Source: a virus. From it: a stretch of DNA of 64,000 bases. Under the pieces are notes generated by a model. That model saw nothing but the letters and a program-made list of their open reading frames with translations. It made no database searches and had not been told where the DNA came from. The translations under genes were made by a program, and so were the position numbers. How positions within the stretch are numbered: position 1 is the first letter of the stretch; every line of letters begins with the position of its first letter. Shown here piece after piece: positions 1-64,000 of the stretch. The stretch is from IMG/VR virus record IMGVR_UViG_3300032116_000102, positions 21,560 through 85,559 of that record. One strand, given 5' to 3'.

Positions 1-21
1 ACATGGAGTGACTGTCGTTCT

Positions 22-1089
22 ATGTTTGATCGCTTGCGTTGCAACAACATTGTTGATGCACTTGATATGCCTTCTTTCTTTAGCAAGCCTATTGCCGATA
101 AGACTAAGTATGAACTCACGATTGATAACTTGATTGCAACATCTAAGTTACTAAAGAATGACTATGGTTATTCTTCTTACGGTACATGTTTAACCAAGAC
201 TGAAGCAATCATTACTACTCCGTATATTAAGAAGCAGCTTCAAGCAATGCTTGATCGTTCAACTGCTGAGTACAGCAACCCAGAGAATACACAACGGAAG
301 GCTATCAAGTATGGCTTCAAGGAATTTGAGCAGACCTGTAATTCTATTGAATTCATTATTCGTATCTGGCCTGATTGCCCTATTGACCACTACCGTACTT
401 ACTTCAATGAACTACGTTGCATCAACTTAAACAACCTGAGGTATGACGAACGTCTTGTCGAATGGCTACGCACCAACATGTCTGTTGCATCGTTCTTCAA
501 CATGCTGCGTAAGTTCAATGAGGCAGAACCTACCTCTCATCGCAGTTCATACAGTGACTATGATTACCACGTCAAATCATTCTTTGAAATGAATGACACT
601 TTCTCCATGATCATGCGCATCCTGGAGAACGACAAACAAATCGAGGCACCTAAGCGCTGGCGCATGCCTGACTTCCATGACTACGTGCAAGCCGAAGCAT
701 GGAAGGTAACCAACCGCAAGGAATCACTGCACCAGGATTTGTTCCCTACTCCGATCAAGGTCAACGTAGACGGCAGTGACTGGACATTCTTCCAGCCTGT
801 CGACACACACCAGCTGGCACAGTGGGGACAAGCAGTCCGTAACTGTGTGGGTTCTGCAGGACGCTATGCAGATGACATCAAGAAACGCAAGCACTTCATT
901 GTGCTCTGCATGATTGATGGCAAGCCCACCTTCACCATCCAACTGGATGTATCCATGGGTGTCATGAACGTCGTACAGATTGCTGGCGTAGCGAACCAGC
1001 GCCTGTCTGTTGACCAACATGAGCAGTACTCCACTGCCTTCAAGCAAGCCTTGCAATCTCGTGAATCTGAGCTAAGCTCTAAGAGCTGA
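22..1089 (+). CDS. PcfJ-like domain protein (may begin upstream of the window)
   Basis: C-terminal 'QLAQWGQAVRNCVGS..YADDIKKRKHFIV..PTFTIQL..VVQIAGVANQ' resembles the PcfJ-like pattern. Confidence 0.6.
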   Translation: MFDRLRCNNIVDALDMPSFFSKPIADKTKYELTIDNLIATSKLLKNDYGYSSYGTCLTKTEAIITTPYIKKQLQAMLDRSTAEYSNPENTQRKAIKYGFKEFEQTCNSIEFIIRIWPDCPIDHYRTYFNELRCINLNNLRYDERLVEWLRTNMSVASFFNMLRKFNEAEPTSHRSSYSDYDYHVKSFFEMNDTFSMIMRILENDKQIEAPKRWRMPDFHDYVQAEAWKVTNRKESLHQDLFPTPIKVNVDGSDWTFFQPVDTHQLAQWGQAVRNCVGSAGRYADDIKKRKHFIVLCMIDGKPTFTIQLDVSMGVMNVVQIAGVANQRLSVDQHEQYSTAFKQALQSRESELSSKS

Positions 1090-1139
1090 AGCCACAGCAG
1101 GGGCATCCTATCCTCGTAAATGGGATGCCTCTTTAACTC

Positions 1140-1358
1140 ATGTCTGATTACACCGACGAACAACTCCTTGCCATGGCCATGGCAAACATTGGTGAGTACA
1201 TCACAGATAACTCACCTCAATACATCCTGATCGAAGACGATCCTCGTAATGAGGATGATTACGACACATGGAGTTACGGTACTGAACCGTTACCTCATGA
1301 TCACACTTGGCACTCCACATCGATTGATGTAGAGGTAAGCCCAAGTCAGGCCGACTAG
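1140..1358 (+). CDS. hypothetical acidic protein
   Basis: 72-aa ORF in co-oriented gene run. Confidence 0.55.
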   Translation: MSDYTDEQLLAMAMANIGEYITDNSPQYILIEDDPRNEDDYDTWSYGTEPLPHDHTWHSTSIDVEVSPSQAD

Positions 1359-1376
1359 TCCAACGGCAGAGACAAG
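1349..1376 (+). pseudogene. orphan 5' half of tRNA-Leu (acceptor 5' strand plus D-arm)
   Basis: GGCCGACTAGTCCAACGGCAGAGACAAG matches the start of the tRNA at 1747 and stops 1 nt before the HNH ATG. Confidence 0.8.
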
Positions 1377-1377
1377 C

Positions 1378-1764
1378 ATGAAACTCTATGGTCCATACAC
1401 TCGCAAAGATGGCAGACAACATGTCATTCTTTACGAGAACGGCAAACGCAAAACAGTAAGCTATCCCAAGTATTTACTTGAGACAAAGCTTGGTCGATCT
1501 CTTTTGCCTCATGAAACCTGCGATCACATTGATGGAGATCCTTTAAACAATTCTTTAGATAACTTGCAGATGCTATCCAGATCGGATAACGTACGCAAGC
1601 ACGCAGCTCTTTCACCTGCAGAGCTGGGGACTTTCACTTGTCCTATTTGTTTGTGTTCATTTACCAAACGAATGCATAGCACTAGGCACAATCGAAAGCA
1701 AGGAAAACGTGGACCTTATTGTTCACGTTCATGCGCAGGTAAAGCTGGCCGACTAGCCCAATAG
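1378..1764 (+). CDS. HNH homing endonuclease with C-terminal Zn-binding motif
   Basis: 'CDHIDGDPLNNSLDNLQMLSRSDNVRKH' HNH motif; CPIC...YCSRSC. Confidence 0.85.
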   Translation: MKLYGPYTRKDGRQHVILYENGKRKTVSYPKYLLETKLGRSLLPHETCDHIDGDPLNNSLDNLQMLSRSDNVRKHAALSPAELGTFTCPICLCSFTKRMHSTRHNRKQGKRGPYCSRSCAGKAGRLAQ

Positions 1765-1824
1765 GAAGCAGGCAAGTGACTTAAAATCACTCCAGTCCCG
1801 GTTCGAATCCGGGGTCGGCTACCA
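1747..1824 (+). tRNA. trnL: tRNA-Leu(TAA), CCA encoded, short variable loop
   Basis: Acceptor GGCCGAC/GTCGGCT; anticodon arm AGTGA-CTTAAAA-TCACT; T-arm CCCGG-TTCGAAT-CCGGG; ACCA end. Confidence 0.9.
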
Positions 1825-1853
1825 ACTCAACACTCAACACTCAACACAACATC

Positions 1854-2216
1854 ATGCAACTCTTTGCAGCCTTCAAGCATCTCATCCCTGAATTCCACGC
1901 TTACTCTGATGAAGAGCAGCGTTACAACCTTGGAGCAACCTGGACAGCGGCTGACGGCCTTAAGGACTATTACAACCTCGAACTACGGTACGTTCATAAC
2001 TCAGAGCGTCTTGCCCTCAACGGCGATCCCCAGCCTGATGGCAGCTGGAAATATGTGGAACCCTCCGGCCGTGTCCATACCATGTCGGCAGAGCGAGCCA
2101 AGATGTTCATGGAACAAACCCATGCCCATGCCACTATCATGTGCGGCATGCTGGATCGCCTCAAAGAATCAGGATTGATGGACCAGGTGGTAGACACCAA
2201 CGCCCAACCTGCCTAA
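1854..2216 (+). CDS. hypothetical protein
   Basis: 120-aa ORF after a CAACA-rich leader, followed by a terminator. Confidence 0.65.
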   Translation: MQLFAAFKHLIPEFHAYSDEEQRYNLGATWTAADGLKDYYNLELRYVHNSERLALNGDPQPDGSWKYVEPSGRVHTMSAERAKMFMEQTHAHATIMCGMLDRLKESGLMDQVVDTNAQPA

Positions 2217-2234
2217 GATCACAGCGGAATGTTC

Positions 2235-2260
2235 GGCCCCTGCGCAAGCGGGGGTCTTTT
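2235..2260 (+). terminator. intrinsic terminator
   Basis: GGCCCCTGC-GCAA-GCGGGGGTC then TTTT. Confidence 0.7.
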
Positions 2261-2264
2261 CTTC

Positions 2265-2588
2265 ATGATCTCCAAATCAATTATCTATCACGATGTAACC
2301 GAACTCATTGCTGATTGCATACCAGACAAAGCATGGCCTGCAGTACGTCATGAAATCATTCAGCAAATGCTAGACAACATGCCGTCAGATGTCATGATTC
2401 AATTGACTGGAAGACCTGATGCATTTGATACTGCTGAGCAATTGCTCCAACAGTTTTATATGAATGAACCAGGTCACAAACTGATACAAGATTCATTTGA
2501 TCTTGTTGGCAAAGAAGAAACTGCATTCATTCTTGATTCACTGAACCTCACATCATCTGATGGCGTTTCAGAAACAGATCCTTCCTGA
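2265..2588 (+). CDS. hypothetical protein
   Basis: ORF; start trimmed to the ATG after the terminator. Confidence 0.55.
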   Translation: MISKSIIYHDVTELIADCIPDKAWPAVRHEIIQQMLDNMPSDVMIQLTGRPDAFDTAEQLLQQFYMNEPGHKLIQDSFDLVGKEETAFILDSLNLTSSDGVSETDPS

Positions 2589-2910
2589 CTGTCCACAATG
2601 TAATCAACCTGGATTACGTGTCATCGAATCCAGGAAGACACACCACAGTACACGCCGCCGCAAGGCATGTGAGTGCTGTGACTACCGCCTCACAACGCAT
2701 GAAGTATCTGCTGACTTTTACAACGAAGCACAGCAGAACTTGATCTTGGTCTCTAAGCTTTATGCGCTGCTGGGTACTGGTTCTTTGCCACAAGAAACCA
2801 TGGCAATCAAATGCAATGACTGCACTCACAACCAAGGGGGTGCATGTGCATTTGATTTCCCTGAATACGACACTGCTCAATCATTCGACTGCAATCACTA
2901 TGTCAACTAA
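2560..2910 (+). CDS. NrdR-like Zn-ribbon protein lacking an ATP-cone
   Basis: CPQC..RVIESR..RRRKACECCDYRLTTHE matches the NrdR N-terminal Zn ribbon. Confidence 0.7.
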   Translation: MAFQKQILPDCPQCNQPGLRVIESRKTHHSTRRRKACECCDYRLTTHEVSADFYNEAQQNLILVSKLYALLGTGSLPQETMAIKCNDCTHNQGGACAFDFPEYDTAQSFDCNHYVN

Positions 2911-3199
2911 ACGTCAATTCACTTACACCGTTGGTGATCGCGTAGCAGAACGCCCCAAGGCTCATGGCATTTTTGCTGTTCGCAATGAAGTCAAAGAACG
3001 TATTGCTCAATACCGTACACAAAGGTATGGTCACGTTCTAAACATTGTTGAGAAACCAAATAGCCTTGGTCGCAAACAAAAGTTCTTAGTGATCCAGTGG
3101 GATCACCTGTCATCACCAACAGAACACGCTACGATGCGTATCTGTCCAGCATCAGAACTCCAGCGTCTGATGAAGGAAGTCATTGTTCCAGGGGAATGA
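2900..3199 (+). CDS. hypothetical protein
   Basis: ORF MSTKRQFTYTVGDRV... Confidence 0.55.
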   Translation: MSTKRQFTYTVGDRVAERPKAHGIFAVRNEVKERIAQYRTQRYGHVLNIVEKPNSLGRKQKFLVIQWDHLSSPTEHATMRICPASELQRLMKEVIVPGE

Positions 3200-3200
3200 C

Positions 3201-3407
3201 ATGGATCATCGCACAGATATGATTATGCGAGCTGTTGTAACTTCCATTGCAATCCTTGGATTTCTGCTTCTCACCTATGCAATTGTTGAGAGCAATTCTG
3301 AACCTGTAGAAAAGTTTAAAGTTGTAGATAAATACAAGAATTGCAACGTAGTCAGATACACTGATCCCAGTAATCAATGGCACTACCTACTGCACTGCGG
3401 TCTATGA
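3201..3407 (+). CDS. small membrane protein
   Basis: Single hydrophobic segment. Confidence 0.5.
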   Translation: MDHRTDMIMRAVVTSIAILGFLLLTYAIVESNSEPVEKFKVVDKYKNCNVVRYTDPSNQWHYLLHCGL

Positions 3408-4042
3408 ACGTTCAACTCATTTGGTCTACACCCAATGCAGAAGAAATGATTACGAGAATGGCGCGTGTTTCAGCACCCAGCAATCAAGACAACATGGATA
3501 CTGCACCACGCCTACTTAGGTATCTGATCAATAACAAACATTGGTCACCGTTTGAGATGGCAAACATGTGCGTTGAGATTGAAACAACACGTGCAATCTC
3601 ACCTCAAATCTTGCGTCATCGTTCCTTCTCGTTCCAGGAATTCAGCCAGCGCTATGCAGATACCACTGAGCTTGGCTCTGCTGTAATACCGCATTTGCGT
3701 CGGCAAGATTACAAGAACAGACAGAACAGTATTGATGACCTATCAGCAGAAGACATTGCTTCTTATTACAGACGCATCAGTGCGTTGTATGAAGATGCTG
3801 AACATCTCTATCGCGAGATGCTAAGCAACGGCGTGGCAAAGGAATGTGCTCGTTCCATTCTGCCACTTTCGACACAGACACGTCTTTTTATGAATGGCAC
3901 AATCAGGTCATGGATCCACTACCTTGATCTCAGAACTGACAATGGAACTCAACTCGAACACAGACAAATTGCAGGAGAAATCAAACGAATCTTCTGCAAA
4001 CAATTCCCCATCATCGGAGAAGCAGCCTTCTCCGAAGAATGA
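3404..4042 (+). CDS. thyX: FAD-dependent thymidylate synthase ThyX
   Basis: RHRSFSFQEFSQRY signature; HWSPFE; AKECARSILP. Confidence 0.95.
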   Translation: MNVQLIWSTPNAEEMITRMARVSAPSNQDNMDTAPRLLRYLINNKHWSPFEMANMCVEIETTRAISPQILRHRSFSFQEFSQRYADTTELGSAVIPHLRRQDYKNRQNSIDDLSAEDIASYYRRISALYEDAEHLYREMLSNGVAKECARSILPLSTQTRLFMNGTIRSWIHYLDLRTDNGTQLEHRQIAGEIKRIFCKQFPIIGEAAFSEE

Positions 4043-4246
4043 CACACCATGGCTTGATTGTATGGATGGGTTTAAATACAGTGAACCCTCTGATTCAGTT
4101 AAAGAACCAGAGGATGACGTAGACAACTGGCGATCAGAAGGTCGCGGTTGTTTGTTTTTCTAATTGTTTGACGGCATGCTTGGATTCCACATCCTTGCGT
4201 GCCGCTTTCTTTTTTTTATCTACCAGGTAAATGATTAATGCTTTGT

Positions 4247-4399
4247 TCATTTGATTTGACCTCCGGTGACATATGGAAAGTAGCAGATGTTACGGTACGT
4301 CAGGCAGAGCCAGGGGCGGTGGGCTAAGTTCCACCAGGCCCTGTCTGCCTTGGCCTGATCCTCCTGTTCGTACTTGACACCACGGTATGTAAGCGTCAT
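4247..4399 (-). CDS. DUF4278-like small cyanobacterial protein
   Basis: MTLTYRGVKY start with an internal LTYR repeat. Confidence 0.7.
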   Translation of the reverse strand: MTLTYRGVKYEQEDQAKADRAWWNLAHRPWLCLTYRNICYFPYVTGGQIK

Positions 4400-4667
4400 T
4401 ATTCTGTAGCGGTTTATACGGAAAGTATATGACCGTTGCTGTATATGATGTCGTTCACCACGTAACACAACCATGATTTCAATTTCTAAAACTTGCACAG
4501 AATTCCGTAAAGCCTTGGGCTTTAAGGGAAGACTCATGTTATTTGTCCTTGGTTTTGTAGGTCTTCTCTTCCCTGGTTGGGTAGCCTATGTTGTCATCGC
4601 TGGTCTAGCCAAGTGCACCAAGGATCAAGACATGTTTAAGTTCTTAGTACAATTTGCTGATTGAACC

Positions 4668-4823
4668 ATGACTGAAGAACAGCTTGATGCTTTACGTCAT
4701 CTAATCCAACAAGAGATTAACTGTGCCCAAATTGATGGCATGGAACATGGTGTCTGGGGCTGGGCAGAAAAACAACTAGATGAAGGATGGCAAGACTTGA
4801 AAGATAGTTTTAAATCCACCTAA
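4668..4823 (+). CDS. hypothetical protein (51 aa)
   Basis: MTEEQLDALRHLIQQEI...; stop overlaps the first cassette site. Confidence 0.5.
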   Translation: MTEEQLDALRHLIQQEINCAQIDGMEHGVWGWAEKQLDEGWQDLKDSFKST

Positions 4824-4848
4824 GTTCTACACACTACGAGGTTCACCA

Positions 4849-5208
4849 ATGACTCAACGACACCCAATCACTCCGCCGCCTGAGCTTGTACAGCAGTGGC
4901 TTGGCACCTACTTCGGTGCCACCGTTACTGGTGAAGTAAGCGATGTTGAGCTTGCTCTTGCCACCCAATCCGCCCGCTGGGGCGCTGATCAGGAGCTGGA
5001 GGCGTGCTGTGAGTTGCTGAACTGTGAACTTGGCACTGGCTGGGGGCATGGAACCAAACTCCGCGCCGCCCGCCGCCCCAAGCCGCCGAGCTTGAAGGAG
5101 CAGGCGCTAGGTGCCCTCTATGCCATAGCCACAGGCGCTGATGACACTAGAGAGTTTCACCAAGACCTTGAAACCATTAAGCAAGCTCTTGAATCCCTGC
5201 CCGATTAG
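4849..5208 (+). CDS. cassette gene, hypothetical (HPITPPPELVQQW type)
   Basis: GC-rich ORF between two sites. Confidence 0.7.
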   Translation: MTQRHPITPPPELVQQWLGTYFGATVTGEVSDVELALATQSARWGADQELEACCELLNCELGTGWGHGTKLRAARRPKPPSLKEQALGALYAIATGADDTREFHQDLETIKQALESLPD

Positions 5209-5232
5209 TCAACATCACTACAAGGTTCAACA

Positions 5233-5619
5233 ATGACTCAAAAACAATCACCTACACAGGCAGAGCCAACAGACAAAGAGCTGGCAGAGCTGTACCGCAA
5301 ATCCTATTACGAATGCGAAGACAGACAAGGTGATGCGGCGCAAGTATTTGCGCTACGTGCTGTTCTCGCCCGCTGGGGCAACCATCCGGAATCTCCAGGT
5401 AGTTCAACGCCGCAGCCCATCCCAGTGAGTGAGCGCCTGCCAAGACCGGAGGATTGGGATGAAGAAGGGAGGTGTTGGGGTTTTCACCAGTACAACCCGG
5501 AAGACGACGACATTTGGGAATCTTGGTATTTAGTACCAACTCAACACCTGTTGCCTTCTGTCCAATGGCTGGGCTTTTCCCACTGGCTCCCCGCCAACGC
5601 TTTGCCCCAGCCCTCTTAG
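5233..5619 (+). CDS. cassette gene, hypothetical (PIPVSERLP...HWLP type)
   Basis: ORF between two sites. Confidence 0.7.
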   Translation: MTQKQSPTQAEPTDKELAELYRKSYYECEDRQGDAAQVFALRAVLARWGNHPESPGSSTPQPIPVSERLPRPEDWDEEGRCWGFHQYNPEDDDIWESWYLVPTQHLLPSVQWLGFSHWLPANALPQPS

Positions 5620-5631
5620 TCCGATCAACTA

Positions 5632-5913
5632 ATGAAACTTGAAATCAAGCTCACCGATGAGCGCTACAAGCATACAAGCATTGATGAGCCCGCTGAAATG
5701 ACCACCACTTGGGAAGCCGAGATGGATGACTGCTCAGTTCACGCTTGGTTCAAAGTGTTTGAGAGCGTGCTCGGTGCTGCTGGCATGACCGAAAAGCTGA
5801 TCATGCGCGGCGCTTGCCAGCTCGCCTTTAACGAGTGCCGCGACTTTGAGGAGATGAAGAAGCTGAGCAGCGACTACGACCTTGACTTCAGCGACAACGC
5901 TGCTCCCCAGTAG
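5632..5913 (+). CDS. cassette gene, hypothetical
   Basis: ATG directly abuts the site; stop TAG lies in the next site. Confidence 0.7.
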   Translation: MKLEIKLTDERYKHTSIDEPAEMTTTWEAEMDDCSVHAWFKVFESVLGAAGMTEKLIMRGACQLAFNECRDFEEMKKLSSDYDLDFSDNAAPQ

Positions 5914-5928
5914 TCAGACCCACTACTT

Positions 5929-6225
5929 ATGAAAGGATTTAGTTCAACACAAAAACACACACGTTCATCTAGTTATTGGGTGGCAGCGTATGTTAAAGAT
6001 AATGACGATGAACCAATCAACATTCACAAAAAGATCTTGATCTATAAACAAGGTCAAGACAAAGAAGCATTGATGACAAACTATTGTAACTCCATCATGA
6101 AGATCAACAGAAACATATGGGAGATCCTGGTGCACCAGGGACCATCTGAGATCCCAGACTCGGGTGATCAGATTGTGATTCGTTTATCCCGTGAACCATT
6201 CAAGGGCTCTCACATCCTGAAGTAA
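5929..6225 (+). CDS. hypothetical protein
   Basis: 98-aa ORF. Confidence 0.55.
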   Translation: MKGFSSTQKHTRSSSYWVAAYVKDNDDEPINIHKKILIYKQGQDKEALMTNYCNSIMKINRNIWEILVHQGPSEIPDSGDQIVIRLSREPFKGSHILK

Positions 6226-6244
6226 TAGTCCCGAACGGGAAGAT

Positions 6245-6272
6245 GGACCTGAGCACGTCCTTAAACTACTCA
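6245..6272 (+). promoter_or_regulatory. leader pseudoknot motif, copy 1
   Basis: GGAC-CTGAGCAC-GTCC-TTAAAC-TACTCA. Confidence 0.6.
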
Positions 6273-6305
6273 TTAGTTTTATTTATCATTCAATTCATCA
6301 CAATC

Positions 6306-7073
6306 ATGAAACTCCTCAAGTTCTCCAGTGGTAATGCCAAGCTGCGTAATCGTTTGATCTTCAGCCTGCCAGCTGGTTATTCGTGTCCACATGCTGGTGT
6401 CTGCAAGACCATGGCTGATCGGGTCACTGGTGAGATCCGTGACCTGCCTCAGCTTACAGGCACACAAGCAGATGACTACCGCTGCTTTGCTGCTATGGCA
6501 GAGACCAGGCCCAACGTACGTGATGCTCGTTGGCACAACTGGGATCTGCTGCGTGAAACTATCCACATGAACGGCAATCAAGTCACACTTCTCCGTGACC
6601 TGATCGATATGTCCCTCTTGATGCACGCACCAAAACCTTTGGTACGCATCCATGAGTCAGGTGACTTTTGGACTGAGAACTACATGAGGGCTTGGATGAT
6701 GGTTGCCAGGGAACGGCCCAACCAAAAGTTCTACGCATTTACAAAATCATTAGGCATGTGGATTAATCTGCGTGAGCAGATCCCATCCAACTTCTATCTC
6801 ACCGCATCCTTCGGTGGGACACTTGATTACCTCATTCCAAAGTATCCACACGTTTTTCAACGAGTTGCTTATGTGGTTTACACAGAAGCTGAGGCAGCAG
6901 AGCGTGGGCTGGAGATCGACCATGACGACAGCCATTGCTTAGGTGACAAACCGTTTGCACTCCTGGTCCATGGGTCCCAGAGGGCTGGGTCCGACGCAAG
7001 CAAAGCCATCTCTCAACGCAAGAAGGAAGGTGGCTTTGTGGGATACAGCACATCAAAACAAAAGACAACTTGA
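6306..7073 (+). CDS. phage 'gene product 88'-like protein
   Basis: GNAKL..FSLPAGYSCP..C..CFA..VRIHESGDF..FYAFTK pattern. Confidence 0.65.
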   Translation: MKLLKFSSGNAKLRNRLIFSLPAGYSCPHAGVCKTMADRVTGEIRDLPQLTGTQADDYRCFAAMAETRPNVRDARWHNWDLLRETIHMNGNQVTLLRDLIDMSLLMHAPKPLVRIHESGDFWTENYMRAWMMVARERPNQKFYAFTKSLGMWINLREQIPSNFYLTASFGGTLDYLIPKYPHVFQRVAYVVYTEAEAAERGLEIDHDDSHCLGDKPFALLVHGSQRAGSDASKAISQRKKEGGFVGYSTSKQKTT

Positions 7074-7128
7074 AGGACCTTGACGGGAATGAAAGATCGG
7101 ATAGTATCTGTCCGTCTTTCATTCCTTT

Positions 7129-7362
7129 ATGTCTTACGTCATTGCTGCCTGGAAGGATGGTCGTCCATTCGCCATCACTGCCTGTCAAACTTCTAATCAA
7201 TTCCATTTAATTCCGTTAGATTCAGAAGTAGCTCTGAACAAGATCTTCTCCCACCCATACCGGGCTGGTGCTCAGCAGATCTTGACGTGGATTAACAAAA
7301 ATGACAGCAGCCTTGCCAGTGAAAACCTCCAGGTTCGAGATGAAGCCCAGTTCAGAAAATGA
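7129..7362 (+). CDS. hypothetical protein
   Basis: 77-aa ORF after a TTGACG-N16-TAGTAT promoter-like hairpin. Confidence 0.5.
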   Translation: MSYVIAAWKDGRPFAITACQTSNQFHLIPLDSEVALNKIFSHPYRAGAQQILTWINKNDSSLASENLQVRDEAQFRK

Positions 7363-9166
7363 AAGGTGGTACGTTTTCGATTTGGAAACGAATGGGTTGT
7401 ATGACCAAGCCACCGTGGTTCACTGTGCTGTCCTCTATGACATCAACAGCAACAGCATTTTGTCTTTTGGTCCTGACGACATTGACTCTGCTCTTGAGCA
7501 TTTGCGTAACGCTGATGTTCTTATTGGCCACAACATCTGCTTTTACGATGTACCCGTCCTAAAGAAACTGTATCCAACATTTGAAACAAAAGCTCGCATC
7601 GTTGACACGCTCATCTGTTCACGTTTGATCTGGCCCAAGGAGGTTCTCTATGAGCTTGACATTGAACAATATCCGCAGGTTCCAAAGGCAAACCGTGGAT
7701 CCCCATCGCTTAAGGCCTGGGGATGGCGCTTGGCCAGCCACAAGCTTGACTTCAAGGACTTCACGGAATACTCGCAAGAGATGCTTGACTACTGCATCCA
7801 AGACGTGGTGGTTACCTTCAATCTCTGGCAACTTATTGTTGCGCAAAACTATGCAGAGTCCTCCCTTCTGCTGGAGCACAACTTTGCTTTGGCGATTAAC
7901 AAACAAATTCGATCAGGTGTTCCTTTCGATTTGGATGCTGCTCTTGATCTGGTGGATAGCCTCCGAGCAAAGGAAACACAACTTGAATCACATCTAAAAC
8001 AAATCTTTCCACCTATCAAACATGAATCAACATTTGTTCCTAAGGTAAATAACAAGAACCGTGGTTATGTCAAAGGACAACCTTTCACTAAGGTCAGCTA
8101 CGAAGAGTTCAATCCTGGATCTCGTCAGCAGATTGCTGATCGACTCCGCAAAAAATACGGATGGATTTCAGAGAAAACAACTGAGAAAGGAAATCCAGTT
8201 CTTGATGACGAAGTATTAGAGAAGCTTCCGTATCCAGAAGCCAAAGCATTAGCAGAATATATGTTGGTCAAGAAACGCCTTGGTCAAATTGCTGATGGTA
8301 ACAATGCTTGGATCAAGCTCTTCAACAATGACACTGGTCGTATCCACGGCGACCTTATTACTAACGGTTGCATTACTGGGCGCTGTGCACACCGCAATCC
8401 AAATATGGGTCAAGTGCCAGCGGGTTACTCCCCTTATGGAAAGGAATGTCGAAGTCTGTTCATTCCTCCTGACGGCTGGGATCTCATTGGTATTGACGCT
8501 AAAGCACTTGAGTTACGTTGCCTTGCTGGATACCTTGCCGTCTGGGATGGTGGTGAATACGCAAAGCTGGTAACGGATGAATCCGTTGACATCCATACCT
8601 ACAACCAAAAACAATTTGGGGTAGAGACCAGGGACATTTCTAAGCGTCTGCTATACGGAATGTTATACGGGTGTGGATCTGTAAAAGCTGGTTCGATCAT
8701 TGATCCAAACCTTAAGGATGAAGATGAACTACGTATGCTTGGTCGTAATGCCATCGATGGTTTTATGCGTGGTGTCCCAGCATTGAAAGCTCTTAAGTTA
8801 GAGATCGATAAGACCATTGGCCTGCGTGGTTACTTGATTGGTCTGGATCGTCGTCAGTTGTATTGCCGTTCTGCATTCAAAGGATTAAATGTATTGTTGC
8901 AATCAGCTGGTGCAATCTTAATGAAGCAAGTTGTTATCAACATCCAGAACAATATCAAAACAAACCTTGGCCTGGAATACGATCACGACTGGCAGCAACT
9001 GTTGATGGTGCATGATGAAGTCCAACTAGCATGCAAGCCTCAACACACAGAAGCCATCAGGGAGCAGGCCATGCTTGCCTTCCCGCAGGCACAGGAATTC
9101 TTTGGTTTCCGCTGCAGTATTGAAGGTGATTCCAGGGTAGGATCTGACTGGTCGCAGACCCATTAA
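7340..9166 (+). CDS. polA: family A (T7-like) DNA polymerase with 3'-5' exonuclease
   Basis: FDLETNGL (ExoI), GHNICFYD (ExoII), DAKALELR (motif A), SKRLLYGMLYG (B), MVHDEVQ (C). Confidence 0.95.
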   Translation: MKPSSENERWYVFDLETNGLYDQATVVHCAVLYDINSNSILSFGPDDIDSALEHLRNADVLIGHNICFYDVPVLKKLYPTFETKARIVDTLICSRLIWPKEVLYELDIEQYPQVPKANRGSPSLKAWGWRLASHKLDFKDFTEYSQEMLDYCIQDVVVTFNLWQLIVAQNYAESSLLLEHNFALAINKQIRSGVPFDLDAALDLVDSLRAKETQLESHLKQIFPPIKHESTFVPKVNNKNRGYVKGQPFTKVSYEEFNPGSRQQIADRLRKKYGWISEKTTEKGNPVLDDEVLEKLPYPEAKALAEYMLVKKRLGQIADGNNAWIKLFNNDTGRIHGDLITNGCITGRCAHRNPNMGQVPAGYSPYGKECRSLFIPPDGWDLIGIDAKALELRCLAGYLAVWDGGEYAKLVTDESVDIHTYNQKQFGVETRDISKRLLYGMLYGCGSVKAGSIIDPNLKDEDELRMLGRNAIDGFMRGVPALKALKLEIDKTIGLRGYLIGLDRRQLYCRSAFKGLNVLLQSAGAILMKQVVINIQNNIKTNLGLEYDHDWQQLLMVHDEVQLACKPQHTEAIREQAMLAFPQAQEFFGFRCSIEGDSRVGSDWSQTH

Positions 9167-9168
9167 TC

Positions 9169-9417
9169 ATGGTATCCAAACGTAAGCCAACTCTTAAACA
9201 ACTATTTAAAGAATGGATTTGCTATGAAAAAAAGAAAAGTGAGCTTACAAAACTTAAATGGAACTTAGATGCCCTTGGTAATCAGGTTGCGTCAGGTACT
9301 GAATTAATTGTTTATGAGGATGATGTGTATCGAATTACTAAGACAAATTATTCAAGATACGGAATGAACTATAGCGTTGAACGTATTGCTAGCGCTGAAG
9401 AACTTCCTGAGAAATAA
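9169..9417 (+). CDS. hypothetical protein
   Basis: AT-rich 82-aa ORF. Confidence 0.5.
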   Translation: MVSKRKPTLKQLFKEWICYEKKKSELTKLKWNLDALGNQVASGTELIVYEDDVYRITKTNYSRYGMNYSVERIASAEELPEK

Positions 9418-9681
9418 ATGGATTACCTTGACATCACCAAAATAGAGCAGTGCCCAGTCTGCGAAGTCAGCTGGATTCATTCCTATATTCCTCAAGAATC
9501 TATTGACAAAGGTTATTATTCACCAGAGTCAAAATTCTTTAGCCGTGTTATTGGTGTGGAGTATCTGGGCACTGACCGTATTAATCATTATCAGTGTCCT
9601 GATTGTGGTCAATGTTGGAATAGAAAAGGTGAGATGATTGAAGTTAAACATAAACCAGTTGATCTCTCGTCCTTGAGGTAA
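9418..9681 (+). CDS. small Zn-finger protein
   Basis: CPVC...CPDC. Confidence 0.6.
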   Translation: MDYLDITKIEQCPVCEVSWIHSYIPQESIDKGYYSPESKFFSRVIGVEYLGTDRINHYQCPDCGQCWNRKGEMIEVKHKPVDLSSLR

Positions 9682-9697
9682 GACGTTAAACTGCCTC
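9668..9697 (+). promoter_or_regulatory. leader pseudoknot motif, copy 2
   Basis: CGTC-CTTGAGGTAA-GACG-TTAAAC-TGCCTC. Confidence 0.65.
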
Positions 9698-9719
9698 TCA
9701 CACAACCTTCTGGCATCAC

Positions 9720-10535
9720 ATGAACCAAGCTTTTGTCTGTGCTCAAACCACAGAAGAACCCCGTGAGGTTTCTATCTCTGCAACCTCGTACGCCCTGCGT
9801 TGCAACATCCTTCTACCACCTGTTGGTAATAAGGCACCTACTCCAATTGAACTCAACGTCTACGGCAAGAACTCTGAGCGATTTGCACGCACTGCAAAGA
9901 ACTCATTGATCTATATCCATGGCGCCAAGTTGCGTTATGACTTGGAGTCACGCACCCATTCACTTCATGGTGGTGTGATTACCACGGTCACAGAATCCTT
10001 TCCGATTTTGAACACAATCATCCTCAGTGGTCGTTGTGTTAAAGACATTCAACAGGATGATACGCGTGCCTTTAAGACAACAGCAGAAGGCCTGATGATT
10101 TGCAATCAGACGCTCTCTGTTAATACAGGGCGTAACCAAGCAGATCTCTTTAACTTTTACGCAATCAACTCCCATCAAGACAAGCTGAATAATGCTCAGC
10201 TTTTGGTAGACTTCACTCGCAAGGGCACAGGCCTGACGATCAATGGTCGTCTGGTTACTGATGCCTGGCAAGATAAGGAAACCAATCAGCGCCGCAGCAT
10301 CACCAAGATTCAACTGGTTTCCATGACCTTGGCACCAAAAGCATCGGGTGATACAGCAGCTCAGCCGATCAAGGCACAGACTGTGGTCGCTAATGCAGAT
10401 AACGTCACTCCACTCTGGGGTGGACGCACCGCTGAAGAACCAACAGATCCCTGGAACGCAGCATCGGGTGGTGGACTGCCAGATCTGCCTGGGCAATACG
10501 GCAATGCACCTGACCTTGAAGAGGTTCCTTTCTGA
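9720..10535 (+). CDS. ssb: single-stranded DNA-binding protein (probably two OB folds)
   Basis: 'LSGRCVKD', 'RKGTGLTINGRLVTDAWQDKETNQRRS', acidic tail ending EEVPF. Confidence 0.85.
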   Translation: MNQAFVCAQTTEEPREVSISATSYALRCNILLPPVGNKAPTPIELNVYGKNSERFARTAKNSLIYIHGAKLRYDLESRTHSLHGGVITTVTESFPILNTIILSGRCVKDIQQDDTRAFKTTAEGLMICNQTLSVNTGRNQADLFNFYAINSHQDKLNNAQLLVDFTRKGTGLTINGRLVTDAWQDKETNQRRSITKIQLVSMTLAPKASGDTAAQPIKAQTVVANADNVTPLWGGRTAEEPTDPWNAASGGGLPDLPGQYGNAPDLEEVPF

Positions 10536-10777
10536 TGTCAACACCAACTCACGATCAATTCACTTTTCTTTACGAAGACGAAGGCAAAAAAGTTTTGTGC
10601 GAATTCCAGGCGGTCTTCACTGAAGAAGTCGTCCGGGAATTTGCAGACTTTGTACGGGGCTGTGGGCATCATGACGACAATGTTTTTGGTGCCATGGCTC
10701 AGTTAGCTGCAGACTACTTTGAGTGTAAAGAGAATCCTGTCCTTCCAATTGCTAAGGACAATGAGGATCTAGACTGA
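10535..10777 (+). CDS. hypothetical protein
   Basis: 80-aa ORF coupled to ssb. Confidence 0.55.
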   Translation: MSTPTHDQFTFLYEDEGKKVLCEFQAVFTEEVVREFADFVRGCGHHDDNVFGAMAQLAADYFECKENPVLPIAKDNEDLD

Positions 10778-10782
10778 GCCTC

Positions 10783-10810
10783 CGTCCTGGGATGACGTTA
10801 AACTCATCCA
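10783..10810 (+). promoter_or_regulatory. leader pseudoknot motif, copy 3
   Basis: CGTC-CTGGGAT-GACG-TTAAAC-TCATCCA. Confidence 0.6.
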
Positions 10811-10830
10811 CTCCTGACTACGAACAAACC

Positions 10831-11847
10831 ATGACTACCTCCATGACCACCAAGAAAACTGCTGCGCTTGCAACACGTGGACTCGACTCCTTCCGGATGT
10901 TTCAGTCCAAAGAATTTGTATCTGGCTACCAGAACCTCGTCACAATTCAACCTCTCAACAAATCAAAAGTACGCGGATGGTTCATCCGTAAATCCGATCT
11001 TGATACCTGCGGTTGGCTTGCAACTGAAGATCAGTTTGCTAAAGGCTCAGTCATCTGGGATTACAAGCAAACGTTTGGCATGGCACCCAACACCTCCGTT
11101 GAAGAGGGCTTGAACTTTACTGAGCCACGCATTCAAATCCTGTTGCGTTCTCCTCTGATGGTTGAAGAAACCACAGGAATGCGTCAAACGATTGGTACCT
11201 TTGAGCACCCAGAGGTTAAGGAATTGTTTGATGCCGACAAGATTGCAGCCGACCTTGCCAACAGCAAGGGCGAGATGTACAAGCGTAAGTACAGCGTACG
11301 CACCAAATACCTCATCTACATTGTGACTGAGGACAACAAGCGTGCCCATAAGATCCCAATGGTCCTTACCCTCAAGGGTCTAAACGGTACCGATGTATCC
11401 GATAAGGTCAAGCTGTACGAGAAAGAAATGTCCAAGTGCCTGAGCAAGGCGCTGGATTCTGAAGTGCCCCTTGCCTTTAATGAAAAGTTCTACGCCACTA
11501 CCGTATTTGCTCCGGTACTTGCCAATGAGATGCGTGGAGCCAACAACGTTGAGATCTGCGCAATTGAATCTTTTGACATCCCTGATTACAGCGATCAAGA
11601 CGCCGCCGTCGAATCGCTGAGCCGCATGTCAATTCCTGATGAAGATCGTGAATCAACCTGGAAGTTCCAGGAGATGTTTGGTGATTACATCAATCAACAT
11701 GCACGTCAAGATGCAGAGAAGTTGGGTGGTGCCTATGGCATCAAGCAAGGTGTCGAGATTCTGCCTGTGTCCCGTACCACGGATACAGTTGATGTGAAGG
11801 CTCTGCCCTCTCGTGATCCAATGACTGGAGAAGACAGCTCACTTTGA
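10831..11847 (+). CDS. conserved hypothetical protein (DUF5895-like)
   Basis: 'PRIQILLRSPL..RTKYLIYIV..HKIPMVLTLKGLNG'; lies next to ssb. Confidence 0.5.
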   Translation: MTTSMTTKKTAALATRGLDSFRMFQSKEFVSGYQNLVTIQPLNKSKVRGWFIRKSDLDTCGWLATEDQFAKGSVIWDYKQTFGMAPNTSVEEGLNFTEPRIQILLRSPLMVEETTGMRQTIGTFEHPEVKELFDADKIAADLANSKGEMYKRKYSVRTKYLIYIVTEDNKRAHKIPMVLTLKGLNGTDVSDKVKLYEKEMSKCLSKALDSEVPLAFNEKFYATTVFAPVLANEMRGANNVEICAIESFDIPDYSDQDAAVESLSRMSIPDEDRESTWKFQEMFGDYINQHARQDAEKLGGAYGIKQGVEILPVSRTTDTVDVKALPSRDPMTGEDSSL

Positions 11848-12099
11848 GTTGACATCTGGGTTAGCCAATCCGTCAGGTTCAACTGAAACATTGTTGAAAA
11901 TGAACATGTCTTGGACTAACCCACGAATTACACCTTGACGTTGCGTAGCGATCCTTGCTAAAAGGGTCGCTATTTCCTTTAACGTATTAACCGAATCACA
12001 ATCTTGAATTGATCGTTTGACTTTTTCTTCCCAGAACTTGTCATCAAGCGTTGGTTCGATTTGAAATTTGGTTAAAGGTACGTATTTAATTTCGTCCAT
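11839..12099 (-). CDS. small helical protein, weakly NblA-like
   Basis: TLDDKFWEEKVKRSIQ..LKEIATLL. Confidence 0.4.
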   Translation of the reverse strand: MDEIKYVPLTKFQIEPTLDDKFWEEKVKRSIQDCDSVNTLKEIATLLARIATQRQGVIRGLVQDMFIFNNVSVEPDGLANPDVNSK

Positions 12100-12420
12100 T
12101 TTGTATTAATTTGTTGCAACAATTCTACTTACCTAATCAACTACCACGCAAACTTTCCATTTGTGTTAAGGATTCCTAACATGAAACCTGAAGAAACGTC
12201 AGCGATTAAAACAGCTGGTGCAACATTTGCAGCTAGTGCAGTAGTTGCTTCTATCATTGGAAACCCCGTGTGCTGGGCCGCTGTTCTCTACGGCACCTAC
12301 CGCATGGGCAAGGCTGCGTACAAACACGCCAAAGCCAATGCTAAGATCAAACCGAATCAGGAAGAAGACACGTCGTTTTGGCACGTCTGATTTCCGTTCC
12401 ACTCAACCCAACTCAAACTC

Positions 12421-13365
12421 ATGTCGATCCAGGCGCAGACCGAACTCCATTCGGCGCAAGCTCTTATTTATTCTCGCTCCAACATCCGGAGGGCGTATCC
12501 GGAATTTGATGACACCGCAATTGCTGGGATTTATTTGCGAGGCGACAATTGCATTGTGGTGCGTCATGATGGTAGCGAGCAAAGCTACGACCGGACACTA
12601 ATCAAAGCTCGGTTCCAGACTTACACCAATCGTCTCAAAGATTTCTTTTCTTACCTTGGTCCCAATTACCGTGGCCCTAGTGTATGGCATAACAATGCTT
12701 ACATTCTTTTTAAGGGCTGGCACTACACGCACGCACTCGGACATCTGACCTCCAATGCAAAACTACAAGCTCACTGGGCAGACAAATTTATACACGTATC
12801 AGACCCCGCTAAAATCACAGCGCTCCTTCAGTCTGACCAAACGGACCTGGGCCATCTGGTGGCGCCAGACGGACTTCGGCTTCCGAATCGGCCGCTTGAT
12901 ATGGACACTGAGCTGGACGACAGCCAAGAACAACAGCCGTTGTTTGGCAAACCTAGCTGCTCGTGTGGGTCGTTTCAACGTCAGCTCAACAACCTATCTG
13001 CTTTCCAAGAAGAGATCGAGGGATTTAAACCCTGGTGCATCCATCTGACTTGGTTCAACAAGTACAGGGAACTATTGTGTAAGCGCACGGATGTCCGGAA
13101 TGCCAGTCCTAGTGGTACCCCAGATAAGTGTGTGGCCTGGTGGTATGCACCGACCGCTGATCACGTCAGTGACGGACGCTTTGTTTTATTGCATACTAAG
13201 TCAGGGGCACAGGCTCCACTGACGCACTGGCGTACTTACAAACCCAAAGAAGTGTTCACACAGCATGATGCTTGGGATTTATTTTTCAATATGATGGAGG
13301 CGGGTTACACACCATTCCCTGGTACATCACTGCCACAACTCAAAGCTGCTATCAAAAAACAATGA
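12421..13365 (+). CDS. SWIM-type Zn-finger protein
   Basis: CSCGSF...WCIH. Confidence 0.6.
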   Translation: MSIQAQTELHSAQALIYSRSNIRRAYPEFDDTAIAGIYLRGDNCIVVRHDGSEQSYDRTLIKARFQTYTNRLKDFFSYLGPNYRGPSVWHNNAYILFKGWHYTHALGHLTSNAKLQAHWADKFIHVSDPAKITALLQSDQTDLGHLVAPDGLRLPNRPLDMDTELDDSQEQQPLFGKPSCSCGSFQRQLNNLSAFQEEIEGFKPWCIHLTWFNKYRELLCKRTDVRNASPSGTPDKCVAWWYAPTADHVSDGRFVLLHTKSGAQAPLTHWRTYKPKEVFTQHDAWDLFFNMMEAGYTPFPGTSLPQLKAAIKKQ

Positions 13366-13619
13366 CACCTGACACAAAAGAACTGGTTGACAAAGCACTT
13401 GAGTTGCTTGATAAACCAGTTGAAGCTAAAGCAACCACTGAATTTCACACCTATCACCTTGAAATCCCTGATGATATCCACTGGATTTTGGTGGCATTGG
13501 GGGCAGGATCCAAACAACATCAAGAAGATTATGCAGAAAAAGTATTGATTGATTACGCTGTCTTGTGTTATGACCGCATGGCAGCTATGGATTCAGACAA
13601 AACTAAACAAGAAAAATGA
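13362..13619 (+). CDS. hypothetical protein
   Basis: ATGA-coupled ORF. Confidence 0.5.
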   Translation: MTPDTKELVDKALELLDKPVEAKATTEFHTYHLEIPDDIHWILVALGAGSKQHQEDYAEKVLIDYAVLCYDRMAAMDSDKTKQEK

Positions 13620-13926
13620 TGTTATCTAACGGCAAATACTCTTTGCACCTTGAGGTTGATGAAGACACCTACTGGGGTCTTGTTAAACTTGGTGCCGAGA
13701 TTAGAACCGATTGTGAAACCTATGCAGAAAACCTACTTGGAGGACATGTTGAATCTGAACTCGATCGAAAAGCTGCAGATTGAATACATTGATGAAGAGG
13801 ATGGTACCGGTACCATTCATATTGAATGGGATGACACAGATCCTGATCTTCAATGGTGGACCGACTTGGGTCCAGAAGGTCAAGAAACCTTTATAATTGA
13901 TGCACTCTATGCTGCCCTTGAGTGCT

Positions 13927-14319
13927 ATGTCGATTGACACCTACGGACTCCCGTCCGAGCAATACGAAGAGTTCTTTGAAGACAACCTACAATTTTCTGC
14001 AAAGCTCTACGTCAAGGCCTGTCAGATCCTTAGGGATAACGGTGCTGGTGCCATTGATTTCAAGACGACTCTTGATCTGTATCAAGAAGCTATCTATGGA
14101 ACCAATGATGACTGTCGCAAGTACCAGAAGGTCAACAACCCTGAAGCCGTCAAGGACAACGATTTGTTTGGCCTGACCCCATCCAGGGAAGAGCTGATGG
14201 AAGAGATCCAGGCTGTCAACGTCAAGGTTGAAGCGCTGGTCGACTACATCGCACGGCTAGTCGAGACCACAACCGATGGTCTCGATCGACTAGCTGAAGC
14301 CATGGATAAAGACGCTTGA
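13927..14319 (+). CDS. hypothetical protein
   Basis: ORF with C-terminal coiled coil. Confidence 0.55.
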   Translation: MSIDTYGLPSEQYEEFFEDNLQFSAKLYVKACQILRDNGAGAIDFKTTLDLYQEAIYGTNDDCRKYQKVNNPEAVKDNDLFGLTPSREELMEEIQAVNVKVEALVDYIARLVETTTDGLDRLAEAMDKDA

Positions 14320-14355
14320 CTGGCCTGGTAGACTAATATCCCACGGGGGTGTGGG

Positions 14356-14383
14356 CGTCCTGGTCATGACGGTAAACTGACCA
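14356..14383 (+). promoter_or_regulatory. leader pseudoknot motif, copy 4
   Basis: CGTC-CTGGTCAT-GACG-GTAAAC-TGACCA. Confidence 0.65.
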
Positions 14384-14402
14384 CTCCACTTCATCTCAAC
14401 TC

Positions 14403-14522
14403 ATGTTTGAATCCTTGTTTGCTGCTGTACTTCCAGTTGTTAAAGATCTTCTTTGGGCCGCCGCAGGCATGGCCCTTACCTACTTGCTCAACAAAATCCA
14501 AACTCAATTCAACACCATTTGA
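14403..14522 (+). CDS. 39-aa hydrophobic peptide (not in ORF track)
   Basis: MFESLFAAVLPVVKDLLWAAAGMALTYLLNKIQTQFNTI. Confidence 0.55.
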   Translation: MFESLFAAVLPVVKDLLWAAAGMALTYLLNKIQTQFNTI

Positions 14523-14524
14523 TC

Positions 14525-15238
14525 ATGGCTCACATCACTCAGACTAAACTTGAAGATCTAAATATCATCAAGCTATACGAGCACTATGGTGCCCTGGAAC
14601 GCTCTCTTCCTCTCCTTACTCCTGAGTCCCAGGAACTGGCAAAGGCCGAGCTGGAATGTTGCGCCAACCTACGGTCTGAAAAGATTGATCGTGTCCATTA
14701 CGCGATGGCTGCCCATGAAGATGCTCTGGAGCGAATTAAGAAAGAAGGAGATCTGATCGCCCAGGCCAAGCGTCACCATGAGTCGCAACTAAATCAACTC
14801 AAGAACTTGCTAGGTTGGCTACGGCGTGCATTGCCGCTGGACTGCAACAGAATTCAAGGCAGGAACTATGAGTTTGTCCTTTCCAAGAAGAAGGACCTCA
14901 CGGTCGAGATCACATCGGATCCGGAGTTTTGGCACACTGACGAAAGAAAAAAGTACTGCATCCAGCAGGAAGTCACCACAACCAAAAGAATCGTGGTACG
15001 TTCAATGTCAGGAGAAGTTCTATCCGATAGAACAGAACCCAAAACAAAAACAGAAACCCTCCCAAACCTTGATGCAATCCGCAACGCTTACCAAAACGGT
15101 GAACACCTACCGACTGGAGTCAAAGTCGAGCAACAATATGCAATCCGAAAAAATCGCCTCTTCTCTACCAAGTGGATGGAAGCACAAGCACCCGAATATT
15201 TCGGAGAGCTTCTACCGGAACCTGACTCCGCCGACTGA
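14525..15238 (+). CDS. siphovirus Gp157-like coiled-coil protein
   Basis: EKIDRVHY..IKKEGDLI..PNLDAIRNAYQNGEHLPTGVKVEQ. Confidence 0.65.
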   Translation: MAHITQTKLEDLNIIKLYEHYGALERSLPLLTPESQELAKAELECCANLRSEKIDRVHYAMAAHEDALERIKKEGDLIAQAKRHHESQLNQLKNLLGWLRRALPLDCNRIQGRNYEFVLSKKKDLTVEITSDPEFWHTDERKKYCIQQEVTTTKRIVVRSMSGEVLSDRTEPKTKTETLPNLDAIRNAYQNGEHLPTGVKVEQQYAIRKNRLFSTKWMEAQAPEYFGELLPEPDSAD

Positions 15239-15488
15239 CTTGGAAGATGCACACATCATGATGTGCTGCCATCAACAATCCGTTGATGACTTCCAGATGC
15301 AGATCGATATGCTGGATATTGAAATCAGCATGCTCTGTGAAGAGGGGCGTGAAGTTCCCGCCTATCAAGAAGCCAAGCTTGATGAGCTAGAAGAACGTAA
15401 ACTCAAACTGCTTTCGGGTAAACGGTTTCATCAGAATGCACGCCATGCCTATTGGTATGTCACTGCACGTGGTGATAAAAACAACTGA
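15138..15488 (+). CDS. hypothetical protein
   Basis: Overlapping ORF. Confidence 0.45.
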   Translation: MQSEKIASSLPSGWKHKHPNISESFYRNLTPPTDLEDAHIMMCCHQQSVDDFQMQIDMLDIEISMLCEEGREVPAYQEAKLDELEERKLKLLSGKRFHQNARHAYWYVTARGDKNN

Positions 15489-15521
15489 AGTAAAATAACC
15501 TAACAGTGCAGTTGGGGTTCC

Positions 15522-15785
15522 ATGGCAAATGAAGAGCTGATCAGTAAATTACTGCAGAGCTTCACGGCAGATGGGACCCCACTTCCTGCGTTAATCGGTA
15601 ATAAGTTGGAATGGTCGGTCACAATCTTGACCGCTGCCATGCTTTCCAATGAAAACCTGGCATCATCAATGGATGCAGAAGAGATGGTTGATGCTGCAAT
15701 CAACTACTCCAATCTGATCCAAGAACGTCTTGGTTATTACGAAAGCGTCAAGGTCCATTCTTTAGAACGACTTCTCGGTACTTGA
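15522..15785 (+). CDS. hypothetical protein
   Basis: 87-aa ORF. Confidence 0.55.
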   Translation: MANEELISKLLQSFTADGTPLPALIGNKLEWSVTILTAAMLSNENLASSMDAEEMVDAAINYSNLIQERLGYYESVKVHSLERLLGT

Positions 15786-16016
15786 TAAAAGTTACTGCTA
15801 CAGTATTTGAGTCTTCTTTGGATTAAATGGAACCTGTTGTTGTGCCAAGGTTGACCGTATCCTTTGCGGTTGACATTGACGTTGAATATAATTCCTTCGG
15901 TGGTAAAACTGCCGATGAAATTGCAGACGCTCTACAAGATGATCTTGATGATCTGTTATTTGAGTTGAGCCCTTACGTCAAAGGCGTCTATACTTCTACA
16001 ACAGCCGTTAACTTCA

Positions 16017-16307
16017 ATGACTGACAACCTCGAAAAGAAGCTCCGCACTGCCGGTGCCTTTGATACGCCTTGGCTGAAAGAGCAGCTCCGTAATTGGAAC
16101 ACCAAAGCCGAGCAAAAGAAAGCAGACTTTATGGAGCACATGTATCAGTGCTCTGGTCGTAGCAACGGTTTGTACACCGGCCTGTGGCAAGACTTCTGCC
16201 TGACAGAAGCTGGTCCTTACTGCCGTGATGAATACTTCCGTCGCGTTGAATTTGTCAAAGATTTAGAAGCCGGTAAGTTTGCAGGACAAGAAGTTATTCT
16301 TTCTTGA
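16017..16307 (+). CDS. hypothetical protein
   Basis: 96-aa ORF. Confidence 0.55.
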   Translation: MTDNLEKKLRTAGAFDTPWLKEQLRNWNTKAEQKKADFMEHMYQCSGRSNGLYTGLWQDFCLTEAGPYCRDEYFRRVEFVKDLEAGKFAGQEVILS

Positions 16308-16513
16308 CAACGTAACTGAAGCTACAACTTAGAATAGGGGAGTGCTTCATTATTAAAGCATTCCCTTTTTTATGGATGAGCGATCTCCTATCGCTGCTCT
16401 TAGGCAGCTTGATATCAATTACATCCTTTATGTAACAGAAAGAAATAACCCCAAATGTAAACAACCGGTGTCAGATGATTGGTTGCAGGGCTATCATCAA
16501 GCTGTAAAGGATC

Positions 16514-16939
16514 TTGCTTCTTACCTTGGCACAAACCACGCAACCTGATACGCTTAACCAGGTTTATTCAGAAGCCTTTGAAGAGTTCAATAAAAAATTA
16601 CGTGCACCTGATGGGCTAACGGCTAAAGACCGTAGAGAATCCACCAAAGAAAAATCAGACTACATCAAACAAAACTTCAAACCAGAGGCTGATGTGCTTA
16701 AAGCCCCAGACAACAAATGGTCGGACTTTTTTCAGGAGTCCAAGAGCAAAGCAAAAGAACGCCTGCGTGAACACCTAGGCGATACCGTTAGCGAATTTGT
16801 TGACACCAACGTCTTGACTGGCAATGAATTTTTTGAGGTATTGCTTGAAGTGGTCTATGACAACTGGCAATACTACCAAAAAAATGCAAACGAAAATCAA
16901 GCTTTACTCAAGCTTTTGCAGAATGTAAATAACGATTAA
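16514..16939 (+). CDS. hypothetical protein
   Basis: 141-aa ORF before a terminator. Confidence 0.5.
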   Translation: MLLTLAQTTQPDTLNQVYSEAFEEFNKKLRAPDGLTAKDRRESTKEKSDYIKQNFKPEADVLKAPDNKWSDFFQESKSKAKERLREHLGDTVSEFVDTNVLTGNEFFEVLLEVVYDNWQYYQKNANENQALLKLLQNVNND

Positions 16940-16958
16940 TTACATTTGATGCGTATTT

Positions 16959-16987
16959 GCAGTGGCCGTAAGGTCACTGCTTTTTTA
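16959..16987 (+). terminator. intrinsic terminator
   Basis: GCAGTGGCC-GTAA-GGTCACTGC then T7. Confidence 0.85.
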
Positions 16988-17033
16988 TGTCAAACATACT
17001 GAACCTAAAATAAAATCACGTAGCTAAAGACTA

Positions 17034-18353
17034 ATGCCTAACTATAGAGATCCAACGGACGAGAACTTATACCCCGTACATAAAGTTCAGACTTGTAGTG
17101 GGCGTCCATTAGAAGTAATTACTGCAAGTGGAAATAATGTTTACGTCCAGCCAGCTGGCATGGCAGGCGATGCTTTTGGACGTACTCGCGTATCAGCGCC
17201 TTTAACTTTATTTGATTCAAGCCATCGTTATAACGACAATGGTTTGTGGTCGACATCCAGTGGCACAGGGGCAACTTATGCATTTAATGCAAACGAAGGC
17301 CTTGTTGATCTCAATGTAACCACTGCATCTGGATCTGAAATCATCCGGGAAACAACTAAGGTTTGTTCATATCAACCAGGGAAATCCCTGTTGTTTATGT
17401 CAACCTTTGTCATGAATCCTGCAAAGGCAAACCTACGACAGCGAGTTGGTTACTACGGTGCTGCCAATGGCATGTACCTGGAAGTCAGTGGTACTACAGG
17501 ACCAGCCCTGGTCGAACGTAGCTCAGTAAGCGGAAGCGTTAATGAGACACGGGTGCTACAAGCCAACTGGAATATTGACAAACTGGATGGCAACGGACCA
17601 TCTGATTTTACCCTTGATATCAGCAAGGCGCAAATCCTTTGGTTTGATATTGAATGGCTTGGTCTTGGTACTGTGCGTGCAGGGTTTGTAATCAATGGTT
17701 CATTTATTCACTGCCATTCATTCCATCACGCCAACTTAATTACATCCACCTATATAACAACGGCATCGTTGCCGTTGCGTTATGAAATTACCAATGTAGG
17801 TACTACGGCAAGCAGTAGTACCTTAAAGCAAGTCTGCTCAACCGTACTGTCGGAAGGCGGCTATGAACTGCGTGGTGCACAGTCTGCAATCGGAACTCCA
17901 GTTGCCTCTCCGCGTGATTTGACAAACGCTTCTACTGAGTATCCTGTCATCTCTATCCGCCTTAAATCAACCCGTCTTGACGCAATTGTCATCTTGACTG
18001 CGTTGTCAATTATGGGTATCACCAATAACGCAAACTACAACTGGAAAGTGATTGTTGGTGGTACAACCTCAGCTGGTTCATGGGATACCACGGGAACTAA
18101 TTCATCCGTTGAATACAACATCACTGGTACATCCTTTACGATTGGTACAGGACGCATCCTGGCCAGTGGTTTTGCCACCGGTTCCAACCAAGGGTCGACT
18201 GTTATTGACATCTTGAAAGAAGCATTGTTTTCATTCCAGCTAGAGCGTAATGGTCTGACTGGTACGCCCATAGAATTAACTTTGGCGTGCAGTACTGCAC
18301 AAGCTGGTTCTGACATCCTTGCCTCTATGGACTGGGAAGAGATCAGTCGTTAG
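17034..18353 (+). CDS. probable virion structural protein (beta-rich)
   Basis: DAFGRTRVS..YQPGKS..WLGLGTVR; Ser/Thr/Gly-rich. Confidence 0.55.
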   Translation: MPNYRDPTDENLYPVHKVQTCSGRPLEVITASGNNVYVQPAGMAGDAFGRTRVSAPLTLFDSSHRYNDNGLWSTSSGTGATYAFNANEGLVDLNVTTASGSEIIRETTKVCSYQPGKSLLFMSTFVMNPAKANLRQRVGYYGAANGMYLEVSGTTGPALVERSSVSGSVNETRVLQANWNIDKLDGNGPSDFTLDISKAQILWFDIEWLGLGTVRAGFVINGSFIHCHSFHHANLITSTYITTASLPLRYEITNVGTTASSSTLKQVCSTVLSEGGYELRGAQSAIGTPVASPRDLTNASTEYPVISIRLKSTRLDAIVILTALSIMGITNNANYNWKVIVGGTTSAGSWDTTGTNSSVEYNITGTSFTIGTGRILASGFATGSNQGSTVIDILKEALFSFQLERNGLTGTPIELTLACSTAQAGSDILASMDWEEISR

Positions 18354-18405
18354 CATGAAATTGTGTAATTAGTTCCCGTTACAATAGAATTACTGCTAAA
18401 AAATT

Positions 18406-18957
18406 ATGTATACTCCTGGTCCTCAAACGGTTCCTATCCCACAAACCCCTGGACCTGAAGCGTTGCCTGAACCCCAGGCTAAGCCAAAAGGTCCGGCGCG
18501 TTCAAAGAATGGTGATGTTGGGGCCTTCATCCAGCAGTGCATCTCCCTCTGCTCCTACCTCAAGGAACTTCAGACACAATCCCATCTGATTCACTTGAAC
18601 TACGAGGGGCCGAACTTCCTCGGGGTGCATGCCTTCCTTGGAGATCAGTACGAAGCTCATCTGACTCAATTCGATACGTTGGCTGAATTCATCAGGTCGA
18701 TGGATTACCTGATGCCAATGTGCGCCAGGGGTTTGGCTGATGCCGGCCCTGGTATCCAACACGTTACCAGCTACAAGGGAACCGATCAACTCACCACGTA
18801 CTACAAGAACCTGGAGGAGCTGGGCATGAAGACCAAAAAGCTGGAGCCCATTGCCGCCAAGGTGGGTGCCATTGATATCCAGAACTACATGGCTGACCTC
18901 TGTGGTCAAGCCTTTAAGGCCGCTTGGTTCGTTAAGGCTACGTTGCGGAATGGTTGA
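18406..18957 (+). CDS. Dps/ferritin-like protein
   Basis: SHLIHLNYEGPNFLGVHAFL..YE..FDTLAEFIR..KAAWF. Confidence 0.8.
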   Translation: MYTPGPQTVPIPQTPGPEALPEPQAKPKGPARSKNGDVGAFIQQCISLCSYLKELQTQSHLIHLNYEGPNFLGVHAFLGDQYEAHLTQFDTLAEFIRSMDYLMPMCARGLADAGPGIQHVTSYKGTDQLTTYYKNLEELGMKTKKLEPIAAKVGAIDIQNYMADLCGQAFKAAWFVKATLRNG

Positions 18958-19538
18958 TGGAATTTTTTAATGAAGAATCACTAGCCAATCTTCCTGTTGA
19001 TTACGGTGATATTGCAATGACGCGTGGACAAGCGCGTCAAATCATTGATCGGTTTGCCCAGGAAGCTGTTAAGAAAAACATCACGCCAGATGCTTTGTAT
19101 GATGGTCTTTATTACTTAGGACAAGTTGGACAAAGTCCTGACTTTTCTCGTAGCATGATTCGCAACACGTTAAAGAGTCCTATGGGATCTTTAGTTGTGG
19201 AAAATCCTGGGCTTGCATCTCAAGTTGTTGGTCAATTTGGGGGGATGCTTCAAGCCGGTGGTGTTAATCCAGCCTTAGCTGGTAAACATATGGGATTAAT
19301 TGGAAGCCTTTTACAAGAAGCAAAAAAAGATAATCTACTCCGTTCAAACGTAACAACTGAAGAGGTTCGTAAAGAAATTCAACAACCTATGCACGGTGCC
19401 TTGCAAGACTGGTTAAAAGCAAATCAAAAAAACTCTGCAGTTGCTGATGTTTTATTAAAGTCTCGTTTCGGTGCTGCAAACATCGGTGCAGCAGCAGCAA
19501 CTAAGTTTGACCTACCACGTCTTGCTGTTGATTTTTAA
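18954..19538 (+). CDS. hypothetical protein
   Basis: 194-aa ORF. Confidence 0.55.
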   Translation: MMEFFNEESLANLPVDYGDIAMTRGQARQIIDRFAQEAVKKNITPDALYDGLYYLGQVGQSPDFSRSMIRNTLKSPMGSLVVENPGLASQVVGQFGGMLQAGGVNPALAGKHMGLIGSLLQEAKKDNLLRSNVTTEEVRKEIQQPMHGALQDWLKANQKNSAVADVLLKSRFGAANIGAAAATKFDLPRLAVDF

Positions 19539-19553
19539 TTAAGGAGTAAATAA

Positions 19554-21548
19554 ATGGCTGGCTTTGAAACACGTGCAATTTGGGGTTCTGATCCGGGACT
19601 CGTATCAGATCGTTTCCGCTACACAGGTGTAAGTGTTCCGCTTCTTGATGAAGAAGCAATTAAACGTATCCAAGAAGGTGCCAAGGAGTTGGAAAAAACA
19701 CCTTTTGCGCCTGCGGAAGATTACCCTGCAATTTCGGAACTCCAGTCACGCGGTCAAGTAGGACTGCCTAGCCCTTCTGAAATTATTGCAATACAAGATA
19801 TTAACCGTCTCAAAGCGTTTGAAGATGTAATAAACCAACGACAACAACCTGTAGTTCCTTCTTCTCTTAATACAAACCAGCTAAACCTCGAGGGAACTAA
19901 TCCATTTGAACCTGGGCGTCAGGCAGCGGAGAAAGAATGGAAACGGCGCATTGATGCAGGTGAACCAGAAGGATCTGTTTTTGATCGCTTAATGAGCGTT
20001 CGCGATAAAGCCATAGAGTGGGACGCAATGAAACAAGGCGCTCTTCAACCAGGGCGTATTGCAGGAATTAAACCAGAACCCAGAAACCTAAATGTTTATA
20101 GCGGTTCGCAGCCAGGGAGTCCCTTTGATAACATGCGGACTTCTCAAGTAGAAGCCGCGCTTAATCAACAAAAAGCAATCTCTGCTGCAGAAAATAATCC
20201 CAATGTTTTCCAGCAACTACTAAATGAAGTCGGCAAAGAACTAAAAGGTGCTGGTTCTGGTATTAAAGAACTTGGGCGCATGGCAGCTGACGTTGTTGTG
20301 CCAAATAGAAATAAAGTTCCTGACTACATGCTCGATGTAGTAGAAACACCTGAATTTATAGAAGCAAAAAAACAACTTAAATTCTTTGGTTCGCTTCCAG
20401 GGGAATCAATTGCTCCTGGTGTTCTTTCTGAAAAACAAAGTCGCTGGCTTGTTGATAACAGACGTACTCCTGTTGTTGGTGGTGGTGCTTTTGGCGCTGT
20501 AATGGTGCCTGAACGCAGCGGAAAGGCATTTAAAGTACAAGAAGGTCAAAGCAAACGATTCCTAGAAAATGAAATTGAAATGGCTTTGCGGACGGCGGAG
20601 CTTGGCCTTGGCCCTCAGGTTCATGCCGCTACTCTTCAGCCAACAGGTAAACCACTTTCTCACTTAGGCAGTTCTGATCCCGAAGGAGAGGCTTATCGTG
20701 CAATCGTGCGGACAGAAGCTGTACCTCATCGCAAATTCAAAGATCTATCTCCCGAAGAACAGCAGTTTTTAGAGCTGGAAAAATTTAAATTAAACGAAGG
20801 TTTATATCGAGGTGGTGTTGAAAATAGGGACAGTCACTTTGAAAACATTTTATTAAATGATGCAACTAAAAAAGCAGTACAAGTAGACTCGGGCTTGGCT
20901 CGTGAGTATGACGCATTTAATGAAGAGCATCTGCAAAATCGTCTTAGAAATATTGTCTACGGTTTAGAAACCGTAGGTCTTAAAGAAGTTGCACGTGATA
21001 CCAGTGAACTTGGTAATGCTTTAATTGATGAAGCCTGGAAAACAAAAACTCCTGAGTTATACGCTGAAGTAGAAAACTTCTTCAACAGAAGTGGAAATAT
21101 CTTAATGAGTCAATCCAGGCCTCTTGCAAAAGCTGTGCCTCCCGCAATTAAAGGAACCAATAAAATCCCTATGTTAAAAACAGGAACAGCTGCTATTGGT
21201 GTAGATGCTCTTCTTGGTTATGCTCTTGGGCAACCCAAAGAACAGGCGGTAGTTGATGCTGTTACCGCACCAATTAGCGCTGATGCAATTGGCGGAATAC
21301 CATTAGCTTCCATTGAACGCCTTGGTCCCAGGGGGGAATTTGTTGATACGCGCACAAATACAGTCCTCAATCCACAAGGTCGTTACACCAACACTGGTAT
21401 TGCAATTAAAGGCGGTAAACCAATCATTGTTCCCCGTGGTTCCGTTGCAGGTGAAGGCAATATCCTGACGCAAGGCGCTGGGGTTCTTCGTAATGCAGCC
21501 AATGTCTGGAAGCAACGTTTAGGTGCATTGGGTATCTTTGGACGTTAA
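19554..21548 (+). CDS. large protein with a protein-kinase-like domain
   Basis: GGGAFGAV (Gly loop), AFK, ENE, RDSHFENILL (catalytic loop), DSGLA (DFG-like). Confidence 0.7.
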   Translation: MAGFETRAIWGSDPGLVSDRFRYTGVSVPLLDEEAIKRIQEGAKELEKTPFAPAEDYPAISELQSRGQVGLPSPSEIIAIQDINRLKAFEDVINQRQQPVVPSSLNTNQLNLEGTNPFEPGRQAAEKEWKRRIDAGEPEGSVFDRLMSVRDKAIEWDAMKQGALQPGRIAGIKPEPRNLNVYSGSQPGSPFDNMRTSQVEAALNQQKAISAAENNPNVFQQLLNEVGKELKGAGSGIKELGRMAADVVVPNRNKVPDYMLDVVETPEFIEAKKQLKFFGSLPGESIAPGVLSEKQSRWLVDNRRTPVVGGGAFGAVMVPERSGKAFKVQEGQSKRFLENEIEMALRTAELGLGPQVHAATLQPTGKPLSHLGSSDPEGEAYRAIVRTEAVPHRKFKDLSPEEQQFLELEKFKLNEGLYRGGVENRDSHFENILLNDATKKAVQVDSGLAREYDAFNEEHLQNRLRNIVYGLETVGLKEVARDTSELGNALIDEAWKTKTPELYAEVENFFNRSGNILMSQSRPLAKAVPPAIKGTNKIPMLKTGTAAIGVDALLGYALGQPKEQAVVDAVTAPISADAIGGIPLASIERLGPRGEFVDTRTNTVLNPQGRYTNTGIAIKGGKPIIVPRGSVAGEGNILTQGAGVLRNAANVWKQRLGALGIFGR

Positions 21549-21799
21549 CTAACCCAGTGCTCAAGCCTGTGGCAGTTGCAGCAAAGCGGGATGCATTTCT
21601 CGATCTCTTGCTCGACCCTGCTCCAGGCGTAGCCATGATTCACCATGCTTGAGATGTTGTTATCCTTATCACCTACGTGGTGGAACTCAAGGACACGGTG
21701 ATCATCCAACCCACACTGCTTGCACTCCAAAGTCTTCTTGTACTCCAGAAGCTTTTGTCGGTTTTTATCGATACGTTTTTTGGCATCAACCCAAGCCAC
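21545..21799 (-). CDS. small HNH protein
   Basis: CKQCG..LEFHH..CIPLCCNCHRLEH. Confidence 0.8.
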   Translation of the reverse strand: MAWVDAKKRIDKNRQKLLEYKKTLECKQCGLDDHRVLEFHHVGDKDNNISSMVNHGYAWSRVEQEIEKCIPLCCNCHRLEHWVS

Positions 21800-21874
21800 G
21801 TATAGTTTTTTGTCAGACGTACATATAATTTATCAGTATTCTTGATAAACGCAATTTATTAGGATTCTCGATAA

Positions 21875-21948
21875 TCGGAGATGCAGGATTTGAACCTGCG
21901 ACCCATTGCTCCCAAAGCAATTGCGCTACCAAGCTGCGCTAATCCCCG
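21875..21948 (-). tRNA. trnP: tRNA-Pro(TGG), CCA not encoded
   Basis: CGGGGATTAGCGCAGCTTGGTAGCGC-ATTGC-TTTGGGA-GCAAT..GCAGGTTCAAATCCTGC. Confidence 0.95.
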
Positions 21949-22214
21949 TTAAAGGGCAAGGATGTCCGCCTACGATGAGCGACTTGGCAGCTTATGCTGA
22001 AGCTAGTTTCGCCATTTTACGATGCGGCCGAGGGGATCCTTCGTTTAATGCAACGTTCCTTGTTGCACCCTTGATAATAGATGGAGCAAGTGTGATACAC
22101 CTCAAGGATGTAACAGGGACTTGCCCTCTATCTCAACCAGGGAAGGTGACCCGCAACCAACGACGGACCTCAGAACTGGCTGACTGCCCCATCGAAAAGA
22201 GAGGGGGAACGCAA

Positions 22215-22850
22215 TTATTCTACATGCTTCACTTCGTACATGTAATGGTCTGAGGTCTCCAGCTTCCTTTTGTTTTCAACGGAGTACACTGTCATGTCAA
22301 TCTCATATCCTGGGTTCTCCTTGATTCGATTGAAGGTCCAGGCATTGTCGTACCAGATGATTCGGTTATTGGGATACGCGTAGTAATTACCGCTCTCCAT
22401 CTTGAAGAGGTGCGCACATTTATGCTCAGGCGTCTCTGAGAAACTAAAGTCGGTGGTACCCTTATTCTCCCATGACCAGTCAAGGGTAAACATGTAAGCC
22501 CCAAGAGCTTTCTCGCCGTTGGGTTTGATCAACTCCGCCTGCAAGCCAGCGAGGCGAGCCCGTTTCTGCACATCAATATAAGGGGAGAAACAATCCCAAT
22601 ACATCACATCTTCCAGCGGTTCGATGGGTGCATCAGGCTTCCAGCAGAAGGCATGCAGTGGGCGCCGTGTCCAATTCACACCGTTCTCAAGGAATGCTTC
22701 AAAGAGGGGCACACGCTTTTCAATGCTGGCAACAGAGTGCACGTCACATTTTGTTACTTCGCCGTGACCCTGCTTGTGGTTGTAGAGAAACTCATTACGG
22801 ATGTAGCAAGACCAATCGGGAAGATTGTGATTCAAATACGCCACGCACAA
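22215..22850 (-). CDS. conserved phage hypothetical protein
   Basis: YIRNEFLYNH..WDCFS..PEHKCAH..YPNNRIIW. Confidence 0.7.
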   Translation of the reverse strand: MCVAYLNHNLPDWSCYIRNEFLYNHKQGHGEVTKCDVHSVASIEKRVPLFEAFLENGVNWTRRPLHAFCWKPDAPIEPLEDVMYWDCFSPYIDVQKRARLAGLQAELIKPNGEKALGAYMFTLDWSWENKGTTDFSFSETPEHKCAHLFKMESGNYYAYPNNRIIWYDNAWTFNRIKENPGYEIDMTVYSVENKRKLETSDHYMYEVKHVE

Positions 22851-22875
22851 AAAATCCCGGTTGTTATACCGGGAT
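22849..22875 (-). terminator. intrinsic terminator
   Basis: ATCCCGGT-ATAACA-ACCGGGAT then T-run on the minus strand. Confidence 0.75.
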
Positions 22876-22976
22876 CATAACTTCCTTCTCGCTCAACCGC
22901 TGTAAGCACCACGTTCGTAACGTGGAAGGGGTTTCGACTATTACCCCTAGAGCGGTATTGCTCCGCTGTCAGGATA

Positions 22977-23177
22977 TCATGACTTTGATTGTTTGTAACG
23001 CCGGGCTGCACGACCAGCTAATTTTGCTTTCTGGGTGTTCGGTACAAATTGCTTGCCCTCGCGACTAGCGGCGCGTTTCTTTTGGTCTGTCTCCGCACGT
23101 TCTTCTGGGGATAAGGAGGCCCAGGCGCTCTCTGGTAGGTATCGCTTGGTGTATCCCTTTTGAATTGCTTTATCCAT
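22977..23177 (-). CDS. basic hypothetical protein (DUF5872-associated)
   Basis: RYLPESAWASLSPEER..GKQFVPNT. Confidence 0.65.
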   Translation of the reverse strand: MDKAIQKGYTKRYLPESAWASLSPEERAETDQKKRAASREGKQFVPNTQKAKLAGRAARRYKQSKS

Positions 23178-23458
23178 TACTTTGAATCTTTGTATTTCTG
23201 CGCAGCAGACTTAGCTTGTTTCCTTTTTTCATACTCATCTTTCGTCATCCAAGATTCACGGCCCCACTTCTCTAAAGACTTTTGCTTCTCTCCTTTGCCG
23301 CCTTTGTATCCGCCACCAGCTTTTTTATACTCCTGAGCTACAAGCTGAGCCTTACGCCCGGACCATTGACCTGGTTTCCCTCCACGAGAGCCAGACATTA
23401 CGCGATCTTTGATGCGTTCGCGCAACTCTGGTTTGGTATATTTATTCTCCTGAGACAT
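23177..23458 (-). CDS. DUF5872-like basic protein
   Basis: YTKPELRERIK..GGKPGQWSGRKAQL..YKKAGGGY. Confidence 0.7.
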   Translation of the reverse strand: MSQENKYTKPELRERIKDRVMSGSRGGKPGQWSGRKAQLVAQEYKKAGGGYKGGKGEKQKSLEKWGRESWMTKDEYEKRKQAKSAAQKYKDSK

Positions 23459-24023
23459 CAGGATTATCTTTACGTTCTTTTAGTATTTTAGCCCACTTGC
23501 ACTCCTTAGCATTTACCGCCCAGTTCGCAGGCGGATTAGGGATTAATTTTTCTAAATCCCAAAAATATTTTTGGAGGCGATCAGCCTCCGTTAAACGATG
23601 ACGCTCTGGCTTAGCCAAGATCTTGGGGTGAAGGTAAGTTACCTGTCTTTGATTTAGAGCCAAAGCGCTGCATAATCTCATCCATTGATTCAATACTTTC
23701 GCAACGAACCAAAAGATCGGAGAGTGTTGCGATGGTCATCGAATGTTCCGACCGCGATGCAAACGCCAGTGCATCACGCAGATGGTGAATTGCTTGCTCC
23801 ACTGATTCCTTGACTTGAGTCGAGAGAGACATCTGAGCTTCCGTTGGTTGTTTGGTCAGTATAAACGTTGTTGTCATTGGCTTGCCTCGATAGCAATAAA
23901 CTTTCCAAAAGCTTGTTGTGGTTTGCGACCAGGGTTTTGCCCTCTTCTATCGCTTGGATATAGTCTGGCAGTTTTTCCATTTAGATCAAATACGGAGAAC
24001 TCGAATGAACAGTGCGGTTTACT

Positions 24024-24761
24024 TTAATTCCCTAGGTGGGTCAAGAGAATATTGTAGAGTCCGATGCGATCATACCCACGCATGCTGAACTCATAACAGA
24101 TGTTTGTGGTGTCGCAGTCCCAGGAATCTGTCCATGGGTTAATGCCTGAGAAGCGGGCGCCTTCTGCAAAAGGTTTCCCTCGATAAATACAAAAACAATT
24201 AAATGTTGCCACTACATCCAGGCGGGGTGGCATCTCATAAATTCTGGGGCCTTTGAAGATATCATCCTCAACGGAAAGGCGGGTGGCCCAGCTGTCATAA
24301 ATCCAACGATGACTTTGGATGTTCATGGGATGCACGCTGTAAGGCGATGCAATGTCGTCATCGGTAAAGAAAAGCTGACTAATTTCCTCCGGATCAAAGT
24401 CAATGTCAGGTTCAATGAATAAAACTTTGTCGTACTGCTTGAGTCCAACTTCTTGTTCAGCTTTTTCCAGGCATTCATTCCGTGCCTCAGCTAAATACTT
24501 GACGCGATCCTCGGCACGCACTGAGCCAAAGTAAGGCCAGTCCTTTTTGACACACTGGATCCAGACCTTGTTAAGTTCAGCCTTTAGTTCGGGTTCGATC
24601 ATCTGCAGATAATCAACACTGCCGTCGTCTGAATCGTTTTCAAAAACGGAAAGATCAAATGTGATGCCAGGGTTTTCGTCCTTGAGGCAAAGGATTTGAT
24701 CCTTCCATCCAAACAGGAATGGTTCCCTGTTGCGAATAATGCTGCAAATCAGTATCCGCAT
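24024..24761 (-). CDS. GT-A fold glycosyltransferase
   Basis: SIIRN..FENDSDD..LAEARN..IEPD..YDSWA..FNCFCIY. Confidence 0.75.
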   Translation of the reverse strand: MRILICSIIRNREPFLFGWKDQILCLKDENPGITFDLSVFENDSDDGSVDYLQMIEPELKAELNKVWIQCVKKDWPYFGSVRAEDRVKYLAEARNECLEKAEQEVGLKQYDKVLFIEPDIDFDPEEISQLFFTDDDIASPYSVHPMNIQSHRWIYDSWATRLSVEDDIFKGPRIYEMPPRLDVVATFNCFCIYRGKPFAEGARFSGINPWTDSWDCDTTNICYEFSMRGYDRIGLYNILLTHLGN

Positions 24762-25951
24762 CGGTCCATTACTTTCGAGAGTTCTTTGATGTCGGCTTCT
24801 TTAATGAAGTGGTTATTGCCGATGTAAAACGAATGGGTATGCATCCGCTCGCTATTGGGCAGAGGAATCAACGATTCGTAGTCCTCCATGAAGGGCTGAC
24901 GTAGGAGGTTGCCCACCAGGAACGGACGGGTCTCAATGCCAATCAATTGGAGAAACTTCTTGATTTCAAACGCAATGTCGGGATCTGTGCAATGGAATGG
25001 AAGGGTCATGGCACTGTTACCGGTCGGCTCGGGCAGCGTGTCGAACCAAGGGCGACCCATCATTTCTTTTCGGAACGTCACATAGTTTTTGCTGCGTTGT
25101 TCATTCCAGCTGTCTAGCTTTTTAAGTTGGACGCGCCCCAGGACTGCCCCGGTTTCAACGTTACGGAAGTTGTATCCCTTGGTGGGAAACAGGAACGTAG
25201 GGTCAATGTCCGGATATTTCTCTTGGATTTCGGTTCGATAGGCAGGCAGCATTTCACGCGACAAACCATGAGAACGCTTGGCACGCAAGAGGTTATATAG
25301 TTTTTCGTTTTGTACGCAAATCATGCCACCTTCAATGGTGGTCATGTGATGCCCAAAGTAAAACGAGAAGGTTGAGCCGATGCCTGTATTGCCAACCTTG
25401 ACACCGGTTTTGGCATCACGGGCACCATGTGATTCACAGCAGTCTTCAATAATGGCGGCATGGGGCCACAGTTCCTTAATCCTCTCCATGTCGTTGGAGA
25501 TGCCAAGGACGTGTGTCAGGTAGATAACATCAGGCTGGAGTCCTTTCAGAGATAACTGATGGACTGACTCAGGCGTTGGACTATAAGTCTCGTAATCAAT
25601 GTCATAAAAATACACATTGTGGTTCTGTTGGCAGAACGTCGAGATGTTTGTGGCCCAGTTAATGGCTGGGGCAAAGATAGTCAGCTGTTTTTTGGTTGGG
25701 AAATAATACTCATGTATTGCATCAAGCAGTAGGAAGTTGGCGACAGAACCGTTGGCTACATACAAGGAATACGGTGCACCCTGCCATTCACTCCACTCGT
25801 TCTCAAATTGCCGACACTCCGGGCCATTAGTAAAACGGTCGGAAGTCAAAATAAATTTTGTCAGCGCCAGGCGCTCTTTCCAACCGATGGTGTTTTTCTG
25901 GAGGGGCCAATCAAACACCGAGTAAGCCGTCATAACCAAACGTCGTTTCAA
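24749..25951 (-). CDS. DegT/DnrJ-family PLP enzyme, ColD/RfbH-type 3-dehydratase
   Basis: IEDCCESHGA; FSFYFGHHMTTIEGG with His at the usual Schiff-base Lys position. Confidence 0.85.
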   Translation of the reverse strand: MKRRLVMTAYSVFDWPLQKNTIGWKERLALTKFILTSDRFTNGPECRQFENEWSEWQGAPYSLYVANGSVANFLLLDAIHEYYFPTKKQLTIFAPAINWATNISTFCQQNHNVYFYDIDYETYSPTPESVHQLSLKGLQPDVIYLTHVLGISNDMERIKELWPHAAIIEDCCESHGARDAKTGVKVGNTGIGSTFSFYFGHHMTTIEGGMICVQNEKLYNLLRAKRSHGLSREMLPAYRTEIQEKYPDIDPTFLFPTKGYNFRNVETGAVLGRVQLKKLDSWNEQRSKNYVTFRKEMMGRPWFDTLPEPTGNSAMTLPFHCTDPDIAFEIKKFLQLIGIETRPFLVGNLLRQPFMEDYESLIPLPNSERMHTHSFYIGNNHFIKEADIKELSKVMDRCGY

Positions 25952-25982
25952 TGGTTATACTTTAACCACGCAGATATGGCAA

Positions 25983-27005
25983 ATGAAACGCGCATTAATT
26001 ACCGGAATTACCGGCCAAGATGGTGCCTATTTGGCACGAAACCTGATCGATAATGGCTACAAAGTCTGCGGTGTTGTTAGAAACCACACGCAACCAAACC
26101 ATCTCAACAAGCTGAAATGGGTTTTTGGTGGTGACATCCCAGGGGATGTTCAGCTGGAATACTCTGATCTGACTGATGCGCCATCTTTGACCAGGGTTGT
26201 CCAGGACTTTGTGCCTGATGAGGTCTATAACTTGGCTGCCCAAAGCCATGTTGGCGTCAGCTTTAAGTCTCCCGTCAGCACTGCTTCTGCAAATGCCATC
26301 GGTGTCATGAATGTCCTGGAGGCATGCCGGGCCGGGTCTTCTAATCCACGGTTCTACCAGGCATCAACCTCCGAGATGTTTGGGAAAGTCCAGTCGTTCC
26401 CGCAAAATGAAGAGACCGGCTTCTATCCCAGGAGTCCCTATGGTGTCGCCAAGCTCTTTGGCTACTGGCTGACGGTGAATTACCGTGAGAGCTACGACAT
26501 GTTTGGTGCAAACGGAATCCTCTTCAATCATGAGAGCCCAATCCGTGGTGATAACTTTGTCACTAAGAAAATTACTAAAGGATTAGTTTCTGTTATCAGA
26601 GGTAAACTTCCTGTTCTTGAGCTGGGAAACCTGGAGGCAAAACGTGACTGGGGCCATGCCAAAGACTATGTCGATGCCATGCGTCTGATCTTGCAACAAT
26701 CACAGCCCAAAGACTATGTCATTGCAAGTGGCATCCAGCACAGCGTTCGGCAATTCTGTGAAATTGCCGCTGACTACTTGGATCTTGGCTTGGAATGGCG
26801 GGGGGAAGGCGTCAATGAAACTGGGTACAGCACCAAGCTGGATAAGACGATCATCACCATCAACCCTCAGTTCTATCGTCCGGCTGAAGTTGATACTCTC
26901 CTGGGTGACTGCACCAAGGCGCATCGGGAACTTGGTTGGGAGCCTCGAATCTCCTTTGAAGACATGGTAAAAGAGATGATCACCTACGATCTAGCAACCG
27001 TCTAA
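25983..27005 (+). CDS. gmd: GDP-mannose 4,6-dehydratase
   Basis: ALITGITGQDGAYLA; YNLAAQSHV; QASTSE; PRSPYGVAK; RDWGHAKDY. Confidence 0.97.
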   Translation: MKRALITGITGQDGAYLARNLIDNGYKVCGVVRNHTQPNHLNKLKWVFGGDIPGDVQLEYSDLTDAPSLTRVVQDFVPDEVYNLAAQSHVGVSFKSPVSTASANAIGVMNVLEACRAGSSNPRFYQASTSEMFGKVQSFPQNEETGFYPRSPYGVAKLFGYWLTVNYRESYDMFGANGILFNHESPIRGDNFVTKKITKGLVSVIRGKLPVLELGNLEAKRDWGHAKDYVDAMRLILQQSQPKDYVIASGIQHSVRQFCEIAADYLDLGLEWRGEGVNETGYSTKLDKTIITINPQFYRPAEVDTLLGDCTKAHRELGWEPRISFEDMVKEMITYDLATV

Positions 27006-27422
27006 AGGTCAATGCGTAGATACAGCTCGCCTTCTTGGATCAACTTTTCCTCGAAGGCAGCTGCTTCTTGCGTTTCAATATCGTTAAAGGCCACACCATT
27101 GCGGCTTCGGTGTTCAAGCCTTATAAACGACTTGAGATCAAGGCTTGGATCACAGTAATAGAAACGAGTAATGTTGCAAGACATACAGTCAAAGCTTCCC
27201 AGTTCAATTTGATGGCAATCCAAACGATTTGCAGGAGGACCCCCAGGCAGCCCCACCACCCCTCAATCGAAAGCCTAATGCGCGTCAATGGATCCAATGG
27301 GGGACTAGCTCAACGACGACTGTAATGAGCATAGACAATAAAATAGTCAAAACGATGAGCTTGAATTCCTGCATTCTTAGTTTTATATCTGCTACATTGT
27401 AACCAATATACAAAACCTGTTA

Positions 27423-28277
27423 ATGGTTGCTAAACTGAATACATCAGATCCTTGGATTCAAGCCAAAGAAGAGCAACCGGAAGTAATGCGGTCGATTAAT
27501 CGGACCGCAGCCAGGATAACACTTAACGGAAAACGTCACTACACAACTCCGTTACCCACTGGACCTGCACCGTCCGTAACCACTATCATCAGCGAGACAG
27601 CTTCCGAAGCAAACAAACGGAAGCTTGAAATGTGGTCGAAAGCAAATCCAGGTGTCAAAGAACAAGCAGCCGAGCGGGGCACTGCCATTCACTATGGTAT
27701 GGAGCAGTACCTCAAAGGGAATAAAACGCCGGAAATCAAAGATGAATATGCGGACTTTTGGGCTGGCATGCCGGCGATTCTGGATCAATTCCAGGAAATC
27801 CTTTGGGCCGAGTCTCCAGTTCTGGATAAGTTTGACTTTACTATTGGTGCTGATGACGTTGCTCGCGTCTGGGGTTGTGACGGAGAAGGACGCGCTTGGG
27901 CTGGTGCTCCTGATATTATTGCTGTGGCTAACAATAAGCTGACGCTTGCTGACTTAAAAACCAGCGTCAAACCCTATAGCCGCAAGTGGCCTAAAGACCT
28001 GGAAAAAGGTTCGCCTGAATGGCGTGATCTCCTCGGGGGTCATCTTAAATTCAAAAAGACTTGCAAACAACTCGCTGCGTATGATATAGCTATTACCCAG
28101 ACATTGGGAATAAAAGTTCAACAAGCAGCAATCCTAGTTTCTACACCAGTAAGAACTCAGGTTTTTAAAATATCACGCAGGTTCTTAGACTCTTTGCATG
28201 AAGATTGGTACAAAATTGTTGAAGAGTATTATGCGCAAATAGAAAATTGCAATGCGTATGACCCTGATCTAATTTAA
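27423..28277 (+). CDS. PD-(D/E)XK exonuclease
   Basis: PSVTTII..RGTAIH..AGAPD..ADLKTS..QLAAY. Confidence 0.85.
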   Translation: MVAKLNTSDPWIQAKEEQPEVMRSINRTAARITLNGKRHYTTPLPTGPAPSVTTIISETASEANKRKLEMWSKANPGVKEQAAERGTAIHYGMEQYLKGNKTPEIKDEYADFWAGMPAILDQFQEILWAESPVLDKFDFTIGADDVARVWGCDGEGRAWAGAPDIIAVANNKLTLADLKTSVKPYSRKWPKDLEKGSPEWRDLLGGHLKFKKTCKQLAAYDIAITQTLGIKVQQAAILVSTPVRTQVFKISRRFLDSLHEDWYKIVEEYYAQIENCNAYDPDLI

Positions 28278-28280
28278 AAA

Positions 28281-28775
28281 ATGCAAAACAAAGTCTGTAC
28301 AATTTGCAAAGAATTAAAAGATTTGTCTTGCTTTAGCAAAGCGGGCAGAAAAGACGCTTTACGTAGTAATTGTAAAACTTGTGACGCTAAAAAGTATAAA
28401 GAATGGAAAAATAAAAATAGAACAAAATATCTACGTAGTTCTAGTAATTCTGGATTAAAAATACGATATGGAATCGGGCTTGAAGAATATGAAAAACTTT
28501 TAGCGCAGCAAAACCATAGCTGTAAAATTTGTGGAACAAAAAAACCTGGCAGAAAAGATGTTAAAAGATTTGCTGTAGATCATTGCCATAAGACAAACAA
28601 AATCAGAGGCTTGCTTTGCATGGCATGCAATACTGCAATAGGACTGTTAAACGAAGACCCAAAACTTTTTGATGCTGCTCAAAACTATTTGAGAGAGCAT
28701 CGAGCAGACCCTTGGTATGAAAGTACAACAGGCGGCAATCTTGGTATCGACGCCTGTTCGTACTCAAGTCTTTAA
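28281..28775 (+). CDS. endonuclease VII-type homing endonuclease
   Basis: CKICG..VDHCH..IRGLLCMACNTAIG; AT-rich. Confidence 0.9.
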   Translation: MQNKVCTICKELKDLSCFSKAGRKDALRSNCKTCDAKKYKEWKNKNRTKYLRSSSNSGLKIRYGIGLEEYEKLLAQQNHSCKICGTKKPGRKDVKRFAVDHCHKTNKIRGLLCMACNTAIGLLNEDPKLFDAAQNYLREHRADPWYESTTGGNLGIDACSYSSL

Positions 28776-28884
28776 GATCTCCAGGCGATTCCTGGATTCC
28801 TTACGGGATGATTGGCTCAAGATCGTTGCCGAGTACTACACCCAAATTGAAAATTGTGGTGTTTATGACCCTGATCTCATTTGA
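28699..28884 (+). pseudogene. displaced 3' end of the exonuclease gene (61 codons plus stop)
   Basis: Translates IEQTLGMKVQQAAILVSTPVRTQVFKISRRFLDSLRDDW...YDPDLI*, 52/61 identical to 28092-28277. Confidence 0.95.
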
Positions 28885-29382
28885 TCACTGGAAGCCGTAG
28901 TTCATGTTGCTGCCCAGTCCAATATTTGGAGTGGTGCCGAGTCCAATATTGGGTTTGGTGCCAAGGGCGGAACCGGTTTGTGCAGCAACCGACTGCGAAC
29001 GCATCTGGTCCAGCATGTTCATGTAGCTGGACTGAGTACCAGTGCTGCCGCCAAGCTGAGTTGGTTTCGCTGCGCCACTGGGAGTTGGCTTGGTAGGAGC
29101 AGGACGCTTGGGCGCTGCAGTTGCACCGGTCGTTGGACGTGCTCCTGCTTTACCTTTGTTTTCTACTGCGCGACGCACTGGTTTTTCAGCCGGGCGAGCC
29201 GCTGGTTTTGGAGTACGTGCAGTAGGTGCCGCAGCTTGGCGTGGAGCTGGGGTGCCGGCTTTGGCAGTTGGGCGCTTGGCTTCTTGTTTTTTCGTAGGTG
29301 CTGGCATTGCTTTCTTGCCTGCTTTATCAACAGCACCCTTGACAGGTTCTTTGCGTGCTGCGCCGGTACGCTTCTCTTTCAT
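28885..29382 (-). CDS. Lys/Ala/Pro-rich basic protein
   Basis: Low-complexity composition resembling histone H1. Confidence 0.55.
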   Translation of the reverse strand: MKEKRTGAARKEPVKGAVDKAGKKAMPAPTKKQEAKRPTAKAGTPAPRQAAAPTARTPKPAARPAEKPVRRAVENKGKAGARPTTGATAAPKRPAPTKPTPSGAAKPTQLGGSTGTQSSYMNMLDQMRSQSVAAQTGSALGTKPNIGLGTTPNIGLGSNMNYGFQ

Positions 29383-29422
29383 GGTTATAAAACTTATAAA
29401 CTAATTATATCGAAACAACGTT

Positions 29423-29707
29423 ATGTTCAAACTTCTATTCAAAGACATCATCGATGCCGTAATCAAATGGTGGAAACGCACCTGGTTTGAAGCCAAAATT
29501 AAAGCTAAATTGGATATGATCGAGCTTGAAAACCGTATTGAATCCGAATTAGAACGAGAAGAACAAAACAAGCCAATCTACAGAGAGCATCCGATTGATC
29601 CTGTACTCCAAGCCGGTGAATCCCAAAAGCTGGGTGGAGCCATGCAATTGACAGCGCCTTGGTATAAAGATGAACAGCAACAAGATCAGCAAACTGGAGA
29701 GTCGTAA
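29423..29707 (+). CDS. hypothetical protein
   Basis: 94-aa ORF. Confidence 0.5.
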   Translation: MFKLLFKDIIDAVIKWWKRTWFEAKIKAKLDMIELENRIESELEREEQNKPIYREHPIDPVLQAGESQKLGGAMQLTAPWYKDEQQQDQQTGES

Positions 29708-29904
29708 ACGTCACGCTTGGGATGTGGCGTGCCAGACCGTGGTGGTCACGAGAGAAGATGTGCTGCAGGTTTATGACCGGTTAATGAAACAATTTGACAC
29801 CATTGATCCGATTAATGAGTCTCATAAGACTCGCTAATTCCGGTAAAATTTAAGGACAGCGGTGCGTCAACACCCTGCCCACGGCAACCACTACCACTGG
29901 TTAC

Positions 29905-30393
29905 ATGCATAAACTAACTGATTTTAAGGTCTGTCGCAAAGGCTTGCATCAATACCCTTTAAACCTAAGGCAATGCCCTGAGTGTAGAAAAATAGCTAAA
30001 GAAAAATGGTACAAAAATAATAAAGAACTTTGTAAAACATTTAGAAAAACTTGGAACGAAAAAAATAAACAACAAAGAAACAAATTAAATCAAAAATGGA
30101 AGCAAAATAATAAAAATAAAATAAACGCAATAAATTCTAAACGTCGAGCAAACAAAAGAAAGGCTGTCCCTGCTTGGGCTGATTTAAAAGAAATATTTAA
30201 AATTTATCAAGAGGCTGTAGAGCTCACCAAAAAAACGGGTGTTAAGCATGAAGTTGATCACATATATCCGCTTCAAAATAAATATATGTGCGGTTTGCAC
30301 GTACAAGAGAACTTGCAAATTTTAACAAAGAAAGAAAATCTTGCAAAAGGTAATCGAACTTGGCCTGGGCAGCTTGATTGCCAAAGAGAATAG
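29905..30393 (+). CDS. HNH homing endonuclease
   Basis: HEVDHIYPL..CGLHVQENLQILTKKENLAKGN; AT-rich; flanked by a 15-bp direct repeat. Confidence 0.9.
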   Translation: MHKLTDFKVCRKGLHQYPLNLRQCPECRKIAKEKWYKNNKELCKTFRKTWNEKNKQQRNKLNQKWKQNNKNKINAINSKRRANKRKAVPAWADLKEIFKIYQEAVELTKKTGVKHEVDHIYPLQNKYMCGLHVQENLQILTKKENLAKGNRTWPGQLDCQRE

Positions 30394-30663
30394 TCTCATA
30401 AGACTCATAACTTAAGGATTGTTTTGAGAGTGCTTTGGTTTAGGCCGTCTAGGATAAGAAAACAGCGCAAAAACCACCATGAGCACCTACGTCATTGGCG
30501 TAGGCGAATGGATGCAGACCCTCTCAAGCCGCATGGAAACTGCGGTTGATGGGGATCTCTTTGTCCTTCCGTCTGCAATGCACCTTCACGCATACAACAT
30601 ATTGAAAGAAAGCCTTTTTTCAACTCAAGACTTTAAAGTAGAAGTTCGAATCGACAACCAGGC

Positions 30664-33291
30664 ATGACCAATACCAACCAGCAAGCCCTCAAGCCTGGCG
30701 AAATTAAGCTTGATTACATCCCGGTTGACTGGCCCTTGACTCCCTTGGGTCCAAATAAAGATCCGTATATTGCAGGCTGGCAAAACAAACCACTTAGCCC
30801 AAAAGAAATAGAAGATGAGATTCTGAGCGGACGTTGCAAGGCAATTGGTCTGCTCGGTGGTCCCGTCTACAACCATCCCTACGGTTTTGTCTGGGTTGAT
30901 GTTGACGGCCCTACCGTCTATCAACTCATCGAAGATCTCTCGGAACTTCCGTTTGAGCAGGCACTCCCCCCAACACTGACAATCCTCAGTGGAAAAGAGG
31001 GGCGTGAGCGTAAATTATACAAATTGTCACGAGATCAACACAAACAATTCGTACGAAATAAGTACACCTGGCACTCGGAGGGGCCAAAAGAAAAACTTGA
31101 GATCCTCTGGAAGCGGCACCAGGGTGTTCTCATGGGTCTGCACCCTGAAACCGAAGGGTATTTCACCGCTCCAGATCAAGGGTTTGAGTGGATCCAGCAG
31201 TTGCCTGAGTTTCCGGACTGGCTACTGAATGCCATCGTCCAGAAAAATGTCAAGCAGGGTGTTCCCGCCAAGGAAACGACACGCATCATCGGTCCTTCCT
31301 TTGCCATTAATGCTGAGATTTCCCTTGAGCGGGACATGCAGCTGGCCTTGGAAGCAATGTGGGGCATGCCACCAGAAGCAACTGATGATTACGACATCTG
31401 GATCACGGTTGGTCAGTCGCTTCATTCATTGGATGAATCACTGCTCGATCACTGGGATGAATGGTCCCGGCAATCGGATAAATATCAGGATGGTGAATGC
31501 CAACGGCGTTGGCTTTCCTTCTCAAAAGGTGGCGGTCGGGGTGTTGGATCTTTGGTGCACGTCGCCAAGGAGAACGGATGGAAGCCGTCTGAAAATCACA
31601 AGGCAATGAATGTGGACGATTCAATGCTTGATCATGTGTCCAAACTGTTAAACGAATTAGAAAAAGATTTGGGTATGACAAATACTGCAACCGTTCCCGA
31701 AGTAGACAGTGCACCCGTTAATCGGTGGGCTGCAACAAGTGCATACAAAGAAAAAGAAGGGAAAAAACAAAAGACTCGCAATCCATCGTCTGATGTCATT
31801 GCTGGAATCCTGCTTCAGGATTACAAAGGGAACCTGCGCTACAGCCAAGCTCATGACGCATTCTTCATGTATGAGTACCAGCGGAAGGGTCTTTGGTCTC
31901 AGCTGTCTGACTATGAGGTGAAGGGTGACATCAAAGGTCGGTTGGATGCCATCAAAGAAGGTCTTCTGCACAGCGGCTACTCCATGAATCTGATCTCTGA
32001 TTTGATGGAGCAATTGAGGATTTCAACTATTTTTGATGATTGGTATGAAAGCAATGATTATCTGCTCTTTACCAACGGAATCCTGAAAGTTGATACGCGA
32101 GAGTTGCTTCCTTTTGACAGGGAAATGCACATCACGCAACAGCTGCCTTACGAATACGATCCCTACGCCACATGTGAACCCATCATTAAATGGCTCAAGA
32201 GTACACAACATGACAGCTGGGGTCGGGTCCAGGTGCTGCGGGCTTGGTTGCGGGCAGTGCTGTTAAGTCACTCCGACATTCAAAAGTTTGTTGAGATTGT
32301 TGGTCCAGGTAAATCAGGGAAGTCCACCTACAGCAACCTTGCTCACGCACTGGTCGGTGATGACAACGCAATGATCTCCTCGCTAGAGCACCTGGAAAAG
32401 AACAGATTTGAAACATCAAACCTCTATAAGAAAAAGCTTCTGCTCTTTAATGATGTGGAGCGTTATGGCGGCTCGGTTTCAGTCCTTAAAGCGATCACCG
32501 GTCGTGACCTGATTCGTAATGAGCGTAAGTTCCAGGCCGGCAGCCAGAAACCATTCAAGTTCAATGGTCTGGTCATGATCACCGCCAACGAACCAATCCA
32601 AACAACTGACCCAACATCTGGTTTAGCGCGTCGTCGCCTCACCATTCCTTTTGACAAACCATTCACTGGTAGTTCTGCTGAGCAGCGCACGTTGATTGAT
32701 ATGGATGATCGTGGTCATCCCTTCGGTGAATTTGCTGCTTTGCTGCCAGGTCTTGTCAACTGGGTCTTGGATATGACTGAGGCAGAGATGCGGGAATACT
32801 TGATGGAGACCAATGACAAAGTTGACTTCTTCGCCAAGCATCACCGTGAACAGATCCTTAAATCCAACCAGATCCTTGATTGGATGCAGCATTGTGTTGT
32901 GTTTGATCCAGGTATTGCCACTCCTGTGGGCCTTGCAAAACACGCGCCAGGTGGTGTCTCCAACCTGTACATCAACTGGGACAAGTGGTTGTATGCCAGC
33001 TACTGCGAATTCTCACGTGGTTCAAACAGCAACATCCTTGGTCGCAGCCGGTTTGAATCCCTCTTGATGGACGTATGTGTGCATCAGCTCAAGCTGAATG
33101 TCTATCAATTTAAGAACAGTCGTGGCATGCGGGTTGTCAACATCGCATTGCGAGCATCCGGCCCTAAGTACGAGCAATATCCTTCCCTTGTGGAAGTGGG
33201 TCTGAACAAGGAAGAGTGGCGTGCGTTCTATGGGGACATCATTGACAAAGCATCTAATGCGACAATGGAAGAGGCTGCTGAAGAACTGTGA
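30664..33291 (+). CDS. primase-helicase (Prim-Pol, PriCT-2, D5-like SF3 helicase)
   Basis: WVDVDG; YDIWITVGQSLH..WDEWS; GPGKSGKST; MITANE; RRRLTIPF. Confidence 0.92.
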   Translation: MTNTNQQALKPGEIKLDYIPVDWPLTPLGPNKDPYIAGWQNKPLSPKEIEDEILSGRCKAIGLLGGPVYNHPYGFVWVDVDGPTVYQLIEDLSELPFEQALPPTLTILSGKEGRERKLYKLSRDQHKQFVRNKYTWHSEGPKEKLEILWKRHQGVLMGLHPETEGYFTAPDQGFEWIQQLPEFPDWLLNAIVQKNVKQGVPAKETTRIIGPSFAINAEISLERDMQLALEAMWGMPPEATDDYDIWITVGQSLHSLDESLLDHWDEWSRQSDKYQDGECQRRWLSFSKGGGRGVGSLVHVAKENGWKPSENHKAMNVDDSMLDHVSKLLNELEKDLGMTNTATVPEVDSAPVNRWAATSAYKEKEGKKQKTRNPSSDVIAGILLQDYKGNLRYSQAHDAFFMYEYQRKGLWSQLSDYEVKGDIKGRLDAIKEGLLHSGYSMNLISDLMEQLRISTIFDDWYESNDYLLFTNGILKVDTRELLPFDREMHITQQLPYEYDPYATCEPIIKWLKSTQHDSWGRVQVLRAWLRAVLLSHSDIQKFVEIVGPGKSGKSTYSNLAHALVGDDNAMISSLEHLEKNRFETSNLYKKKLLLFNDVERYGGSVSVLKAITGRDLIRNERKFQAGSQKPFKFNGLVMITANEPIQTTDPTSGLARRRLTIPFDKPFTGSSAEQRTLIDMDDRGHPFGEFAALLPGLVNWVLDMTEAEMREYLMETNDKVDFFAKHHREQILKSNQILDWMQHCVVFDPGIATPVGLAKHAPGGVSNLYINWDKWLYASYCEFSRGSNSNILGRSRFESLLMDVCVHQLKLNVYQFKNSRGMRVVNIALRASGPKYEQYPSLVEVGLNKEEWRAFYGDIIDKASNATMEEAAEEL

Positions 33292-33638
33292 GCAATGGGC
33301 GTCACCTGATCCTCGATCTCTACGATTGCGATAAGGATCTACTGGATAATTACGAAGAGCTAGAGCGGTTGCTCCAGGTGGCGCTCAACATGGCGGGTGC
33401 AAAGATTCTGCGGGTCTTTGGTGAGAAGTTTCAGCCGCAAGGCGTGACACTCTTGGCATTACTGGCGGAATCACATGCATCCATCCACACATGGCCCTGT
33501 GAAGGTTATTGTGCCATTGACCTTTATACCTGTGGTGATACAACCCATACCCATCGGGCTGCCGAATTCTTGAAGACGAAACTAAAAGCGAAGCAATCAG
33601 AGGAAAAAGAACTAGTGCGGTCTATAACTCCTCAATAA
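33288..33638 (+). CDS. speD: S-adenosylmethionine decarboxylase
   Basis: GRHLILDLYDC; FQPQGVT; LAESHASIHTWP; DLYTCG. Confidence 0.95.
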   Translation: MSNGRHLILDLYDCDKDLLDNYEELERLLQVALNMAGAKILRVFGEKFQPQGVTLLALLAESHASIHTWPCEGYCAIDLYTCGDTTHTHRAAEFLKTKLKAKQSEEKELVRSITPQ

Positions 33639-33671
33639 TTCGTATACTGTTTTCAGTCAATAAACAATTAA

Positions 33672-34943
33672 ATGACTGAAAATAAACCCAAGCTCCTATG
33701 GGTGGGTGACATTGTTGCCACCACTGGTTTTGCGCGTGTCACTGAAAACGTACTGAGCCGCTTGAAGGATCGGTATGAAATTCATGTATTGGGTTGCAAC
33801 TGGCACGGTGATTACACTCCGCTGCAGCAGGAGTACTTCATGTATCCAGCTGCAAACATGTACCAGAACCAACCGTTTGGTGAGGCACGGATTCGTGAAA
33901 TCACTGAACGAGTGCGGCCTGATGTGATCTTCACGATCAATGACTGCTGGATCATCAACAATCAGTGGAATCAAATTAAAGACCTAAAAGAAGATATTGG
34001 CTTTAAGTTTGTCGGCTACTACCCCATGGACTCCTATGGCTGGTATGGGTGTCTGACGGAGACCATGCATGAATGGGACGCAGCTGTTTGCTACACCAAA
34101 TTCGGTGCAGAAGAAACGTTGAGTTCTGGAGTGGACCGCCCCATCTGGGTCATTCCCCATGGCGTTACCGCTGGTCAGTTCTATCCCAAGGACAAGGCTG
34201 AGTGCCGGAAGGAACTGAACCTGGACCCCGATGATTTCATTGTGTTCAATGGGAACAGGAATCAATTCCGCAAACGCATCGATTTAACAATTTCCGCGTT
34301 TGCCAAATTTGCAGTTGATAAGCCTGACGCAAAGCTCTACCTGCATATGGGTCAAAAGGACCAGGGATGGGACATCATGCCTCTCTTCCACCGGGAGATG
34401 ACCCGTCAAGGGTTGGATCCCAATGGCCGCATCATCATGACGACGCCCACTCCGCACGGCCCATCGGTGCCAGTGGAACTGCTCAATACCATCTATAACG
34501 TTGCTGACGTTGGTATCAATACCTGCAAAGGTGAGGGCTGGGGTCTGGTCAACTTCGAGCATGCAGCCTGCCGCGTTGCTCAGGTGGTACCCGATCACAC
34601 CTCCTGTAAAGAAATCTTTGATGGCTGCGGTCCCCTCATTCGCAACATCCATGCCGATGTGGATACGAACTTCGGTCGGATCATGCCGTGTCCCGACGAC
34701 AACCATCTGGCCAGCATCCTGACAGATCTTTACGAAAACCGGGACAAGCTCGATGACGTGGCACAGAAGTGCTACGACCGCGTCACTGATTCTTGCTTCA
34801 ACTGGGACACCGTCGCATCTGACTTCAACGATGTGTTCCAAGAGGTGCTAACCCAGAAGGAGGAACCGCAGATCAAGACGAGCAAGCGGAAGAAGCCGCG
34901 CAAAGAAGCTGAGAATAAGGAGTTGGCTGAGGTGACTGCATGA
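33672..34943 (+). CDS. GT-B (family 4-like) glycosyltransferase
   Basis: TGFARV; NRNQFRKRID; GEGWGLVNFEHAAC. Confidence 0.85.
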   Translation: MTENKPKLLWVGDIVATTGFARVTENVLSRLKDRYEIHVLGCNWHGDYTPLQQEYFMYPAANMYQNQPFGEARIREITERVRPDVIFTINDCWIINNQWNQIKDLKEDIGFKFVGYYPMDSYGWYGCLTETMHEWDAAVCYTKFGAEETLSSGVDRPIWVIPHGVTAGQFYPKDKAECRKELNLDPDDFIVFNGNRNQFRKRIDLTISAFAKFAVDKPDAKLYLHMGQKDQGWDIMPLFHREMTRQGLDPNGRIIMTTPTPHGPSVPVELLNTIYNVADVGINTCKGEGWGLVNFEHAACRVAQVVPDHTSCKEIFDGCGPLIRNIHADVDTNFGRIMPCPDDNHLASILTDLYENRDKLDDVAQKCYDRVTDSCFNWDTVASDFNDVFQEVLTQKEEPQIKTSKRKKPRKEAENKELAEVTA

Positions 34944-35281
34944 CCTATGCGGAAGAGCGGCCTTGGGGGACGTTTGAAACGATCTCTTCGGGGCCGACGT
35001 ACAAAGTCAAACGAATCTCAGTTAAGCCTCAATCGAGACTGAGTCTTCAGAGGCACGAACATCGCTCGGAACACTGGGTGGTGGTAACAGGTACGGGTGT
35101 GATCACCGTGGAGGACGCGGAAATCCTCGCTTCCCCTGGTACGACTGCCTTTATCCCCGTTGGTGCCGTCCATCGTCTAGAGGCTGGGGACATAGAACTC
35201 GTGCTGATTGAGGTCCAGAGGGGTACCAAGCTGTACGAGGAGGACATCACCCGCCTTAGTGACGACTACGGCCGCAAATAG
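34940..35281 (+). CDS. type II mannose-6-phosphate isomerase-like cupin
   Basis: RPWG..VKRISVKP..LSLQRHEHRSEHWVVV..HRL..IEVQ.G..EEDITRLSDDYGR. Confidence 0.9.
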   Translation: MTYAEERPWGTFETISSGPTYKVKRISVKPQSRLSLQRHEHRSEHWVVVTGTGVITVEDAEILASPGTTAFIPVGAVHRLEAGDIELVLIEVQRGTKLYEEDITRLSDDYGRK

Positions 35282-35641
35282 GGGCTAAGGTGCCCCAGGA
35301 GACGATCCGGGTAGGGAGCTGTTGGACGCGGCTCCCTTTTTTATGCATTGGACACCCCTTTTTTTACGCATTGAATCTCATGTTGAGACTAGTGTGAGGT
35401 GCATGAGAACAGAGAATAGGACCCCGCCTACTCCCCCCCTAAGGCAAATGACACTATGGCAAACGGTGTAATGTTCAAAAGTTCGGAAAGAAAGCAAAGA
35501 GAAATAAAACACGTACACTTTGGTCAAGCGGCGTCATTTAACTGTATATAAAGAGTAAATTCCCCCATTCTTAGTTTTCTCTGCACACTTGACCTCCCTT
35601 GGCACTCCCATTACTATGTTTTTCAACCCCAACGCATCCAA

Positions 35642-35998
35642 ATGTCCCGCAACCACAAGGAAATGCCGCCCCTCTGGCGTGTCCAAGAGTTGCTCCGACT
35701 TTCGGATCAGTACCCCAGTGGCTTGGAGTGGCGCATCAAGAAGGCATGTAACCCCGCTGGGAGCCAGGCAGGCCGCCTCAACAAGGTCAGCGGCTATTAC
35801 ATGGTCTGTATTGATAACGTCGTCTACCTTGCGCACCGGGTGGTGTACTACTTACGTACTGGCACCGACCCAATCAACATGGACGTACTGCACGAAGAAT
35901 CCAATAAGTCCAAAGACAACCGAAAGTCCCTGGTCACCACCAACAAATACTCAAAAAAGAAACAACCTCACCCTGAGACTCAATTGATACAGCTGTAA
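35642..35998 (+). CDS. HNH-like protein, possibly degenerate
   Basis: GYYMV..YLAHRVVYYL..DVLH..DNR. Confidence 0.6.
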   Translation: MSRNHKEMPPLWRVQELLRLSDQYPSGLEWRIKKACNPAGSQAGRLNKVSGYYMVCIDNVVYLAHRVVYYLRTGTDPINMDVLHEESNKSKDNRKSLVTTNKYSKKKQPHPETQLIQL

Positions 35999-36003
35999 CT
36001 GCT

Positions 36004-36666
36004 ATGGCAAACCTCCATCGGTCCGAACGGAAGCTGTTTGAATCCGTTGCTTTCCGCTTCGTACCTGATATTGATAGTCTCAATGATGACGCACTTGAGA
36101 CGCACGGGTACTACCGAGGTTTCGTGTGTCCTCACAACCATGTGATCAGGGATATTGCTGAAAACTGGTGTTATCACTGCGTTCACAAGATCCAATCCAA
36201 CATCTGTGGCTTTGATATCAACTACCTCCATGTTGAATACAAGGCCAAATATCAGAAATTGTGGCAAAAAATCACGGTTGGCGGTCCAGATGACTGCTGG
36301 CCTATCGATGCACCTGGCCCCTACACACCCAAGCGTGTATGCATGCCCTCCTATCGCTCTGCCTACAGTCACCAAAAGTCTGAAAACCTAAGCTTCCATA
36401 AGGCGATCTACAACTGTGCCTGGGGGGATGTGGGGGGAATGGTGGTGACACGTCTGTGTGGGAATCCAAGATGTGGCAATCCTCTCCACATGGTCTCCAG
36501 TTGGAATAAACTCTTCCCGCCATCGGTCGTCCATCCCTTTGAGCTTGAGTTTCAAGCAGAAAAACTCATGGCATACGGCCATAACAAAGAACAACCTTTA
36601 GTCTTTAACCAGTCCTTTCGTAACACCATTACTTTCCCAGAGGGTATAGAAATACCAGACGAGTAG
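36004..36666 (+). CDS. His-Me finger-like protein
   Basis: DDCW..FHKAIY..CGNPRCGNPLHM. Confidence 0.55.
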   Translation: MANLHRSERKLFESVAFRFVPDIDSLNDDALETHGYYRGFVCPHNHVIRDIAENWCYHCVHKIQSNICGFDINYLHVEYKAKYQKLWQKITVGGPDDCWPIDAPGPYTPKRVCMPSYRSAYSHQKSENLSFHKAIYNCAWGDVGGMVVTRLCGNPRCGNPLHMVSSWNKLFPPSVVHPFELEFQAEKLMAYGHNKEQPLVFNQSFRNTITFPEGIEIPDE

Positions 36667-36694
36667 AATACATACAAAGGTTTACAAAATATAA

Positions 36695-37435
36695 ATGGCA
36701 CGTAATCAGGATGTTCAACGTCAAAGGACGCAGGACAATCCTTTAAGTATGGGTCAGTTCTCCCAACTTTCCCTGCGCAATTTAAAAGGAAGTCTTGGGC
36801 CTAAAAGCCAGGTTGTTGGTCGTAGGGATACAAACCAAAATTCCAATGGTGGTTATGGTGGCGGTGCGTACAATCACTGGTTTAGCTTTACGATCACATC
36901 AAAGGCTTGGATTATTGTTGCCAAGGGTGGTCCAAGGCCTAAGTACATCAACACATCAGTGTACGACCTGAACCTAACACCCATTGAAGGCAGGGGAATT
37001 TTTCAGGACGATAGTATTACGGTCGATATTAACGGCGAGGTTTACAACCCGTATGTCGGCCATGTCATGAACGCTCAATCAGATCTGTACAACCTGTTCA
37101 ATCCCAATCGTTTAGACAAGGGAGATGAACGGTACTATCCTTTGAACTCTGGGACGTATCTTTTGTGCGTCTCAACGACACGCAATGAACCACTTGATTA
37201 TGAGGTGGGGGTTGTCATTGAGTTTCCATCCGGTGACTTTGAGTTGCTACTGGAGGATTTTGCTTATATTCTGCTTGAGAACAATGATTTTATTGAGAAC
37301 GACCATACAGAATTCTACGAAGGCCAAGATGCCCACGACCACTCCTTAAGTGAATGGGAAGAAGCATGGCAACGTGAGCACCAGGCCGATGATCGGTTTC
37401 CAGCGTTTCTTGTACCCCTTGCCACTGTACCGTGA
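36695..37435 (+). CDS. hypothetical protein, possibly virion
   Basis: 246-aa ORF. Confidence 0.55.
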   Translation: MARNQDVQRQRTQDNPLSMGQFSQLSLRNLKGSLGPKSQVVGRRDTNQNSNGGYGGGAYNHWFSFTITSKAWIIVAKGGPRPKYINTSVYDLNLTPIEGRGIFQDDSITVDINGEVYNPYVGHVMNAQSDLYNLFNPNRLDKGDERYYPLNSGTYLLCVSTTRNEPLDYEVGVVIEFPSGDFELLLEDFAYILLENNDFIENDHTEFYEGQDAHDHSLSEWEEAWQREHQADDRFPAFLVPLATVP

Positions 37436-37569
37436 TCAAGTTCTACAACTGGTTTATCTGTAAGTTGTCCAGGCGTTTTCACCTTGGCACGCCAAGTCCA
37501 GCAAAAGCATTTGAGACATATTGCGATCGCAACCCTTGGGAACGTGCCTGCCGCATTTATGAAGATTAA
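37432..37569 (+). CDS. CP12-like peptide (C-terminal Cys pair only; not in ORF track)
   Basis: GTG start; ends FETYCDRNPWERACRIYED*. Confidence 0.7.
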   Translation: MIKFYNWFICKLSRRFHLGTPSPAKAFETYCDRNPWERACRIYED

Positions 37570-37621
37570 ATAAAATCTTTAGTACGCAGTCATAGAATAT
37601 AAACAGATCCGGAGATCAACC

Positions 37622-37786
37622 ATGCATGATTTTAATCGTTATCTAGAAGTAGCACTGGCTATTCATGCCGCATGTTCTGCTATTTGTGCTCTCACCCCAA
37701 CCCCCAAAGATGATGCTGCAGTTCGTAAGCTGTATCGTCTCATTGAAATCTGTGGCCTTGTGATTGGCCGCGCCAAGCAGCGTTAA
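37622..37786 (+). CDS. small holin-like membrane protein (not in ORF track)
   Basis: MHDFNRYLEVALAIHAACSAICALTPTPKDD..; near the endolysin. Confidence 0.55.
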   Translation: MHDFNRYLEVALAIHAACSAICALTPTPKDDAAVRKLYRLIEICGLVIGRAKQR

Positions 37787-37944
37787 TCAGGTAACGCCTG
37801 AAACCAGAAACAAACACCATTGTTTCGTTCAACCCAATCCCTTGTTGCGTACGCTTGCTCTTTGGGCAGTGTTACGCATTTTTTTTCAGTGCCAACTTCA
37901 TAACATACGTTGACGCGTATGTATGGCTCCTTGTATTTCTTCAT

Positions 37945-38967
37945 TTAATAATCCCATCTGACTCGAGGCTTTCCTTCTCTCATTCCCAAATGCAAGAACC
38001 CCTTTGGAGCGCCGTATCCAACTGAGTACGGCCAATTTTTATCGCACCAGGCTTGCACCTTATAGATATCGACTCCCTCAATGTAAAAATCTATCGCTCC
38101 TTTGGAGGGCGCATTGTAAGTGTGCTCGCTATTTTTTGCTCCTCCAACTTGTGTATTGATGGGTTCTGGACGTGATGCACTTGTAATGATTAACGGTTTA
38201 TTTCCAAATGCAGTTCTAACTTTCTCAAGAAATCGACAAAGCTCCAAGGCTGTATCGCATTGATACTGTTTACTGAAACGACGCGCCTCCTGGTTGAGTG
38301 TTAATTCTCCGTAAGTAATGTGAGGGGTGATCTTATATGTAAAAGGGCTCCAAGGATTAAACTTTGGTTTCTCAACTGGTTTAGGTGCTGGTTCAGCTGG
38401 TTTGTTTCCGGCAGTACCAAGCTGCCGATCCATGATCTGAATTAATTTTGTGCTGTATTCAGGATCGGTGGCGTATTTTTCCTTTACTAAAAACTGCGCA
38501 CACTCATTCCTTGTCTTTGCTCTATTAACACCTTGATATGTACTGAAGTCTTTATACCAACGATCTACAAGGTAGTAAATGCAGGTCTTGAGATCAGGAA
38601 AGTCAATGAACCCAGCTTTGATTGTGACCCATTGACCGTTAAGGAATTCCTGCGTATTGACGCTTGTGCCAGATCCTTTTAAACCAAATGCGTTCCAGGT
38701 ACCTGAGAAATGCTGACCCCAGCCTGATTCAAGTGCCCATTGTGCTGCAACAACTTCAGGGAATTTGGCTCCTGCTTCTTTTGCTGCTGCTTGAACACCG
38801 GCCCAATTATTTTCAATTTTAGGTTGCGGTTTAAGAGAAGCTCGGTATTTAGTAGCAAAAGACTCCAAAACCTCAGAAGAAATCTGAGACTGGAGCCAGT
38901 TCCAAGCATCAATCTGATGGTTTTCTTTTTTAAAAAATTCAGCAGCGTCTGTTAGTTTAATTGACAT
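37945..38967 (-). CDS. endolysin: GH73 glucosaminidase plus peptidase M15A
   Basis: AQWALESGWG..NAFGLKG..YATDP; ITSASR..N..VGGAKNSEH..AID..FLHLG. Confidence 0.85.
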   Translation of the reverse strand: MSIKLTDAAEFFKKENHQIDAWNWLQSQISSEVLESFATKYRASLKPQPKIENNWAGVQAAAKEAGAKFPEVVAAQWALESGWGQHFSGTWNAFGLKGSGTSVNTQEFLNGQWVTIKAGFIDFPDLKTCIYYLVDRWYKDFSTYQGVNRAKTRNECAQFLVKEKYATDPEYSTKLIQIMDRQLGTAGNKPAEPAPKPVEKPKFNPWSPFTYKITPHITYGELTLNQEARRFSKQYQCDTALELCRFLEKVRTAFGNKPLIITSASRPEPINTQVGGAKNSEHTYNAPSKGAIDFYIEGVDIYKVQAWCDKNWPYSVGYGAPKGFLHLGMREGKPRVRWDY

Positions 38968-39239
38968 ATCGCCCCAGGGTCTTTTATTGACTCTAGGTCA
39001 ACTTAATAGATTAAACAGAGGCACTACCTGCGTCTTCTTCTTGTGCTTGTTTCACTTCTGGGGGCTCTTCTGGATCAAACTCAAGTGTTTCAATAAGCTG
39101 ACCAATAAGATTGCCAGAAAAAACAATTAAATTTCGATCACTAGTAGAAGAAGCGGCACCAAAAGAATTGATGGCGCTAATCAACTCAGACTTTTTGCAA
39201 GCCATAGGGAACAAATAACTTCAAAAAGTATAACAAAAA

Positions 39240-39563
39240 TTACCAAGGTACGCCAGCTTCGGAAGTAGGGTTGATTTTTTGTTGGATCTGTTGGTACAAA
39301 GATTCCTGAATAGAAGTCACTTGATCAACACCTAAAACTTCAAATACCCAATTCAGTACCTCTTCTTTGGTCAGTTCACTAAAAGGGACAAATGTTGACG
39401 GATCAGGATCACCAAATCCCACGGAGCCATAAGCACTAGCAGACTCACCATCTTCTTCCAAAGATACGGTCCAATGTGCAGTATAGACAGCACCATCGGG
39501 ACAGGTGTCACCATCGGGAAGATGGCGCTCAAGTTGAGCAATATCCCAAGTTGCGTTAGCCAT
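39240..39563 (-). CDS. fibre-associated small protein
   Basis: WDIAQLER..FVPFSELTKEEVLNWV..GVPW. Confidence 0.6.
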   Translation of the reverse strand: MANATWDIAQLERHLPDGDTCPDGAVYTAHWTVSLEEDGESASAYGSVGFGDPDPSTFVPFSELTKEEVLNWVFEVLGVDQVTSIQESLYQQIQQKINPTSEAGVPW

Positions 39564-39590
39564 AACAAATGTTTTTTCTTATTCTAACAA

Positions 39591-40445
39591 TCAAAGCTCA
39601 GGTATTTCATATTCTTTTGTGCTGTTGCAATAGTGTTTGAAAATAATTTCACTTGTGTTTCCGGCCCAAGATGCTACCTGAGGCACGGGAATACCAGCCT
39701 CAATCCAGCGGCTAATTGCAGTGTGTCGACAGTCATAAGGACGATATAAATGCGTAATCAGTTCAGCTTGATAAAAAGGTTGCAACTTTTTGCGAAAGTA
39801 ACTTTGAAAAGCAAGCCTATCCCATGGAAAAACAAAACGATCACTCTGTGGTAATTGCTTTAAAATTTCTTGGCATTTACCGTTTAATGGAACCCAGCGA
39901 CGTTTGTTGGTTTTGGTGCTGTCTTTTAAACCATGTGTCAAGGTGTAGTTTTGATGCACCAGGATTTTATTGTCTTTAATGTCGTCCCAGAGTAATGCGC
40001 GTACTTCTCCGGTACGCATTGCAGTTTGAAGCATAAACTCTGTGTACCAAGCCCAGTTAACATTCTTGTAAGTTAATTTTGCTTCCAAAGCTGCAAGTAC
40101 TAAACCTACTTCGTTGCGTGGAATAACCACGACTTCCTCATCCCGTTGAGGAGCTTTTGGCATTTTAAAACTTGCCAAAGGATTTCTGTTGATGTAAGCG
40201 ACATCTTCTTGTGCTGCCCATTTGTACATTGTTTTTGTGTACATGGCAACGCGCCTAGAAGTAAGCACGGGTTTTTCTCCCAAAATCCAAATCATGATTT
40301 TGCGTGCCTCTTCAAAATCTTGTATGGGGCAGCGTCCCAGCCATTTGGTTACCTGTCTGTAATCTGACGTAAGGCTGGTCGGGCACAAAGAAATTGAACG
40401 CTCTTCGACGAAGGCGTTCCAAAGTTCAGAGAGCGTGGTTGGCAT
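39591..40445 (-). CDS. tyrosine recombinase, 284 aa, no arm-binding domain
   Basis: TAMRTGEV (R), KTNK (K), RPYDCRHT, WAGNT, FKHY (Y); upstream TTGACA-N17-TAGTGT promoter. Confidence 0.9.
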   Translation of the reverse strand: MPTTLSELWNAFVEERSISLCPTSLTSDYRQVTKWLGRCPIQDFEEARKIMIWILGEKPVLTSRRVAMYTKTMYKWAAQEDVAYINRNPLASFKMPKAPQRDEEVVVIPRNEVGLVLAALEAKLTYKNVNWAWYTEFMLQTAMRTGEVRALLWDDIKDNKILVHQNYTLTHGLKDSTKTNKRRWVPLNGKCQEILKQLPQSDRFVFPWDRLAFQSYFRKKLQPFYQAELITHLYRPYDCRHTAISRWIEAGIPVPQVASWAGNTSEIIFKHYCNSTKEYEIPEL

Positions 40446-40634
40446 GATATGAGTTGAGAAGAGCGATACACTAAGACACCACTCTCCTTTTGTCAACCAC
40501 GCACACTGGGGTCAAAGGTCGCTAGCTTTCAACAAATTATAGATGTCCGCAAGTTGATTAGCGACAACTGATGCCCATAGTAGAAAGCAAACAAACCACC
40601 AGTGGATAAGGCTGATTTTGTTCATGGTAAAACT

Positions 40635-40799
40635 TTAAGTGTCAGCAAGACGTTTCATGCCTTCGTCATTATCAACGTAAAGACGATAGAGTGCGGCCAG
40701 GGCGTCAGTCTCTTTAGTATCTTTCTTAATTGTTTTCGTCTCATGCCGCACCTTTTCAATGCAATAATCAAACGGTTCTAACCAGGTGTCGTCATTCAT
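40635..40799 (-). CDS. 54-aa cassette-like ORF (not in ORF track)
   Basis: ATG 2 nt after the TAGA-CACTTGC-ACTT site. Confidence 0.5.
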   Translation of the reverse strand: MNDDTWLEPFDYCIEKVRHETKTIKKDTKETDALAALYRLYVDNDEGMKRLADT

Positions 40800-40813
40800 A
40801 GAAGTGCAAGTGT

Positions 40814-41131
40814 CTAGGAGTTTTGTTCGACCTTCATCTGGCCCAGCACTTCCTTCAACAAACGATGCACTTCGCCAGCGTCGTCGATGAACTCGCCTTT
40901 GTAGTAGAAACCTTCTTCGGTGAAGCGGGCAATTTCCTTAAGGGGTTCGCCGATGCTGAAGGCGATGGTAGAGGGATCCGTGTTTTCACCAACCCCAAGA
41001 CCTTTGCTGGGCGCAACTACAAGCTTGTTTGAGGGGGTCACGGATTTCCACGGTCCATTCCCGTCAACACGGGCGTACTCCTCACCGCTTGAACGGAAGA
41101 CGAGATCGTTGTCGTAATCTTGTTGGGTCAT
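40814..41131 (-). CDS. cassette gene resembling a fibre-repeat fragment
   Basis: DLVFRSSGEEYARVDGNG; own -10 and leader; stop TAG inside a site. Confidence 0.65.
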   Translation of the reverse strand: MTQQDYDNDLVFRSSGEEYARVDGNGPWKSVTPSNKLVVAPSKGLGVGENTDPSTIAFSIGEPLKEIARFTEEGFYYKGEFIDDAGEVHRLLKEVLGQMKVEQNS

Positions 41132-41224
41132 GGTTTCTAGGGAATCGTGGCCAGGGGCAGGAGGTGAGAACTCGCTGCCCCACAACTATATGCGAGCTAG
41201 GGCCAGAGGAGAAGGGGACTACTC

Positions 41225-41258
41225 ACCGAGCAAGTTACCGAGCAAGTACCGAGCAAGT
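41225..41258. repeat. 3x ACCGAGCAAGT tandem repeat
   Basis: Copies at 41225-35, 41237-47 and 41248-58, between two core-type sites. Confidence 0.85.
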
Positions 41259-41269
41259 AGTGAGTAGGT

Positions 41270-43759
41270 CTAGGCGGCCTCAAGGGCTGCAACACGAGCG
41301 CGAAGCTGCTGAATCTCAGCGATCAGAAGAGGCACCAACACCTGATGGTCCATTTGCTGGTAGATCGGATTGCCGTCATCATCAACGGCATCTTTTTCGC
41401 CCGTGACACAATAAGGCGCAACCTCCTGCGCCTCGTGTGCAATCAGCATTGGGCGCTCAACGGTCGCGCCATTCATGACGCCTCTGTAAACTTTGAAGGC
41501 ATCAATAGTGGCTCCGGCGTTCTCTAAATCGCCCAAGATGGTCTTAGAGCGATAATCCGAAGTAGTGTTGTATGCAACAACGCCGCCCCCACGGTTGTAA
41601 GTAATGCTGCCTCGTGGGGCATTTAAGTCTGTGGCAAACCTAGAAAAGATCTGATCCCCAGAGGTTTCGTTGCCCCAGATATTGAGAATAGCCGCTGATG
41701 TCGAAGCGTCTGACCTGAGCGCACACGTATTTACGCCTGTCTGGGAAAGCACAGAAAAGGTTGCACTAAGGACGGGGTCAGTAGAGTTAATAACCGTTTT
41801 GCCTGAACTCGTAATTCGCGCCCGCTCAGTCGGGCTGCTCGCTCCGTCGGCGGTAGTGGAGAACACTAATCTCGATCTATGGTTAGATCCAGAAGTCCAG
41901 CTACCGTCTGCGATGCCTTCAATAGATGCGCCAAGATTAGATGAGTTGTCTGTAAAGTAAATTGCGCCAATTCCTGAAGTGCTCGCACTCGGCAAACTGT
42001 CTCGTGAAAGCTGGATGGTGCCATCAACACCGGAAGCAGCGGGGTTTCCTCTAATCACCACCCTTGCATTACTGAGAGTGTTACTAGACGTGCCAACTAA
42101 CAACCTGCCGGAGCTGTCGATGCGGGCGCGTTCTGTTCCTTGTATTCCAAATAGAAGTGGAAATGCCCCACGAGTTTCTAATGTCCCCGTGCCTGCGTCT
42201 GAACGAAGCTCTACGCCCTGCGTATTGCTACTGACACGGATAGTAGAAACACCGGAACGAGCTACCTCTAAGCCATCACCAACACCAAACGCAGGACTAG
42301 TAGTGCCAATCCCTACACGGCCTCCCGTTGTGATGTTTAGAACTTCAGTGTTAGATACTCCTTCATAAAGGCGAAGATTACTAGAACCTGTTCCTCCGTT
42401 CGTGGGAATTAAGCGCCACTGGTTTCCGCCATCTGCCCTGCCGATGTTGATGCCATCATCACCCTTGACATGAAGGTTCCCTGTAACGCTCGAAGTCCCT
42501 ATGCCTACACGGCCTGAGCTGTCGATGCGGAGGCGTTCGAAGCCACCGGTCGCAAACGTCAGAGTATCGGTAGTGCCGTCACTGCCGCCAATCCTCCAGT
42601 TCCAGTTGGTTCCGTCGCCGGAGTAAATGTTGTTGTAAGAGGCGTTTGTCTGCGTGTTCGCAATTAACCTTAGTTCTGTTGCACCGCCCGTGGATTGAAC
42701 TTGTTGAATAACAGTCCCACTCCCACTCACATGGAGTGCGCTACTAGGGCTCGTGGTGCCCACCCCTAGGCGGCCTGAGGAGTCAATTCTTGCTCGCTCA
42801 GTTCCATCTACCTTAAATTGAATAAGACTATTGGCTTGTGTATTTGCCTCATCAGCTTGCAAAAGTAATGCGCCAGTGCTATCTGACGCAAGCGTGGCAA
42901 TACCAAATCCAGGATATGTAAGATTTAATTTTGCCGATGTAGTTGTTGAAAGATCTAGTAGCGTGGCAGGTGAACTAGTCCCCACGCCTACGAGCCCTGC
43001 CGAGGTGATGCGCAGGCGTTCGGTGTTGTTGGTAAACAACATCAGAGCGTTGGCAGTTGGATTGCCAATACGCAATTCACTGGTGCTGTTGTCAGCAAAA
43101 ATTCGTCCTCTGACGGTACCATTTGCCGCAAGGCTTAGCTGACCATTACCAGCGGATCTGTCAATAGTAAGTGTGGATGTACTTCCTACCGCATCATTGG
43201 TAGTTGCACCTACGGAAATGTTGCCATCGCTATTAACAAACAACCTGCCAGACCCACCAGTGCTGATGGCTACTTGGTCCGCACCGGAGGAATAGATTCC
43301 AGTATTTGGGTCCCCGTTGAAACTAATTGACGGGCTTGCTGCCGTACCGCTGGGAACTGAAAGGCTTGAATTAAATACCCCTTGGTTACCACTAATCGTA
43401 TTAAATAGACCAGCATCACCAGAAACGGTGCCACCAGAAACACTAGTGAAAACCCCAGTCGTTGCTGTAAGAGTGGTGAATTGACCAGACGTACCGGTTA
43501 CCGTAGCGCCGGAGATACGACTGGTGAAGGTACCGGAAACACCAGTGATGTTGGTGAATTGCGCAGTACCACCAGTGATAGTGGTGAATTGACCCGCATT
43601 ACCGGTGACGGTAGCACCAGAAACACTGGTGGTAAAGATACCGGAAACACCAGAAATTAACGGTGAACCAGAAATTGCAAGACCACTGATAGCAATGCTG
43701 ACATCACCTGTTGCGGTGTAATAAGTTAAGGTGTCAGCCTTAAGAATTCCGTATGGCAT
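41270..43759 (-). CDS. modular tail fibre with C-terminal S74 intramolecular chaperone
   Basis: Repeated ER(L/A)RI(D/T)SSG.(V/L)G.GT modules; YNTTSDYRSK..LIAHEAQEV..coiled coil. Confidence 0.9.
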   Translation of the reverse strand: MPYGILKADTLTYYTATGDVSIAISGLAISGSPLISGVSGIFTTSVSGATVTGNAGQFTTITGGTAQFTNITGVSGTFTSRISGATVTGTSGQFTTLTATTGVFTSVSGGTVSGDAGLFNTISGNQGVFNSSLSVPSGTAASPSISFNGDPNTGIYSSGADQVAISTGGSGRLFVNSDGNISVGATTNDAVGSTSTLTIDRSAGNGQLSLAANGTVRGRIFADNSTSELRIGNPTANALMLFTNNTERLRITSAGLVGVGTSSPATLLDLSTTTSAKLNLTYPGFGIATLASDSTGALLLQADEANTQANSLIQFKVDGTERARIDSSGRLGVGTTSPSSALHVSGSGTVIQQVQSTGGATELRLIANTQTNASYNNIYSGDGTNWNWRIGGSDGTTDTLTFATGGFERLRIDSSGRVGIGTSSVTGNLHVKGDDGINIGRADGGNQWRLIPTNGGTGSSNLRLYEGVSNTEVLNITTGGRVGIGTTSPAFGVGDGLEVARSGVSTIRVSSNTQGVELRSDAGTGTLETRGAFPLLFGIQGTERARIDSSGRLLVGTSSNTLSNARVVIRGNPAASGVDGTIQLSRDSLPSASTSGIGAIYFTDNSSNLGASIEGIADGSWTSGSNHRSRLVFSTTADGASSPTERARITSSGKTVINSTDPVLSATFSVLSQTGVNTCALRSDASTSAAILNIWGNETSGDQIFSRFATDLNAPRGSITYNRGGGVVAYNTTSDYRSKTILGDLENAGATIDAFKVYRGVMNGATVERPMLIAHEAQEVAPYCVTGEKDAVDDDGNPIYQQMDHQVLVPLLIAEIQQLRARVAALEAA

Positions 43760-43785
43760 CAGAACTATTACCTTTTGTTTCTAGT

Positions 43786-45768
43786 TTAATCCAAGATTTT
43801 CCAAGTTGAACCAGATGGAACTGTTACAGTAATTCCAGATTCAATTCCTACAGGACCAACTGATAGTCCGTTGTATCCAATACCAATGGCGTAGTTGATA
43901 TCAATAAGGATTTTTGTTTCCGCAATTACATTCGTAACAAGGGTGCCAGTGGTTGTCGCAACAGTCCATGTCGTCTGACCGTTGCCCAAGGTTGTCAGCA
44001 CATAGCCTGACGTACCAGGTGTTGCTGGGAACGAGAACTGGTTGAAGGGACGAACATCACCTGCACCAGATGCAAAAACAACACCGCCTGCAACATAAGT
44101 ACCACCAACAATACGTGCAAACGTACCTGTGCCAACGCTCAGGTTATTACCAGTGATTGTGGTGCCGGAAAGATTAGTGAACTGGCCGCTAACTGCCGTA
44201 AAGTTGGCAAATAAACCAGTAGTTCCTGTAATAGTTGCACCAGAAACCCTGGTGAAGTTACCGGTACCTACTGTTTGAACAGTAAATAAACCTGTAACAC
44301 CAGTCAGCGTAGCTCCAGAGGCGTAGACAAAGTAACCACTACCAACGTTTAAGGTGCTGGCATTGATCGTGTTACCGGTAACTGTTGCGCCGCTTAATAG
44401 AGTGGTAAAAACACCGGTGACGCCTGTAATAGAACGCCCTAAGACGACATCACCTGTTACCGTTGGGGCGTAAACAATGGTGTTTCCGTAAATACCGTTG
44501 CCGGTAACACTGTCAAAGAGAGCGGTTGTACCCGTAACGGTCGAACCAGAAATAGTGCCACTGACAGTTAAACCACTAACAACAGTCCCAGAGCCGCCAA
44601 TGAAAAGATTACCGCTGGCGGAAAGATTGCCGGTGGTTGAAATCGTGCTGACATTAATCTGGTCAGTGAAAGTACCAGTGGCTGCCGTCAGTGTTGTAAA
44701 TAAACCTGTAACACCAGTAATGGTTTGGCCAGACAGACGACTGGTGAATGTACCTGAGATTCCGGTTGTATTCGTAAAGAGGGCTGTATTGCCTGTAATC
44801 GTCGCTCCAGAGAGCCTAGAGGTGAAGACGCCGGAAACTCCTTGTACCTGGTCAATATTTCCAGTAAGGGCTGTAATCGTTGCCCCGGATACAGCAATGG
44901 TTCCAGTTACATAGGTGGCAGTCAGGCTGGTGAATTGGCCTGCGCCTCCCGTGATTGTTGTGCCGGAAAGATTGGTGAACTGACCCGTGACGGTATTGAG
45001 TTGCGTGAACTGTCCTGTGTTGCCAGTAATGACAGCGCCAGAGAGTTGTGTTGTAAAAGTTCCCGAGACTCCAGTGGTGTTGGCAAATAAAGCCGTATCG
45101 CCTGTAATCGTCGCTCCAGAAAGTCTGGTAGTGAACGTTCCAGAAACTCCAGTGAGGTTAGTAAAACGTGCCGTATTACCTGTAACAAGTGCACCAGAAA
45201 CACTGGTCGTGAAGACACCGGTTACACCTGTAATCGATGTGGTATTGATCGTAATTGCATTGACGGTATTACCTGTGATTGTTTGACCGGTAATTCCACT
45301 CGCCGCAATTGTGTTGCCGGTGATTGCGCCACCACTGATATTGGTCGATACAACGGAATCAAACGCAGCATTCGGCGCCTGAAGCGAAACAAAATATCCG
45401 TTTGTTCCGTTGACGTTTAAACCTTGAATGCTTTGACCTGTAATCGTGTTACCACTGATAGTGCCAGTGACGGTCAGATTACTGATTGCCAGGTTGGTAA
45501 ATATACCGGTGCCAGCAACCGTTAAGTTTCCTTGTACGGTCGTATTGCCAGATACGCCTAAATTATTGGTAACCGTTAAAGAGTTGACGGTGCCGCCCGT
45601 TAACTGCAGGTAGTAATTATTAAGATATGCTTTATGTTCTTGTACGGTAAACTTCTTATTCTTTAAGCCCGGATCTACTTCAGCTAAGTGAACAATAGTA
45701 AATAGATCGGCATCATCAATGCCAATCGAAGTGATTGCTGGTAAGTCCGAGATCCGCCTATTGGCCAC
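43786..45768 (-). CDS. Thr/Gly-rich fibre protein
   Basis: Many SGATITG/TGVSG repeats; MANRRISDLP N-terminus. Confidence 0.75.
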   Translation of the reverse strand: MANRRISDLPAITSIGIDDADLFTIVHLAEVDPGLKNKKFTVQEHKAYLNNYYLQLTGGTVNSLTVTNNLGVSGNTTVQGNLTVAGTGIFTNLAISNLTVTGTISGNTITGQSIQGLNVNGTNGYFVSLQAPNAAFDSVVSTNISGGAITGNTIAASGITGQTITGNTVNAITINTTSITGVTGVFTTSVSGALVTGNTARFTNLTGVSGTFTTRLSGATITGDTALFANTTGVSGTFTTQLSGAVITGNTGQFTQLNTVTGQFTNLSGTTITGGAGQFTSLTATYVTGTIAVSGATITALTGNIDQVQGVSGVFTSRLSGATITGNTALFTNTTGISGTFTSRLSGQTITGVTGLFTTLTAATGTFTDQINVSTISTTGNLSASGNLFIGGSGTVVSGLTVSGTISGSTVTGTTALFDSVTGNGIYGNTIVYAPTVTGDVVLGRSITGVTGVFTTLLSGATVTGNTINASTLNVGSGYFVYASGATLTGVTGLFTVQTVGTGNFTRVSGATITGTTGLFANFTAVSGQFTNLSGTTITGNNLSVGTGTFARIVGGTYVAGGVVFASGAGDVRPFNQFSFPATPGTSGYVLTTLGNGQTTWTVATTTGTLVTNVIAETKILIDINYAIGIGYNGLSVGPVGIESGITVTVPSGSTWKILD

Positions 45769-45820
45769 CTATATGCTCGCAAACCTTATAACTAAAATTA
45801 TAGTTTAGGTTTGTCGTATT

Positions 45821-46156
45821 TTATTTGACTCTGATTTCAACTTGAGGTAGGATGCGCGATCCTAGTCCCCACAAGGCCTGGACACCGGTAACAAGACCAC
45901 AAGAAAGAAGTAGAATCAATAAAAGCTCTGCAACTGTCAAGTTGCGTCGCAGATAAATAATCTCTGGTTTTGGCTGAGGAACGGGAGGCTGGAACGATGG
46001 AGGAGGGGCAACTAAACGCTGAGGCAAGGGCTCCGCATTTGCTTGGGCAATGGCATGTTCACGAGCAATCGCCTTCAGCATTTCAACTTGCTCAGCAGAA
46101 AGCTTGGGAGGATTCTGAAACTCTGGTGGGGTGCTTCCAGGGATTTGGTCTTCCAT
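45821..46156 (-). CDS. membrane protein
   Basis: Single C-terminal hydrophobic helix. Confidence 0.5.
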   Translation of the reverse strand: MEDQIPGSTPPEFQNPPKLSAEQVEMLKAIAREHAIAQANAEPLPQRLVAPPPSFQPPVPQPKPEIIYLRRNLTVAELLLILLLSCGLVTGVQALWGLGSRILPQVEIRVK

Positions 46157-46209
46157 GATCTAACAATTGTCTTGCAAATACCTTAGCATTTAGCCAAAAC
46201 AACTGCTGT

Positions 46210-46692
46210 ATGAGTCACGGAATTCGAAAAGGATTGGAAGATGTTGCTTACGAATTGAAAGGCATTCGTAACATCCTCTCCAGCATTTGGGCTCTCCAAG
46301 ATGGGGCAAACGCTCAAAGGACCACAAATCCTGAAGCCTACGCAGATGAATACATTTCTACTGAGGAATGTGCCAAGCGCCTAGGAGTGTCCGATCAAAC
46401 GCTGAGGAACTGGATTGCCTTAGGGCGCAGAGGCGACAAAACCAAAGGCTGGATCGAGGGAATCCATTACGTCAACGTCAATCCAGTGCCTGGCACCAGG
46501 ACCAAGATTCGTGTTCCCTGGAACCACCTTGTGCGTTCGTTTGTAAAAAATCCGCAGATCAAAAATACTGACTATACCTTCAAAAGTAGTTGTGCCTATA
46601 GAACCAACGAATATTCCATTGACGCTTACCTCGCCTCTTTAGAAGAAAAAACAGATGCAGAAAACAACGATACCCCTGGCGCATCGGTTTGA
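46210..46692 (+). CDS. MerR/Xis-like HTH protein
   Basis: YISTEECAKRLGVSDQTLRNWI..EGIHY. Confidence 0.7.
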   Translation: MSHGIRKGLEDVAYELKGIRNILSSIWALQDGANAQRTTNPEAYADEYISTEECAKRLGVSDQTLRNWIALGRRGDKTKGWIEGIHYVNVNPVPGTRTKIRVPWNHLVRSFVKNPQIKNTDYTFKSSCAYRTNEYSIDAYLASLEEKTDAENNDTPGASV

Positions 46693-47128
46693 AACCTTCA
46701 TCATCGATGAAGTGACCGTGGAAAACCACAAGGAATTACTTCCTACTTCTTTGTGTTTACAGGTGGAAAATTTTCTGCCACCAGAAGGTTCTTTTGATGA
46801 TGGATGCCTTCGTCGTTATTTAGAAGTGGTTAAGACCTATGAAGAAGAGGATGTCAATTCCAGTATGACGTTGGCCAATCGGTTGCGTGTTGCGTTTGGT
46901 GACATGCAGCCAGACACAATTTGTAGCAAGTTTCCAGCGGCAGAGTTGGCTCTTAAGCGAAGGCTTAGATGCGTGGCCGAATACCTAATTAGGTCTGGTG
47001 AATTTGATAAGCTACGGGATGAAAACGGAAAATTAATTAAGAAACGAGGTATTCTTGGGAAACTGGTTGTGATTTATCAGCCGCTCCCCAAGTTGCAAGA
47101 CGTTCTCCAAAAGCAAGGATTGACTTGA
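46655..47128 (+). CDS. hypothetical protein
   Basis: 157-aa ORF. Confidence 0.55.
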   Translation: MQKTTIPLAHRFETFIIDEVTVENHKELLPTSLCLQVENFLPPEGSFDDGCLRRYLEVVKTYEEEDVNSSMTLANRLRVAFGDMQPDTICSKFPAAELALKRRLRCVAEYLIRSGEFDKLRDENGKLIKKRGILGKLVVIYQPLPKLQDVLQKQGLT

Positions 47129-47129
47129 C

Positions 47130-47516
47130 ATGAATAGACGCGAGAAGTTAATTGCGCAGGCCATTGGTCCTGAGATCGATGACACCAAGGTGCGGATGCT
47201 GGATGCAACCGTGCGTTTGATATTGGGAGATATGGGAGAGCAATACTGCAAGATGTGGGAGGTGGAGGGGCCTGGCGTAATGGTGTTCCAGCCTGAGAAC
47301 AAAGAGCGTTCTATGTTTTTCTGGACTCTGAAAGAGATCTACGCTGCACAAGAAGAATGTGAACGCAGTAATGATGGTGATATGGCTGAAACCTTCCGTC
47401 GTATTTTGACAGCCGCGCAAAAGATCGATCCAACAGAAAAGGCTGGTTACGTCATTAATGATCAAGAAGGGATTCGTTACTTTCAAATTGACTACAACAA
47501 AGCAGCTGATTCGTAA
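47130..47516 (+). CDS. hypothetical protein
   Basis: 128-aa ORF. Confidence 0.6.
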   Translation: MNRREKLIAQAIGPEIDDTKVRMLDATVRLILGDMGEQYCKMWEVEGPGVMVFQPENKERSMFFWTLKEIYAAQEECERSNDGDMAETFRRILTAAQKIDPTEKAGYVINDQEGIRYFQIDYNKAADS

Positions 47517-48103
47517 TGGCAATCACCAAAAGCGGCATGCGCCGTGAAGATCTGGAGTTAATTACCAATACTGATCTGGTGGCTGCCGCCCATGAACTCA
47601 TGGGTCATATTGATCTAGACGTAGCAAGTTCAGACTTTGCTAATGAATACGTCAATGCCAAAAGCTATTTCACGCCAAGTGATGATGGCTTAAACGACCA
47701 GGAGTGGTTCGGCAAGGTTTACTTGTTCCCACCCAGTGGTACGTACTATTTTGATAAGAAGAATGAACGCTGGAAGATGACAAGGGCTTGTTCTCCAACC
47801 TTGACATCATCTCATGCCGTGTGGTTCAGGCGTTTGTTCAAAGCTTGGTTTCATAACGAAATAGAAGAAGGACTTTACTTTTCCAACTGTCCTGACATGT
47901 TTCGTTACGAACAACGACTCTTTGATTTCCCTGTTTGTATTCTCAAGACAGTACCTACACTGGTTGGACGCACAAATGAAGGAGTAAAGAGGCATAACAC
48001 ATGCACGTCCTTTTTGGTTTATCTGCAGCCAAAAGACAATTCCGGGGAAGCAACCCAGAGATTTATCGACATTTACTCTCCAAGAGGACGCATTCTTTGC
48101 TGA
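47516..48103 (+). CDS. phage adenine-methyltransferase-like protein with atypical motif IV
   Basis: IDLDVASS..DDGL..W.GKVYLFPPS (FPPS instead of NPPY). Confidence 0.65.
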   Translation: MAITKSGMRREDLELITNTDLVAAAHELMGHIDLDVASSDFANEYVNAKSYFTPSDDGLNDQEWFGKVYLFPPSGTYYFDKKNERWKMTRACSPTLTSSHAVWFRRLFKAWFHNEIEEGLYFSNCPDMFRYEQRLFDFPVCILKTVPTLVGRTNEGVKRHNTCTSFLVYLQPKDNSGEATQRFIDIYSPRGRILC

Positions 48104-48135
48104 ATGCCCTATATTGAAAAAGCTTTAAAGAGACT

Positions 48136-48723
48136 ATGAGCGTTCTTTGCGATAAGGAAATCCGCCGTCTTGCGGAAGAAGAGGAGATGATTGCTCCGTT
48201 CCAGGATCGTCTTATCAGCAAAGAAAATGGGCGTCGTATTTTGAGCTACGGTCTTAGCTCCTATGGCTATGACATCCGCCTGTCGCCAGAGCAATGCTTG
48301 ATTTTTGGACGCATCTCAGAAGGGGAGTGCGACCCAAAGGATTTCAAGCCTGAAATCTTAAATAAAGCCGAACTTCTGGAAGATGAGAAGGGCAAGTATT
48401 TCCTTCTTCCTCCTTACGGCTACTGCCTGGGTGTGGCACGTGAGCGCCTTAAGCTGCCCCGTGATGTGACCGTAGTAGCAGTGGGCAAATCAACGTACGC
48501 CCGATCAGGCATCCTGGTAAACATTACACCAGCAGAGAGCGGGTGGGAGGGCTACCTTACACTTGAGATCAGTAACTGCACTGGTCTATTCAACCGTATT
48601 TACGCTGATGAAGGCGTCACCCAACTCCTTTTCTATCGCGGGAACCCGTGCGAGGTGAGCTACCAGGACAGGAAAGGTAAGTATCAAAACCAGGCCCCTG
48701 AAGTTGTCTTTAGTAAAGTGTAG
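48136..48723 (+). CDS. dcd: dCTP deaminase
   Basis: SYGLSSYGYDIRL; GKSTYARSG; TPAESGWEGYLTLEI; YQNQ. Confidence 0.95.
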   Translation: MSVLCDKEIRRLAEEEEMIAPFQDRLISKENGRRILSYGLSSYGYDIRLSPEQCLIFGRISEGECDPKDFKPEILNKAELLEDEKGKYFLLPPYGYCLGVARERLKLPRDVTVVAVGKSTYARSGILVNITPAESGWEGYLTLEISNCTGLFNRIYADEGVTQLLFYRGNPCEVSYQDRKGKYQNQAPEVVFSKV

Positions 48724-48943
48724 TTAAACAGTTTAAAAAGACAATGAAACTAGCTGGGAAATATAGTGCATATGCGCAACCGTTTAGTCCTGGCGCGGAA
48801 AAAAGAAAAATTGCTCTAGCTTCAAAAAAACAGGCAGGTCGAATCCCTTCTCTTTCTCAATCTTTAGGGGCTTCGCCCATAAGTCATGCTTCAAGTGCAT
48901 GGCGTCTTATGGAAGAAGCGGGAGGGGGTTTTACTCAATACAG

Positions 48944-49405
48944 TTAAGAAAAGGAATCAAGCCAGTTATAAGGTTTGCCTGATCTTGGCTGAGGGTCATT
49001 GGGGTAGTTAATGCTGCCCCGTGCCCCTGGGGCTTCCCCAAGAGTTGGTAACGTTACACCTTGGCGCGACACCGGATCTCTCCTTGGAGAGCTACCTGTA
49101 TTTGGATATTGAATGTCAGCTTGCTGCTTGTATTTATTTGCGATACGAGAAGCACTTAAAAAACGTTCAACACGATTCTGCTGGATCGAGTTCTCAGTAT
49201 CAGCTGCAGCAGCGGTTACGGCGTTATCTTGTCCCAGCCGACGCAAGTCGACATCATATTGACGTTCCGGCGTAAGGTCGGTAACTTCACCGCCAGAGGA
49301 GCCAGAGTCTTGGCGTGGGTCATATTGAACACGTCCTCTATAACCAACAGGTGTATCCACCGGTTGGTCAATGTTTTCTGCTCGAGGGTTATAAAATCTT
49401 GCCAT
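48944..49405 (-). CDS. hypothetical protein
   Basis: 153-aa ORF. Confidence 0.55.
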   Translation of the reverse strand: MARFYNPRAENIDQPVDTPVGYRGRVQYDPRQDSGSSGGEVTDLTPERQYDVDLRRLGQDNAVTAAAADTENSIQQNRVERFLSASRIANKYKQQADIQYPNTGSSPRRDPVSRQGVTLPTLGEAPGARGSINYPNDPQPRSGKPYNWLDSFS

Positions 49406-49446
49406 GGTAATATTGTAATCGAGGCAATTTAGGCCAAGATATTCCC

Positions 49447-49803
49447 ATGCATAACCCCGCTGACTACCGCGACGGTCTCGGTCAAAGCATCATTGATGAA
49501 GTCATTTGTCGTTGTTTGAATCAGGCAACATTTGGCACTGATCTCGACAACGAAGAAAATGATGTGCCATTATATGATCAGTACAATCGCGGACTGACAT
49601 TATGCGAAGAGGGAATTCCAAGGCAGAGCCTGGAACTCGAGGGGGGACGACCTGGAATGACGGGGTATATTCCATCGATGGAGGAAGCGGTAGTGATGGA
49701 CCCCTCTTCCTCTCCACGTCCGAAGAACTTAGTGATGGATCTGGGTTCAGCACCGGAAGTGGAGTTATTACTTTCTCAGAAAAGACGTGGTTTGCGCCGG
49801 TAG
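49447..49803 (+). CDS. hypothetical protein
   Basis: 118-aa ORF. Confidence 0.5.
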   Translation: MHNPADYRDGLGQSIIDEVICRCLNQATFGTDLDNEENDVPLYDQYNRGLTLCEEGIPRQSLELEGGRPGMTGYIPSMEEAVVMDPSSSPRPKNLVMDLGSAPEVELLLSQKRRGLRR

Positions 49804-49841
49804 AAGCAAGCGATTCGATTCAGATCCTTGGCGGTCCGGCT

Positions 49842-50126
49842 ATGGAATGTAAAGATGGCGTCTGCCCTGTGCCTTGGGCCGTCAAGGAAGAAGCTCCCGT
49901 AATCAAGGAGGATGTGGTCAATCATCCTTCTCATTACACGGATGCAGGCGGAATTGAATGTATTGAAGCCATTGAAGCACAGTTGACAACCGAAGAGTAC
50001 GAAGGATACCTGAGAGGTAATTGCGTCAAATATTTATGGAGATGGCGGCATAAAGGAGGCAAAACTGATCTTCTGAAAGCTCAATGGTATTTGGATCGGC
50101 TCCTGTTGATCGAAGATCAAAAATGA
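49842..50126 (+). CDS. DUF3310 (T7 gp1.7-like) protein
   Basis: VNHPSHY..IECIEAI..GNCVKYLWR..KG..DLLKAQWYL. Confidence 0.85.
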   Translation: MECKDGVCPVPWAVKEEAPVIKEDVVNHPSHYTDAGGIECIEAIEAQLTTEEYEGYLRGNCVKYLWRWRHKGGKTDLLKAQWYLDRLLLIEDQK

Positions 50127-50578
50127 AAAGAATTAACCCAGTTACTGGATTGCCTTTTTGCTGTGGAGACCAGCGTGAAGATGGCCGATTATTCTGGGCT
50201 TATGATACACATAGAAAAAAGAAAGATGGCTTCTATGTTGAGCGATGGCTCATTAAAGAAGCCCATGAAAGAAAAAAGAAAAACAATAATAAAAGACGCT
50301 ATCCCGAATATCAAAGAAATTGGCACCTAGAAAAGACTTATCAATTAACTTCTGTTAACTACAAAAAACTATTAAAAGAACAAAAGGGAAAATGTAAAAT
50401 CTGCGGGACAACTGCTCCCGGAAAGAAACGTGATACTTTCTCTGTTGACCACTGTCATCAAACTAATCAAATAAGGGGATTGCTTTGTATTAAATGTAAT
50501 TCATTGCTGGGACAAGCAAATGATGACATTGCTGTTTTGGAAAAAGCAATCCTTTATTTAAAGCAATCAACCGTCTAA
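50123..50578 (+). CDS. endonuclease VII-type homing endonuclease
   Basis: CKICG..VDHCH..IRGLLCIKCNSLLG. Confidence 0.9.
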   Translation: MKRINPVTGLPFCCGDQREDGRLFWAYDTHRKKKDGFYVERWLIKEAHERKKKNNNKRRYPEYQRNWHLEKTYQLTSVNYKKLLKEQKGKCKICGTTAPGKKRDTFSVDHCHQTNQIRGLLCIKCNSLLGQANDDIAVLEKAILYLKQSTV

Positions 50579-50883
50579 AAAGGTTGCAAATCATCCTCCT
50601 CGTCTTCATTTTCATCGTCTTCATAGACGCATGCCATAGCCAACTCAGCAAGCTCTATATCTGTAGGGTAATCCCACTCAAGCTCGATGTTCTCATCGGC
50701 CATTAATGATTTGACGGCATGCCATTCCATCAATCGCTGGTGATATAGGTTTAGCAACGCACCATACAGTTGTTCCCACGTCATCTCCTGCGCTTGCAGC
50801 TCAGCCTTGCGCATGGAGAATTGAAGCTCCAGGGGGAGTTCAAACTGGCGGGGCTCAATAGATCCTTCCATTCCTAACTGCAT
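50575..50883 (-). CDS. nblA: NblA-like protein with acidic tail
   Basis: LPLELQFSMR....QEMTWEQL..ALLNLYHQ fits the NblA helix-loop-helix pattern. Confidence 0.65.
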   Translation of the reverse strand: MQLGMEGSIEPRQFELPLELQFSMRKAELQAQEMTWEQLYGALLNLYHQRLMEWHAVKSLMADENIELEWDYPTDIELAELAMACVYEDDENEDEEDDLQPF

Positions 50884-50907
50884 GCTTCAATTAAAACCAT
50901 TTTAAAG

Positions 50908-51579
50908 CTAAATGTCGCAGACGCCGGTTAGATCAAATTCCTCAGAACTATCAAACGGTACGTCCCAGGGGTCTTCATCTATTCTGAAGTCGTTAGCAAA
51001 CTCTGACAAAGTATAGGGGTTAATACTCTCTTCAAGTCGGCGGATTGCCGATACCTGATGAGAGGCTGCAGTGTAGTTACGGAATGCTGTCAGAAGGATC
51101 TCCGTGGAGAGCCAGCCACAATCATTGGCTTCCCTGAGAAAAAGGCTGACTTCCTCTTGACGCCTGTGCAAAAGAGACCCAACCATTTTGTGGTCTTGAT
51201 CAAAGATCCACTTAGGAAGCTCTTGGCTGGCACCTCGCCAGTCTTCTTGCTCCAAGCAATCAATGATGTTGCTGTAAAGAAAAGAATTCCAGCCGACCGA
51301 ATGAATAAACGAAAGCAAAGCCTGGTGCATTGATTCATCCAGGCCAAGGTTTAACTTTTTGAGTTCGGTATCAAGTACCTCTAACTCATGGTACAGATAC
51401 TCCAGGGCTTTGCGTTTTGTACAGAGGTGACCACGCCTGACTGGAGATCCGTCTGGATAGAACTGAGTGCCATAACCGATGGTGTACGGCTCACCACCGG
51501 TCGCCGGGTCTGGGTACGCTTTCTCGTTGTACCCTTCATATTTTCTGATTAATTCAATTGCCGCAGAAAAATCAGACAT
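50908..51579 (-). CDS. GH24 lysozyme
   Basis: IRKYEG..AYPD..TIGYG..ALLSFIHSVG..RRQEE. Confidence 0.85.
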   Translation of the reverse strand: MSDFSAAIELIRKYEGYNEKAYPDPATGGEPYTIGYGTQFYPDGSPVRRGHLCTKRKALEYLYHELEVLDTELKKLNLGLDESMHQALLSFIHSVGWNSFLYSNIIDCLEQEDWRGASQELPKWIFDQDHKMVGSLLHRRQEEVSLFLREANDCGWLSTEILLTAFRNYTAASHQVSAIRRLEESINPYTLSEFANDFRIDEDPWDVPFDSSEEFDLTGVCDI

Positions 51580-51613
51580 AAGGGGTAACCAAGTTACCCC
51601 AATCATACACAGA

Positions 51614-51739
51614 TTATTTACCTTGGCCGCGTGTTTTTTTACGTCCGTGATTGGGCAAGGAGTGTAATCCCTGTCCTTGTCTTGTCTTCTTCGGCTTGGA
51701 TTCAATCTTGATTGCACCGGATGACTTGGGTTTTGCCAT
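51614..51739 (-). CDS. 41-aa basic peptide (not in ORF track)
   Basis: MAKPKSSGAIKIESKPKKTRQGQG..RGQGK. Confidence 0.65.
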   Translation of the reverse strand: MAKPKSSGAIKIESKPKKTRQGQGLHSLPNHGRKKTRGQGK

Positions 51740-51766
51740 GGATTTACCAGTTGTAGTTACAGGCCT

Positions 51767-52210
51767 TTACCTGTTCTGACAGTTTACCTGATGCGTGACC
51801 CAACGGCAATTCCCTGGGCAGTAATCGCCATAGTTATCAGTGCGGTCAAGTTCCAGGGTTTGATCTGCTCCGTTTTCTTCTGCCCATTTTTTAAATGTCA
51901 GGTAACTTGAACTCCATTCATCACATACTTGAATACCTTTGGCTATGTACGTGGGATATTCTTTGCAACGACGTTTCATTTTTTGCCATCTTCCATATAA
52001 CCAATGGCCTTTGTTGCTCTTATTTTTAGCATCTCCATGTATTGTATTTGCTTTTTTTGTTGCGTTAATAATACAATTAGTACACGCGTGCATATATTTT
52101 CTGGCACAAGAACGGCAACGGCCTTGCCATGTTTTCAAAGAATCTTTTCTCTTATTACAAGGCTTAAAGCAGTCCTTACACAAAGCCACAACGTATTTGT
52201 TTTTGGCCAT
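51767..52210 (-). CDS. HNH-type homing endonuclease
   Basis: WQKMKRRC..GIQVCDEW..LDRTDNYGDYCPGNCRWVT..N. Confidence 0.85.
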   Translation of the reverse strand: MAKNKYVVALCKDCFKPCNKRKDSLKTWQGRCRSCARKYMHACTNCIINATKKANTIHGDAKNKSNKGHWLYGRWQKMKRRCKEYPTYIAKGIQVCDEWSSSYLTFKKWAEENGADQTLELDRTDNYGDYCPGNCRWVTHQVNCQNR

Positions 52211-52236
52211 CTAAAACTTTTATTACCAGTTAAAGT

Positions 52237-52524
52237 CTACCACGAATAGTGGCAGCTCCACCAGCCGGGAGTCAGTTTGTCCTTCTTCTCGGAGCAGTTG
52301 TGCCTGGCTTTGAAGTTAGCACGTCTTCCCTCGTCTTTATGCTGAAGAAAATCTTGATATCCTCTGGCGCCAAAACGCACTATTCCTTCTTTCCCATCTT
52401 GACAGGCCTTGACTACATACTTATGCTTATCTCCCTTAGGCGCACGCTGAGGCTTGTTACAAGCCATCTTATCCTTTTGGTATCGCTTGGCTGCGGCTAC
52501 AGCCTTCCTTGGTTTGTCCGACAT
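52237..52524 (-). CDS. conserved basic phage protein
   Basis: IVRFG..RRANFKARHNC..PGWWSCHYSW. Confidence 0.7.
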   Translation of the reverse strand: MSDKPRKAVAAAKRYQKDKMACNKPQRAPKGDKHKYVVKACQDGKEGIVRFGARGYQDFLQHKDEGRRANFKARHNCSEKKDKLTPGWWSCHYSW

Positions 52525-52894
52525 AATTAATGTGCACTAAAGAATGATCAGACTCTTTTTCCCAATGCAATACTTGGTAGGGATCTTGGTCAATCCATCT
52601 TTCAATTCTATTGAGCCTAGCTTTAGAGAAGAAATCTTGCTGCATGTACCATTCGTGTAACTTGCAAGACGCTTTGGATGCATTACAGCGACGGCATGCT
52701 GGCACCAGATTTTTGCGTGTTGTTTCTCCTGATTTATGACGTGGTATGACGTGATCTAGGCTCGTTGCATTGTCGCCGCAATAAGCACATTCGTGGTTCC
52801 AGGATTTATAGATTTCGTCTCTAAATCGTTTCTTTGCAAGTTTTGGAGTGATTTCAACGAGTAAGGCGATAGGCTCATGCTCGCTGTAATACAT
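52469..52894 (-). CDS. HNH endonuclease
   Basis: CAYCG..SLDHVIPR..G..NLVPACRRCNASK. Confidence 0.85.
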   Translation of the reverse strand: MYYSEHEPIALLVEITPKLAKKRFRDEIYKSWNHECAYCGDNATSLDHVIPRHKSGETTRKNLVPACRRCNASKASCKLHEWYMQQDFFSKARLNRIERWIDQDPYQVLHWEKESDHSLVHINYVGQTKEGCSRSQAIPKG

Positions 52895-53033
52895 GCTCTG
52901 AATTGCCGTTACCTTATTCTAATTTCCTTAAGCTTTACGTAACTTCACACTAGTCTTAAAAAAGTATGAATCCCCTTGACTCAGGGTTTTGCCCCGTTAC
53001 CGTACGAGAGTTGTTCACCCTGACGCCTAAGTC

Positions 53034-53252
53034 ATGGCTCAAAACACAGGTTGGGTTTCGGTCGCACGAGCGGAAGAACTCCTTGGAATGGATCGCAAGG
53101 AACTTTTCCGTATGCGTGATGACGGCACCTTAAAGCTCGGTCCACATTTCGCTGCTTTCCCTGAGACCCGTTCCAGGGACGGCTATCGCTGGAATGTGGA
53201 AGCAGTCAGGAAACACCTGCGTAAACAGGAGAAGATGGCAGCCGCTGCTTGA
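53034..53252 (+). CDS. Xis-like winged HTH protein
   Basis: WVSVARAEELLGMDRKELFRMR..LGPHF..YRWNV. Confidence 0.65.
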   Translation: MAQNTGWVSVARAEELLGMDRKELFRMRDDGTLKLGPHFAAFPETRSRDGYRWNVEAVRKHLRKQEKMAAAA

Positions 53253-53628
53253 TGGACCTGTAATGATTCTTACGCATGCCATGTGCAAGCAGTAAGTCTG
53301 TGATGTTAAGGTCGATGGCCTGGTGAGCCATTAGACGATACAGTTGAGGAGCAAGGGACCCCAGGCGGTCTTGCATTTCGCAAGGCCGTTTTTTCTGTAG
53401 GTCAAACAAGAAAACCCATTGTGGGTGCAACGGGTTGACAGGGCGTTTTTTGTGGGTCAGGACCAGGGTGCTGTCCGGTCCCCACTCAAACGAGGATAGG
53501 TCTTCTGGCTTGATGCCATAGGTGGCGATCATACCAAACAACCACGCAGCCCCTTTGTTGCCACGTTGACCGTTTAGTTGGAAGTACGCATCTACGATCC
53601 GCTGGTCTACAGGGATAGGTTGAGTCAT
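53206..53628 (-). CDS. truncated tyrosine-integrase-like protein
   Basis: AWLFGMIATYGIKPEDL..PLHPQWV resembles the cyanobacterial integrase core with R replaced by K. Confidence 0.55.
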   Translation of the reverse strand: MTQPIPVDQRIVDAYFQLNGQRGNKGAAWLFGMIATYGIKPEDLSSFEWGPDSTLVLTHKKRPVNPLHPQWVFLFDLQKKRPCEMQDRLGSLAPQLYRLMAHQAIDLNITDLLLAHGMRKNHYRSIKQRLPSSPVYAGVS

Positions 53629-53745
53629 GACTGAGATGAGCTGCGTCCCAGAACCTAGGAATCGTAGATCACTGGTCGCCGCTTCTTAAGGAATTCCTAA
53701 CAAGTCCCGAGGGACTTAAGATAAGTATACCTTATTTTAAAACTT

Positions 53746-55284
53746 TTAAGGTTTATAGGGTTGACCATTCTTGTCAAACATGGTAAAGCCCTGCATCAAG
53801 ATGAAATCAGCCGGTACGTTAAAGAGCTTCTGCATCATTGGCATCATCATCGGGCTTTGGCAGTTGTAGGGAGGTACGTCCATATCGGCCAGGGATCTTG
53901 TCGTCATCACAAAAGAAGCGGCTTCGTTTTGCTCGCTTTCTGTATTCGCGACCAATCGTTGCTCCCATGCTGCCATACTGCCAATTTGAACAGGGAAATC
54001 AGAAGGCTCAGGCGGAAAAGTATTGTCTTTAAATTTAAGAGCGTAAATGTGTTTGCAGTAACGCATCTCATCAAGTAACGGTGTCCAGTTATCGGTAATT
54101 GAAGTGATAACACCTTGTTCCGTTGAATAGTCGTTATAGCCAGGCATGCCTTCCGCCCTGGCTCCAGGGATGGCAGGATTTGATGTGCTTCTCAAGTATG
54201 TTGCGCCAAACTCCCTGTAAACACCGACATTATCCCTTGTTGAATTATTGTCAATCGTTGTTGTCGTGGATAAAGAAAAGGGCACGCTATAGCCTGATGG
54301 AGCGTAAACATCCATCTCTCGGTTGACAGAAGCATCATTCATGGCGTTGTTATCAACAACACCGCTCAAAGTTGTGACCTCATATCGACCGGGTTTAATA
54401 GAAGAGACGTTATTGCGAGGGAAAAATTTACGATCGCTAGCGGCAGGGTTAGTCAAGAACGCATAATCGCGGTGGGTGAAATCTTGACATGAACAACAGA
54501 ACCTTGCGCCTGTAATGAGATAACGACCAATAGTAAAAGGAACAGGCGAAGGAGTTATGTATTCTTGGTCCGGCGTCACCTGCACGGAACCTGCTTTTTT
54601 AAATGTCAATACACCCGTATTCTGATTAACAGCTGTTAAAACGGCTTGTACATACCCATATCGTTTTTGAGTCGTTGGATCAATCGTATCTTTATCAATG
54701 ATGGCGCCACCAACTGTAATAACACGATCCTCCAGAATCTCAGTAACCAATGGCTTGAGTCCCCCTGGCACACCTGGGACTGCAACATAAAACGGTGGAG
54801 GAAGAGGATTGGCTGCACTCCAAGATCCAGCAAGTTTTACATACCAGTTTGTTTGATCTTGTGTAATTGATTCAACGTATAAATTATTGCTTGTAATCGG
54901 ATCTTTTAATTTGTCACTACGCATCGAACCGGCGTAACGCCAACCGGCCCAATGCATGCCAAGTTCTTTGTTGGTTGTTGGAAAACCGACGAATACACCT
55001 GAAATAATTGGATTTGGATTGGCAATAGAACTAGGAGTGCCCGATGGAACTGGAATCTGATACTGGAAAGGATATGAAAAATCGTTATCGTAAAACGTTG
55101 CCGTCGCAAGCTCATAACCGCGACGCCACCGTGACCAGGCAGATTCCCTGTTAATCGTGCTTAAAGAATCGGGTACAGATCCCTTAGAGAACTCAGTTGT
55201 AATTGGTTTCAAACGAAAAGGATCCTTATCTTTTTCCTTGGTGAAGGAAGTAAAGGATCCAAAAGAATTCTTCAATTTTGTCAC
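53746..55284 (-). CDS. large hypothetical protein with split SWIM-like motif
   Basis: CCSCQDF ... YCKHIYA. Confidence 0.55.
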   Translation of the reverse strand: MTKLKNSFGSFTSFTKEKDKDPFRLKPITTEFSKGSVPDSLSTINRESAWSRWRRGYELATATFYDNDFSYPFQYQIPVPSGTPSSIANPNPIISGVFVGFPTTNKELGMHWAGWRYAGSMRSDKLKDPITSNNLYVESITQDQTNWYVKLAGSWSAANPLPPPFYVAVPGVPGGLKPLVTEILEDRVITVGGAIIDKDTIDPTTQKRYGYVQAVLTAVNQNTGVLTFKKAGSVQVTPDQEYITPSPVPFTIGRYLITGARFCCSCQDFTHRDYAFLTNPAASDRKFFPRNNVSSIKPGRYEVTTLSGVVDNNAMNDASVNREMDVYAPSGYSVPFSLSTTTTIDNNSTRDNVGVYREFGATYLRSTSNPAIPGARAEGMPGYNDYSTEQGVITSITDNWTPLLDEMRYCKHIYALKFKDNTFPPEPSDFPVQIGSMAAWEQRLVANTESEQNEAASFVMTTRSLADMDVPPYNCQSPMMMPMMQKLFNVPADFILMQGFTMFDKNGQPYKP

Positions 55285-55290
55285 GACTTC

Positions 55291-56070
55291 TTAGAAGAAA
55301 CCGCCCTGTGCATAAACGTGAGCGCCAGGGGTATAACCGGAAATGTTGGGGCCTTCCGCAAACACACCTACGTAAATACGGTCGCCTCGCTCCAGGTAAA
55401 TACCTTTGTTCCGCAATGGTGCGCTGGGGCCTAATCCACCTGTATTACCTGCTGCAGGCATTGGGACGGCGAGCTGTGGCATTACGTCCGAGCAATCAAC
55501 GATTCCGCTGTTAGCTGGGACTGTTTTGGCGAACAGAACACGGTAGTCACCACTAGCCGGAATTGGAGTGGTGGTATTGCGAGTCTGGTAGAAGACAAAG
55601 GTTACGGCTGGTTGATAACCATAGGCAACACCTTGGTACTGGAAACCACTGACAATTGCGCCAGAATAGTTGAGGCCTGTATTAACACCGGTCAGAGTTC
55701 CAGATCCGGTATAGGTGTAATAACCAACACCACTGGCAGTGCCGTTAGTAAGAACAGAGCTGGACTGAATATAAACAACTTGACCACTTGTTAACGCAAC
55801 AACGGTACCTGAGGTACTTGCATTAACAGTGTAATCGGCTTCCCGATAACGGTCATTACGGGCAATAGTGATGGAATCAACGACGCCACCACTATTATTG
55901 TCTTCACTGAGGTTAGCATCCATGTCCACCAAGATGGATGGAGCCTGGCCGCCCTGCACAAAGATCGTATTAGCGGCTTGGCTGCCGACAGTTTGAGTCG
56001 TTACCCTAACGGTGTCAAATAACGGACGATCAATAAATACGGGTTGCTTGTTGCTGCTGGTCGAGCTCAA
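55291..56070 (-). CDS. probable structural protein
   Basis: Beta-rich; in the virion operon. Confidence 0.55.
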   Translation of the reverse strand: MSSTSSNKQPVFIDRPLFDTVRVTTQTVGSQAANTIFVQGGQAPSILVDMDANLSEDNNSGGVVDSITIARNDRYREADYTVNASTSGTVVALTSGQVVYIQSSSVLTNGTASGVGYYTYTGSGTLTGVNTGLNYSGAIVSGFQYQGVAYGYQPAVTFVFYQTRNTTTPIPASGDYRVLFAKTVPANSGIVDCSDVMPQLAVPMPAAGNTGGLGPSAPLRNKGIYLERGDRIYVGVFAEGPNISGYTPGAHVYAQGGFF

Positions 56071-56179
56071 AATAAACCTCCTCGATATAGCAGTTTTATG
56101 ACTGCTTTCGCATTCTTATAAATAGATTCTAACGTAAAAAACTCAATCAAAAGGCTCCACGCAGGTGAAGCCTAAAAGA

Positions 56180-56803
56180 TCAGAACTGAGTCAGTGATTC
56201 TAGAAACGGTGTCCTTGGTGTAAATAAGGATGCCGTTGAAATATCTGATTCAAGTTCTGTCCTGGGCCGTTGGAATACAGTTTTCATTAACTGTTCACCA
56301 ATAGACGGCGCACTGCTCTGGTCATTCAGCAGCAGGTTCTGCAGAAGAAATCCCTTAAGGAAATTTTGAACATCAGAACCGGCTTGCTCTTGTACTTGTG
56401 GTTGTGGTTTTGGAGCAGAAACATCAACACCACCAAGGATTTTTTTCACATAGTTTTGTGTTTCCTTGAATGGTGGGATTCCGCCATAACGTTCAACATT
56501 GCCTGGACCTGCGTTGTACGCAGCTAAAGCTTTGTCGTAGGTGCCAAAACGCTTGAGCTGTTGTCCTAGGTAACGTGCGCCACCAGCCAGACTCTGGACA
56601 GGATCGTAGGGATCCGCCACACCAAGTCCTTGTGCTGTTCCAGGCATAAGCTGAACGAGGCCCATGGCACCGGCGCCACTCTTGGCACGTGGGTTCCAGC
56701 CGGATTCTGCCCCAACAAGACGCAGAAAGATGTCTTCGTTTACACCGTAAGTGCGAGCTTTTTGTCTCGCAATTTCTTTGAGTTGTTCGCTGGTGTAAGA
56801 CAT
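56180..56803 (-). CDS. SLT lytic transglycosylase
   Basis: [37 protein letters not shown]. Confidence 0.92.
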
Positions 56804-57015
56804 GGATTTCTGCTTAACCTCCTACCCAATTTGAACTTGCCCTGAGACCGGGGATAAACACTGTTTGAAGAGTAAGTGCGACTGCCAGATGAGTCAGGGT
56901 ACGTTTAACAAACTTGGGGCAGAGAATCATGGTTTTAAAGCAACAACACTGGCTCCCGTGAATCGAAAGATTCGTGTCCAGTGGGCTGGTCTTACATGCA
57001 AGCAATGCCAGTAGA

Positions 57016-57855
57016 TCAATTAGCTTTAGCGTTGGCGCGGTTTAAAAGTGCCTGGAACAAAGCCGAGCTTTCTTGGCGACGCTTTTCCGCTGGAGTAATG
57101 AACGAAAGATCTGCCTGATCGGCAGATCCTACGGCATTCATCGGAGTAATGTATTCGCCTTGAACGCCGCCAACCTCCTTGAGCATTGCTGCCTCCACTG
57201 GAGACATTGGCGCATACGCTATGTTTGCTGCACTTTGCGTGGCAACGTTTGGATCAAAACTCATGGCAGCAAGAATCTCTTGATTCGTGAGTTGTTGATT
57301 TGGACGATACTGACCTTGAATATTTTGAGTCGTAGTCAAAACAGTATTGGGGTCAAAGCTCATGACGCCCAGGACCTGTTCATTGCTTAAAGCAGAAGGG
57401 GTACTGGGACCAACACTAGCTTGAATCACTTCATAGCCAGTGGAACCAGGCTTGACGTTTGCTGCAAGGCCGCCATGTTTAGCGGCCCAGATACGCATGC
57501 CTTCATCACGAACGGCATTCATCTCTTCCTGTGTTTTGGCAGCTTTGCGAGCTACTTCGTAACGCTGCAGTTCTGGGTTTTGTGCTGCCAACTGAGCAAC
57601 ACGCGCTTTCTCAACCTGATATGCACGTTCTGATGCTGCTGACCCAGGGGCTACTTGGGCAGCCGGCACCGTTGCTGGTACTGCGTAATCTGCAGTTTGG
57701 CCAGGGAATTTAAACAGCGAAGATGCTGCAGCAGGAGCAGCGGCAGCTGTCTCGATAAACGTTTTAGGCTTGGCTTGCTGCCGTTGAAACACGGGTGATA
57801 CAGCACCAGCGGCTTGAATCGCTTTAAAGATGTCAATGGCCATGATTAACGCCAA
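57016..57855 (-). CDS. Ala/Gln-rich protein, possibly internal virion
   Basis: Internal repeat L(S/T)N..(V/I)L..MSFDPN x2. Confidence 0.5.
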   Translation of the reverse strand: MALIMAIDIFKAIQAAGAVSPVFQRQQAKPKTFIETAAAAPAAASSLFKFPGQTADYAVPATVPAAQVAPGSAASERAYQVEKARVAQLAAQNPELQRYEVARKAAKTQEEMNAVRDEGMRIWAAKHGGLAANVKPGSTGYEVIQASVGPSTPSALSNEQVLGVMSFDPNTVLTTTQNIQGQYRPNQQLTNQEILAAMSFDPNVATQSAANIAYAPMSPVEAAMLKEVGGVQGEYITPMNAVGSADQADLSFITPAEKRRQESSALFQALLNRANAKAN

Positions 57856-58307
57856 ACCTCATGAAGATAAAGACGAGAGCCCACTGCAGTGTCAGCAGGA
57901 CCAGGTAAAGCTTGAATAAACTCAGCGCCAGAGCGTTCGTAACGGTATCTGGCTTGGAAGGGGTCCTTGTAGTTCGGGACATAAAGGATGCCGGCAAGGC
58001 GATTGGTTTCGTAGAGATAAATCTCATCCCAAACCTTTAATGCCTCTTTGGCATTGCTGGAGCGAATTGTACGATCCACGTCACCGAGGATGCTTTCAAT
58101 TCGCGTAGAAGGTGTCGATGCAACTTCTGTTTTCTTCTCAGCCGTATCGCAACGACCAAGTTGAATGACGACCTTGTCATAGAAGTATGAATCCGGTACG
58201 GTATTCATTGCTTCTTCTAGCCGGCTGTAATCTCCAGCGGGTACAGACACGGTAAAGTAGCCCAGGTGATACCTAACTCTACTTTTGTCAAAGTCAGATA
58301 ACTGCAC
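57846..58307 (-). CDS. probable head-tail connector
   Basis: DKSRVRYHLGY N-terminus; position after capsid genes. Confidence 0.45.
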   Translation of the reverse strand: MQLSDFDKSRVRYHLGYFTVSVPAGDYSRLEEAMNTVPDSYFYDKVVIQLGRCDTAEKKTEVASTPSTRIESILGDVDRTIRSSNAKEALKVWDEIYLYETNRLAGILYVPNYKDPFQARYRYERSGAEFIQALPGPADTAVGSRLYLHEVWR

Positions 58308-58346
58308 GTCTACCTTTCGTTATAGTTTAATTATAAAGTAATCAAC

Positions 58347-59015
58347 TCAAGCCAATCCGGGCAACGGAGCATTCATATACTCAACCAAGAACTGCTGTGT
58401 CATGCTTGGTTTTGGCGTCAAAGCTTCTCCCAGGGTTTGTTCCAGGAGTGATTCCTGTAGCGTCTTTTGTTTTGGTTTGGTTAACTGAAGTAACGATAAA
58501 AGCGTGGATAAATCGCCACTCTCTGTTTGATTAGACGTATCAACGGGCAACGTCGTTGGCGACAACTCAGACGCACCACCAAGTGTCTTCATATGCCCTA
58601 AACCAATTTCATATTTGTTATCACCGGTAACAAGAGTGGCAAGGTTACCAAAGCCACCTTGATTAGCTTTTGGAATGTACTTACCACCACCTTCGTAATA
58701 GATTGGAGTACCTTCTGGTAAAGCCCAATCTTCTCCTTGGTGGAAGCTGCTAGCTCCAGCAGTTGGTGCACTGCGCGGGCCGTAACGAGACGTAAGTGTA
58801 ATCCCTGCAGCTGGATTGAAATCAATTTTGCCTTCCGCTGTTTTGATTAACGCTGGGATTTTCTTTTCCCCGATGCGTAAACCAAGCAATGGAGTACGAA
58901 TGGTAGCTGGATCCAGATATTTGCCTGTGGCGAGATCTTTGACGTAGACGTGCTTATGTGGGCCCGTCGACGTTCCGGTTGAGCCAACTTGACCAAAATA
59001 CTGAATGCCAGCCAT
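58347..59015 (-). CDS. M23 peptidase-like protein, circularly permuted
   Basis: GQVGSTGTSTGPHKH precedes HQGED..GTPI..GFGN..GHM. Confidence 0.75.
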   Translation of the reverse strand: MAGIQYFGQVGSTGTSTGPHKHVYVKDLATGKYLDPATIRTPLLGLRIGEKKIPALIKTAEGKIDFNPAAGITLTSRYGPRSAPTAGASSFHQGEDWALPEGTPIYYEGGGKYIPKANQGGFGNLATLVTGDNKYEIGLGHMKTLGGASELSPTTLPVDTSNQTESGDLSTLLSLLQLTKPKQKTLQESLLEQTLGEALTPKPSMTQQFLVEYMNAPLPGLA

Positions 59016-59040
59016 TATCTTTTTCTTTTATTTTAAAACG

Positions 59041-59064
59041 AAAAAACCCCTGGTTTCCCAGGGG
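59041..59064 (-). terminator. intrinsic terminator of the capsid operon
   Basis: CCCCTGG-GAAA-CCAGGGG then T6. Confidence 0.85.
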
Positions 59065-59083
59065 CTGAAGTTGTAGTCAATGA

Positions 59084-59494
59084 TTAAACCCTGATTAGGT
59101 CAGCTGCAATCACAGCTTCCCAGTCCACACGCTTGATCTGTTTCAATTGCTCAAGGCTGTTAAACTTCTCACCCGATAAGGACATCTGAAGATCTTTGAT
59201 CTCTCGAGCCGTTTTGAGACCGATCCCCTTGATATGATCAGCGATCATTTGCGGGGTGGCGCTGTTGATATTTAAACGCGTTTCGGGTGGGAAAATGCGA
59301 GGCTCTTCTTGTGCTGCTTTATCCTTCACCTGAAGAGTCGCAACTTTTTTGGTTGCAGCTTCATCAGGGGTCAATTCATTTTTGTAAGCGGTGTAAAGGC
59401 GACCGTCTTGGTCTTCAACCATGAACCAATCGCCGTTATCCCATTCGCTTACAACTTTGACGCGAGCGCCAGTTTTACGGTGCTGGTAAAGCAT
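59084..59494 (-). CDS. helix-hairpin-helix (ComEA-like) protein
   Basis: RLNINSAT..IKGIGLKTAREI..FNSLEQL. Confidence 0.75.
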   Translation of the reverse strand: MLYQHRKTGARVKVVSEWDNGDWFMVEDQDGRLYTAYKNELTPDEAATKKVATLQVKDKAAQEEPRIFPPETRLNINSATPQMIADHIKGIGLKTAREIKDLQMSLSGEKFNSLEQLKQIKRVDWEAVIAADLIRV

Positions 59495-59535
59495 AAGGAC
59501 CAGATGTTTTAATTTCTGGTCCTAGTTTAACCTAA

Positions 59536-60342
59536 TCAGCTAACAGTGCGGCCGAGGATATACTCTTCAATATCTTCGTAGCCAGGGGCGTCATCAGGCT
59601 GGATGTAGCACACTTCAACCACCAGGTAACCTTTCAGGCCAGCGTTGAAGTCAGCATCAGCCAGATACACACCACCAGACACGCCGGTGTCAGTGTTAGT
59701 ACCGCGAGCGAACACCTTGAAGGTGGTGGCACCAGACAGAGCCTTGTACACACCAGAAGGACCAACGCCGGTAGCACCGGTAGTGGTCAGGAAAGGAGTG
59801 GAGCCGAGGGCCTGTGTACCAGCGGTGAACAGGATCTTGGTCGAAGCGTCACCAGAGACAGTGGAGGTGAGGTTGGCCTGAGCAATAGGCTCACCCACAC
59901 CGGTCACAGCCACAGGGCCGCTGTCGTTGCGACCAAAGGTCACCACGTTACCGGTAGCAGCGTAGATGCCGGTAGCAACACGGCCGTCACCCCAGCCAGA
60001 AGCAACCGAGATTGCAGCGCGATACACGAAAGCAGGCTGAGTGGCGCTACCAGAGATCACCATGCCGGTGATGTCGGGGCGGGTGTCGTCCTGGCGGTAA
60101 GGCGAAGGAACGATCACATCCATGGTCTGACCCTTGGTGGCTGCGTCACCAGAGGCCCAGGCCACAGGCACATAACCACGCTGTTGGAAGTAGCGGTAAC
60201 CAGGGACGGCCAGCACCGAGGTGGGGCCACCCTTGGAGTAATCATTGCTGCCGTCAGCGGCGACATCAATGTTCTTGTACCAGCCATTCAGGGCGTTGGT
60301 CCAGTTACCTGGATAGATCTTCTTAGAAGACAAGTAGGACAT
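59536..60342 (-). CDS. abundant structural protein (decoration or tube candidate)
   Basis: Directly after the capsid gene; strongly biased codons. Confidence 0.55.
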   Translation of the reverse strand: MSYLSSKKIYPGNWTNALNGWYKNIDVAADGSNDYSKGGPTSVLAVPGYRYFQQRGYVPVAWASGDAATKGQTMDVIVPSPYRQDDTRPDITGMVISGSATQPAFVYRAAISVASGWGDGRVATGIYAATGNVVTFGRNDSGPVAVTGVGEPIAQANLTSTVSGDASTKILFTAGTQALGSTPFLTTTGATGVGPSGVYKALSGATTFKVFARGTNTDTGVSGGVYLADADFNAGLKGYLVVEVCYIQPDDAPGYEDIEEYILGRTVS

Positions 60343-60376
60343 TTATCTCTCCGTTAAGTTGGAATTTATTTCTTTA

Positions 60377-61396
60377 TCAGATGCTGCCGTCGTCCTGGAC
60401 AAAGCTGAAGGCAGTGGTCACAAAGTCCTTGTTCAGGATTTCAAAACCAGCGTACAGTTGCCAGATCAGGATGATGAAGCGGCTGAAGTCATCGTTGTTG
60501 TTGATGAGCACCTGGGCGTTAGGGCCACCGATACCAACACCAATCGACTGAGGACCGAAGAAGTAACCTTGAGCAACTTCTTGGTTGCTGTAGGAAGGAG
60601 AATCGGTGAAGCTTGCGCTAACAGTCTTGGTTGGGAAGTTGGTCGATTCGAAGAACTTCACACCTTCGAACTGAACACCAGTCGGCATCACAGGCTCACC
60701 AGCCAGGAAATAACCCTGACCAGCTTGGGGACCCATGTAGAAGCTGGCGTTGTTAGGCATCATGGGGTTGCCCATGTACATGCCTTGGCCAGGGTTGCCG
60801 CTGTAACGTGCGATCTCACGGAAGTCTGGGTCACGACGCAGATGCATCATGAAAGTAGGATCGCAGATGCAACGATACAGACCATCAGCGAAGGTAGGAA
60901 CGTTGCGCTTACGCAGGTCCTTAACAACGGTCAGCAGGTCAGTACGCACCTGGAACTGCTGCACCTGAGCGGCGTACTCAGCAGAGGTATAGGAGATCGA
61001 ACCGTTGGCAGCTTTGGTCTTGCCACCGGGGAAGTAGTAACCACCCTGGGTGCTGGAAGCTTCACCGTTTGCTTCTGCTTTGGCAAGCTCGTCAATAAAG
61101 ACGCGGTCACGCCAACGGCGATAGTCGTCAAGCAGCGTCAGGCTGCCGATCGACTGGTGGAACATGTTGAGGTTGCCCGAATCCAGAAGCAGGCGCTGAG
61201 CCGTGATCAGGGTTTCGCGAGCAATCTTGAAGGTGCTGGGCTGGGTCGGATCGCCCGGGTCTGCAGGACCGGTGTATTCCTTAAGCACCACCAGGACTTT
61301 CTCCTTGGTGATGTTACGGCTGTTGGCAGTACCGATAGTCTGGTCAGCAATACGCTCACGGCTATCCTTCGTACCAGGGGTACCCCAGAACTTGTA
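60377..61396 (-). CDS. major capsid protein, exon 2
   Basis: 339 aa starting YKFWG; biased codons; NNNDDFSRFIILIW; follows scaffold-like gene. Confidence 0.75.
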   Translation of the reverse strand, partial: YKFWGTPGTKDSRERIADQTIGTANSRNITKEKVLVVLKEYTGPADPGDPTQPSTFKIARETLITAQRLLLDSGNLNMFHQSIGSLTLLDDYRRWRDRVFIDELAKAEANGEASSTQGGYYFPGGKTKAANGSISYTSAEYAAQVQQFQVRTDLLTVVKDLRKRNVPTFADGLYRCICDPTFMMHLRRDPDFREIARYSGNPGQGMYMGNPMMPNNASFYMGPQAGQGYFLAGEPVMPTGVQFEGVKFFESTNFPTKTVSASFTDSPSYSNQEVAQGYFFGPQSIGVGIGGPNAQVLINNNDDFSRFIILIWQLYAGFEILNKDFVTTAFSFVQDDGSI

Positions 61397-62286
61397 CAAA
61401 TGTTATCCCAAAGGTTCTTTATCCCTTGGATCTTACGGTTTATCATCCCGTAAGTTCAGACTATATCATCAAGCAACTTTTGTTACTTGTCCTGCGCTCG
61501 TGCCTTCTTATCGTCTTCATCTGCAAATGCAATGTTAAGACTCGCTGCGTAAAGTTCAGAATTTTTTGTTCTGTTTTTGTAACGCAGGGTCACTTTATTT
61601 TGTAATGTTGAATGCACATAAGGCCGTAACAACGTTACAAAACCAGGCATCTCTCCACTTAAAATTCTTAAACGATAGTGTTTACGATCTAAATAAAGCC
61701 TTGGATTAACACTTGTTAAATCGTGGATCCATGAGGCAATGCTTTTCGCTTCATCTTCAGAACAATAAGTTGCAAGCAGTCCAACATTATTTGAACTAAC
61801 CACGCATCCATCGTCCATCCAAAAAACAGCTAACGCTTCTAAACCAAGCCCATCAAGATACTCTTGTGAAAAAAATTTTTTACCATTCGGATAAAATTTC
61901 TCTCTCAGTGGTACCAGTAGTTTGCTGGTTACCATGGACTGGCAAGAATTATAAGTTTTCAAGGTGCGTTTGTCGTAAACCTTTCTAGAACTAACTTTTC
62001 CGTTTGTCCCAAGCTCTTGATTGACTTTAGACATTTTCCATTCAAGAAAAACTTTTTGTTTTTCAGAATGAGTAAAAGATAAATAACAAGTGTTTTTACC
62101 TTTTGGGTATCCAAGACATCCGTCGCCTAAGGTGCATGCTCTGGAAAAGGAAAGGCTCACTGTGTGACCAAAGGTAGTCGTTGAACCTTCCGACCATTTC
62201 TGGGCGGCTTGGCTGCTGATTGCCCAATGCTATCGCATTGACGGGTTTCCAGCAATTCACAGGATTTAAAGACCGCTACAAATTCA
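61397..62286 (-). ncRNA. group I intron (890 nt, IA-like)
   Basis: P1 AGACCGT/GCGGTCT with U-G; P10 TTGTA/TACAA; AATTGCTGGAAAC, AATCAGCAG, TTCAACGACTA, GATATAGTC; terminal G. Confidence 0.93.
61483..62160 (-). CDS. intron-encoded double-motif LAGLIDADG endonuclease
   Basis: ACTLGDGCL and LAVFWMDDG motifs. Confidence 0.9.
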   Translation of the reverse strand: MSLSFSRACTLGDGCLGYPKGKNTCYLSFTHSEKQKVFLEWKMSKVNQELGTNGKVSSRKVYDKRTLKTYNSCQSMVTSKLLVPLREKFYPNGKKFFSQEYLDGLGLEALAVFWMDDGCVVSSNNVGLLATYCSEDEAKSIASWIHDLTSVNPRLYLDRKHYRLRILSGEMPGFVTLLRPYVHSTLQNKVTLRYKNRTKNSELYAASLNIAFADEDDKKARAQDK

Positions 62287-62430
62287 ACGGTCTAACTGAA
62301 CAGTTTGGCCCGGTTGGCGAGTAAAATCGTGAACAACTACAGGCTCAACCGCCATTTCCGCAACGTATGCGGGGTGAGGGCGATATAACTCAGCCCCGAG
62401 AATCTTAGGGAAGTCGTTGTCAATAAACAC
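62287..62430 (-). CDS. major capsid protein, exon 1 (not in ORF track)
   Basis: GGAGG SD, GTG start, 48 codons MFIDNDFPKILGAELYRPHP..QTVQLDR, joining exon 2 in frame. Confidence 0.85.
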
Positions 62431-62526
62431 TTAGATTATCCTCCAGTGTCAGTGTTTTTATCGGGTGAAAGATAAAGACACAGGTGTCTTATCTAACAAA
62501 AATTTTAGCAGGTGGTAACTTAAAAG

Positions 62527-63045
62527 TTACATGTACTGCATAGTTGGCACGCCCATCCGCGCCATTTCCGTGTTGTTGGAACTGTAACCTTCGGGATCAA
62601 TTCCTTGTTGGAACCCAGGGATTCCAATCGAGCCGGCCAGGCTGCCTGCAGCTAAACCACCCATGCCAGCAAGACCGGCAGCGAGAGGAACGCCTGCAGC
62701 AGCAGCAGCTTCTTGACTAATGCCACGGTTGATGACATCAGCCACAGGACCCATGGCACCACGGGCAACAGCTTGACGCTTACTACCAGCTGGGGCAGAT
62801 GCACCAAGAGCACCAAGGCCTTCAATGGCTTTGGATGCAGCAGCTGCACGGGCAGGGCCTGCATATTTACCAGCCAGACGTGCAGCGCCAAGAGCACCAC
62901 GGGCGCCAAGGCCAGCAGCAATACCACCCAATACGGCGCTACCTGGATCTTCGCCCTGTGCGGCAAGAGCCCCGCCAGCTACCAGACCGGCAGCAGCGGG
63001 GACTCCATATGCGAGCAGAGGACGAGTTTGTCCTAACGGTCGCAT
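62527..63045 (-). CDS. Ala/Gly-rich hydrophobic protein
   Basis: Start trimmed to MRPLGQ. Confidence 0.55.
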   Translation of the reverse strand: MRPLGQTRPLLAYGVPAAAGLVAGGALAAQGEDPGSAVLGGIAAGLGARGALGAARLAGKYAGPARAAAASKAIEGLGALGASAPAGSKRQAVARGAMGPVADVINRGISQEAAAAAGVPLAAGLAGMGGLAAGSLAGSIGIPGFQQGIDPEGYSSNNTEMARMGVPTMQYM

Positions 63046-63050
63046 GTGCC

Positions 63051-63977
63051 TCACTCCATCACGAAGAGTTTGTTGGAAACCATGTTGGGCTGAGCCTGGT
63101 TCAGAACGCGCCATGCATTCTGGGGATCACGCGCCATGATGTCGTTAAAAGTACCCCAGAAGTTGGTGGGCTGCTGAGGTGCAGAAGCTGCAGGGGGAGC
63201 AGGGAACTCGCCATAGAAGGAGGGATCCACTTGCTCAGTCGGATAGCCGTAAGCTTCCAGATCTGCTTCGCCTTCATGCACGGGATATGGACCTTCAGGG
63301 CCAAAGAAGCGAATGGTGTAATCGCTCAGGACATCTGGGTTGGTCAGAATCTCGTTGTATGCCAGATTCTCAGTATGGGACTGAGTAGCGAACTCGGCAT
63401 ACTGCTTGAGGGTGTCGGTCATTTCCTGACCCCAAACAACGGCGCTATCAAGCAGGCCTTCGAGTTGAAGGGCGTAATTATTTAGAATTGCGGGAGCTTC
63501 GCTTCCGAACGCTGCGATTACTTGCTGGCTTTCCTGGCTCAGTCCCTCCAAGGAGGTTGGGGAAGAGCTGGGCGAGTAGGCCTGGTTGGTTGACCAGGTC
63601 TGCTGAGCCGATTGTTGCGTAGCTGGGCTGTTCACCGAACCGTAGTTGGCCTGGCCGTAGCTCGTCGTCGGAGCTGATGGTTGACCCTGGAACGGGGATT
63701 GAACTGGTGCGCTCAGTAGATTCACTACTTTGTTGAACGCCGATTCCCATGGATTCCCCTGTGTTTCCGCCGGTTGGGATTGGGGGGCGTACTGAGTAGG
63801 GGCTGAGGGTTGGTAAACCGGGGCCGCCTGAGGTGCTGCCACCTGGTAATTCACCGGGGCTGCTTGGTACGAGACCGGGGCTTGGCTCGGCTGGTAAGAC
63901 GGAGTCACGTAACTGCTCGGCGCTACTGCCGGAGTCGGGCTCGTCTGTGGGATCGATTGGACGGTAGCGTCCTGCAT
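63051..63977 (-). CDS. probable scaffolding protein
   Basis: Pro/Gln-rich N-terminus, helical middle; upstream of the capsid gene. Confidence 0.5.
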   Translation of the reverse strand: MQDATVQSIPQTSPTPAVAPSSYVTPSYQPSQAPVSYQAAPVNYQVAAPQAAPVYQPSAPTQYAPQSQPAETQGNPWESAFNKVVNLLSAPVQSPFQGQPSAPTTSYGQANYGSVNSPATQQSAQQTWSTNQAYSPSSSPTSLEGLSQESQQVIAAFGSEAPAILNNYALQLEGLLDSAVVWGQEMTDTLKQYAEFATQSHTENLAYNEILTNPDVLSDYTIRFFGPEGPYPVHEGEADLEAYGYPTEQVDPSFYGEFPAPPAASAPQQPTNFWGTFNDIMARDPQNAWRVLNQAQPNMVSNKLFVME

Positions 63978-64000
63978 AACTCATCTCCTTTTGTAAAGCC

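Follow-up and report, generated by a model that had tools for sequence, protein, structure and literature searches.

Ordered stop-to-start linkers coincide with exchange breakpoints in an array of small genes of a freshwater cyanophage

The window analysed here, a stretch of 64,000 nucleotides, comprises bases 21560–85559 of a virus record in IMG/VR, 85.6 kb long and complete according to CheckV. Besides a ThyX protein, a Gp88-family protein, and a family A DNA polymerase (Table 1), the genome encodes an SSB, a primase-polymerase/helicase, an endolysin, a tail fibre, and a tyrosine integrase. Its closest isolate is Synechococcus phage S-EIV1, from an arctic lake (DNA polymerase identity 67%), and the genome is that of an S-EIV1-like freshwater cyanophage. 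The public runs containing the stretch are labelled freshwater, lake-water or, often, "fungus" metagenome. The small accessory genes between thyX and the gp88/DNA polymerase genes form a hyperplastic array, with about seven ORFs in this interval versus one ORF in S-EIV1. Searches with the array proteins returned no match in Pfam, only families without functional annotation in PHROGs, and only viral hypothetical proteins in Atlas.

Table 1 Positions of the array genes, their linkers, and neighbouring or related features in the window
Feature	Positions	Strand	Remarks
ThyX	3377..4042		
Sigma-70-like promoter candidate, TTGACA-17-CATTAT	4374..4402	+	10/12 consensus matches; consensus match only
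63-aa ORF, first gene of the array	4473..4664	+	no family; GC 0.41
P0005, 51 aa	4668..4823	+	homologues after the AGACCC linker in L077 and in T4-like cyanomyoviruses
Linker 1: TAA stop, core TCTACACACT, leader ACGAGGTTCACCA	4821..4848	+	
P0001, 119 aa	4849..5208	+	phrog_32006, a virus-only family without functional annotation; GC 0.586
Linker 2: TAG stop, TAGTC-AACATC-ACT, leader ACAAGGTTCAACA	5206..5232	+	
P0002, 128 aa	5233..5619	+	no family
Linker 3: TAG stop, TAGTC-CGATCA-ACT-A, ATG immediately after	5617..5631	+	
P0003, 93 aa	5632..5913	+	phrog_6458; 99% nucleotide identity with the L087/L218 cassette
Linker 4: TAG stop, TAGTC-AGACCC-ACT-A, leader CTT	5911..5928	+	
P0004, 98 aa	5929..6225	+	no family; GC 0.40
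Degenerate fifth junction: TAA, TAGTCCCGAACGGGAAG, ATG	6223..6242	+	TAGTC left half kept, ACT absent
Gp88-family protein	6243..7073		
Family A DNA polymerase	7301..9166		
Tyrosine integrase, 301 aa	39591..40496	-	generic match to PF00589; between the endolysin and tail-fibre genes

The original prediction described an integron-like array of three small genes bounded by copies of one 15-bp site. The four sites are where they had been placed: AAGTTCTACACACTA at 4822–4836, TAGTCAACATCACTA at 5206–5220, TAGTCCGATCAACTA at 5617–5631, and TAGTCAGACCCACTA at 5911–5925. At each site the upstream stop codon lies in or overlaps the left arm (TAA at 4821–4823, and TAG at 5206, 5617, and 5911), the ATG that follows (4849, 5233, 5632, and 5929) lies 12, 12, 0, and 3 nt beyond the right arm, respectively, and the first two sites continue almost identically as ACTAC(G/A)AGGTTCA(C/A)CAATGACTCAA. 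The degenerate junction that follows begins TAA TAGTCCCGAAC. The enclosed genes (GC 0.54–0.59) are also GC-richer than their surroundings, as predicted: the GC content of 4849–5913 is 0.550 versus 0.440 and 0.467 in the flanks (genome-wide 0.470), and only 0.9% of genome windows of equal size reach that value.

Exact TAGT-N7-ACTA occurs four times in the window versus 0.37 expected, and none of 100 shuffles reaches four. Three of these four matches are array sites, the site at 4822 having one mismatch, and when one mismatch is allowed the pattern is no longer enriched in the window (20 vs. 14.6, SD 3.8). The fourth exact match, at 41854, showed no evidence of membership in the family: it falls within the tail-fibre gene, its spacer is rich in G, and in L034 and L082 it is found again with homologous flanking sequence. 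Among the approximately 65 same-strand junctions of the 85.6-kb genome, the motif is confined to four consecutive ones, followed by the degenerate fifth. Because only four to five of the junctions use them, the linkers are not the phage's general expression signal.

We compared the junctions with those of related viruses in IMG/VR, where P0001 has at least 585 relatives, of which 80 loci were fetched; a scan for TAGTCCGATCAACT gave at least 116 stretches, of which 80 were again fetched. All relatives are metagenome contigs, and the loci were ascertained through P0001 and one linker, so the uniformity of the arrays may be overstated. Identical 15-mers recur in the 80 fetched P0001 loci although the proteins are only about 50% identical, and about 55 of the 80 loci fetched with the linker-3 14-mer are stop-to-start junctions of small genes (a count made from printed contexts). 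Over all fetched loci we then counted 172 unique contexts in which a canonical core terminates an ORF of 35 or more codons. What is conserved is TAG(stop)-TC-N6-ACT, followed by a short leader almost without G. The stop is TAG in 162 of the 172 contexts and the left 5-mer is TAGTC in 136; the spacing from ACT to the next start is mostly 1–16 nt. The base after ACT is A in 99 contexts, T in 58, C in 12, and G in 3. As A is found there in only 58% (T in 34%), the inverted repeat is incidental. A shared site at the junctions stands, but the palindrome is not what relatives conserve. The left arm of site 1 itself varies among relatives (TAGTT, TAGAT, AAGTT, CAGTT), and the linker 1 core with a variable left 5-mer lies 5′ of P0001 homologues in at least 12 contigs.

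About a dozen discrete N6 cores exist, each recurring in many IMG/VR cyanophage contigs: CTACAC, AACATC, CACCTC, CGATCA, AGACCC (with AAACCC and AAGCCC), ATTACC, GCTTCC, ACCTTC, ATTCCC, and CCCTTC. The ACCTTC core, as in TAGTCACCTT junctions, is present in many loci. Across 21 records the generic pattern TAGTC-N6-ACT was no commoner than a reversed control, and clustering was limited to the specific C-rich cores. No canonical cores were found at the S-EIV1 junctions, and the cultured marine phage S-H1, which grows on Synechococcus WH 7803, carries degenerate linkers beside thyX. The linkers of the window are a set of heterologous cores in conserved order, with sequences unlike ACTAAGTAACACTCA.

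The composition of the linkers is distinctive, with 4% G versus 19.7% in other junctions of the same loci. Lacking G, the leader offers no Shine-Dalgarno-like run and no start codon (ATG, GTG, or TTG) in any frame, and it has little structure. Folds of 55-nt stretches around the sites, computed for both DNA strands and for RNA, were no better than those of shuffled sequences (z from −1.07 to +1.18), and an Rfam search of the linkers gave no match at E values up to 1. By consensus matching, no promoter-like or terminator-like site was found at the linkers and no promoter-like site inside the array, and the candidate upstream of the 63-aa ORF is the sole + strand promoter-like site from thyX to the end of the array. 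Since this sole candidate precedes the array and none lies inside it, the genes are probably co-transcribed.

Two functional readings of individual linkers were dropped. TAGTCAACATCACTACAAGG agrees with the T7 promoter at 13 of 20 positions, but the ATG of linker 3 directly follows ACTA, so that a transcript starting there would miss it; a search of the genome for a PF00940 RNA polymerase gave no match, and neither did the control genomes. Fusion by stop-codon read-through was also rejected: linkers 2–4 are in frame here, whereas those of relatives are not consistently so, the common leaders TCT and AATCACCC being out of frame with the next ATG.

The linkers are independent of the sequences that they join. 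Among pairs of non-redundant occurrences of one core, compared with 15 nt on each side excluded, neither flank was shared in 60 of 66 pairs for CGATCA, 35 of 36 for AGACCC, and 74 of 105 for AACATC. The cores nevertheless keep their order: in 59 non-redundant arrays, 130 site pairs conform to CTACAC > AACATC > CACCTC > CGATCA > A[GA][AG]CCC, and 3 are reversed. CGATCA always has CTACAC, AACATC, and CACCTC on its upstream side and AGACCC, AAACCC, and AAGCCC on its downstream side. A second group of arrays, with ATTACC, GCTTCC, and ACCTTC, is less strictly ordered. The genes within the slots differ. The CGATCA–AGACCC slot holds P0003 in the window, a gene beginning MTQQLSPAA in L019 and L077, and others elsewhere; the slot after AGACCC holds P0004 in the window versus a P0005 homologue in L077; in L042 a P0004 homologue precedes the P0001 homologue, the reverse of the order seen here; and one gene family (MSELSPAA...IADELEAQ) has many different cores before and after it. 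The N6 core thus stays with the slot and does not travel with the cassette.

Near-identity with other, otherwise unrelated phages breaks off at the linker edges, and the ends can be placed to the base. L087 and L218 share 99.0% identity with the window exactly from 5617, the first base of linker 3, to 5926, one base beyond linker 4, and the sequences outside 5617–5926 are unrelated; elsewhere, the 5.3-kb L087 locus (GC 0.60) shares with the genome only a diverged P0001 homologue (81%). L005 and L187 are 96% identical to the window over 4664–5219, ending right after ...AACATCACT. In L136, an identity of 94.6% ends 4 nt beyond linker 3, the same nucleotide identity that the C-terminal half of P0002 shows to a gene of L019 and L136. 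Homology to L006, L207, and L165 starts at linker 1. The endpoints of homology (4820–4823, 5219, 5617, 5635, and 5926) therefore link the motif to indel breakpoints, as originally proposed. Between arrays, identity is 70–74% in P0001 gene bodies but 92–100% in the final 36 nt, with the linker included. The P0001 3′ end is fused directly to CGATCA in five contigs (L153, L154, L157, L171, and L180) and to AGACCC in L038, and these joints look like deletions between different linkers; in L006 the core CGACCC reads like a hybrid of CGATCA and AGACCC. The idea of promoterless one-gene cassettes is supported to this extent: the sites do edge exchangeable one-gene units, within an operon that looks promoterless.

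Such a pattern could also arise from mere shared recent ancestry, or from mis-assembly of metagenomes at short repeats, and the fact that the relatives are all metagenome-assembled contigs, with some loci duplicating each other, speaks for this possibility. We regard it as scarcely credible. Identical arrangements occur in different samples (L070, L073, L126, and L163; also L087 and L218), and contigs of another public run, which may be the source sample, span 5330–6117 with linkers 3 and 4 and show no difference. Public-run contigs are very fragmented here, and the joints 5220>5356 and 4473>4823 have short sides. The linkers, at 14–15 nt, are shorter than the usual word sizes of assemblers, which also counts against mis-assembly. 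Shared ancestry alone, for its part, does not give the same linker unrelated flanks.

The order and exactness of the cores might instead reflect function. If the linkers were sequence-specific cis-regulatory elements (the site of an RNA- or DNA-binding factor, an RNA-processing site, or a site pairing with rRNA or a small RNA), the cores would be kept by direct selection, and breakpoints would lie there since recombinants cut within genes are lost. This would fit cores that remain exact while flanking genes drift or get replaced, a fixed order, and a stop that is almost always TAG. We nevertheless consider it unlikely. A single factor should yield one consensus and not a dozen discrete cores; the linkers have no significant fold and no Rfam match; and no complementary sequence was found in the rest of the genome, the pattern matching on the minus strand only at the palindromic sites themselves. 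Most homologous junctions, moreover, lack linkers and work with overlapping stop and start codons. Finally, the loss of broken genes accounts for breakpoints at gene edges, but it does not explain why unrelated flanks share identical linkers.

The homologous junctions bear equally on the original prediction that homologues elsewhere would carry the same flanks. About 80% of 93 P0001 homologues and 16 of 17 P0003 homologues have no motif (a linker is present at the 5′ side of 18 and at the 3′ side of 21 of the 93), and these motif-less homologues, which mostly use overlapping junctions (ATGACTGA or ATGA), largely overturn that expectation. The P0005 homologue of a T4-like cyanomyovirus likewise sits among overlapping junctions. 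The motif is tied to certain arrays and not to genes.

The window contains a single tyrosine recombinase, the integrase, about 34 kb from the array, and the cassettes had been proposed to be captured in trans by this fibre-linked enzyme, with which the sites should then co-occur. Neither proposal was supported: only 4 of 20 related records have a homologue of the integrase (4 of the 14 that are at least 90% complete), and canonical sites are found in four near-complete genomes without an integrase (G001, G002, G005, and G015). No recombinase gene was found adjoining the array. The integrase is most simply taken as an ordinary phage integrase that is not needed for exchange. More generally, the integrase in trans, or some other enzyme, might bind TAGTC and ACT(A/T) and swap sequences across the 6–7-bp core, with only same-core sites recombining, like heterospecific lox/FRT variants or integron attC × attI. 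Short inverted arms around a 7-bp spacer are a suggestive geometry for this, and cores that match between partners but differ within an array whose order is kept are what rules of overlap-region identity predict; the possibly chimeric core CGACCC in L006 and the presence of a tyrosine recombinase in the genome would agree as well. We still find such an exchange quite improbable, given that the arms have only 4–5 bp, that the right arm repeats the left one in inverted form in only 58% of contexts, and that integrase and sites are distributed as described above. There is, furthermore, no adjoining recombinase, none of the length, fold, or cassette linkage of attC, and no enrichment of the pattern in the tail fibre when one mismatch is allowed. 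A stronger version, in which the linkers would be ordered heterospecific docking sites at which a putative dedicated enzyme recognises TAGTC...ACT and exchanges across the six-base core, is in our view very improbable. If it were true, co-infecting cyanophages would swap accessory genes slot by slot with the array unscrambled, in a natural counterpart of recombinase-mediated cassette exchange that is distinct from integrons.

On balance, the linkers are probably Shine-Dalgarno-less intercistronic linkers within an operon that double as recombination joints. Each consists of the upstream TAG stop, TC, a six-base core, ACT, and 0–16 nearly G-free bases leading to the ATG. The array would be read as one operon from the upstream promoter, and the linkers may serve as unstructured, start-codon-free leaders that let a ribosome locate the next ATG right after termination. 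During co-infection, general recombination, driven by homology or microhomology, would cross over inside an identical linker and thereby replace the gene of one slot, while linker, order, and scaffold persist. As neighbouring linkers differ in their cores, the genes between them would not be readily deleted, and rarer crossovers at the shared TAGTC may produce deletions.

Many cyanophages that are otherwise unrelated carry the same cores in the same order, with exchange breakpoints at the linkers, and the composition of an unstructured leader alone cannot account for letter-perfect six-base cores and their order. Recombination of a kind that requires identical partners would explain both. We favour general recombination over a site-specific enzyme because no recombinase co-occurs with the sites and the arms are very short. 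A stretch of 14 identical bases is short for classical homologous recombination, and the recombination genes recognised in the genome are only those for SSB, an exonuclease, and endonuclease VII, with no single-strand-annealing or RecA-type protein among them.

Phage genomes are mosaic, and their seams are rarely visible; here, they are explicit at the resolution of single genes. The linkers are common to many uncultured cyanophages, mostly from lake samples, judging by the runs that hold the stretch, and different linkers in a fixed order suggest how an array can trade genes between genomes without losing its own. They also offer a practical means of locating accessory-gene arrays in metagenomes, and such arrays may hold genes for host takeover or counter-defence.

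The array resembles an integron in several respects. Both have promoterless single-gene units in one orientation, with recombination sites at their boundaries and conserved ends around a variable centre; an integron array stands behind an upstream promoter, for which the candidate here is a single sigma-70-like consensus match. An integron attC site, however, is 57–141 bp long, folds as single-stranded DNA, moves with its own cassette, and requires an adjacent IntI. The linkers are 15 bp, unfolded, and bound to the slot, whereas attC is long, folded, and bound to the cassette. We rejected the integron reading on these grounds: the sites are 15 bp with no fold, the core is not linked to the cassette, and no IntI-type recombinase adjoins the array or co-occurs with it. 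Because no recombinase travels with the linkers, this is not an integron.

A closer likeness is found in the promoter-early stem-loops (PeSLs) of T4-type phages (Arbiol, Comeau and Krisch 2010, PMC2839356; Comeau et al. 2014, PMC4122927). A PeSL is a composite of a sigma-70 promoter and a stem-loop terminator, so that each PeSL cassette is its own transcription unit; PeSL copies resemble one another, and recombination between them within a genome gives mini-circles. No dedicated recombinase has been identified for PeSLs, and homologous recombination has been proposed (PMC2839356, PMC4122927). Both systems have short conserved intergenic motifs in hyperplastic regions between core genes, flanking small ORFans, and in both the breakpoints of insertion, deletion, and replacement between relatives lie at the motif. 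The linkers differ from PeSLs in having neither promoter nor stem-loop, in containing the stop codon, in their length (14–27 nt), and in lying inside an operon; they are also mutually different and in fixed order, whereas PeSL copies are alike.

In the part of the literature on modular evolution considered here, short conserved boundary sequences at module junctions are described as proposed sites of homologous recombination, and such sequences are said not to be found at most mosaic boundaries (Pope et al. 2011, PMC3029335). The linkers share with them the defining feature of a short conserved sequence at the junction between otherwise unrelated flanks, and differ in being explicit, at single-gene resolution, in discrete ordered variants, and common to many uncultured cyanophages. 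They are best read as a promoter-free variant of the gene-shuffling joints represented by PeSLs and boundary sequences, and not as an integron.

The conserved core of P0001 (4944-5217; P0001 is the array gene at 4849-5208) is a segment common to many co-occurring phages. In four metagenome runs from different studies, summed contig depth over this core exceeded the depth of adjacent bins by a factor of roughly 10-30, and many loose contig ends lie at 5059 and 5108. Two P0001-family genes also adjoin thyX in Synechococcus phage S-H1 (L225, record positions 1-2166), where degenerate linkers, TAGGAAACATCACTTCGATCACC-ATG and TAGAACGAACCATCCCACTAACCACC-ATG, come after them; S-H1 is a cultured marine phage and could serve as an experimental model.

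At the downstream end of the array, the sequence 3′ of the stop codon of P0004, the array gene before gp88, reads TAGTCCCGAACGGGAAG ATGGACCTGAGCACGTCCTTAAAC... (6226-6310). Because the Pfam GP88 match in the 6243 ORF begins only at residue 28, the ATG near 6307 may be the true gp88 start, in which case a leader would remain downstream of the array.

Features elsewhere in the window are collected in the table. Of 20 related records, just 4 carried homologues (60-85% identity) of the tyrosine integrase, the recombinase that the original prediction had linked to the array. At the tRNA-Leu region (1343-1824), the corresponding sequence of two related loci (L042 and L044) continues directly into the tRNA, and the HNH-type ORF is missing.

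Window coordinates of features outside the array
Feature	Position	Strand	Location
tRNA-Leu(UAA), orphan copy of 5′ part	about 1349-1377		
HNH-type ORF	1378-1764		between orphan 5′ tRNA-Leu(UAA) part and intact tRNA
tRNA-Leu(UAA), intact	1747-1824		
Exonuclease gene	27423-28277		
Endonuclease VII-family ORF	28281-28775		directly after exonuclease gene
Endolysin	37945-38967		
Tyrosine integrase	39591-40496	(-)	between endolysin and tail fibre
Tail fibre	41270-43759		

P0005, the array gene at 4668-4823, shares 76-80% nucleotide identity (over 4668-4814) with small genes of S-SZBM1, S-H9-2, and S-RIM32 (L226 is the locus listed alongside). Linkers are absent around the P0005-like genes of these three phages, and the junctions there overlap. 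All three are T4-like cyanomyoviruses, and one small gene is therefore common to very different cyanophage types.

Follow-up and report, generated by a model that had tools for sequence, protein, structure and literature searches.

RESULTS

An endonuclease gene between two copies of an exonuclease gene end

The window analyzed here, meaning the whole stretch of 64,000 nucleotides, spans positions 21,560 to 85,559 of IMG/VR virus record IMGVR_UViG_3300032116_000102, an 85.6-kb record that is complete by CheckV. Among isolates, the Arctic freshwater cyanophage S-EIVl is nearest, with 64% protein identity between the two exonucleases. At the locus described below, an exonuclease gene is followed by an endonuclease gene and then by a second copy of the last 61 exonuclease codons. 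The features, in window coordinates, are:

27423..28277, + strand: exonuclease gene in use, 284 aa (PHROG 298 "exonuclease," E 6e-30)
28092..28277, + strand: copy A, last 61 codons and stop, foreign and AT-rich, in use, with Thr at codon 225
28092..28698, + strand: inserted cassette of 607 bp, made up of the replacement 3ʹ end and the endonuclease gene, missing from empty-site alleles
28281..28775, + strand: EndoVII-type (DHHRN/F-CphI-like) free-standing endonuclease ORF, 164 aa (PF02945)
28699..28884, + strand: copy B, native version of the last 61 codons and stop, orphaned, with its frame intact
28885..29382, − strand: low-complexity Ala/Pro/Lys-rich ORF, 165 aa, in the hypervariable region directly 3ʹ of the exonuclease gene

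Querying Pfam and PDB directly with the exonuclease protein sequence returned zero matches, so its family assignment rests on homologues and a fold search. PF12705 (PD-(D/E)XK) was matched by 22 of 47 remote homologues, and D164, K179, Q216, and Y220 were invariant across the 47. These residues belong to the PD...(D/E)XK and QxxxY motifs, which are present in the window protein as D164, D177-x-K179, and Q216xxxY220. An AlphaFold (AF2) model was obtained with a pLDDT of 92.8, and its top Foldseek match was human MGME1 (E 5e-10), followed by RecE, AddAB, and Cas4. On this modeling, the target gene product is an MGME1-like PD-(D/E)XK nuclease with predicted exonuclease activity. In the model, the cassette junction (residues 223/224) falls within a long helix (198–228), just past the catalytic Q216xxxY220, and residues 224–284 fold as two strands and a helix at pLDDT 97–98, from which the replaced segment appears to be structurally integral.

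The endonuclease matched Pfam Endonuclease_7 (PF02945) across residues 59–138 at E 2e-22, the sole family above cut-off, and PHROG "endonuclease VII" families at E down to 4e-37. Its PDB sequence matches were Hpy99I and T4 EndoVII. Homing endonucleases with the EndoVII motif have conserved D, H, H, R, and N residues and CX2-4C / CX2C zinc ligands (PMC6083498); the window protein has D100, H101, H103, R109, and N117, cysteines 81/84/113/116, and also an N-terminal CxxC...CxxC module. The catalytic residues and zinc ligands are invariant in three sequences of the window's own endonuclease family, hereafter type 1, and the catalytic residues are intact in all lineages that carry this arrangement. 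Presence of the gene is sporadic: of 80 related IMG/VR loci with the exonuclease gene that were compared, about 70 are endonuclease-free and colinear. Judged by domain, residues, and distribution, the protein is an EndoVII-motif, F-CphI-like, free-standing homing endonuclease.

The endonuclease ORF begins 3 nt past the exonuclease stop and has no stop of its own. Residues 1–139 are borne by the cassette, and the last 25 codons come from the orphaned copy, read in another frame. Type-1 relatives without an orphan (L027, L083, L168–L173) have C-terminal ends of their own, reading ...YLEEYS or ...YLQDYQQE and then a stop, which indicates that the right edge of the cassette clips the last few native endonuclease codons. 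The same junction was found in L163–L166, metagenome contigs recovered by scanning with the endonuclease. In L164, the stop TGA arises across the junction (...GAA A/ATT GAG, read AAT TGA); the orphans of the window and L166 begin ATC GAG, and the endonuclease ORF consequently continues for 25 codons.

An initial annotation of this DNA had proposed that the target gene is kept whole without splicing. Rfam, searched over 27300–29500 at E up to 1, gave no intron or other RNA family, and the ORFs are separate, so a group I intron, another RNA, and an intein were ruled out; the endonuclease simply starts after the stop of copy A, as that proposal held. We also considered an endonuclease promoter within copy A (TTGGTA-16-TATTAT, 28205–28232). 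This candidate was rejected, as endonuclease-linked alleles scored no better than other alleles at these columns; the promoter scan gave a site count no higher than in shuffles.

Copy B is the native gene end and copy A is foreign

Copies A and B are each 186 nt long and are alike at 52/61 residues and 130/186 bases (69.9%). By codon position, with the stop codon included, the identical bases number 52/62, 55/62, and 23/62, and pS between the copies is 0.9–1.1, meaning that synonymous sites are saturated. The regions upstream of the two copies show no mutual similarity. The longest run of identical bases shared by A and B is at most 14 (7–14 across three lineages), and the direct repeat should therefore resist deleting the insert. 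Base composition separates the copies as well. Copy A, with a GC content of 0.35 (GC3 0.27), resembles the endonuclease gene at 0.34, and the A copies are AT-rich like the endonuclease gene in all three lineages; copy B, at 0.46 (GC3 0.50), resembles the 5ʹ part of the exonuclease gene at 0.49 (GC3 0.44).

These figures bear out several points of the initial annotation: that the last 61 codons occur twice around an intact EndoVII-type gene, that the copies have undergone heavy synonymous change, and that the orphan is styled like the rest of the gene. The annotation had also described copy A as recoded. That A differs greatly from B stands, but the wording was overstated. Among random pairs of alleles, median identity over this 3ʹ segment is 72%, and 34% of pairs are at or below 70%, so the 69.9% between A and B lies within the ordinary spread, and recoding as a special signature was rejected. 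Third-position identity is 0.26–0.36, against 0.24 expected from composition. By this comparison, copy A is an ordinary, distant natural allele.

Which of the two ends is native was addressed by comparison with relatives, a test set beforehand: the orphan was to lie closer to the 3ʹ ends of endonuclease-free relatives. It does, as the 3ʹ ends of the closest such relatives are 85–89% identical to B and 67–74% identical to A. By the 5ʹ part, the closest relatives are L005, L006, L010, and L014 (about 91%), and the 85–89% identity to copy B was measured for L017, L005, and L006. A sliding-window comparison with the nearest relatives shows identity falling from ~90% to ~70% at 28070–28090 rather than at the stop codon. 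The rows closest to the window in a tree of the 5ʹ part are genomes that lack the endonuclease and have B-type ends, and the 5ʹ data reject the grouping supported by the 3ʹ end, though marginally (p-AU 0.037).

An empty site was also recovered. In a public contig from run X15, 28084 is connected to 28699 and seven letters replace 28085–28091, which gives a colinear empty site that reads ...YDIA/IEQ...; the start of copy B coincides with its joint. Runs X1 and X3 contain both the exact cassette-bearing form and alleles that lack the endonuclease and have B-like ends, and independent contigs from runs X1, X3, and X15 cover the cassette junctions with 0 differences. Taken from the relatives' 3ʹ ends, the 5ʹ tree, and the empty site, B is the genome's own end, and A with the endonuclease is a 607-bp insertion. 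The exonuclease gene in use is therefore chimeric, native up to about 28084–28091 and foreign at its 3ʹ end.

The layout recurs, and its orphans do not form one group

The order of exonuclease gene, A copy, endonuclease, and 61-codon orphan, joined at the same base, is also found in L163–L165 (endonuclease 90% identical in amino acids) and L166 (81%), giving five independent assemblies in three lineages. Between lineages, the A copies are 81–84% identical in nucleotides, the endonucleases 81–90% in amino acids, and the 5ʹ flanks 83–88%, so cassette divergence is about that of the background. Recent homing would be expected to leave near-identical cassettes in different backgrounds; no such case was found. 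A search of other IMG/VR contigs with two degenerate junction patterns gave no match to an orphan-bearing junction. The orphan-junction layout is rare.

A tree of the 77 unique 3ʹ ends, resting on 186 nt, placed the A copies (window, L163, and L166) in one starred clade with L083, an orphan-less locus with an endonuclease of the same family, and the endonuclease-free L009 (support 97/84). This clade, the X15 empty site, and the shared AT-richness agree with the earlier proposal that the mobile unit is the new 3ʹ end plus the endonuclease. All three orphans belong to the second deep clade, where they are scattered between alleles that lack the endonuclease. They do not form one group, and the starred branches force at least two origins; the orphan of L166 nests with L017, L026, and L028 at 96/90. 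For each orphan, the nearest relative is a working endonuclease-free allele (92.5% between the L166 orphan and L017), and identity between orphans of different lineages is 81–85%. A 15-row endonuclease protein tree did not resolve whether the orphan-bearing endonucleases are monophyletic.

The orphans have zero stops, zero frameshifts, and a dN/dS of 0.04–0.05, like working copies. Relaxed constraint was not detected in them, with 0–1 private substitution each, the same as in working copies. Undecayed, polyphyletic orphans are the pattern expected if the orphan were renewed from the recipient at each transfer. From the sequences compared, they fit poorly with a neutral relic whose age matches the 16–19% cassette divergence. 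Scattering of orphans among empty alleles could also result from ordinary homologous recombination between co-infecting phages.

Endonuclease and 3ʹ end travel together

Co-transfer was examined in pairs of alleles at least 92% identical in codons 112–223. The lowest 3ʹ identities among such pairs (0.67–0.79) nearly all include an endonuclease carrier: the window and L006 (0.67), L168 and L033 (0.72), L173 and L049 (0.72), L072 and L060 (0.75), and L016 and L037 (0.79). Across alleles, third-position diversity is 0.57 in codons 224–284 versus 0.41 upstream, and the Spearman rho of pairwise identity, 0.66 between the two 5ʹ halves, is 0.38 when the 5ʹ part is compared with the 3ʹ end. A-type ends accompany the type-1 endonuclease family at every locus. 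As judged from these allele comparisons, the endonuclease is transferred along with the 3ʹ end.

A second EndoVII family (type 2) lies after the same exonuclease gene at other loci. It is about 35% identical to type 1, and the split between the two is supported at 100/100. In L019, L021, and L028, a type-2 endonuclease is followed by a 22-codon orphan that is read out of frame to finish the ORF; in L110, the orphan is of about five codons, is in frame, and ends ...PDLI and stop. The orphan boundaries fall at codon 225 for type 1 and at codon 264 for the 22-codon type-2 orphans, and both codons vary with endonuclease presence. Thr or Ser at codon 225 was found in 9/9 alleles linked to type 1 and 7/65 others (Fisher p 1e-7, uncorrected for relatedness, and not phylogenetically independent because Thr225 marks the whole A-type clade, in which it travels with I230 and H259). 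A residue other than Lys at codon 264 was found in 5/6 alleles linked to type 2 and 8/68 others (Fisher p 4e-4, likewise uncorrected for relatedness). The residues in the orphans are the common ones, Glu225 and Lys264, and most empty alleles have Glu225. We infer that the orphan boundaries may mark the cut sites and that the linked variants may confer resistance. For the earlier proposal that the new end probably removes the cut site, the support is this association at codon 225.

DISCUSSION

A probable homing cassette that would carry its own right homology arm

We consider it probable that the element is a 607-bp homing cassette at codon 223/224 of the exonuclease gene of an S-EIVl-like freshwater cyanophage, for which the orphan acts as the right homology arm. 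The foreign end brought by the cassette keeps the exonuclease whole with no splicing, and the displaced native end stays behind as the orphan, from which the endonuclease borrows its last codons and stop. During co-infection, the enzyme would cut cassette-free alleles of the Glu225 type at or near codon 224, a position deduced from the orphan boundary. The break would then be repaired on the cassette-bearing genome, with the 5ʹ part of the exonuclease gene as left arm and the orphan as right arm. Repair would copy the cassette in and push out the recipient's own 3ʹ end as a new orphan, and the product would carry the linked Thr225-type end, predicted to be resistant to the enzyme.

The arrangement probably originated by one-sided illegitimate repair, in which the copied strand was joined to the broken end and the recipient's 3ʹ end was orphaned from the break onward. 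Such an origin is suggested because the DNA past the exonuclease gene is too variable between phages to provide a right arm. The body of the ORF at 28885–29382 has zero nucleotide homologues among 240 related loci, and its protein matches are confined to a few loci, at 33–48% identity. For the same reason, a classical endonuclease placed after the stop codon would often be left without a right arm. The composite, once formed, would have a right arm of its own within the target gene, which is conserved. For T4 introns, illegitimate break repair of the one-sided kind has been documented (PMC2988022).

The same layout could instead be a frozen scar, left by one illegitimate repair in a common ancestor and inherited vertically, with the orphan as junk and homing perhaps lost. 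Cassette divergence parallels background divergence, as this account would have it, the window and L164 are neighbors in the 5ʹ tree, the junction is rare, and its right side clips the endonuclease's own last codons in the manner of an accident. Over 16–19% cassette divergence, however, such a scar should have gathered stops, indels, or non-synonymous changes, whereas the three orphans are intact at dN/dS 0.04–0.05; each is nearer to a working endonuclease-free allele (L166 to L017, 92.5%) than to the other orphans (81–85%), and the catalytic residues of the endonuclease are preserved in every lineage. We therefore regard a frozen scar as unlikely.

The two remaining accounts differ on what was inserted, or on whether anything was. 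If polarity were reversed, A would be native and the mobile unit would be the endonuclease with a trailing fragment of a donor exonuclease, B. That the endonuclease follows a complete exonuclease ORF, as it does in the orphan-less L027, L083, and L168, is in keeping with this, but identity drops at 28070–28090 rather than at the stop codon, A shares its GC content with the endonuclease and B with the 5ʹ part, the empty-site contig runs from the 5ʹ part straight into a B-type end, and A-type ends accompany the endonuclease family at every locus; reversed polarity is thus very improbable. Metagenome assemblies can merge strains at conserved segments, and a chimera of this kind, or a tandem duplication in situ that later diverged, would also yield two gene ends. 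Contigs from independent runs span both junctions with zero differences, however, and the layout is present in five independent assemblies from three lineages. Synonymous sites between the copies are saturated, their composition differs, and B has closer relatives in other genomes, which leaves an artifact or local duplication hardly credible.

Comparison with known mobile elements

The initial annotation had drawn a parallel with fungal mitochondrial elements that duplicate gene ends. That parallel is apt, since the layout is the same (PMC3630166), and the WHO elements of yeast are closer still (PMC7282813). At the yeast aldolase gene FBA1, the downstream fragment has been put forward as an essential homology region for WHO elements (Coughlan et al. 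2020, eLife, PMC7282813). There as here, an endonuclease gene has on one side a full-length gene whose 3ʹ end has been replaced by a resistant one (resistance being predicted in our case) and on the other an orphaned 3ʹ fragment, the unit is the endonuclease plus the upstream 3ʹ end, and the downstream fragment is proposed as a homology region. Greater diversity of the 3ʹ part of the target and its phylogenetic discordance with the 5ʹ part, which were used as evidence for FBA1, are likewise seen here. WHO proteins differ in being intein-like (LAGLIDADG plus zinc finger) and in homing at meiosis in the nucleus, whereas the window enzyme is a small EndoVII-motif viral protein that would home during co-infection. 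The phage locus has no tandem cluster of old elements, and the orphan contains the end of its endonuclease ORF. Cleavage by WHO proteins is an experimental result; here, cleavage is a prediction.

Gene hybrids formed by mORF elements have been described for atp6 of Allomyces macrogynus and for atp6, atp9, cox2, and nad3 of Glomus (Beaudet et al. 2013, PMC3630166), and C-terminal duplications of cob and atp6 for Endoconidiophora mitochondria (PMC6279837). In mORF elements, too, an inserted foreign C-terminus and an endonuclease ORF are followed by the native C-terminus, and the native end groups with close relatives while the inserted end groups elsewhere. The copies of Glomus atp6 are ~63% identical in nucleotides and ~91% in protein, compared with 70% and 85% here. 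The mORF enzymes are LAGLIDADG or GIY-YIG proteins of organelle genomes, often fused in frame to the inserted end; the window endonuclease is instead an EndoVII-type protein encoded in a phage genome by a separate ORF after a 3-nt gap, with an empty site in the same samples. With Endonuclease_7 as its one Pfam family, it does not belong to the WHO protein family or to the LAGLIDADG or GIY-YIG enzymes. The window element works like the WHO and mORF elements while standing outside their enzyme families.

Among phages, SegF, SegG, and MobE of T4-like phages (PMC2988022) and F-CphI of cyanophage S-PM2 (PMC6083498) are free-standing, promoter-less genes beside their targets, as is the gene described here. 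Co-conversion of flanks and a presence/absence pattern among relatives are shared features as well, and the catalytic motif, EndoVII (DHHRN), is that of F-CphI. Relatives that lack an orphan (L027, L083, and L168) fit this classical intronless homing. The window differs from it, as in classical intronless homing the flank is replaced and not duplicated, and no gene end is orphaned. The text of one review (PMC2988022) makes no mention of duplication. In the full texts searched, we found no phage example of the orphan layout, the cases there being mitochondrial, chloroplast, and yeast ones.

Implications

The population data indicate that a free-standing phage homing endonuclease can invade the interior of an essential-looking gene with no intron or intein, by bringing a spare end. 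They also suggest why the displaced end is kept: beside a hypervariable region, it would be the sole conserved homology on the right-hand side. The locus offers a compact test system, with an enzyme of 140–164 aa, a 40-bp candidate site, and natural alleles of the sensitive and resistant types. The empty site is present in the same lakes, and the cultured relative S-EIVl has a sensitive-type allele. For annotation, such elements would explain orphan gene fragments and chimeric, fast-evolving gene ends near HNH and EndoVII genes of phages.

Tentatively, we suggest that phages may harbor true WHO-like elements, in which the orphan is an obligate and constantly renewed arm, and that two EndoVII families may drive the unusual diversity, both synonymous and amino-acid, of the 3ʹ end of this gene, a possibility that we hold with less confidence than the homing cassette itself. 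If so, a free-standing endonuclease would be able to pass from one genome to another even where the two have nothing in common past the target gene, and the two EndoVII families, at two sites of one exonuclease, would represent an arms race between nuclease and target beside the QxxxY helix.

Occurrence of the locus in public sequencing runs

Window 27423–29400, whole or in part, was present in 20 public runs from 16 coded studies; in 16 of these runs, at least half of the words sampled from it were found. The runs are from freshwater or lake samples of 2017–2024, some labelled "fungus metagenome". In run X1, the summed depth of the exonuclease 5′ part was 2–8× that of the cassette (foreign exonuclease 3′ end plus endonuclease gene), and for this reason related cassette-free phages are more numerous there than the window's phage.

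Endonuclease decay and endonuclease-free alleles

Signs of decay were seen in two relatives of the window's own (type-1) endonuclease, and the Thr225 (A-type) 3′ end was found in an endonuclease-free genome:

L174 731–1140, type-1 endonuclease
L165 ~704–1123, type-1 endonuclease
L009 3670–3855, Thr225/A-type 3′ end

A frameshift is suggested for L174, where the match was split between two reading frames as a pair of overlapping segments. In L165, Tyr replaces the zinc-ligand Cys116 in a protein otherwise near-identical to the L163/L164 copy. Thr225/A-type ends were also present in endonuclease-free L039, L070, L073, and L076, and the L009 end is sister to the in-use copy of L166. Such genomes could carry resistant alleles remaining after endonuclease loss, or could represent the natural donor lineage.

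An endonuclease hotspot between exonuclease and primase

A different EndoVII family lies 3′ of the same exonuclease gene in four relatives:

L019, L021, and L028 ~3845–4292
L110 ~714–1113

In the first three, a 22-codon gene-end orphan, out of frame, provides the endonuclease stop; that of L028 has begun to decay at non-synonymous sites (K>R, V>I, E>K). The L110 orphan is in-frame and comprises ~5 codons (PDLI*).

Downstream of the window's own orphan are two further genes:

28885–29382, minus strand, Ala/Pro/Lys-rich low-complexity ORF, 165 aa
29905–30393, plus strand, free-standing EndoVII/HNH-like endonuclease gene, 162 aa

The former directly adjoins the orphan and matched no known family; among relatives it varies to an extreme degree (33–48% identity, or missing). 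The latter, with a GC of 0.22–0.37, matches PHROG 26577 (E 2e-24) and PHROG 1035, "endonuclease VII", and has homologues at the equivalent position in L039 (64%) and L023/L024 (50%). It is the second endonuclease gene of the exonuclease–primase interval, and this interval is an endonuclease hotspot.

Follow-up and report, generated by a model that had tools for sequence, protein, structure and literature searches.

Codon-locked joints in a cyanophage tail-fibre gene as candidate points of module exchange

The tail-fibre locus

The window (the whole stretch of 64,000 nucleotides analysed here) carries a distal tail-fibre gene flanked by an upstream fibre-like gene, a tyrosine recombinase gene and a DUF7936 gene, all on the minus strand:

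43786..45768, minus strand: upstream fibre-like protein, 660 aa, conserved (81–90% amino-acid identity in the related loci L002, L006–L008 and L017)
41270..43759, minus strand: distal tail-fibre gene, 829 aa (phrog_18345 tail fiber, 6.7e-74; tblastn matches to cyanophage tail fibres)
39591..40445, minus strand: tyrosine recombinase (integrase, int), 284 aa, true start ATG at 40445 (PF00589, 1.9e-12; phrog_1 integrase, 1.2e-39)
39240..39563, minus strand: DUF7936 gene (PF25590, 9.4e-28), the usual partner downstream of this fibre family

The distal fibre is composed of GxTxT-type repeats in its N-terminal part, modules in its centre and a C-terminal block closing with an SDYRSK motif. Its residues 313–442 match the Bdellovibrio MAT fibre 8OJN (E = 1.6e-9). 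A Pfam search of the distal fibre returned no family match, and in residues 634–829 Peptidase_S74 (PF13884) gave no Pfam match even at E <= 1. Homologues were labelled “chaperone of endosialidase” by their depositors, which, together with the SDYRSK motif, amounts to a resemblance only. The upstream 660-aa protein matched neither a Pfam nor a PHROG family and is probably the proximal part of the fibre. In integrase-free phages the DUF7936 gene directly follows the fibre; the predicted model of its product (pLDDT 86.8) had no nuclease-like or other clear match. In this phage the fibre and int are separated by two small ORFs.

An earlier note on this DNA had listed ten strings of the form TAGN-N7-ACTW in and beside the fibre gene and read them as sites of the adjacent recombinase. 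All ten are present on the minus strand at the positions given for them. The consensus itself holds for six (those starting at 42990, 42507, 42315, 41868, 41272 and 40816), and the others end in ACTG, ACCA, TCTA and TCCT. The three sites outside the fibre gene are weaker: those at 41272 and 40816 each amount to a TAG stop codon and a following ACT, and that at 41221 lies within a short non-coding stretch that phage S-LBS1 also has. The seven in-gene sites encode the peptides VAIST, VGVGT, LGVGT, VGIGT, VGIGT, LVGTS and LVFST, which are instances of four fibre peptides that are conserved (xAIST, xGxGT, LLVGT and LVFST). As had been claimed, each starts at codon position 2 of GTA, CTA or TTA, a common frame that is explained by their coding for these peptides. 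These seven sites are hereafter called joints:

43258..43272, minus strand: joint X (VAIST), GTAGCCATCAGCACT, a variant of the common spelling GTAGCCATCTCGACT; first in the conserved joint order
42976..42990, minus strand: xGxGT-type joint (VGVGT), GTAGGCGTGGGGACT, in a block of about 55 nt near-identical in L002, L003 and WH11-B
42754..42768, minus strand: xGxGT-type joint (LGVGT), CTAGGGGTGGGCACC, non-canonical spelling
42493..42507, minus strand: joint A (VGIGT), GTAGGCATAGGGACT, canonical spelling; identical in L002, L003, S-H1, WH11-B and S-LBS1, with unrelated flanks
42301..42315, minus strand: joint B (VGIGT), GTAGGGATTGGCACT, commonest spelling; 15/15 identical in nine fibres, with flanks at chance identity
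42085..42099, minus strand: joint L (LLVGT), TTAGTTGGCACG then TCT; TTAGTTGGCACG in 32/44 instances, 37/44 with the GGT variant
41854..41868, minus strand: joint D (LVFST), TTAGTGTTCTCCACT, start of the conserved C-terminal block; [CT]TAGTGTTCTCCACT in 27/38 instances

Spelling and order of the joints

The codon-shuffled null proposed in the earlier note gave 0.76 expected strict in-gene matches against the 4 observed (P = 0.004). Over the whole window TAGN-N7-ACTW has 25 matches, with four palindromic matches counted on both strands, against 10.1 +/- 3.4 expected, and none of 100 shuffles reached 25.

The spelling of the joints is fixed beyond what the peptide needs, in agreement with the DNA-level constraint that had been suspected, as seen both in an excess of NTA codons and in cores that are identical despite unrelated flanks. 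The preference for NTA at Val and Leu extends to 69 related fibre ORFs, in which it accounts for 176/228 codons in the motifs (77%) and for 402/1961 (20%) of the other Val/Leu codons preceding G in the same ORFs. In fibres adjoining int, NTA is used in 46/62 motif codons, and GTA in 30/38 compared with a 20% background (P = 1e-14). The dominant cores are GTAGGGATTGGCACT, NTAGGTCTGGGGACT, GTAGGCATAGGGACT, [CT]TAGTGTTCTCCACT, TTAGTTGGCACG and GTAGCCATCTCGACT. All four motif types start with an out-of-frame TAG, and most joints close with ACT; the distance from TAG to the Thr codon is different in the LLVGT joint.

Cores of 14–18 nt are identical across many phages whose flanks are unrelated. Among module pairs sharing the same 14-mer, 701 of 745 are less than 50% identical in each of the two distal flanks (median 32%), and in pairs unrelated in their far flanks third-position identity is back to background 1–2 codons outside the core. 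In IMG/VR, at least 121 of at least 126 exact matches to core B lie in a fibre context, at loci of 32–62% GC; a synonymous control built from commoner codons gave, when context was judged loosely, at most 50/118 in context among the matches listed. The same loop peptide is spelt otherwise in S-CBP1, S-PRM1, CRP-7 and S-EIVl, and the spelling is therefore not obligatory. Choices at the synonymous positions go together, giving a few discrete alleles, and are not independent.

Each allele also has its place, the order along the fibre being X (xAIST), C or A (xGxGT), B (VGIGT), L (LLVGT) and D (LVFST). In 154 fibre ORFs, X precedes B in 77 cases and follows it in none, and the corresponding counts are 76:9 for C before B, 121:12 for B before L and 85:5 for L before D.

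Mosaic breakpoints

Junctions between related fibres often fall on the joints, with a 2–5-fold enrichment, which bears out a second expectation of the earlier note. Of the internal ends of blastn matches, 20% fall no more than 20 nt from an xGxGT motif, against 3.9% expected, and for all four motifs taken together the share is 34% against 16%, in pair statistics that related sequences enter repeatedly. About two thirds of the mosaic breakpoints lie away from any joint. Nucleotide likeness ends right after the core in the pairs L043/L044, L073/L078 and L048/L110, it begins at the core TAG in L037/L041, and the nucleotide match of L003 to the present fibre starts 4 nt upstream of joint D.

Metagenome contigs, compared as assembled contigs of public runs, part from the window at 41868 (joint D), at 42085 (joint L) and at 42316 (joint B, with loose ends in two metagenomes). 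For the VGVGT joint at 42976..42990, a contig loose end and joints were located at 43022–43033. The cassette 42085–42316 is also carried by more abundant phages.

The adjoining integrase

The integrase scores 47.7 bits against PF00589, for which the cut-off is 27.1, and shares 77% amino-acid identity with the integrase of S-LBS1. Across 62 homologues, residues R144, Y237-x-x-R240-H241, N262 and Y272 do not vary. In a comparison by eye with the canonical motifs of the catalytic set R-K-H-R-H/W-Y, for which no PDB sequence match was found as anchor, Tyr237 presumably stands at the expected His-II place and Asn262 at that of His/Trp-III; a Lys is present in the TKTNK stretch. Genes of this family lie downstream of a fibre of this family in 37/46 loci and directly upstream of DUF7936 in 72/78, and the proteins are 80–95% identical across phages whose fibres are only 30–40% identical. 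A scan of representative genomes of 185,579 species, which detects close relatives only, gave no integrated copy; the close relatives it returned were three short MAG contigs from unrelated phyla, none of them a cyanobacterial prophage. No tRNA-like or Rfam element was found near int.

These data do not support the adjacent integrase as the enzyme of the joints, and it is probably not the agent of their exchange. Four phages with complete genomes, S-CBP4, S-H1, WH11-B and DSL-LC07, have the cores but no PF00589 gene, and among the IMG/VR matches listed, 39 core-B loci extend 4 kb or more downstream, of which only 8 hold an int homologue. The core-site geometry attributed to the strings, which for a tyrosine recombinase means two inverted binding arms of about 9–13 bp around a 6–8-bp overlap, is not borne out: the inverted part is TAG/CTA only, with no dyad symmetry beyond it, and since conservation is at background 1–2 codons off the 14–18-nt core, the “arms” are of 3–4 bp. 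No copy of a core that could serve as a partner site was found near int or elsewhere in the window. The supposed tolerance of non-matching overlaps also becomes unnecessary, because sites of one type keep to one position along the fibre and would pair with one another.

A shufflon or invertible segment of the Rci/sfx or Gin/gix kind was rejected, as the sites all point the same way and share a frame; a search for inverted repeats in 39000–46200 gave none that was significant.

The integrase is better regarded as a separate conserved resident of the gap between fibre and DUF7936. Judged from family membership alone, it most likely serves to integrate or resolve the phage genome in the usual site-specific way.

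Explanations of the locked joints

The spelling of the joints is locked, specific to position and independent of the flanks, and breakpoints are enriched at them. We consider it reasonably likely that the seven in-gene sites serve, as codon-locked joints, for homologous exchange of modules in frame, and that this exchange maintains them. On this reading each joint is a short structural loop between two modules of a trimeric beta-helical tail fibre. A large pool of phage fibres, mostly freshwater and estuarine ones and belonging to hundreds of phages, has not only the peptide but also the nucleotide spelling in common. When such phages or prophages meet in one cell, homologous or short-homology recombination could swap the variable cassettes in frame and in register. 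As each fibre position has its own spelling, a joint would pair only with its counterpart in another phage, and as cassettes with intact joints would be copied into many backgrounds, the spelling would stay common. The fibre has the features of motif-guided exchange, namely nucleotide-conserved motifs in a fixed order with variable segments between them and breakpoints at the motifs. Both the homologous route and the role of exchange in maintaining the spelling are suggested by sequence comparison. Against them, an exact homology of 14–18 nt is short for RecA-type exchange, and the out-of-frame TAG that leads all four motif types is not accounted for. A test of a few DNA-metabolism ORFs turned up an exonuclease and endonuclease VII-like genes only, with no strand-annealing protein.

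That leading TAG, for which plain homology gives no reason, is what would favour a sequence-specific enzyme other than the integrase, such as an HNH or endonuclease VII nuclease or a nickase, that cuts the TAG core so that repair from a co-infecting genome copies the neighbouring cassette. The genome carries several HNH or endonuclease VII-like genes, one of which adjoins the integrase in locus L108, and the exact conservation of the core over 32–62% GC suggests a direct DNA constraint. This explanation is nevertheless very unlikely: no nuclease gene accompanies the fibre consistently, the sole constant neighbour being DUF7936, whose model has no nuclease-like match; a cleavage target gains nothing from remaining cleavable; and the core alleles behave as linked haplotypes, not as one degenerate recognition sequence. 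The adjacent tyrosine recombinase would be a natural cassette-exchange enzyme if TAG and ACTA were its common arms and the 7–8-bp centre a type-specific overlap, with in-frame receptor-binding cassettes swapped between like sites, in cis or in trans during co-infection. The TAG and mostly closing ACT of all joint types would fit this scheme, and position-specific centres would give exchange in register; the near-constant place of the gene beside the fibre, also in the cultured siphovirus S-LBS1, its conservation where fibres diverge, its unusual but invariant catalytic set and the lack of an integrated copy in the species scan, with lysogeny of S-LBS1 not demonstrated either (PMC6157547), point the same way. 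It is the least probable of the mechanisms weighed here, given the short locked footprint with 3–4-bp arms, the lack of a joint-like site near int, the integrase-free genomes and loci, and the deviant TAG-to-Thr distance of the LLVGT joint. Moreover, in lambdoid phages the integrase ordinarily comes after the tail-fibre genes.

A lock on translation or folding is also unlikely. A slow NTA-GGG codon pair, for instance, might pace co-translational trimer folding at each capping loop, and the junctions would then be the domain boundaries at which hybrids fold. The cores do contain rare codons (GTA, ATA and GGG, the last being 8% of Gly codons), the peptide is a structural loop in the related fibres described in PMC10769870, and functional selection after random recombination would also leave breakpoints at domain borders. 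However, the linkage of synonymous positions into few alleles, the different alleles at different positions in fixed order, the common codons that many fibres use for the same loop, and the several pairs in which identity sets in or ends exactly at the core argue against this reading.

Relation to known systems and significance

In Mu Gin, P1 Cin and R64 Rci/sfx, segments are inverted between inverted repeats, with alternative C-terminal exons on the opposite strand. The present locus resembles them in having a site-specific recombinase gene beside a receptor-binding gene, but its sites are direct, it has neither inverted repeats nor spare exons, and the joints also occur without the recombinase.

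A closer likeness is found in the T-even phages. The glycine-rich motifs of gp38, proposed as recombination hot spots (PMC12032242, citing Tetart 1998), and the His boxes of gp37 are likewise short motifs in a fixed order between hypervariable receptor-binding segments, and have been put forward as crossover points for modular shuffling via homologous recombination. The present fibre differs in being a trimeric beta-helix, MAT or S74-like, of phages with other hosts; its joints span podo-, sipho- and S-EIVl-like cyanophages, with exchange read from sequence comparison only, and have five position-specific spellings, all with the out-of-frame leading TAG. The xGxGT-x-x-P-x-x-x-L peptide also recalls the MAT/S74 capping-loop motif V-G-G/N-pi-x-x-P-x-x-x-L (Caulton et al., 2024, PMC10769870; PDB 8OJN, 8OND), with the spacing off by one residue, and both kinds of fibre are chimeric, with a conserved anchor and diverse tips. 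The passages of that work considered here cover peptide and structure, and mention neither nucleotide locking nor loop recombination (PMC10769870).

S-LBS1 shares the gene order of fibre, int and DUF7936 homologue, but it is a 34.6-kb siphovirus, compared with 85.6 kb and an S-EIVl-like backbone here, and lysogeny has been demonstrated for neither. Integrases like that of S-LBS1 have been reported as common in freshwater viromes (Zhong et al., 2018, PMC6157547). A conserved, atypical recombinase holds a near-fixed address beside the fibre, yet no prophage was found in the species scan, and its role matters for deciding if these abundant freshwater phages are temperate in the first place.

Tail fibres set which cells a phage infects. 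The fibre family described here occurs in lake and estuary cyanophages of podo-, sipho- and S-EIVl-like type, and seems to rest on a common set of five nucleotide-exact joints with interchangeable cassettes between them. The joint set offers a testable map of the places where crossovers are expected, and joints shared in this way would explain how host-recognition parts move freely between otherwise unrelated phages of picocyanobacteria.

Genomic setting of the fibre gene

The window, bases 21560-85559 of an 85.6-kb IMG/VR viral contig rated complete by CheckV, belongs to a phage whose closest cultured relatives are Synechococcus phages. Its integrase, a tyrosine recombinase, resembles that of S-LBS1 (69.5% nucleotide and 77% amino-acid identity), and its DUF7936-lysin block resembles that of S-EIVl. 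The genes around the fibre are listed below.

Genes around the fibre, in minus-strand order
43786-45768, minus strand: conserved fibre-like protein, 660 aa (first in order)
41270-43759, minus strand: fibre, 829 aa (phrog_18345, 6.7e-74)
True start 41131, minus strand: small ORF with its own promoter-like leader, after the fibre
Between the small ORF and the recombinase, minus strand: 54-aa ORF
39591-40445, minus strand: tyrosine recombinase, 284 aa (PF00589, 1.9e-12)
39240-39563, minus strand: DUF7936, after the recombinase
After DUF7936, minus strand: 67-aa ORF
After the 67-aa ORF, minus strand: two-domain endolysin (last in order)

From the fibre stop codon to a AGTAGTCCCCTTC stretch common to S-LBS1, ACTTGCTCGGT is repeated three times in tandem (41223-41257, minus strand); locus L053 matches this segment in two overlapping registers, so a similar repeat seems to be present there. 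At 41114-41186 (minus strand) lies a promoter-like element, with -35 TTGAC and -10 TAnnGT in relatives, then a GGGGCAG...CTGCCCC hairpin with CACCTCC in its loop, and then the ATG of the small ORF of about 105 aa (start 41131). Conservation of this block is 80-94% across some 20 loci, the integrase-free L011 among them, and the block resembles a small transcription unit of its own that follows the fibre. It was considered as a candidate attP and rejected, as it reads better as promoter, hairpin and start codon and is present without the integrase too. Elsewhere in the window, at 27423-28775, 29905-30393 and 36004-36666, lie genes that may act in recombination or homing: one for an exonuclease (phrog_298), two that are endonuclease VII-like and one for an HNH endonuclease. 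Among ten DNA-metabolism ORFs tested, none was found to encode a strand-annealing protein.

Locked spelling of the fibre joints

An earlier note had proposed ten TAGN-N7-ACTW sites, seven of them within the fibre gene, as candidate targets of the adjacent recombinase. All ten strings are present at the positions it gave, six fitting that consensus exactly while four do not, and two of the three outside the fibre gene are TAG stop codons. The seven in-gene sites, here called joints, do share one frame, each starting at base 2 of a GTA, CTA or TTA codon, and translate to VAIST, VGVGT, LGVGT, VGIGT, VGIGT, L-VGTS and LVFST. They share it because they encode conserved peptides that open the fibre modules, which carry them as ER-x-RI-D/T-SSG-x-VGIGT-S/T-SP and R-LVFSTTADGASSPTER. 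Against a codon-shuffled null preserving the fibre protein and the gene's own codon usage, the sites are enriched, with 4 strict matches versus 0.76 expected (P = 0.004).

The DNA-level constraint proposed in that note is borne out across 69 fibre ORFs, where Val/Leu codons are NTA in 176 of 228 cases in the motifs versus 402 of 1961 elsewhere before G; the latter proportion (20%) rules out a general hidden-stop ('ambush') preference. Of 62 distinct xGxGT modules in fibres adjoining integrase homologues, 46 open with an NTA codon, GTA is used in 30 of 38 cases compared with 20% in the same ORFs (P = 1e-14), and the 15-mers NTAGGGATTGGCACT and NTAGGTCTGGGGACT together account for 41 of the 62, although GGG makes up only 8% of Gly codons. 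In the other motifs, LVFST appears as [CT]TAGTGTTCTCCACT 27 times out of 38, LLVGT with TTAGTTGGCACG in 32 of 44 (37 when a GGT variant is counted), and xAIST with GTAGCCATCTC[GA]ACT in 14 of 33. An exact scan of IMG/VR for GTAGGGATTGGCACT gave at least 126 matches, 121 of those listed standing in the context of the fibre peptide, their flanks highly varied and the GC content of their loci 32-62%; a control that spelt the peptide synonymously with commoner codons gave at least 118, and of the 118 listed at most 50 were in context by a loose test.

This spelling is not required by the peptide, since the fibres of S-CBP1, S-PRM1, CRP-7 and S-EIVl spell the loop differently. GTCGGCATCGGCACC recurs in S-CBP1, where the GTCGGCATCGG spelling is also present, and the GGCATCGG centre has close variants in S-PRM1. 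All four motif types open with an out-of-frame TAG and three close with ACT; this pattern could stem from ancient paralogy among h-x-h-[GS]-T beta-helix rungs, or from direct DNA-level recognition. No further copies of the cores, the locked strings themselves, were found elsewhere in the window. Three palindromic TAGTC-N5-xACTA strings (5206-5220, 5617-5631 and 5911-5925) each start with the TAG stop of a small gene and end 0-12 nt before the next ATG, and are a stop-start junction motif in a small-gene run, unrelated to the fibre joints.

Flanks, order and mosaic breakpoints

Whole-module common descent, as a source of identical cores, is ruled out by the flanks: in 701 of 745 module pairs from different loci sharing the same 14-mer, both distal flanks are below 50% identity (median 32%), and third-position identity is back to background 1-2 codons from the core. 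Across 154 ORFs bearing at least two joints, these almost always follow the order X (xAIST), C or A (xGxGT alleles), B (VGIGT), L and D, with X preceding B in a ratio of 77:0, C preceding B in one of 76:9, B preceding L in one of 121:12 and L preceding D in one of 85:5; most departures are tandem duplications of the C-B-L-D block. In the window's fibre the series is X, two variant xGxGT joints, A, B, L and D, exactly the seven sites of the earlier note. That the alleles are discrete and linked and keep a fixed order speaks against selection on each codon separately and fits identity of the joints by descent.

In 61 fibre ORFs compared by blastn (matches of at least 120 nt and 80% identity), 20% of internal match ends lay within 20 nt of an xGxGT motif versus 3.9% for random placement (maximum 8.2% in 200 trials); with all four motifs and one count per pair, the values were 34% versus 16% (maximum 27% in 500 trials). 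The proposal that module breakpoints fall at the sites stands as a solid enrichment in these alignments, but not an exclusive one, as two thirds of breakpoints lie away from the joints and relatedness among the sequences inflates the pair counts. Individual pairs illustrate the pattern: L043 and L044 are 98.8% identical over 405 nt and unrelated from 12 nt past the core, similarity stops directly after the core in L073/L078 and L048/L110, and identity begins at the core's TAG in L037/L041. The comparison of S-CBP3 with S-CBP4, both recorded on the Synechococcus strain CB0101, was discarded as a joint breakpoint, their 97% identity ending some 25-30 nt past joint X.

Contigs assembled from four freshwater metagenomes part from the window at 41868, 42085 and 42316, and in one freshwater sample the 42085-42316 cassette (joints B to L) has about 10x the summed contig depth of its surroundings, which indicates that it is shared with more abundant phages. 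Contig joints linking sites (41866 to 42990, 42316 to 42967 and others) were rejected as deletions, their matching sides being only 21-30 nt and the contigs those of other phages; what they reveal is common cores rather than deletions in the window phage. Sequencing runs with only a small word share were excluded as evidence. Locked spelling, joint order, flank independence and breakpoint excess can all be read directly from the compared sequences.

The integrase and its address

The window integrase is both real and conserved: 62 distinct homologues keep R144, R240 and Y272, and Tyr237 and Asn262, invariant in the family, presumably occupy the places of the two usual catalytic histidines. A search against PDB sequences gave no match. 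Homologues, mostly of 80-95% identity, occur in 80 IMG/VR loci; in 37 of the 46 with enough sequence a fibre homologue precedes the integrase on its strand, and in 72 of 78 DUF7936 comes directly downstream. S-LBS1 shares the window's gene order around the integrase, and in integrase-free relatives DUF7936 directly follows the fibre. The position between fibre and DUF7936 is near-fixed in phages with contigs of 34-83 kb. In locus L108, a 62% homologue (5433-6855) has fibre-like genes on one side and an endolysin on the other, is encoded on the opposite strand and adjoins an HNH endonuclease; it was rejected as a non-phage context, the locus still running from fibre-like to lysis genes, and by this gene order the fibre-lysis address is kept despite changed orientation and neighbours. 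In lambdoid phages, the integrase ordinarily comes after the tail-fibre genes. The integrase could also spread between backbones through homologous exchange in the conserved fibre C-terminus and DUF7936. Upstream of it, 141 nt (40499-40639) are replaced by 29 other bases in contigs of two metagenomes from different studies, evidently a natural indel in its promoter region.

In podo-, sipho- and S-EIVl-like phages, as well as a Roseobacter phage, this fibre family is followed by DUF7936. AlphaFold models DUF7936 with confidence (pLDDT 86.8; three strands, two helices), the model has no significant PDB match, and DUF7936 was set aside as a recombination factor; the 'lysozyme' label of its homologue in S-EIVl and DSL-LC07 looks like a mis-annotation.

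No tRNA-like or Rfam element was found around the integrase by ARAGORN or an Rfam E-value scan, and no attP, attB or prophage by these tools and representative genomes of 185,579 species. The 13-nt AGTAGTCCCCTTC common to S-LBS1 recurs in a few loci, including the integrase-free L011. Three close integrase matches in the species genomes sit on short contigs of MAGs placed in Methylacidiphilales, Hyphomonadaceae and Ignavibacteria, and are probably mis-binned phage DNA. Lysogeny of S-LBS1 itself has not been demonstrated (PMC6157547).

Nothing links the integrase with the joints. Joints A, B, C or D occur in the complete genomes of S-CBP4, S-H1, WH11-B and DSL-LC07, none of which has a PF00589 gene, and of 39 core-B loci that extend at least 4 kb downstream, only 8 have the integrase and 31 have DUF7936. 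The locked footprint has arms of only 3-4 bp; no joint-like site was found near the integrase in the window, nor inverted repeats or a shufflon layout around the two genes. The earlier observation is thus partly confirmed and its interpretation partly supported: DNA-level joints and module exchange hold, whereas recombinase-driven shuffling fails.

A proposed role for the joints

The reading towards which we lean is that the joints are position-specific linkers through which phages exchange fibre cassettes in frame by homologous recombination; the joints would keep their identity by descent while the flanks are replaced. The recombination pathway and the reason for the persistence of the spelling are what we infer here. 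The joint peptide is similar to the capping loop of trimeric beta-helix fibres of the MAT and S74 type (PMC10769870), which would make it a safe place for joining modules. The joints would be this fibre family's counterpart of the glycine-rich motifs of T-even gp38 and the His boxes of gp37 (PMC12032242, citing Tetart 1998).

Follow-up and report, generated by a model that had tools for sequence, protein, structure and literature searches.

A LAGLIDADG group I intron in the probable major capsid gene of an S-EIV1-like freshwater cyanophage

Organization of the split capsid gene

The window analyzed here is a stretch of 64,000 nt (positions 21,560-85,559) of IMGVR_UViG_3300032116_000102, the complete, 85.6 kb genome of a freshwater cyanophage related to Synechococcus phage S-EIV1. 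The feature under study occupies positions 60,377-62,430 of the window on the minus strand and has the following parts:

62287-62430, minus strand: exon 1 of the major capsid gene, 48 codons, GTG start at 62430, ending CAG TTA GAC CGT
61397-62286, minus strand: group I intron, 890 nt, from UGA to UUUG, with the omega-G at 61397
61483-62160, minus strand: ORF of 225 aa with a GTG start, a predicted homing endonuclease with two LAGLIDADG motifs
60377-61396, minus strand: exon 2 of the same gene, opening with TAC AAG (YKFW), 339 codons and a stop codon

The GTG start of exon 1 is preceded by the Shine-Dalgarno sequence GGAGGA, and the codon directly after the exon is TGA, formed by the first letters of the intron. 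Joined, the exons encode a product of 387 aa (48 + 339) with QLDR/YKFW at the junction, and the predicted spliced junction reads CAGTTAGACCGT followed by TACAAGTTCTGG, with a T at position -1. The sequence is as the original prediction had described it (exon 1 at 62430-62287 ending GAC CGT, exon 2 starting TAC AAG, 387 aa), and the observation of an intron-split capsid gene is confirmed. The same prediction had stated that ORF callers truncate the capsid protein, and they do report a 340-aa frame from a TTG at 61399 in the window. This TTG (61399-61397) belongs to the intron and its last G is the omega-G, which places the intron at 62286-61397 with a length of 890 nt. Gene callers mis-annotate the capsid gene of the window owing to the intron, and the gene is mis-called in the S-EIV1 reference record as well; the GenBank record of S-EIV1 labels the capsid region 'hypothetical protein'.

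The exon 2 product matched the major head protein family phrog_1357 (E 7.7e-14). For structure prediction, the 96%-identical intronless protein P0001 (L005) stood in for the spliced product of the window, and the resulting model (pLDDT 83, pTM 0.82) matched phage major capsid proteins, in line with the HK97 fold that the original prediction had proposed to look for. The top Foldseek PDB matches listed were all phage capsid or virion structures (P-SCSP1u, Pan3, GP4, KHP30), with a probability of 1.00 and a best E of 6e-13. R48 and the N-terminal arm were conserved across the capsid family. The PHROG match and the HK97-fold model thus support the assignment of the host protein as a predicted HK97-fold major capsid protein.

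Empty sites in intronless relatives

The original prediction depended on intronless homologues being colinear across the junction, and such homologues were found. The S-EIV1 capsid gene is intronless (L001 3857-5008, 383 aa) and encodes an unbroken QPGQTVQLDR/YKFWGNPG, and an uninterrupted gene, colinear across QLDR/YKFW, was present in 76 of 78 close IMG/VR relatives, the site being filled in 2/78. The exon 1 protein was 94-98% identical to the N-termini of intronless relatives and the exon 2 protein 87% identical to S-EIV1. Exon 1 ended with GACCGT in all 13 intron-bearing alleles examined, leaving the U·G invariant, while the codon before the site in 77 intronless alleles was CGC (73), CGT (2) or AGG (2). 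Owing to this difference between CGT in filled and CGC in intronless alleles, a spliced junction can be distinguished from an intronless allele in metatranscriptomes.

The RNA data consisted of public runs, seen as Logan contigs only, which were short and represented small shares. A single contig joining exon 1 to exon 2 was found (run X4, 60 nt). It reads GACCGC and, having a C at -1, derives from an intronless allele and is hence no evidence of splicing. Run X1, annotated as 'probably DNA' and perhaps the source sample itself, so that it is uninformative on habitat or expression, contained the intron at 100% identity, and one of its contigs crosses the 5' junction unspliced with 0 differences. 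The latter contig also argues against an assembly chimera or a free-standing homing endonuclease gene in place of an intron. Either is hardly credible, given that 15 independent IMG/VR contigs, obtained from different samples, share the insertion at one and the same nucleotide and that a group I core with covarying helices is formed by ~210 nt lying outside the ORF.

Group I fold and covariation

The intron RNA could be folded into the following elements, given here in 5' to 3' order of their first strands:

62270-62293, minus strand: P1 hairpin, exon AGACCGU (62293-62287) paired with the internal guide GCGGUCU (62276-62270)
62277-62282, minus strand: guide strand of P10 (UUUGUA), adjoining the P1 guide on its 5' side, paired with 61396-61391 (UACAAG), the first 6 nt of exon 2
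62258-62264, minus strand: P3 5' strand UCCUGUG, paired with 61496-61490
62214-62254, minus strand: P4-P5-P5a domain, from the Rfam alignment and the covariation set
62254-62249 with 62219-62214, minus strand: P4, invariant, 100% paired
62245-62243 with 62225-62223, minus strand: P5, invariant, 100% paired
62239-62235 with 62230-62226, minus strand: P5a, variable, partly alignable only
62185-62213, minus strand: P6/P6a, with P6 at 62213-62211 and 62187-62185
62207-62201 with 62196-62190, minus strand: P6a, capped by a GAAA tetraloop (62200-62197)
62175-62179, minus strand: P7 5' strand GACUA, after J6/7 UUCAAC, fitting the RF00028 consensus, paired with 61463-61459
62171-62174, minus strand: 5' strand CCUU of a P7.1-like helix whose loop holds the endonuclease ORF, paired with 61506-61503
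61503-61506, minus strand: 3' strand AAGG of the P7.1-like helix, within the C-terminal codons of the ORF
61490-61496, minus strand: P3 3' strand CGCAGGA, within the last codons of the endonuclease ORF
61470-61489, minus strand: P8 hairpin CAAGUAAC-AAAA-GUUGCUUG, both sides changing in 4 pairs
61459-61463, minus strand: P7 3' strand UAGUC, after J8/7 AUGAUA
61432-61454, minus strand: P9 hairpin CUUACGG / CCGUAAG, 100% paired, 3 covarying pairs
61408-61429, minus strand: P9.1-like hairpin CCAAGGG / CCUUUGG, 100% paired, 4 covarying pairs

Covariation was analyzed in 13 diverged introns at the same site, with endonucleases 50-93% identical, and helix partners slid out of register served as the control. 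Paired cells amounted to 93.1%, against 30-41% in the slid controls, and 25 pairs had changed on both sides, against 0-6. P1 was 98.9% paired, with its distal A-U replaced by U-A in 5 sequences, and the splice-site wobble U62287·G62276 was U·G in 13/13 introns; the omega-G (G61397) was likewise present in all 13. In P10, 3/6 pairs changed on both sides and the guide tracked the exon, a change from Lys AAG to Arg CGU or CGC being matched by a guide change from UUG to CGA or GCG. P3 was 100% paired with 3 compensatory pairs spanning ~770 nt, P6a was 92% paired with both sides changing in 4 pairs, and P7.1 was 100% paired with two covarying pairs (C-G/G-C/U-A and U-A/C-G). The alignment of P5a was poor between intron groups. 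GACUA/UAGUC of P7 and AUGAUA of J8/7 were invariant in 13/13 introns, so covariation neither supports nor contradicts P7. With P3, P7 forms the pseudoknot that group I cores typically contain, and the stop codon of the ORF (UAA, 61485-61483) was located in the 5' strand of P8.

All helices drawn in the original prediction (P1, P10, P3, P7, P8 and P9) were present, and P1, P10, P3, P8 and P9 covaried among the 13 introns. Its distal P3' (GCAGGA, 61496-61490) was upheld by 3 compensatory pairs, while a proximal P3' (~62127-62118), forced by Rfam, was 75.8% paired with 0 compensatory pairs and was rejected. Together, the intronless homologues and the covariation support the predicted intron boundaries and the group I fold.

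The covariation also weighs against the view that the insertion is a decayed, non-splicing relic, with the capsid made from the 340-aa protein starting at TTG 61399 or from two separate polypeptides. ORF callers do find that frame, and no spliced RNA was seen in the public Logan contigs, short and small in share as they are. However, the 25 compensatory pairs, the invariant U·G and omega-G and the exon-tracking P10 point to ongoing selection on a ribozyme, and the exon 1 protein is 85-98% identical across all intron-bearing loci. [quoted passage not shown] A relic is accordingly very improbable.

A search with group I models, as the original prediction had proposed, gave a better-than-chance match of 40 bits to RF00028, with E 1.9e-8 for the region and E 3.3e-10 per genome, over P1-P7. 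The match appeared only in a permissive search, and none was obtained in the window at the gathering threshold of 50 bits, because the model is broken by the 702-nt insert that bears the ORF between P7 and P3'. RF00028 also misplaced P3', P8 and P7' in the intron of the window. In relatives, introns of this gene that lack an ORF scored 67-102 bits. The 5' core (intron nt 11-115, P1'-P6) was 71-79% identical to phage group I introns of S-PM2 psbA and SPbeta, and matches in this range extended to Alteromonas AD45 and to Bacillus and S. thermophilus phages. As in IA-type phage introns, P7 and P3' of the intron in the window are separated by an additional helix, and P2 is absent. It differs from introns of the S-PM2 psbA, SPbeta and S. 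thermophilus lysin type in its location, since these reside in psbA, ribonucleotide reductase, lysin or polymerase genes, and in its ORF, since these encode HNH or GIY-YIG enzymes or have no ORF.

The intron-encoded LAGLIDADG protein

LAGLIDADG enzymes are uncommon in phages. The intron ORF occupies the segment separating P7 from P3' and runs with its last 9 codons into P7.1', P3' and the P8 5' strand, consistent with the placement originally described. Its two motifs are LGDGCL (residues 11-16) and WMDDGC (residues 114-119), and no Shine-Dalgarno sequence is visible at its GTG start. The protein matched PF03161 with 79.1 bits (cut-off 25 bits, E 4.9e-22), and a profile of its family matched I-SceI with E 5.5e-13; the family profile was needed for this match, as the single sequence gave none against the PDB with phmmer. 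The structure model (pLDDT 92.6) contained the pseudo-dimeric alpha-beta-beta-alpha-beta-beta-alpha fold and resembled I-WcaI (6x1j, TM 0.74, rmsd 2.8) and I-SceI (1r7m, TM 0.71). G12, D13 and G14 as well as M115, D116, D117 and G118 were conserved without exception in 15 relatives, the most distant having 26% identity. One relative, 52% identical, is encoded in the chromosome of Synechococcus elongatus IITB4 (WP_338442349.1); among the isolated phages in INPHARED no close relative was found, the best being 31% identical.

The Pfam match, the I-SceI profile match and the fold match bear out the LAGLIDADG assignment made beforehand and support the prediction that the ORF encodes an intact monomeric enzyme of the I-SceI/I-WcaI two-motif type. 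I-SceI, from the omega intron of the yeast mitochondrial LSU rRNA, and I-WcaI are likewise monomeric two-motif LAGLIDADG_2 enzymes inside group I introns. The enzyme of the window is only ~16% identical to them, and its predicted target is a capsid gene instead of rRNA.

The ORF was intact in 17/17 loci with a dN/dS of 0.06-0.13, indicating purifying selection. This selection could reflect a splicing role besides or instead of homing, if splicing depended on the intron's own LAGLIDADG protein as a maturase, for which fungal mitochondrial bI3 and I-AniI provide the precedent. Such a role would fit the conservation of the ORF despite the rarity of the intron in the population, its overlap with the core helices P7.1', P3' and P8, and the presence of bI3 maturase and I-AniI among the fold matches (ranks 6 and 13-15). 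The closest folds are, however, the pure endonucleases I-WcaI and I-SceI (TM 0.71-0.74, against 0.53 for bI3), and both catalytic acidic motif residues are invariant, although maturase-only proteins often lose them. In addition, none of the usual helices is missing from the RNA core, whose extensions are stable and capped by tetraloops, and related ORF-less phage introns self-splice, as is established for those of T4 td and SPO1. We regard dependence on a maturase as improbable and favor a protein that acts in homing.

Distribution and mobility of the intron

The S-EIV1-like lineage comprises at least 598 IMG/VR relatives. Their capsid genes contain introns at four sites (codons 4, ~36, 48 and ~90), with up to three introns per gene; an ORF-less intron at codon 4 is present in roughly 40% of the relatives, and the capsid gene of the window has the codon-48 intron only. 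Staphylococcus phage Twort reportedly carries three group I introns in one gene, orf142. Jug phages have intron-rich structural genes and on average 18 introns per genome (PMC12880540). The relatives with up to three capsid-gene introns resemble both; the window itself has one.

On the capsid tree the codon-48 intron required 7 gains or losses, and well-supported branches force at least 5 of these. A filled and an empty allele, L087 and L011, were identical in exon 2 at 1015/1017 positions and ~100% identical for 1 kb upstream, but in the 134 nt that adjoin the site on its 5' side they had 19 differences, compared with 2 in the 1017 nt on its 3' side. No donor of the 5' tract of L087 was found among the loci, the best match being another intron-bearing allele (88%), with L011 at 86%. 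The patchy distribution and this apparent 5' co-conversion tract indicate that the intron is probably mobile, although the tract could also be explained by ordinary recombination, or by intron loss instead of gain.

Proposed splicing and homing

Taking these features together, we are highly confident that a mobile LAGLIDADG group I intron of 890 nt interrupts the gene of an HK97-fold major capsid protein directly after its codon 48 (Arg, CGU). In the scheme that we infer, splicing catalysis, DNA cleavage and the exact cut site are all predictions. The late transcript would fold into a group I core with P1 and its U·G splice-site pair, P3-P9 and the P3/P7 pseudoknot. An external guanosine would attack after U62287, and the freed exon 1 would then attack after the omega-G at 61397, with P10 holding the register. 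Ligation of GACCGU to UACAAG would restore the 387-aa capsid frame, while on an unspliced transcript translation would halt at the UGA that opens the intron. The P7.1-like loop between P7 and P3' carries the 225-aa endonuclease, which may cut intronless capsid alleles of co-infecting relatives around GACCGC/TACAAG. Repair from the intron-bearing genome would copy the intron together with some 5' exon sequence, thereby completing homing.

Relation to known capsid-gene introns

The original prediction called a LAGLIDADG intron in a late gene unusual, which overstated its rarity. Group I introns in capsid genes have been published for Tuc2009 and, with a LAGLIDADG ORF, for mycobacteriophage LittleE (PMC3706429), and crAss-like Delta phages have group I introns in the major capsid gene (PMC7886860). 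The intron of LittleE also combines a siphophage capsid gene with a LAGLIDADG gene (gp14); it occurs in some cluster members only, and its splicing accompanies late expression (Pope et al. 2013, PMC3706429). Its ORF is I-CreI-like, has 177 aa and lies on the bottom strand, whereas that of the window is I-SceI/I-WcaI-like, has two motifs and 225 aa and lies on the sense strand in the P7.1 loop; host lineage, capsid family and insertion site are all unrelated. The introns of the lactococcal phage Tuc2009 and of the crAss-like Delta phages likewise lie within major capsid genes of tailed phages, where they disrupt gene calling (PMC3706429; PMC7886860), but their hosts and endonuclease content differ from those of the window. 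The intron of the window therefore adds another, well supported but not unprecedented, example to the known capsid-gene group I introns, and leaves the concepts unchanged, as such introns and intron-encoded homing were already established.

In PhiPA3 an intron endonuclease is used in phage-phage competition (PMC11620839). The situation is alike in that an intron-encoded endonuclease in an essential gene could act on a co-infecting relative by cutting its intronless allele; the enzyme family and the gene differ, and for the phage of the window competition is a hypothesis only. It is a tentative idea, which we think has a minor chance of being right, that the first ~90 capsid codons are an intron landing zone and that the enzyme is a weapon against the ~97% intronless co-infecting relatives, possibly also a splicing helper. 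Were it a weapon, cutting the capsid gene of intronless rivals would result in interference competition or marker exclusion; were it a helper, capsid production would be coupled to endonuclease expression.

The locus provides a data set of 13 diverged copies with strong covariation, a clean filled/empty pair and a one-sided candidate co-conversion tract, and a new predicted I-SceI-type enzyme with a defined candidate target, as a tool. For the lineage itself, recognizing the intron restores the predicted 387-aa HK97 capsid protein, a useful marker gene for this abundant group of freshwater cyanophages.

Organization of the capsid gene

The major capsid gene is split after codon 48 by a predicted group I intron with an open reading frame (ORF) of its own. 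The features of the locus are the following:

62430-62287, minus strand: exon 1, 48 codons, with a GTG start 8 nt behind GGAGGA, ending in CAG TTA GAC CGT, with TGA directly after
62286-61397, minus strand: insertion of 890 nt
62160-61483, minus strand: ORF inside the insertion, 225 codons
61396-60377, minus strand: exon 2, 339 codons, frame opening with TAC AAG TTC TGG, stop at 60377

The G+C content was ~0.35-0.40 in the insertion versus 0.50-0.60 in the exons. The TTG at 61399-61397, which ORF callers take as the start of a 340-aa frame, forms the last three nucleotides of the insertion. Relative to the original prediction this shifts the coordinates by 3 nt and leaves the product at 387 aa. 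The source record is an IMG/VR virus of 85,559 bp, rated complete by CheckV, and the window comprises its bases 21560-85559. Within the phage collection, the sole isolate related to it was Synechococcus phage S-EIV1 (KJ410740; high-arctic lake), with 87% protein identity over exon 2 and the same gene order downstream of the capsid gene. The gene just upstream (62527-63114, minus strand) encodes a 195-aa Ala/Gly-rich protein without a match in Pfam or PHROG; its counterpart in the S-EIV1 locus (L001 3267-3743) has 158 aa. As a guess from its position, this protein could have a scaffold or decoration role.

Exon 2 matched phrog_1357, 'major head protein', at 7.7e-14. The structure was modelled for the intronless protein of locus L005, which is 96% identical to that of the window in both exons, using 40 diverse homologues (pLDDT 83, pTM 0.82). 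The best PDB matches were all phage major capsid proteins, from cyanophages P-SCSP1u and Pan3, from GP4, KHP30, N4 and others (best E 6e-13, probability 1.00), which bears out the proposed identity of the gene.

Intronless alleles and exon sequence at the insertion site

In S-EIV1 the capsid gene is one unbroken ORF of 383 aa (L001 3857-5008, plus strand) that reads QPGQTVQLDR/YKFWGNPG across the insertion point, with the DNA sequence CTCGACCGC before and TACAAGTTC after it. The GenBank record (KJ410740.1 60784-62010) does not contain this ORF and in its place annotates an antisense 'hypothetical protein' (L001 3782-4543) and a 3' fragment (4538-5008). At least 598 IMG/VR contigs encode a relative of the capsid protein. 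Among the best 78 loci spanning exon 1 and exon 2, 76 had an unbroken, colinear gene and 2 had an insertion of ~890 nt at exactly the same point. The original prediction depended on intronless homologues being colinear across the junction, as they are in S-EIV1 and these 76 loci.

Exon 1 ended in GACCGT in all 13 intron-bearing alleles. The arginine codon of 77 intronless alleles was CGC (73), CGT (2) or AGG (2), and their GAC was often replaced by GAT; Arg48 itself is conserved in at least 90% of the capsid family. This constraint on GACCGT is what would be predicted if a U at -1 and P1 pairing were required. It also makes spliced RNA of the window allele distinguishable from the mostly CGC-bearing intronless alleles. 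A 60-nt contig from public RNA runs joins exon 1 to exon 2 and has a C at -1, and therefore stems from an intronless allele. One run labelled as RNA, but probably DNA, contained the intron-bearing genome exactly and unspliced. Contigs from algal-bloom runs X1 and X3 matched only the core segments 61453-61472 (P7'/J8/7) and 62175-62200 (P6/J6/7/P7), with 84 nt between them versus 702 in the window and with unrelated flanks; they look like a related ORF-less intron in another gene or organism.

Structure of the intron

The covariance-model search suggested in the original prediction gave a match of RF00028 to 62296-62033, the only one in the genome, at 40 bits (E 1.9e-8 for the region, 3.3e-10 per genome). 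As the gathering score is 50 bits, a default Rfam scan misses this intron. The model aligned P1-P7 well, but did not bridge the ORF and placed P3', P8 and P7' wrongly within it. The actual 3' half follows the ORF and consists of CGCAGGA (P3'), an 8-bp P8, AUGAUA-UAGUC (J8/7-P7'), P9, a P9.1-like hairpin and a terminal UUUG.

A search of IMG/VR with the endonuclease protein returned 15 contigs, all with the ORF at the same capsid-gene position. Identities to the window were 85-93% (endonuclease) and about 90% (capsid) in group A, 68% and 66% in group B, and 50% and 67% in group C. The hand-drawn structure was counted on an alignment of 13 of these introns, including 12 + 10 nt of exon. Paired cells amounted to 93.1%, versus 30-41% when the 3' partners were slid by 1-3 columns, and 25 pairs had changes on both sides, versus 0-6 in the slid controls. 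None of 500 shuffles matched the observed values, except for the pair-type count, which nearly all shuffles matched. P3, with strands ~770 nt apart, was 100% paired and had three compensatory pairs (UCCUGUG/CGCAGGA to CUCCGUG/CGCGGAG). The proximal P3' picked by Rfam was rejected (75.8% paired, 0 compensatory pairs). Immediately 3' of P7, a helix of 4 bp (62174-62171/61506-61503) was 100% paired, and two of its pairs covaried. It encloses the whole ORF, which thus sits in a P7.1-like loop, between P7 and P3' as originally predicted. P7.1', P3' and half of P8 fall within the last nine codons of the ORF. P10 covaried with the exon: exon 2 opens with UACAAG (Lys) where the guide is UUUGUA, and with UAUCGU/UAUCGC (Arg) where it is CGAUA/GCGAUG. 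Neither the U·G pair nor the omega-G varied among the 13 introns.

The predicted intron-encoded endonuclease

The ORF matched PF03161 (LAGLIDADG_2) at 4.9e-22, the only such match in the genome, and phrog_11023 at 3.5e-12. G12-D13-G14 and M115-D116-D117-G118 were invariant in the 15-member family alignment, and the family profile found I-SceI at 5.5e-13. The AlphaFold model (pLDDT 92.6) had a TM-score of 0.71-0.74 to I-WcaI and I-SceI. The ORF was intact in 17 of 17 loci, with dN/dS values against the window of 0.06-0.13 while dS reached 0.6-2.2, which argues that the protein has long been under selection. No close relative was found among the isolated phages of INPHARED, where the best matches (~31% identical) were in crAss-like and PVP-SE1-like phages. 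A 52%-identical relative (WP_338442349.1) is encoded on the chromosome of Synechococcus elongatus IITB4 (2.89-Mb contig).

Mobility and further introns

In a maximum-likelihood phylogeny built from 84 capsid coding sequences, the codon-48 intron had to be gained or lost 7 times, with well-supported branches forcing at least 5 of these events, and group-A intron-bearing alleles had intronless nearest neighbours in every case. The intron-bearing locus L087 and the intronless L011 were identical at 1015 of 1017 positions of exon 2 and ~100% identical for 1 kb upstream, whereas 19 differences cluster in the 134 nt that directly precede the insertion site on its 5' side. Judged from the sequences, this tract is one-sided co-conversion, as would be expected of endonuclease-initiated gene conversion; ordinary recombination could also have been its source. 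No donor of the L087 tract was found among the loci in the data. Upstream of the capsid gene, ~1200-1700 nt from the intron site, a further block of ~500 nt also differed between these otherwise near-identical genomes (15-51% identity with gaps). A small gene may have been exchanged there, or the block may be a further mobile insert.

The capsid family has four intron insertion sites. An ORF-less group I intron of ~245 nt (RF00028, 87-102 bits) follows codon 4 (GTG TTC ATT GAT/AAC GAT) in ~36 of the 92 locus entries, among them the closest relatives of the window, and other ORF-less group I introns (67-73 bits) follow ~codon 36 (L095) or ~codon 90 (L085, L095):

L085 1519-1769; L083, L084, L086 and L087 about 1985-2236: codon-4 intron
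L089-L092; L004, L006, L009-L011, L014, L015, L019, L020, L022: codon-4 intron
L095 402-687, L095 1796-2068, L085 2908-3270: introns after ~codon 36 or ~codon 90

L085 and L095 each have three introns in one capsid gene, the family maximum. The window has the codon-48 intron only, without the codon-4 intron.

Relation to known capsid-gene introns

Group I introns in capsid genes have been published for Tuc2009 and mycobacteriophage LittleE (PMC3706429) and for crAss-like Delta phages (PMC7886860), and introns are numerous in the essential genes of Jug phages (PMC12880540). Splicing of the LittleE intron takes place in late expression, and its LAGLIDADG ORF is I-CreI-like and lies on the opposite strand (PMC3706429), whereas the ORF of the window is I-SceI-like, on the sense strand and in the P7.1 loop, a type that is uncommon in phages. 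The 5' core of the ribozyme is 71-79% identical to introns of S-PM2 psbA, SPbeta and Alteromonas, Bacillus and S. thermophilus phages. The literature search found nothing linking S-EIV1-like phages with introns. The codon-48 intron is therefore a new and very well supported example of an established type, in a lineage for which it had not been described before. Empty sites, covariation, PF03161 and the capsid model all agree with the original observation of a capsid gene split by an intron with a LAGLIDADG ORF. On the sequence evidence, the major capsid gene very probably contains a group I intron that is functional and mobile and encodes a homing endonuclease, with splicing and cleavage as predicted activities.
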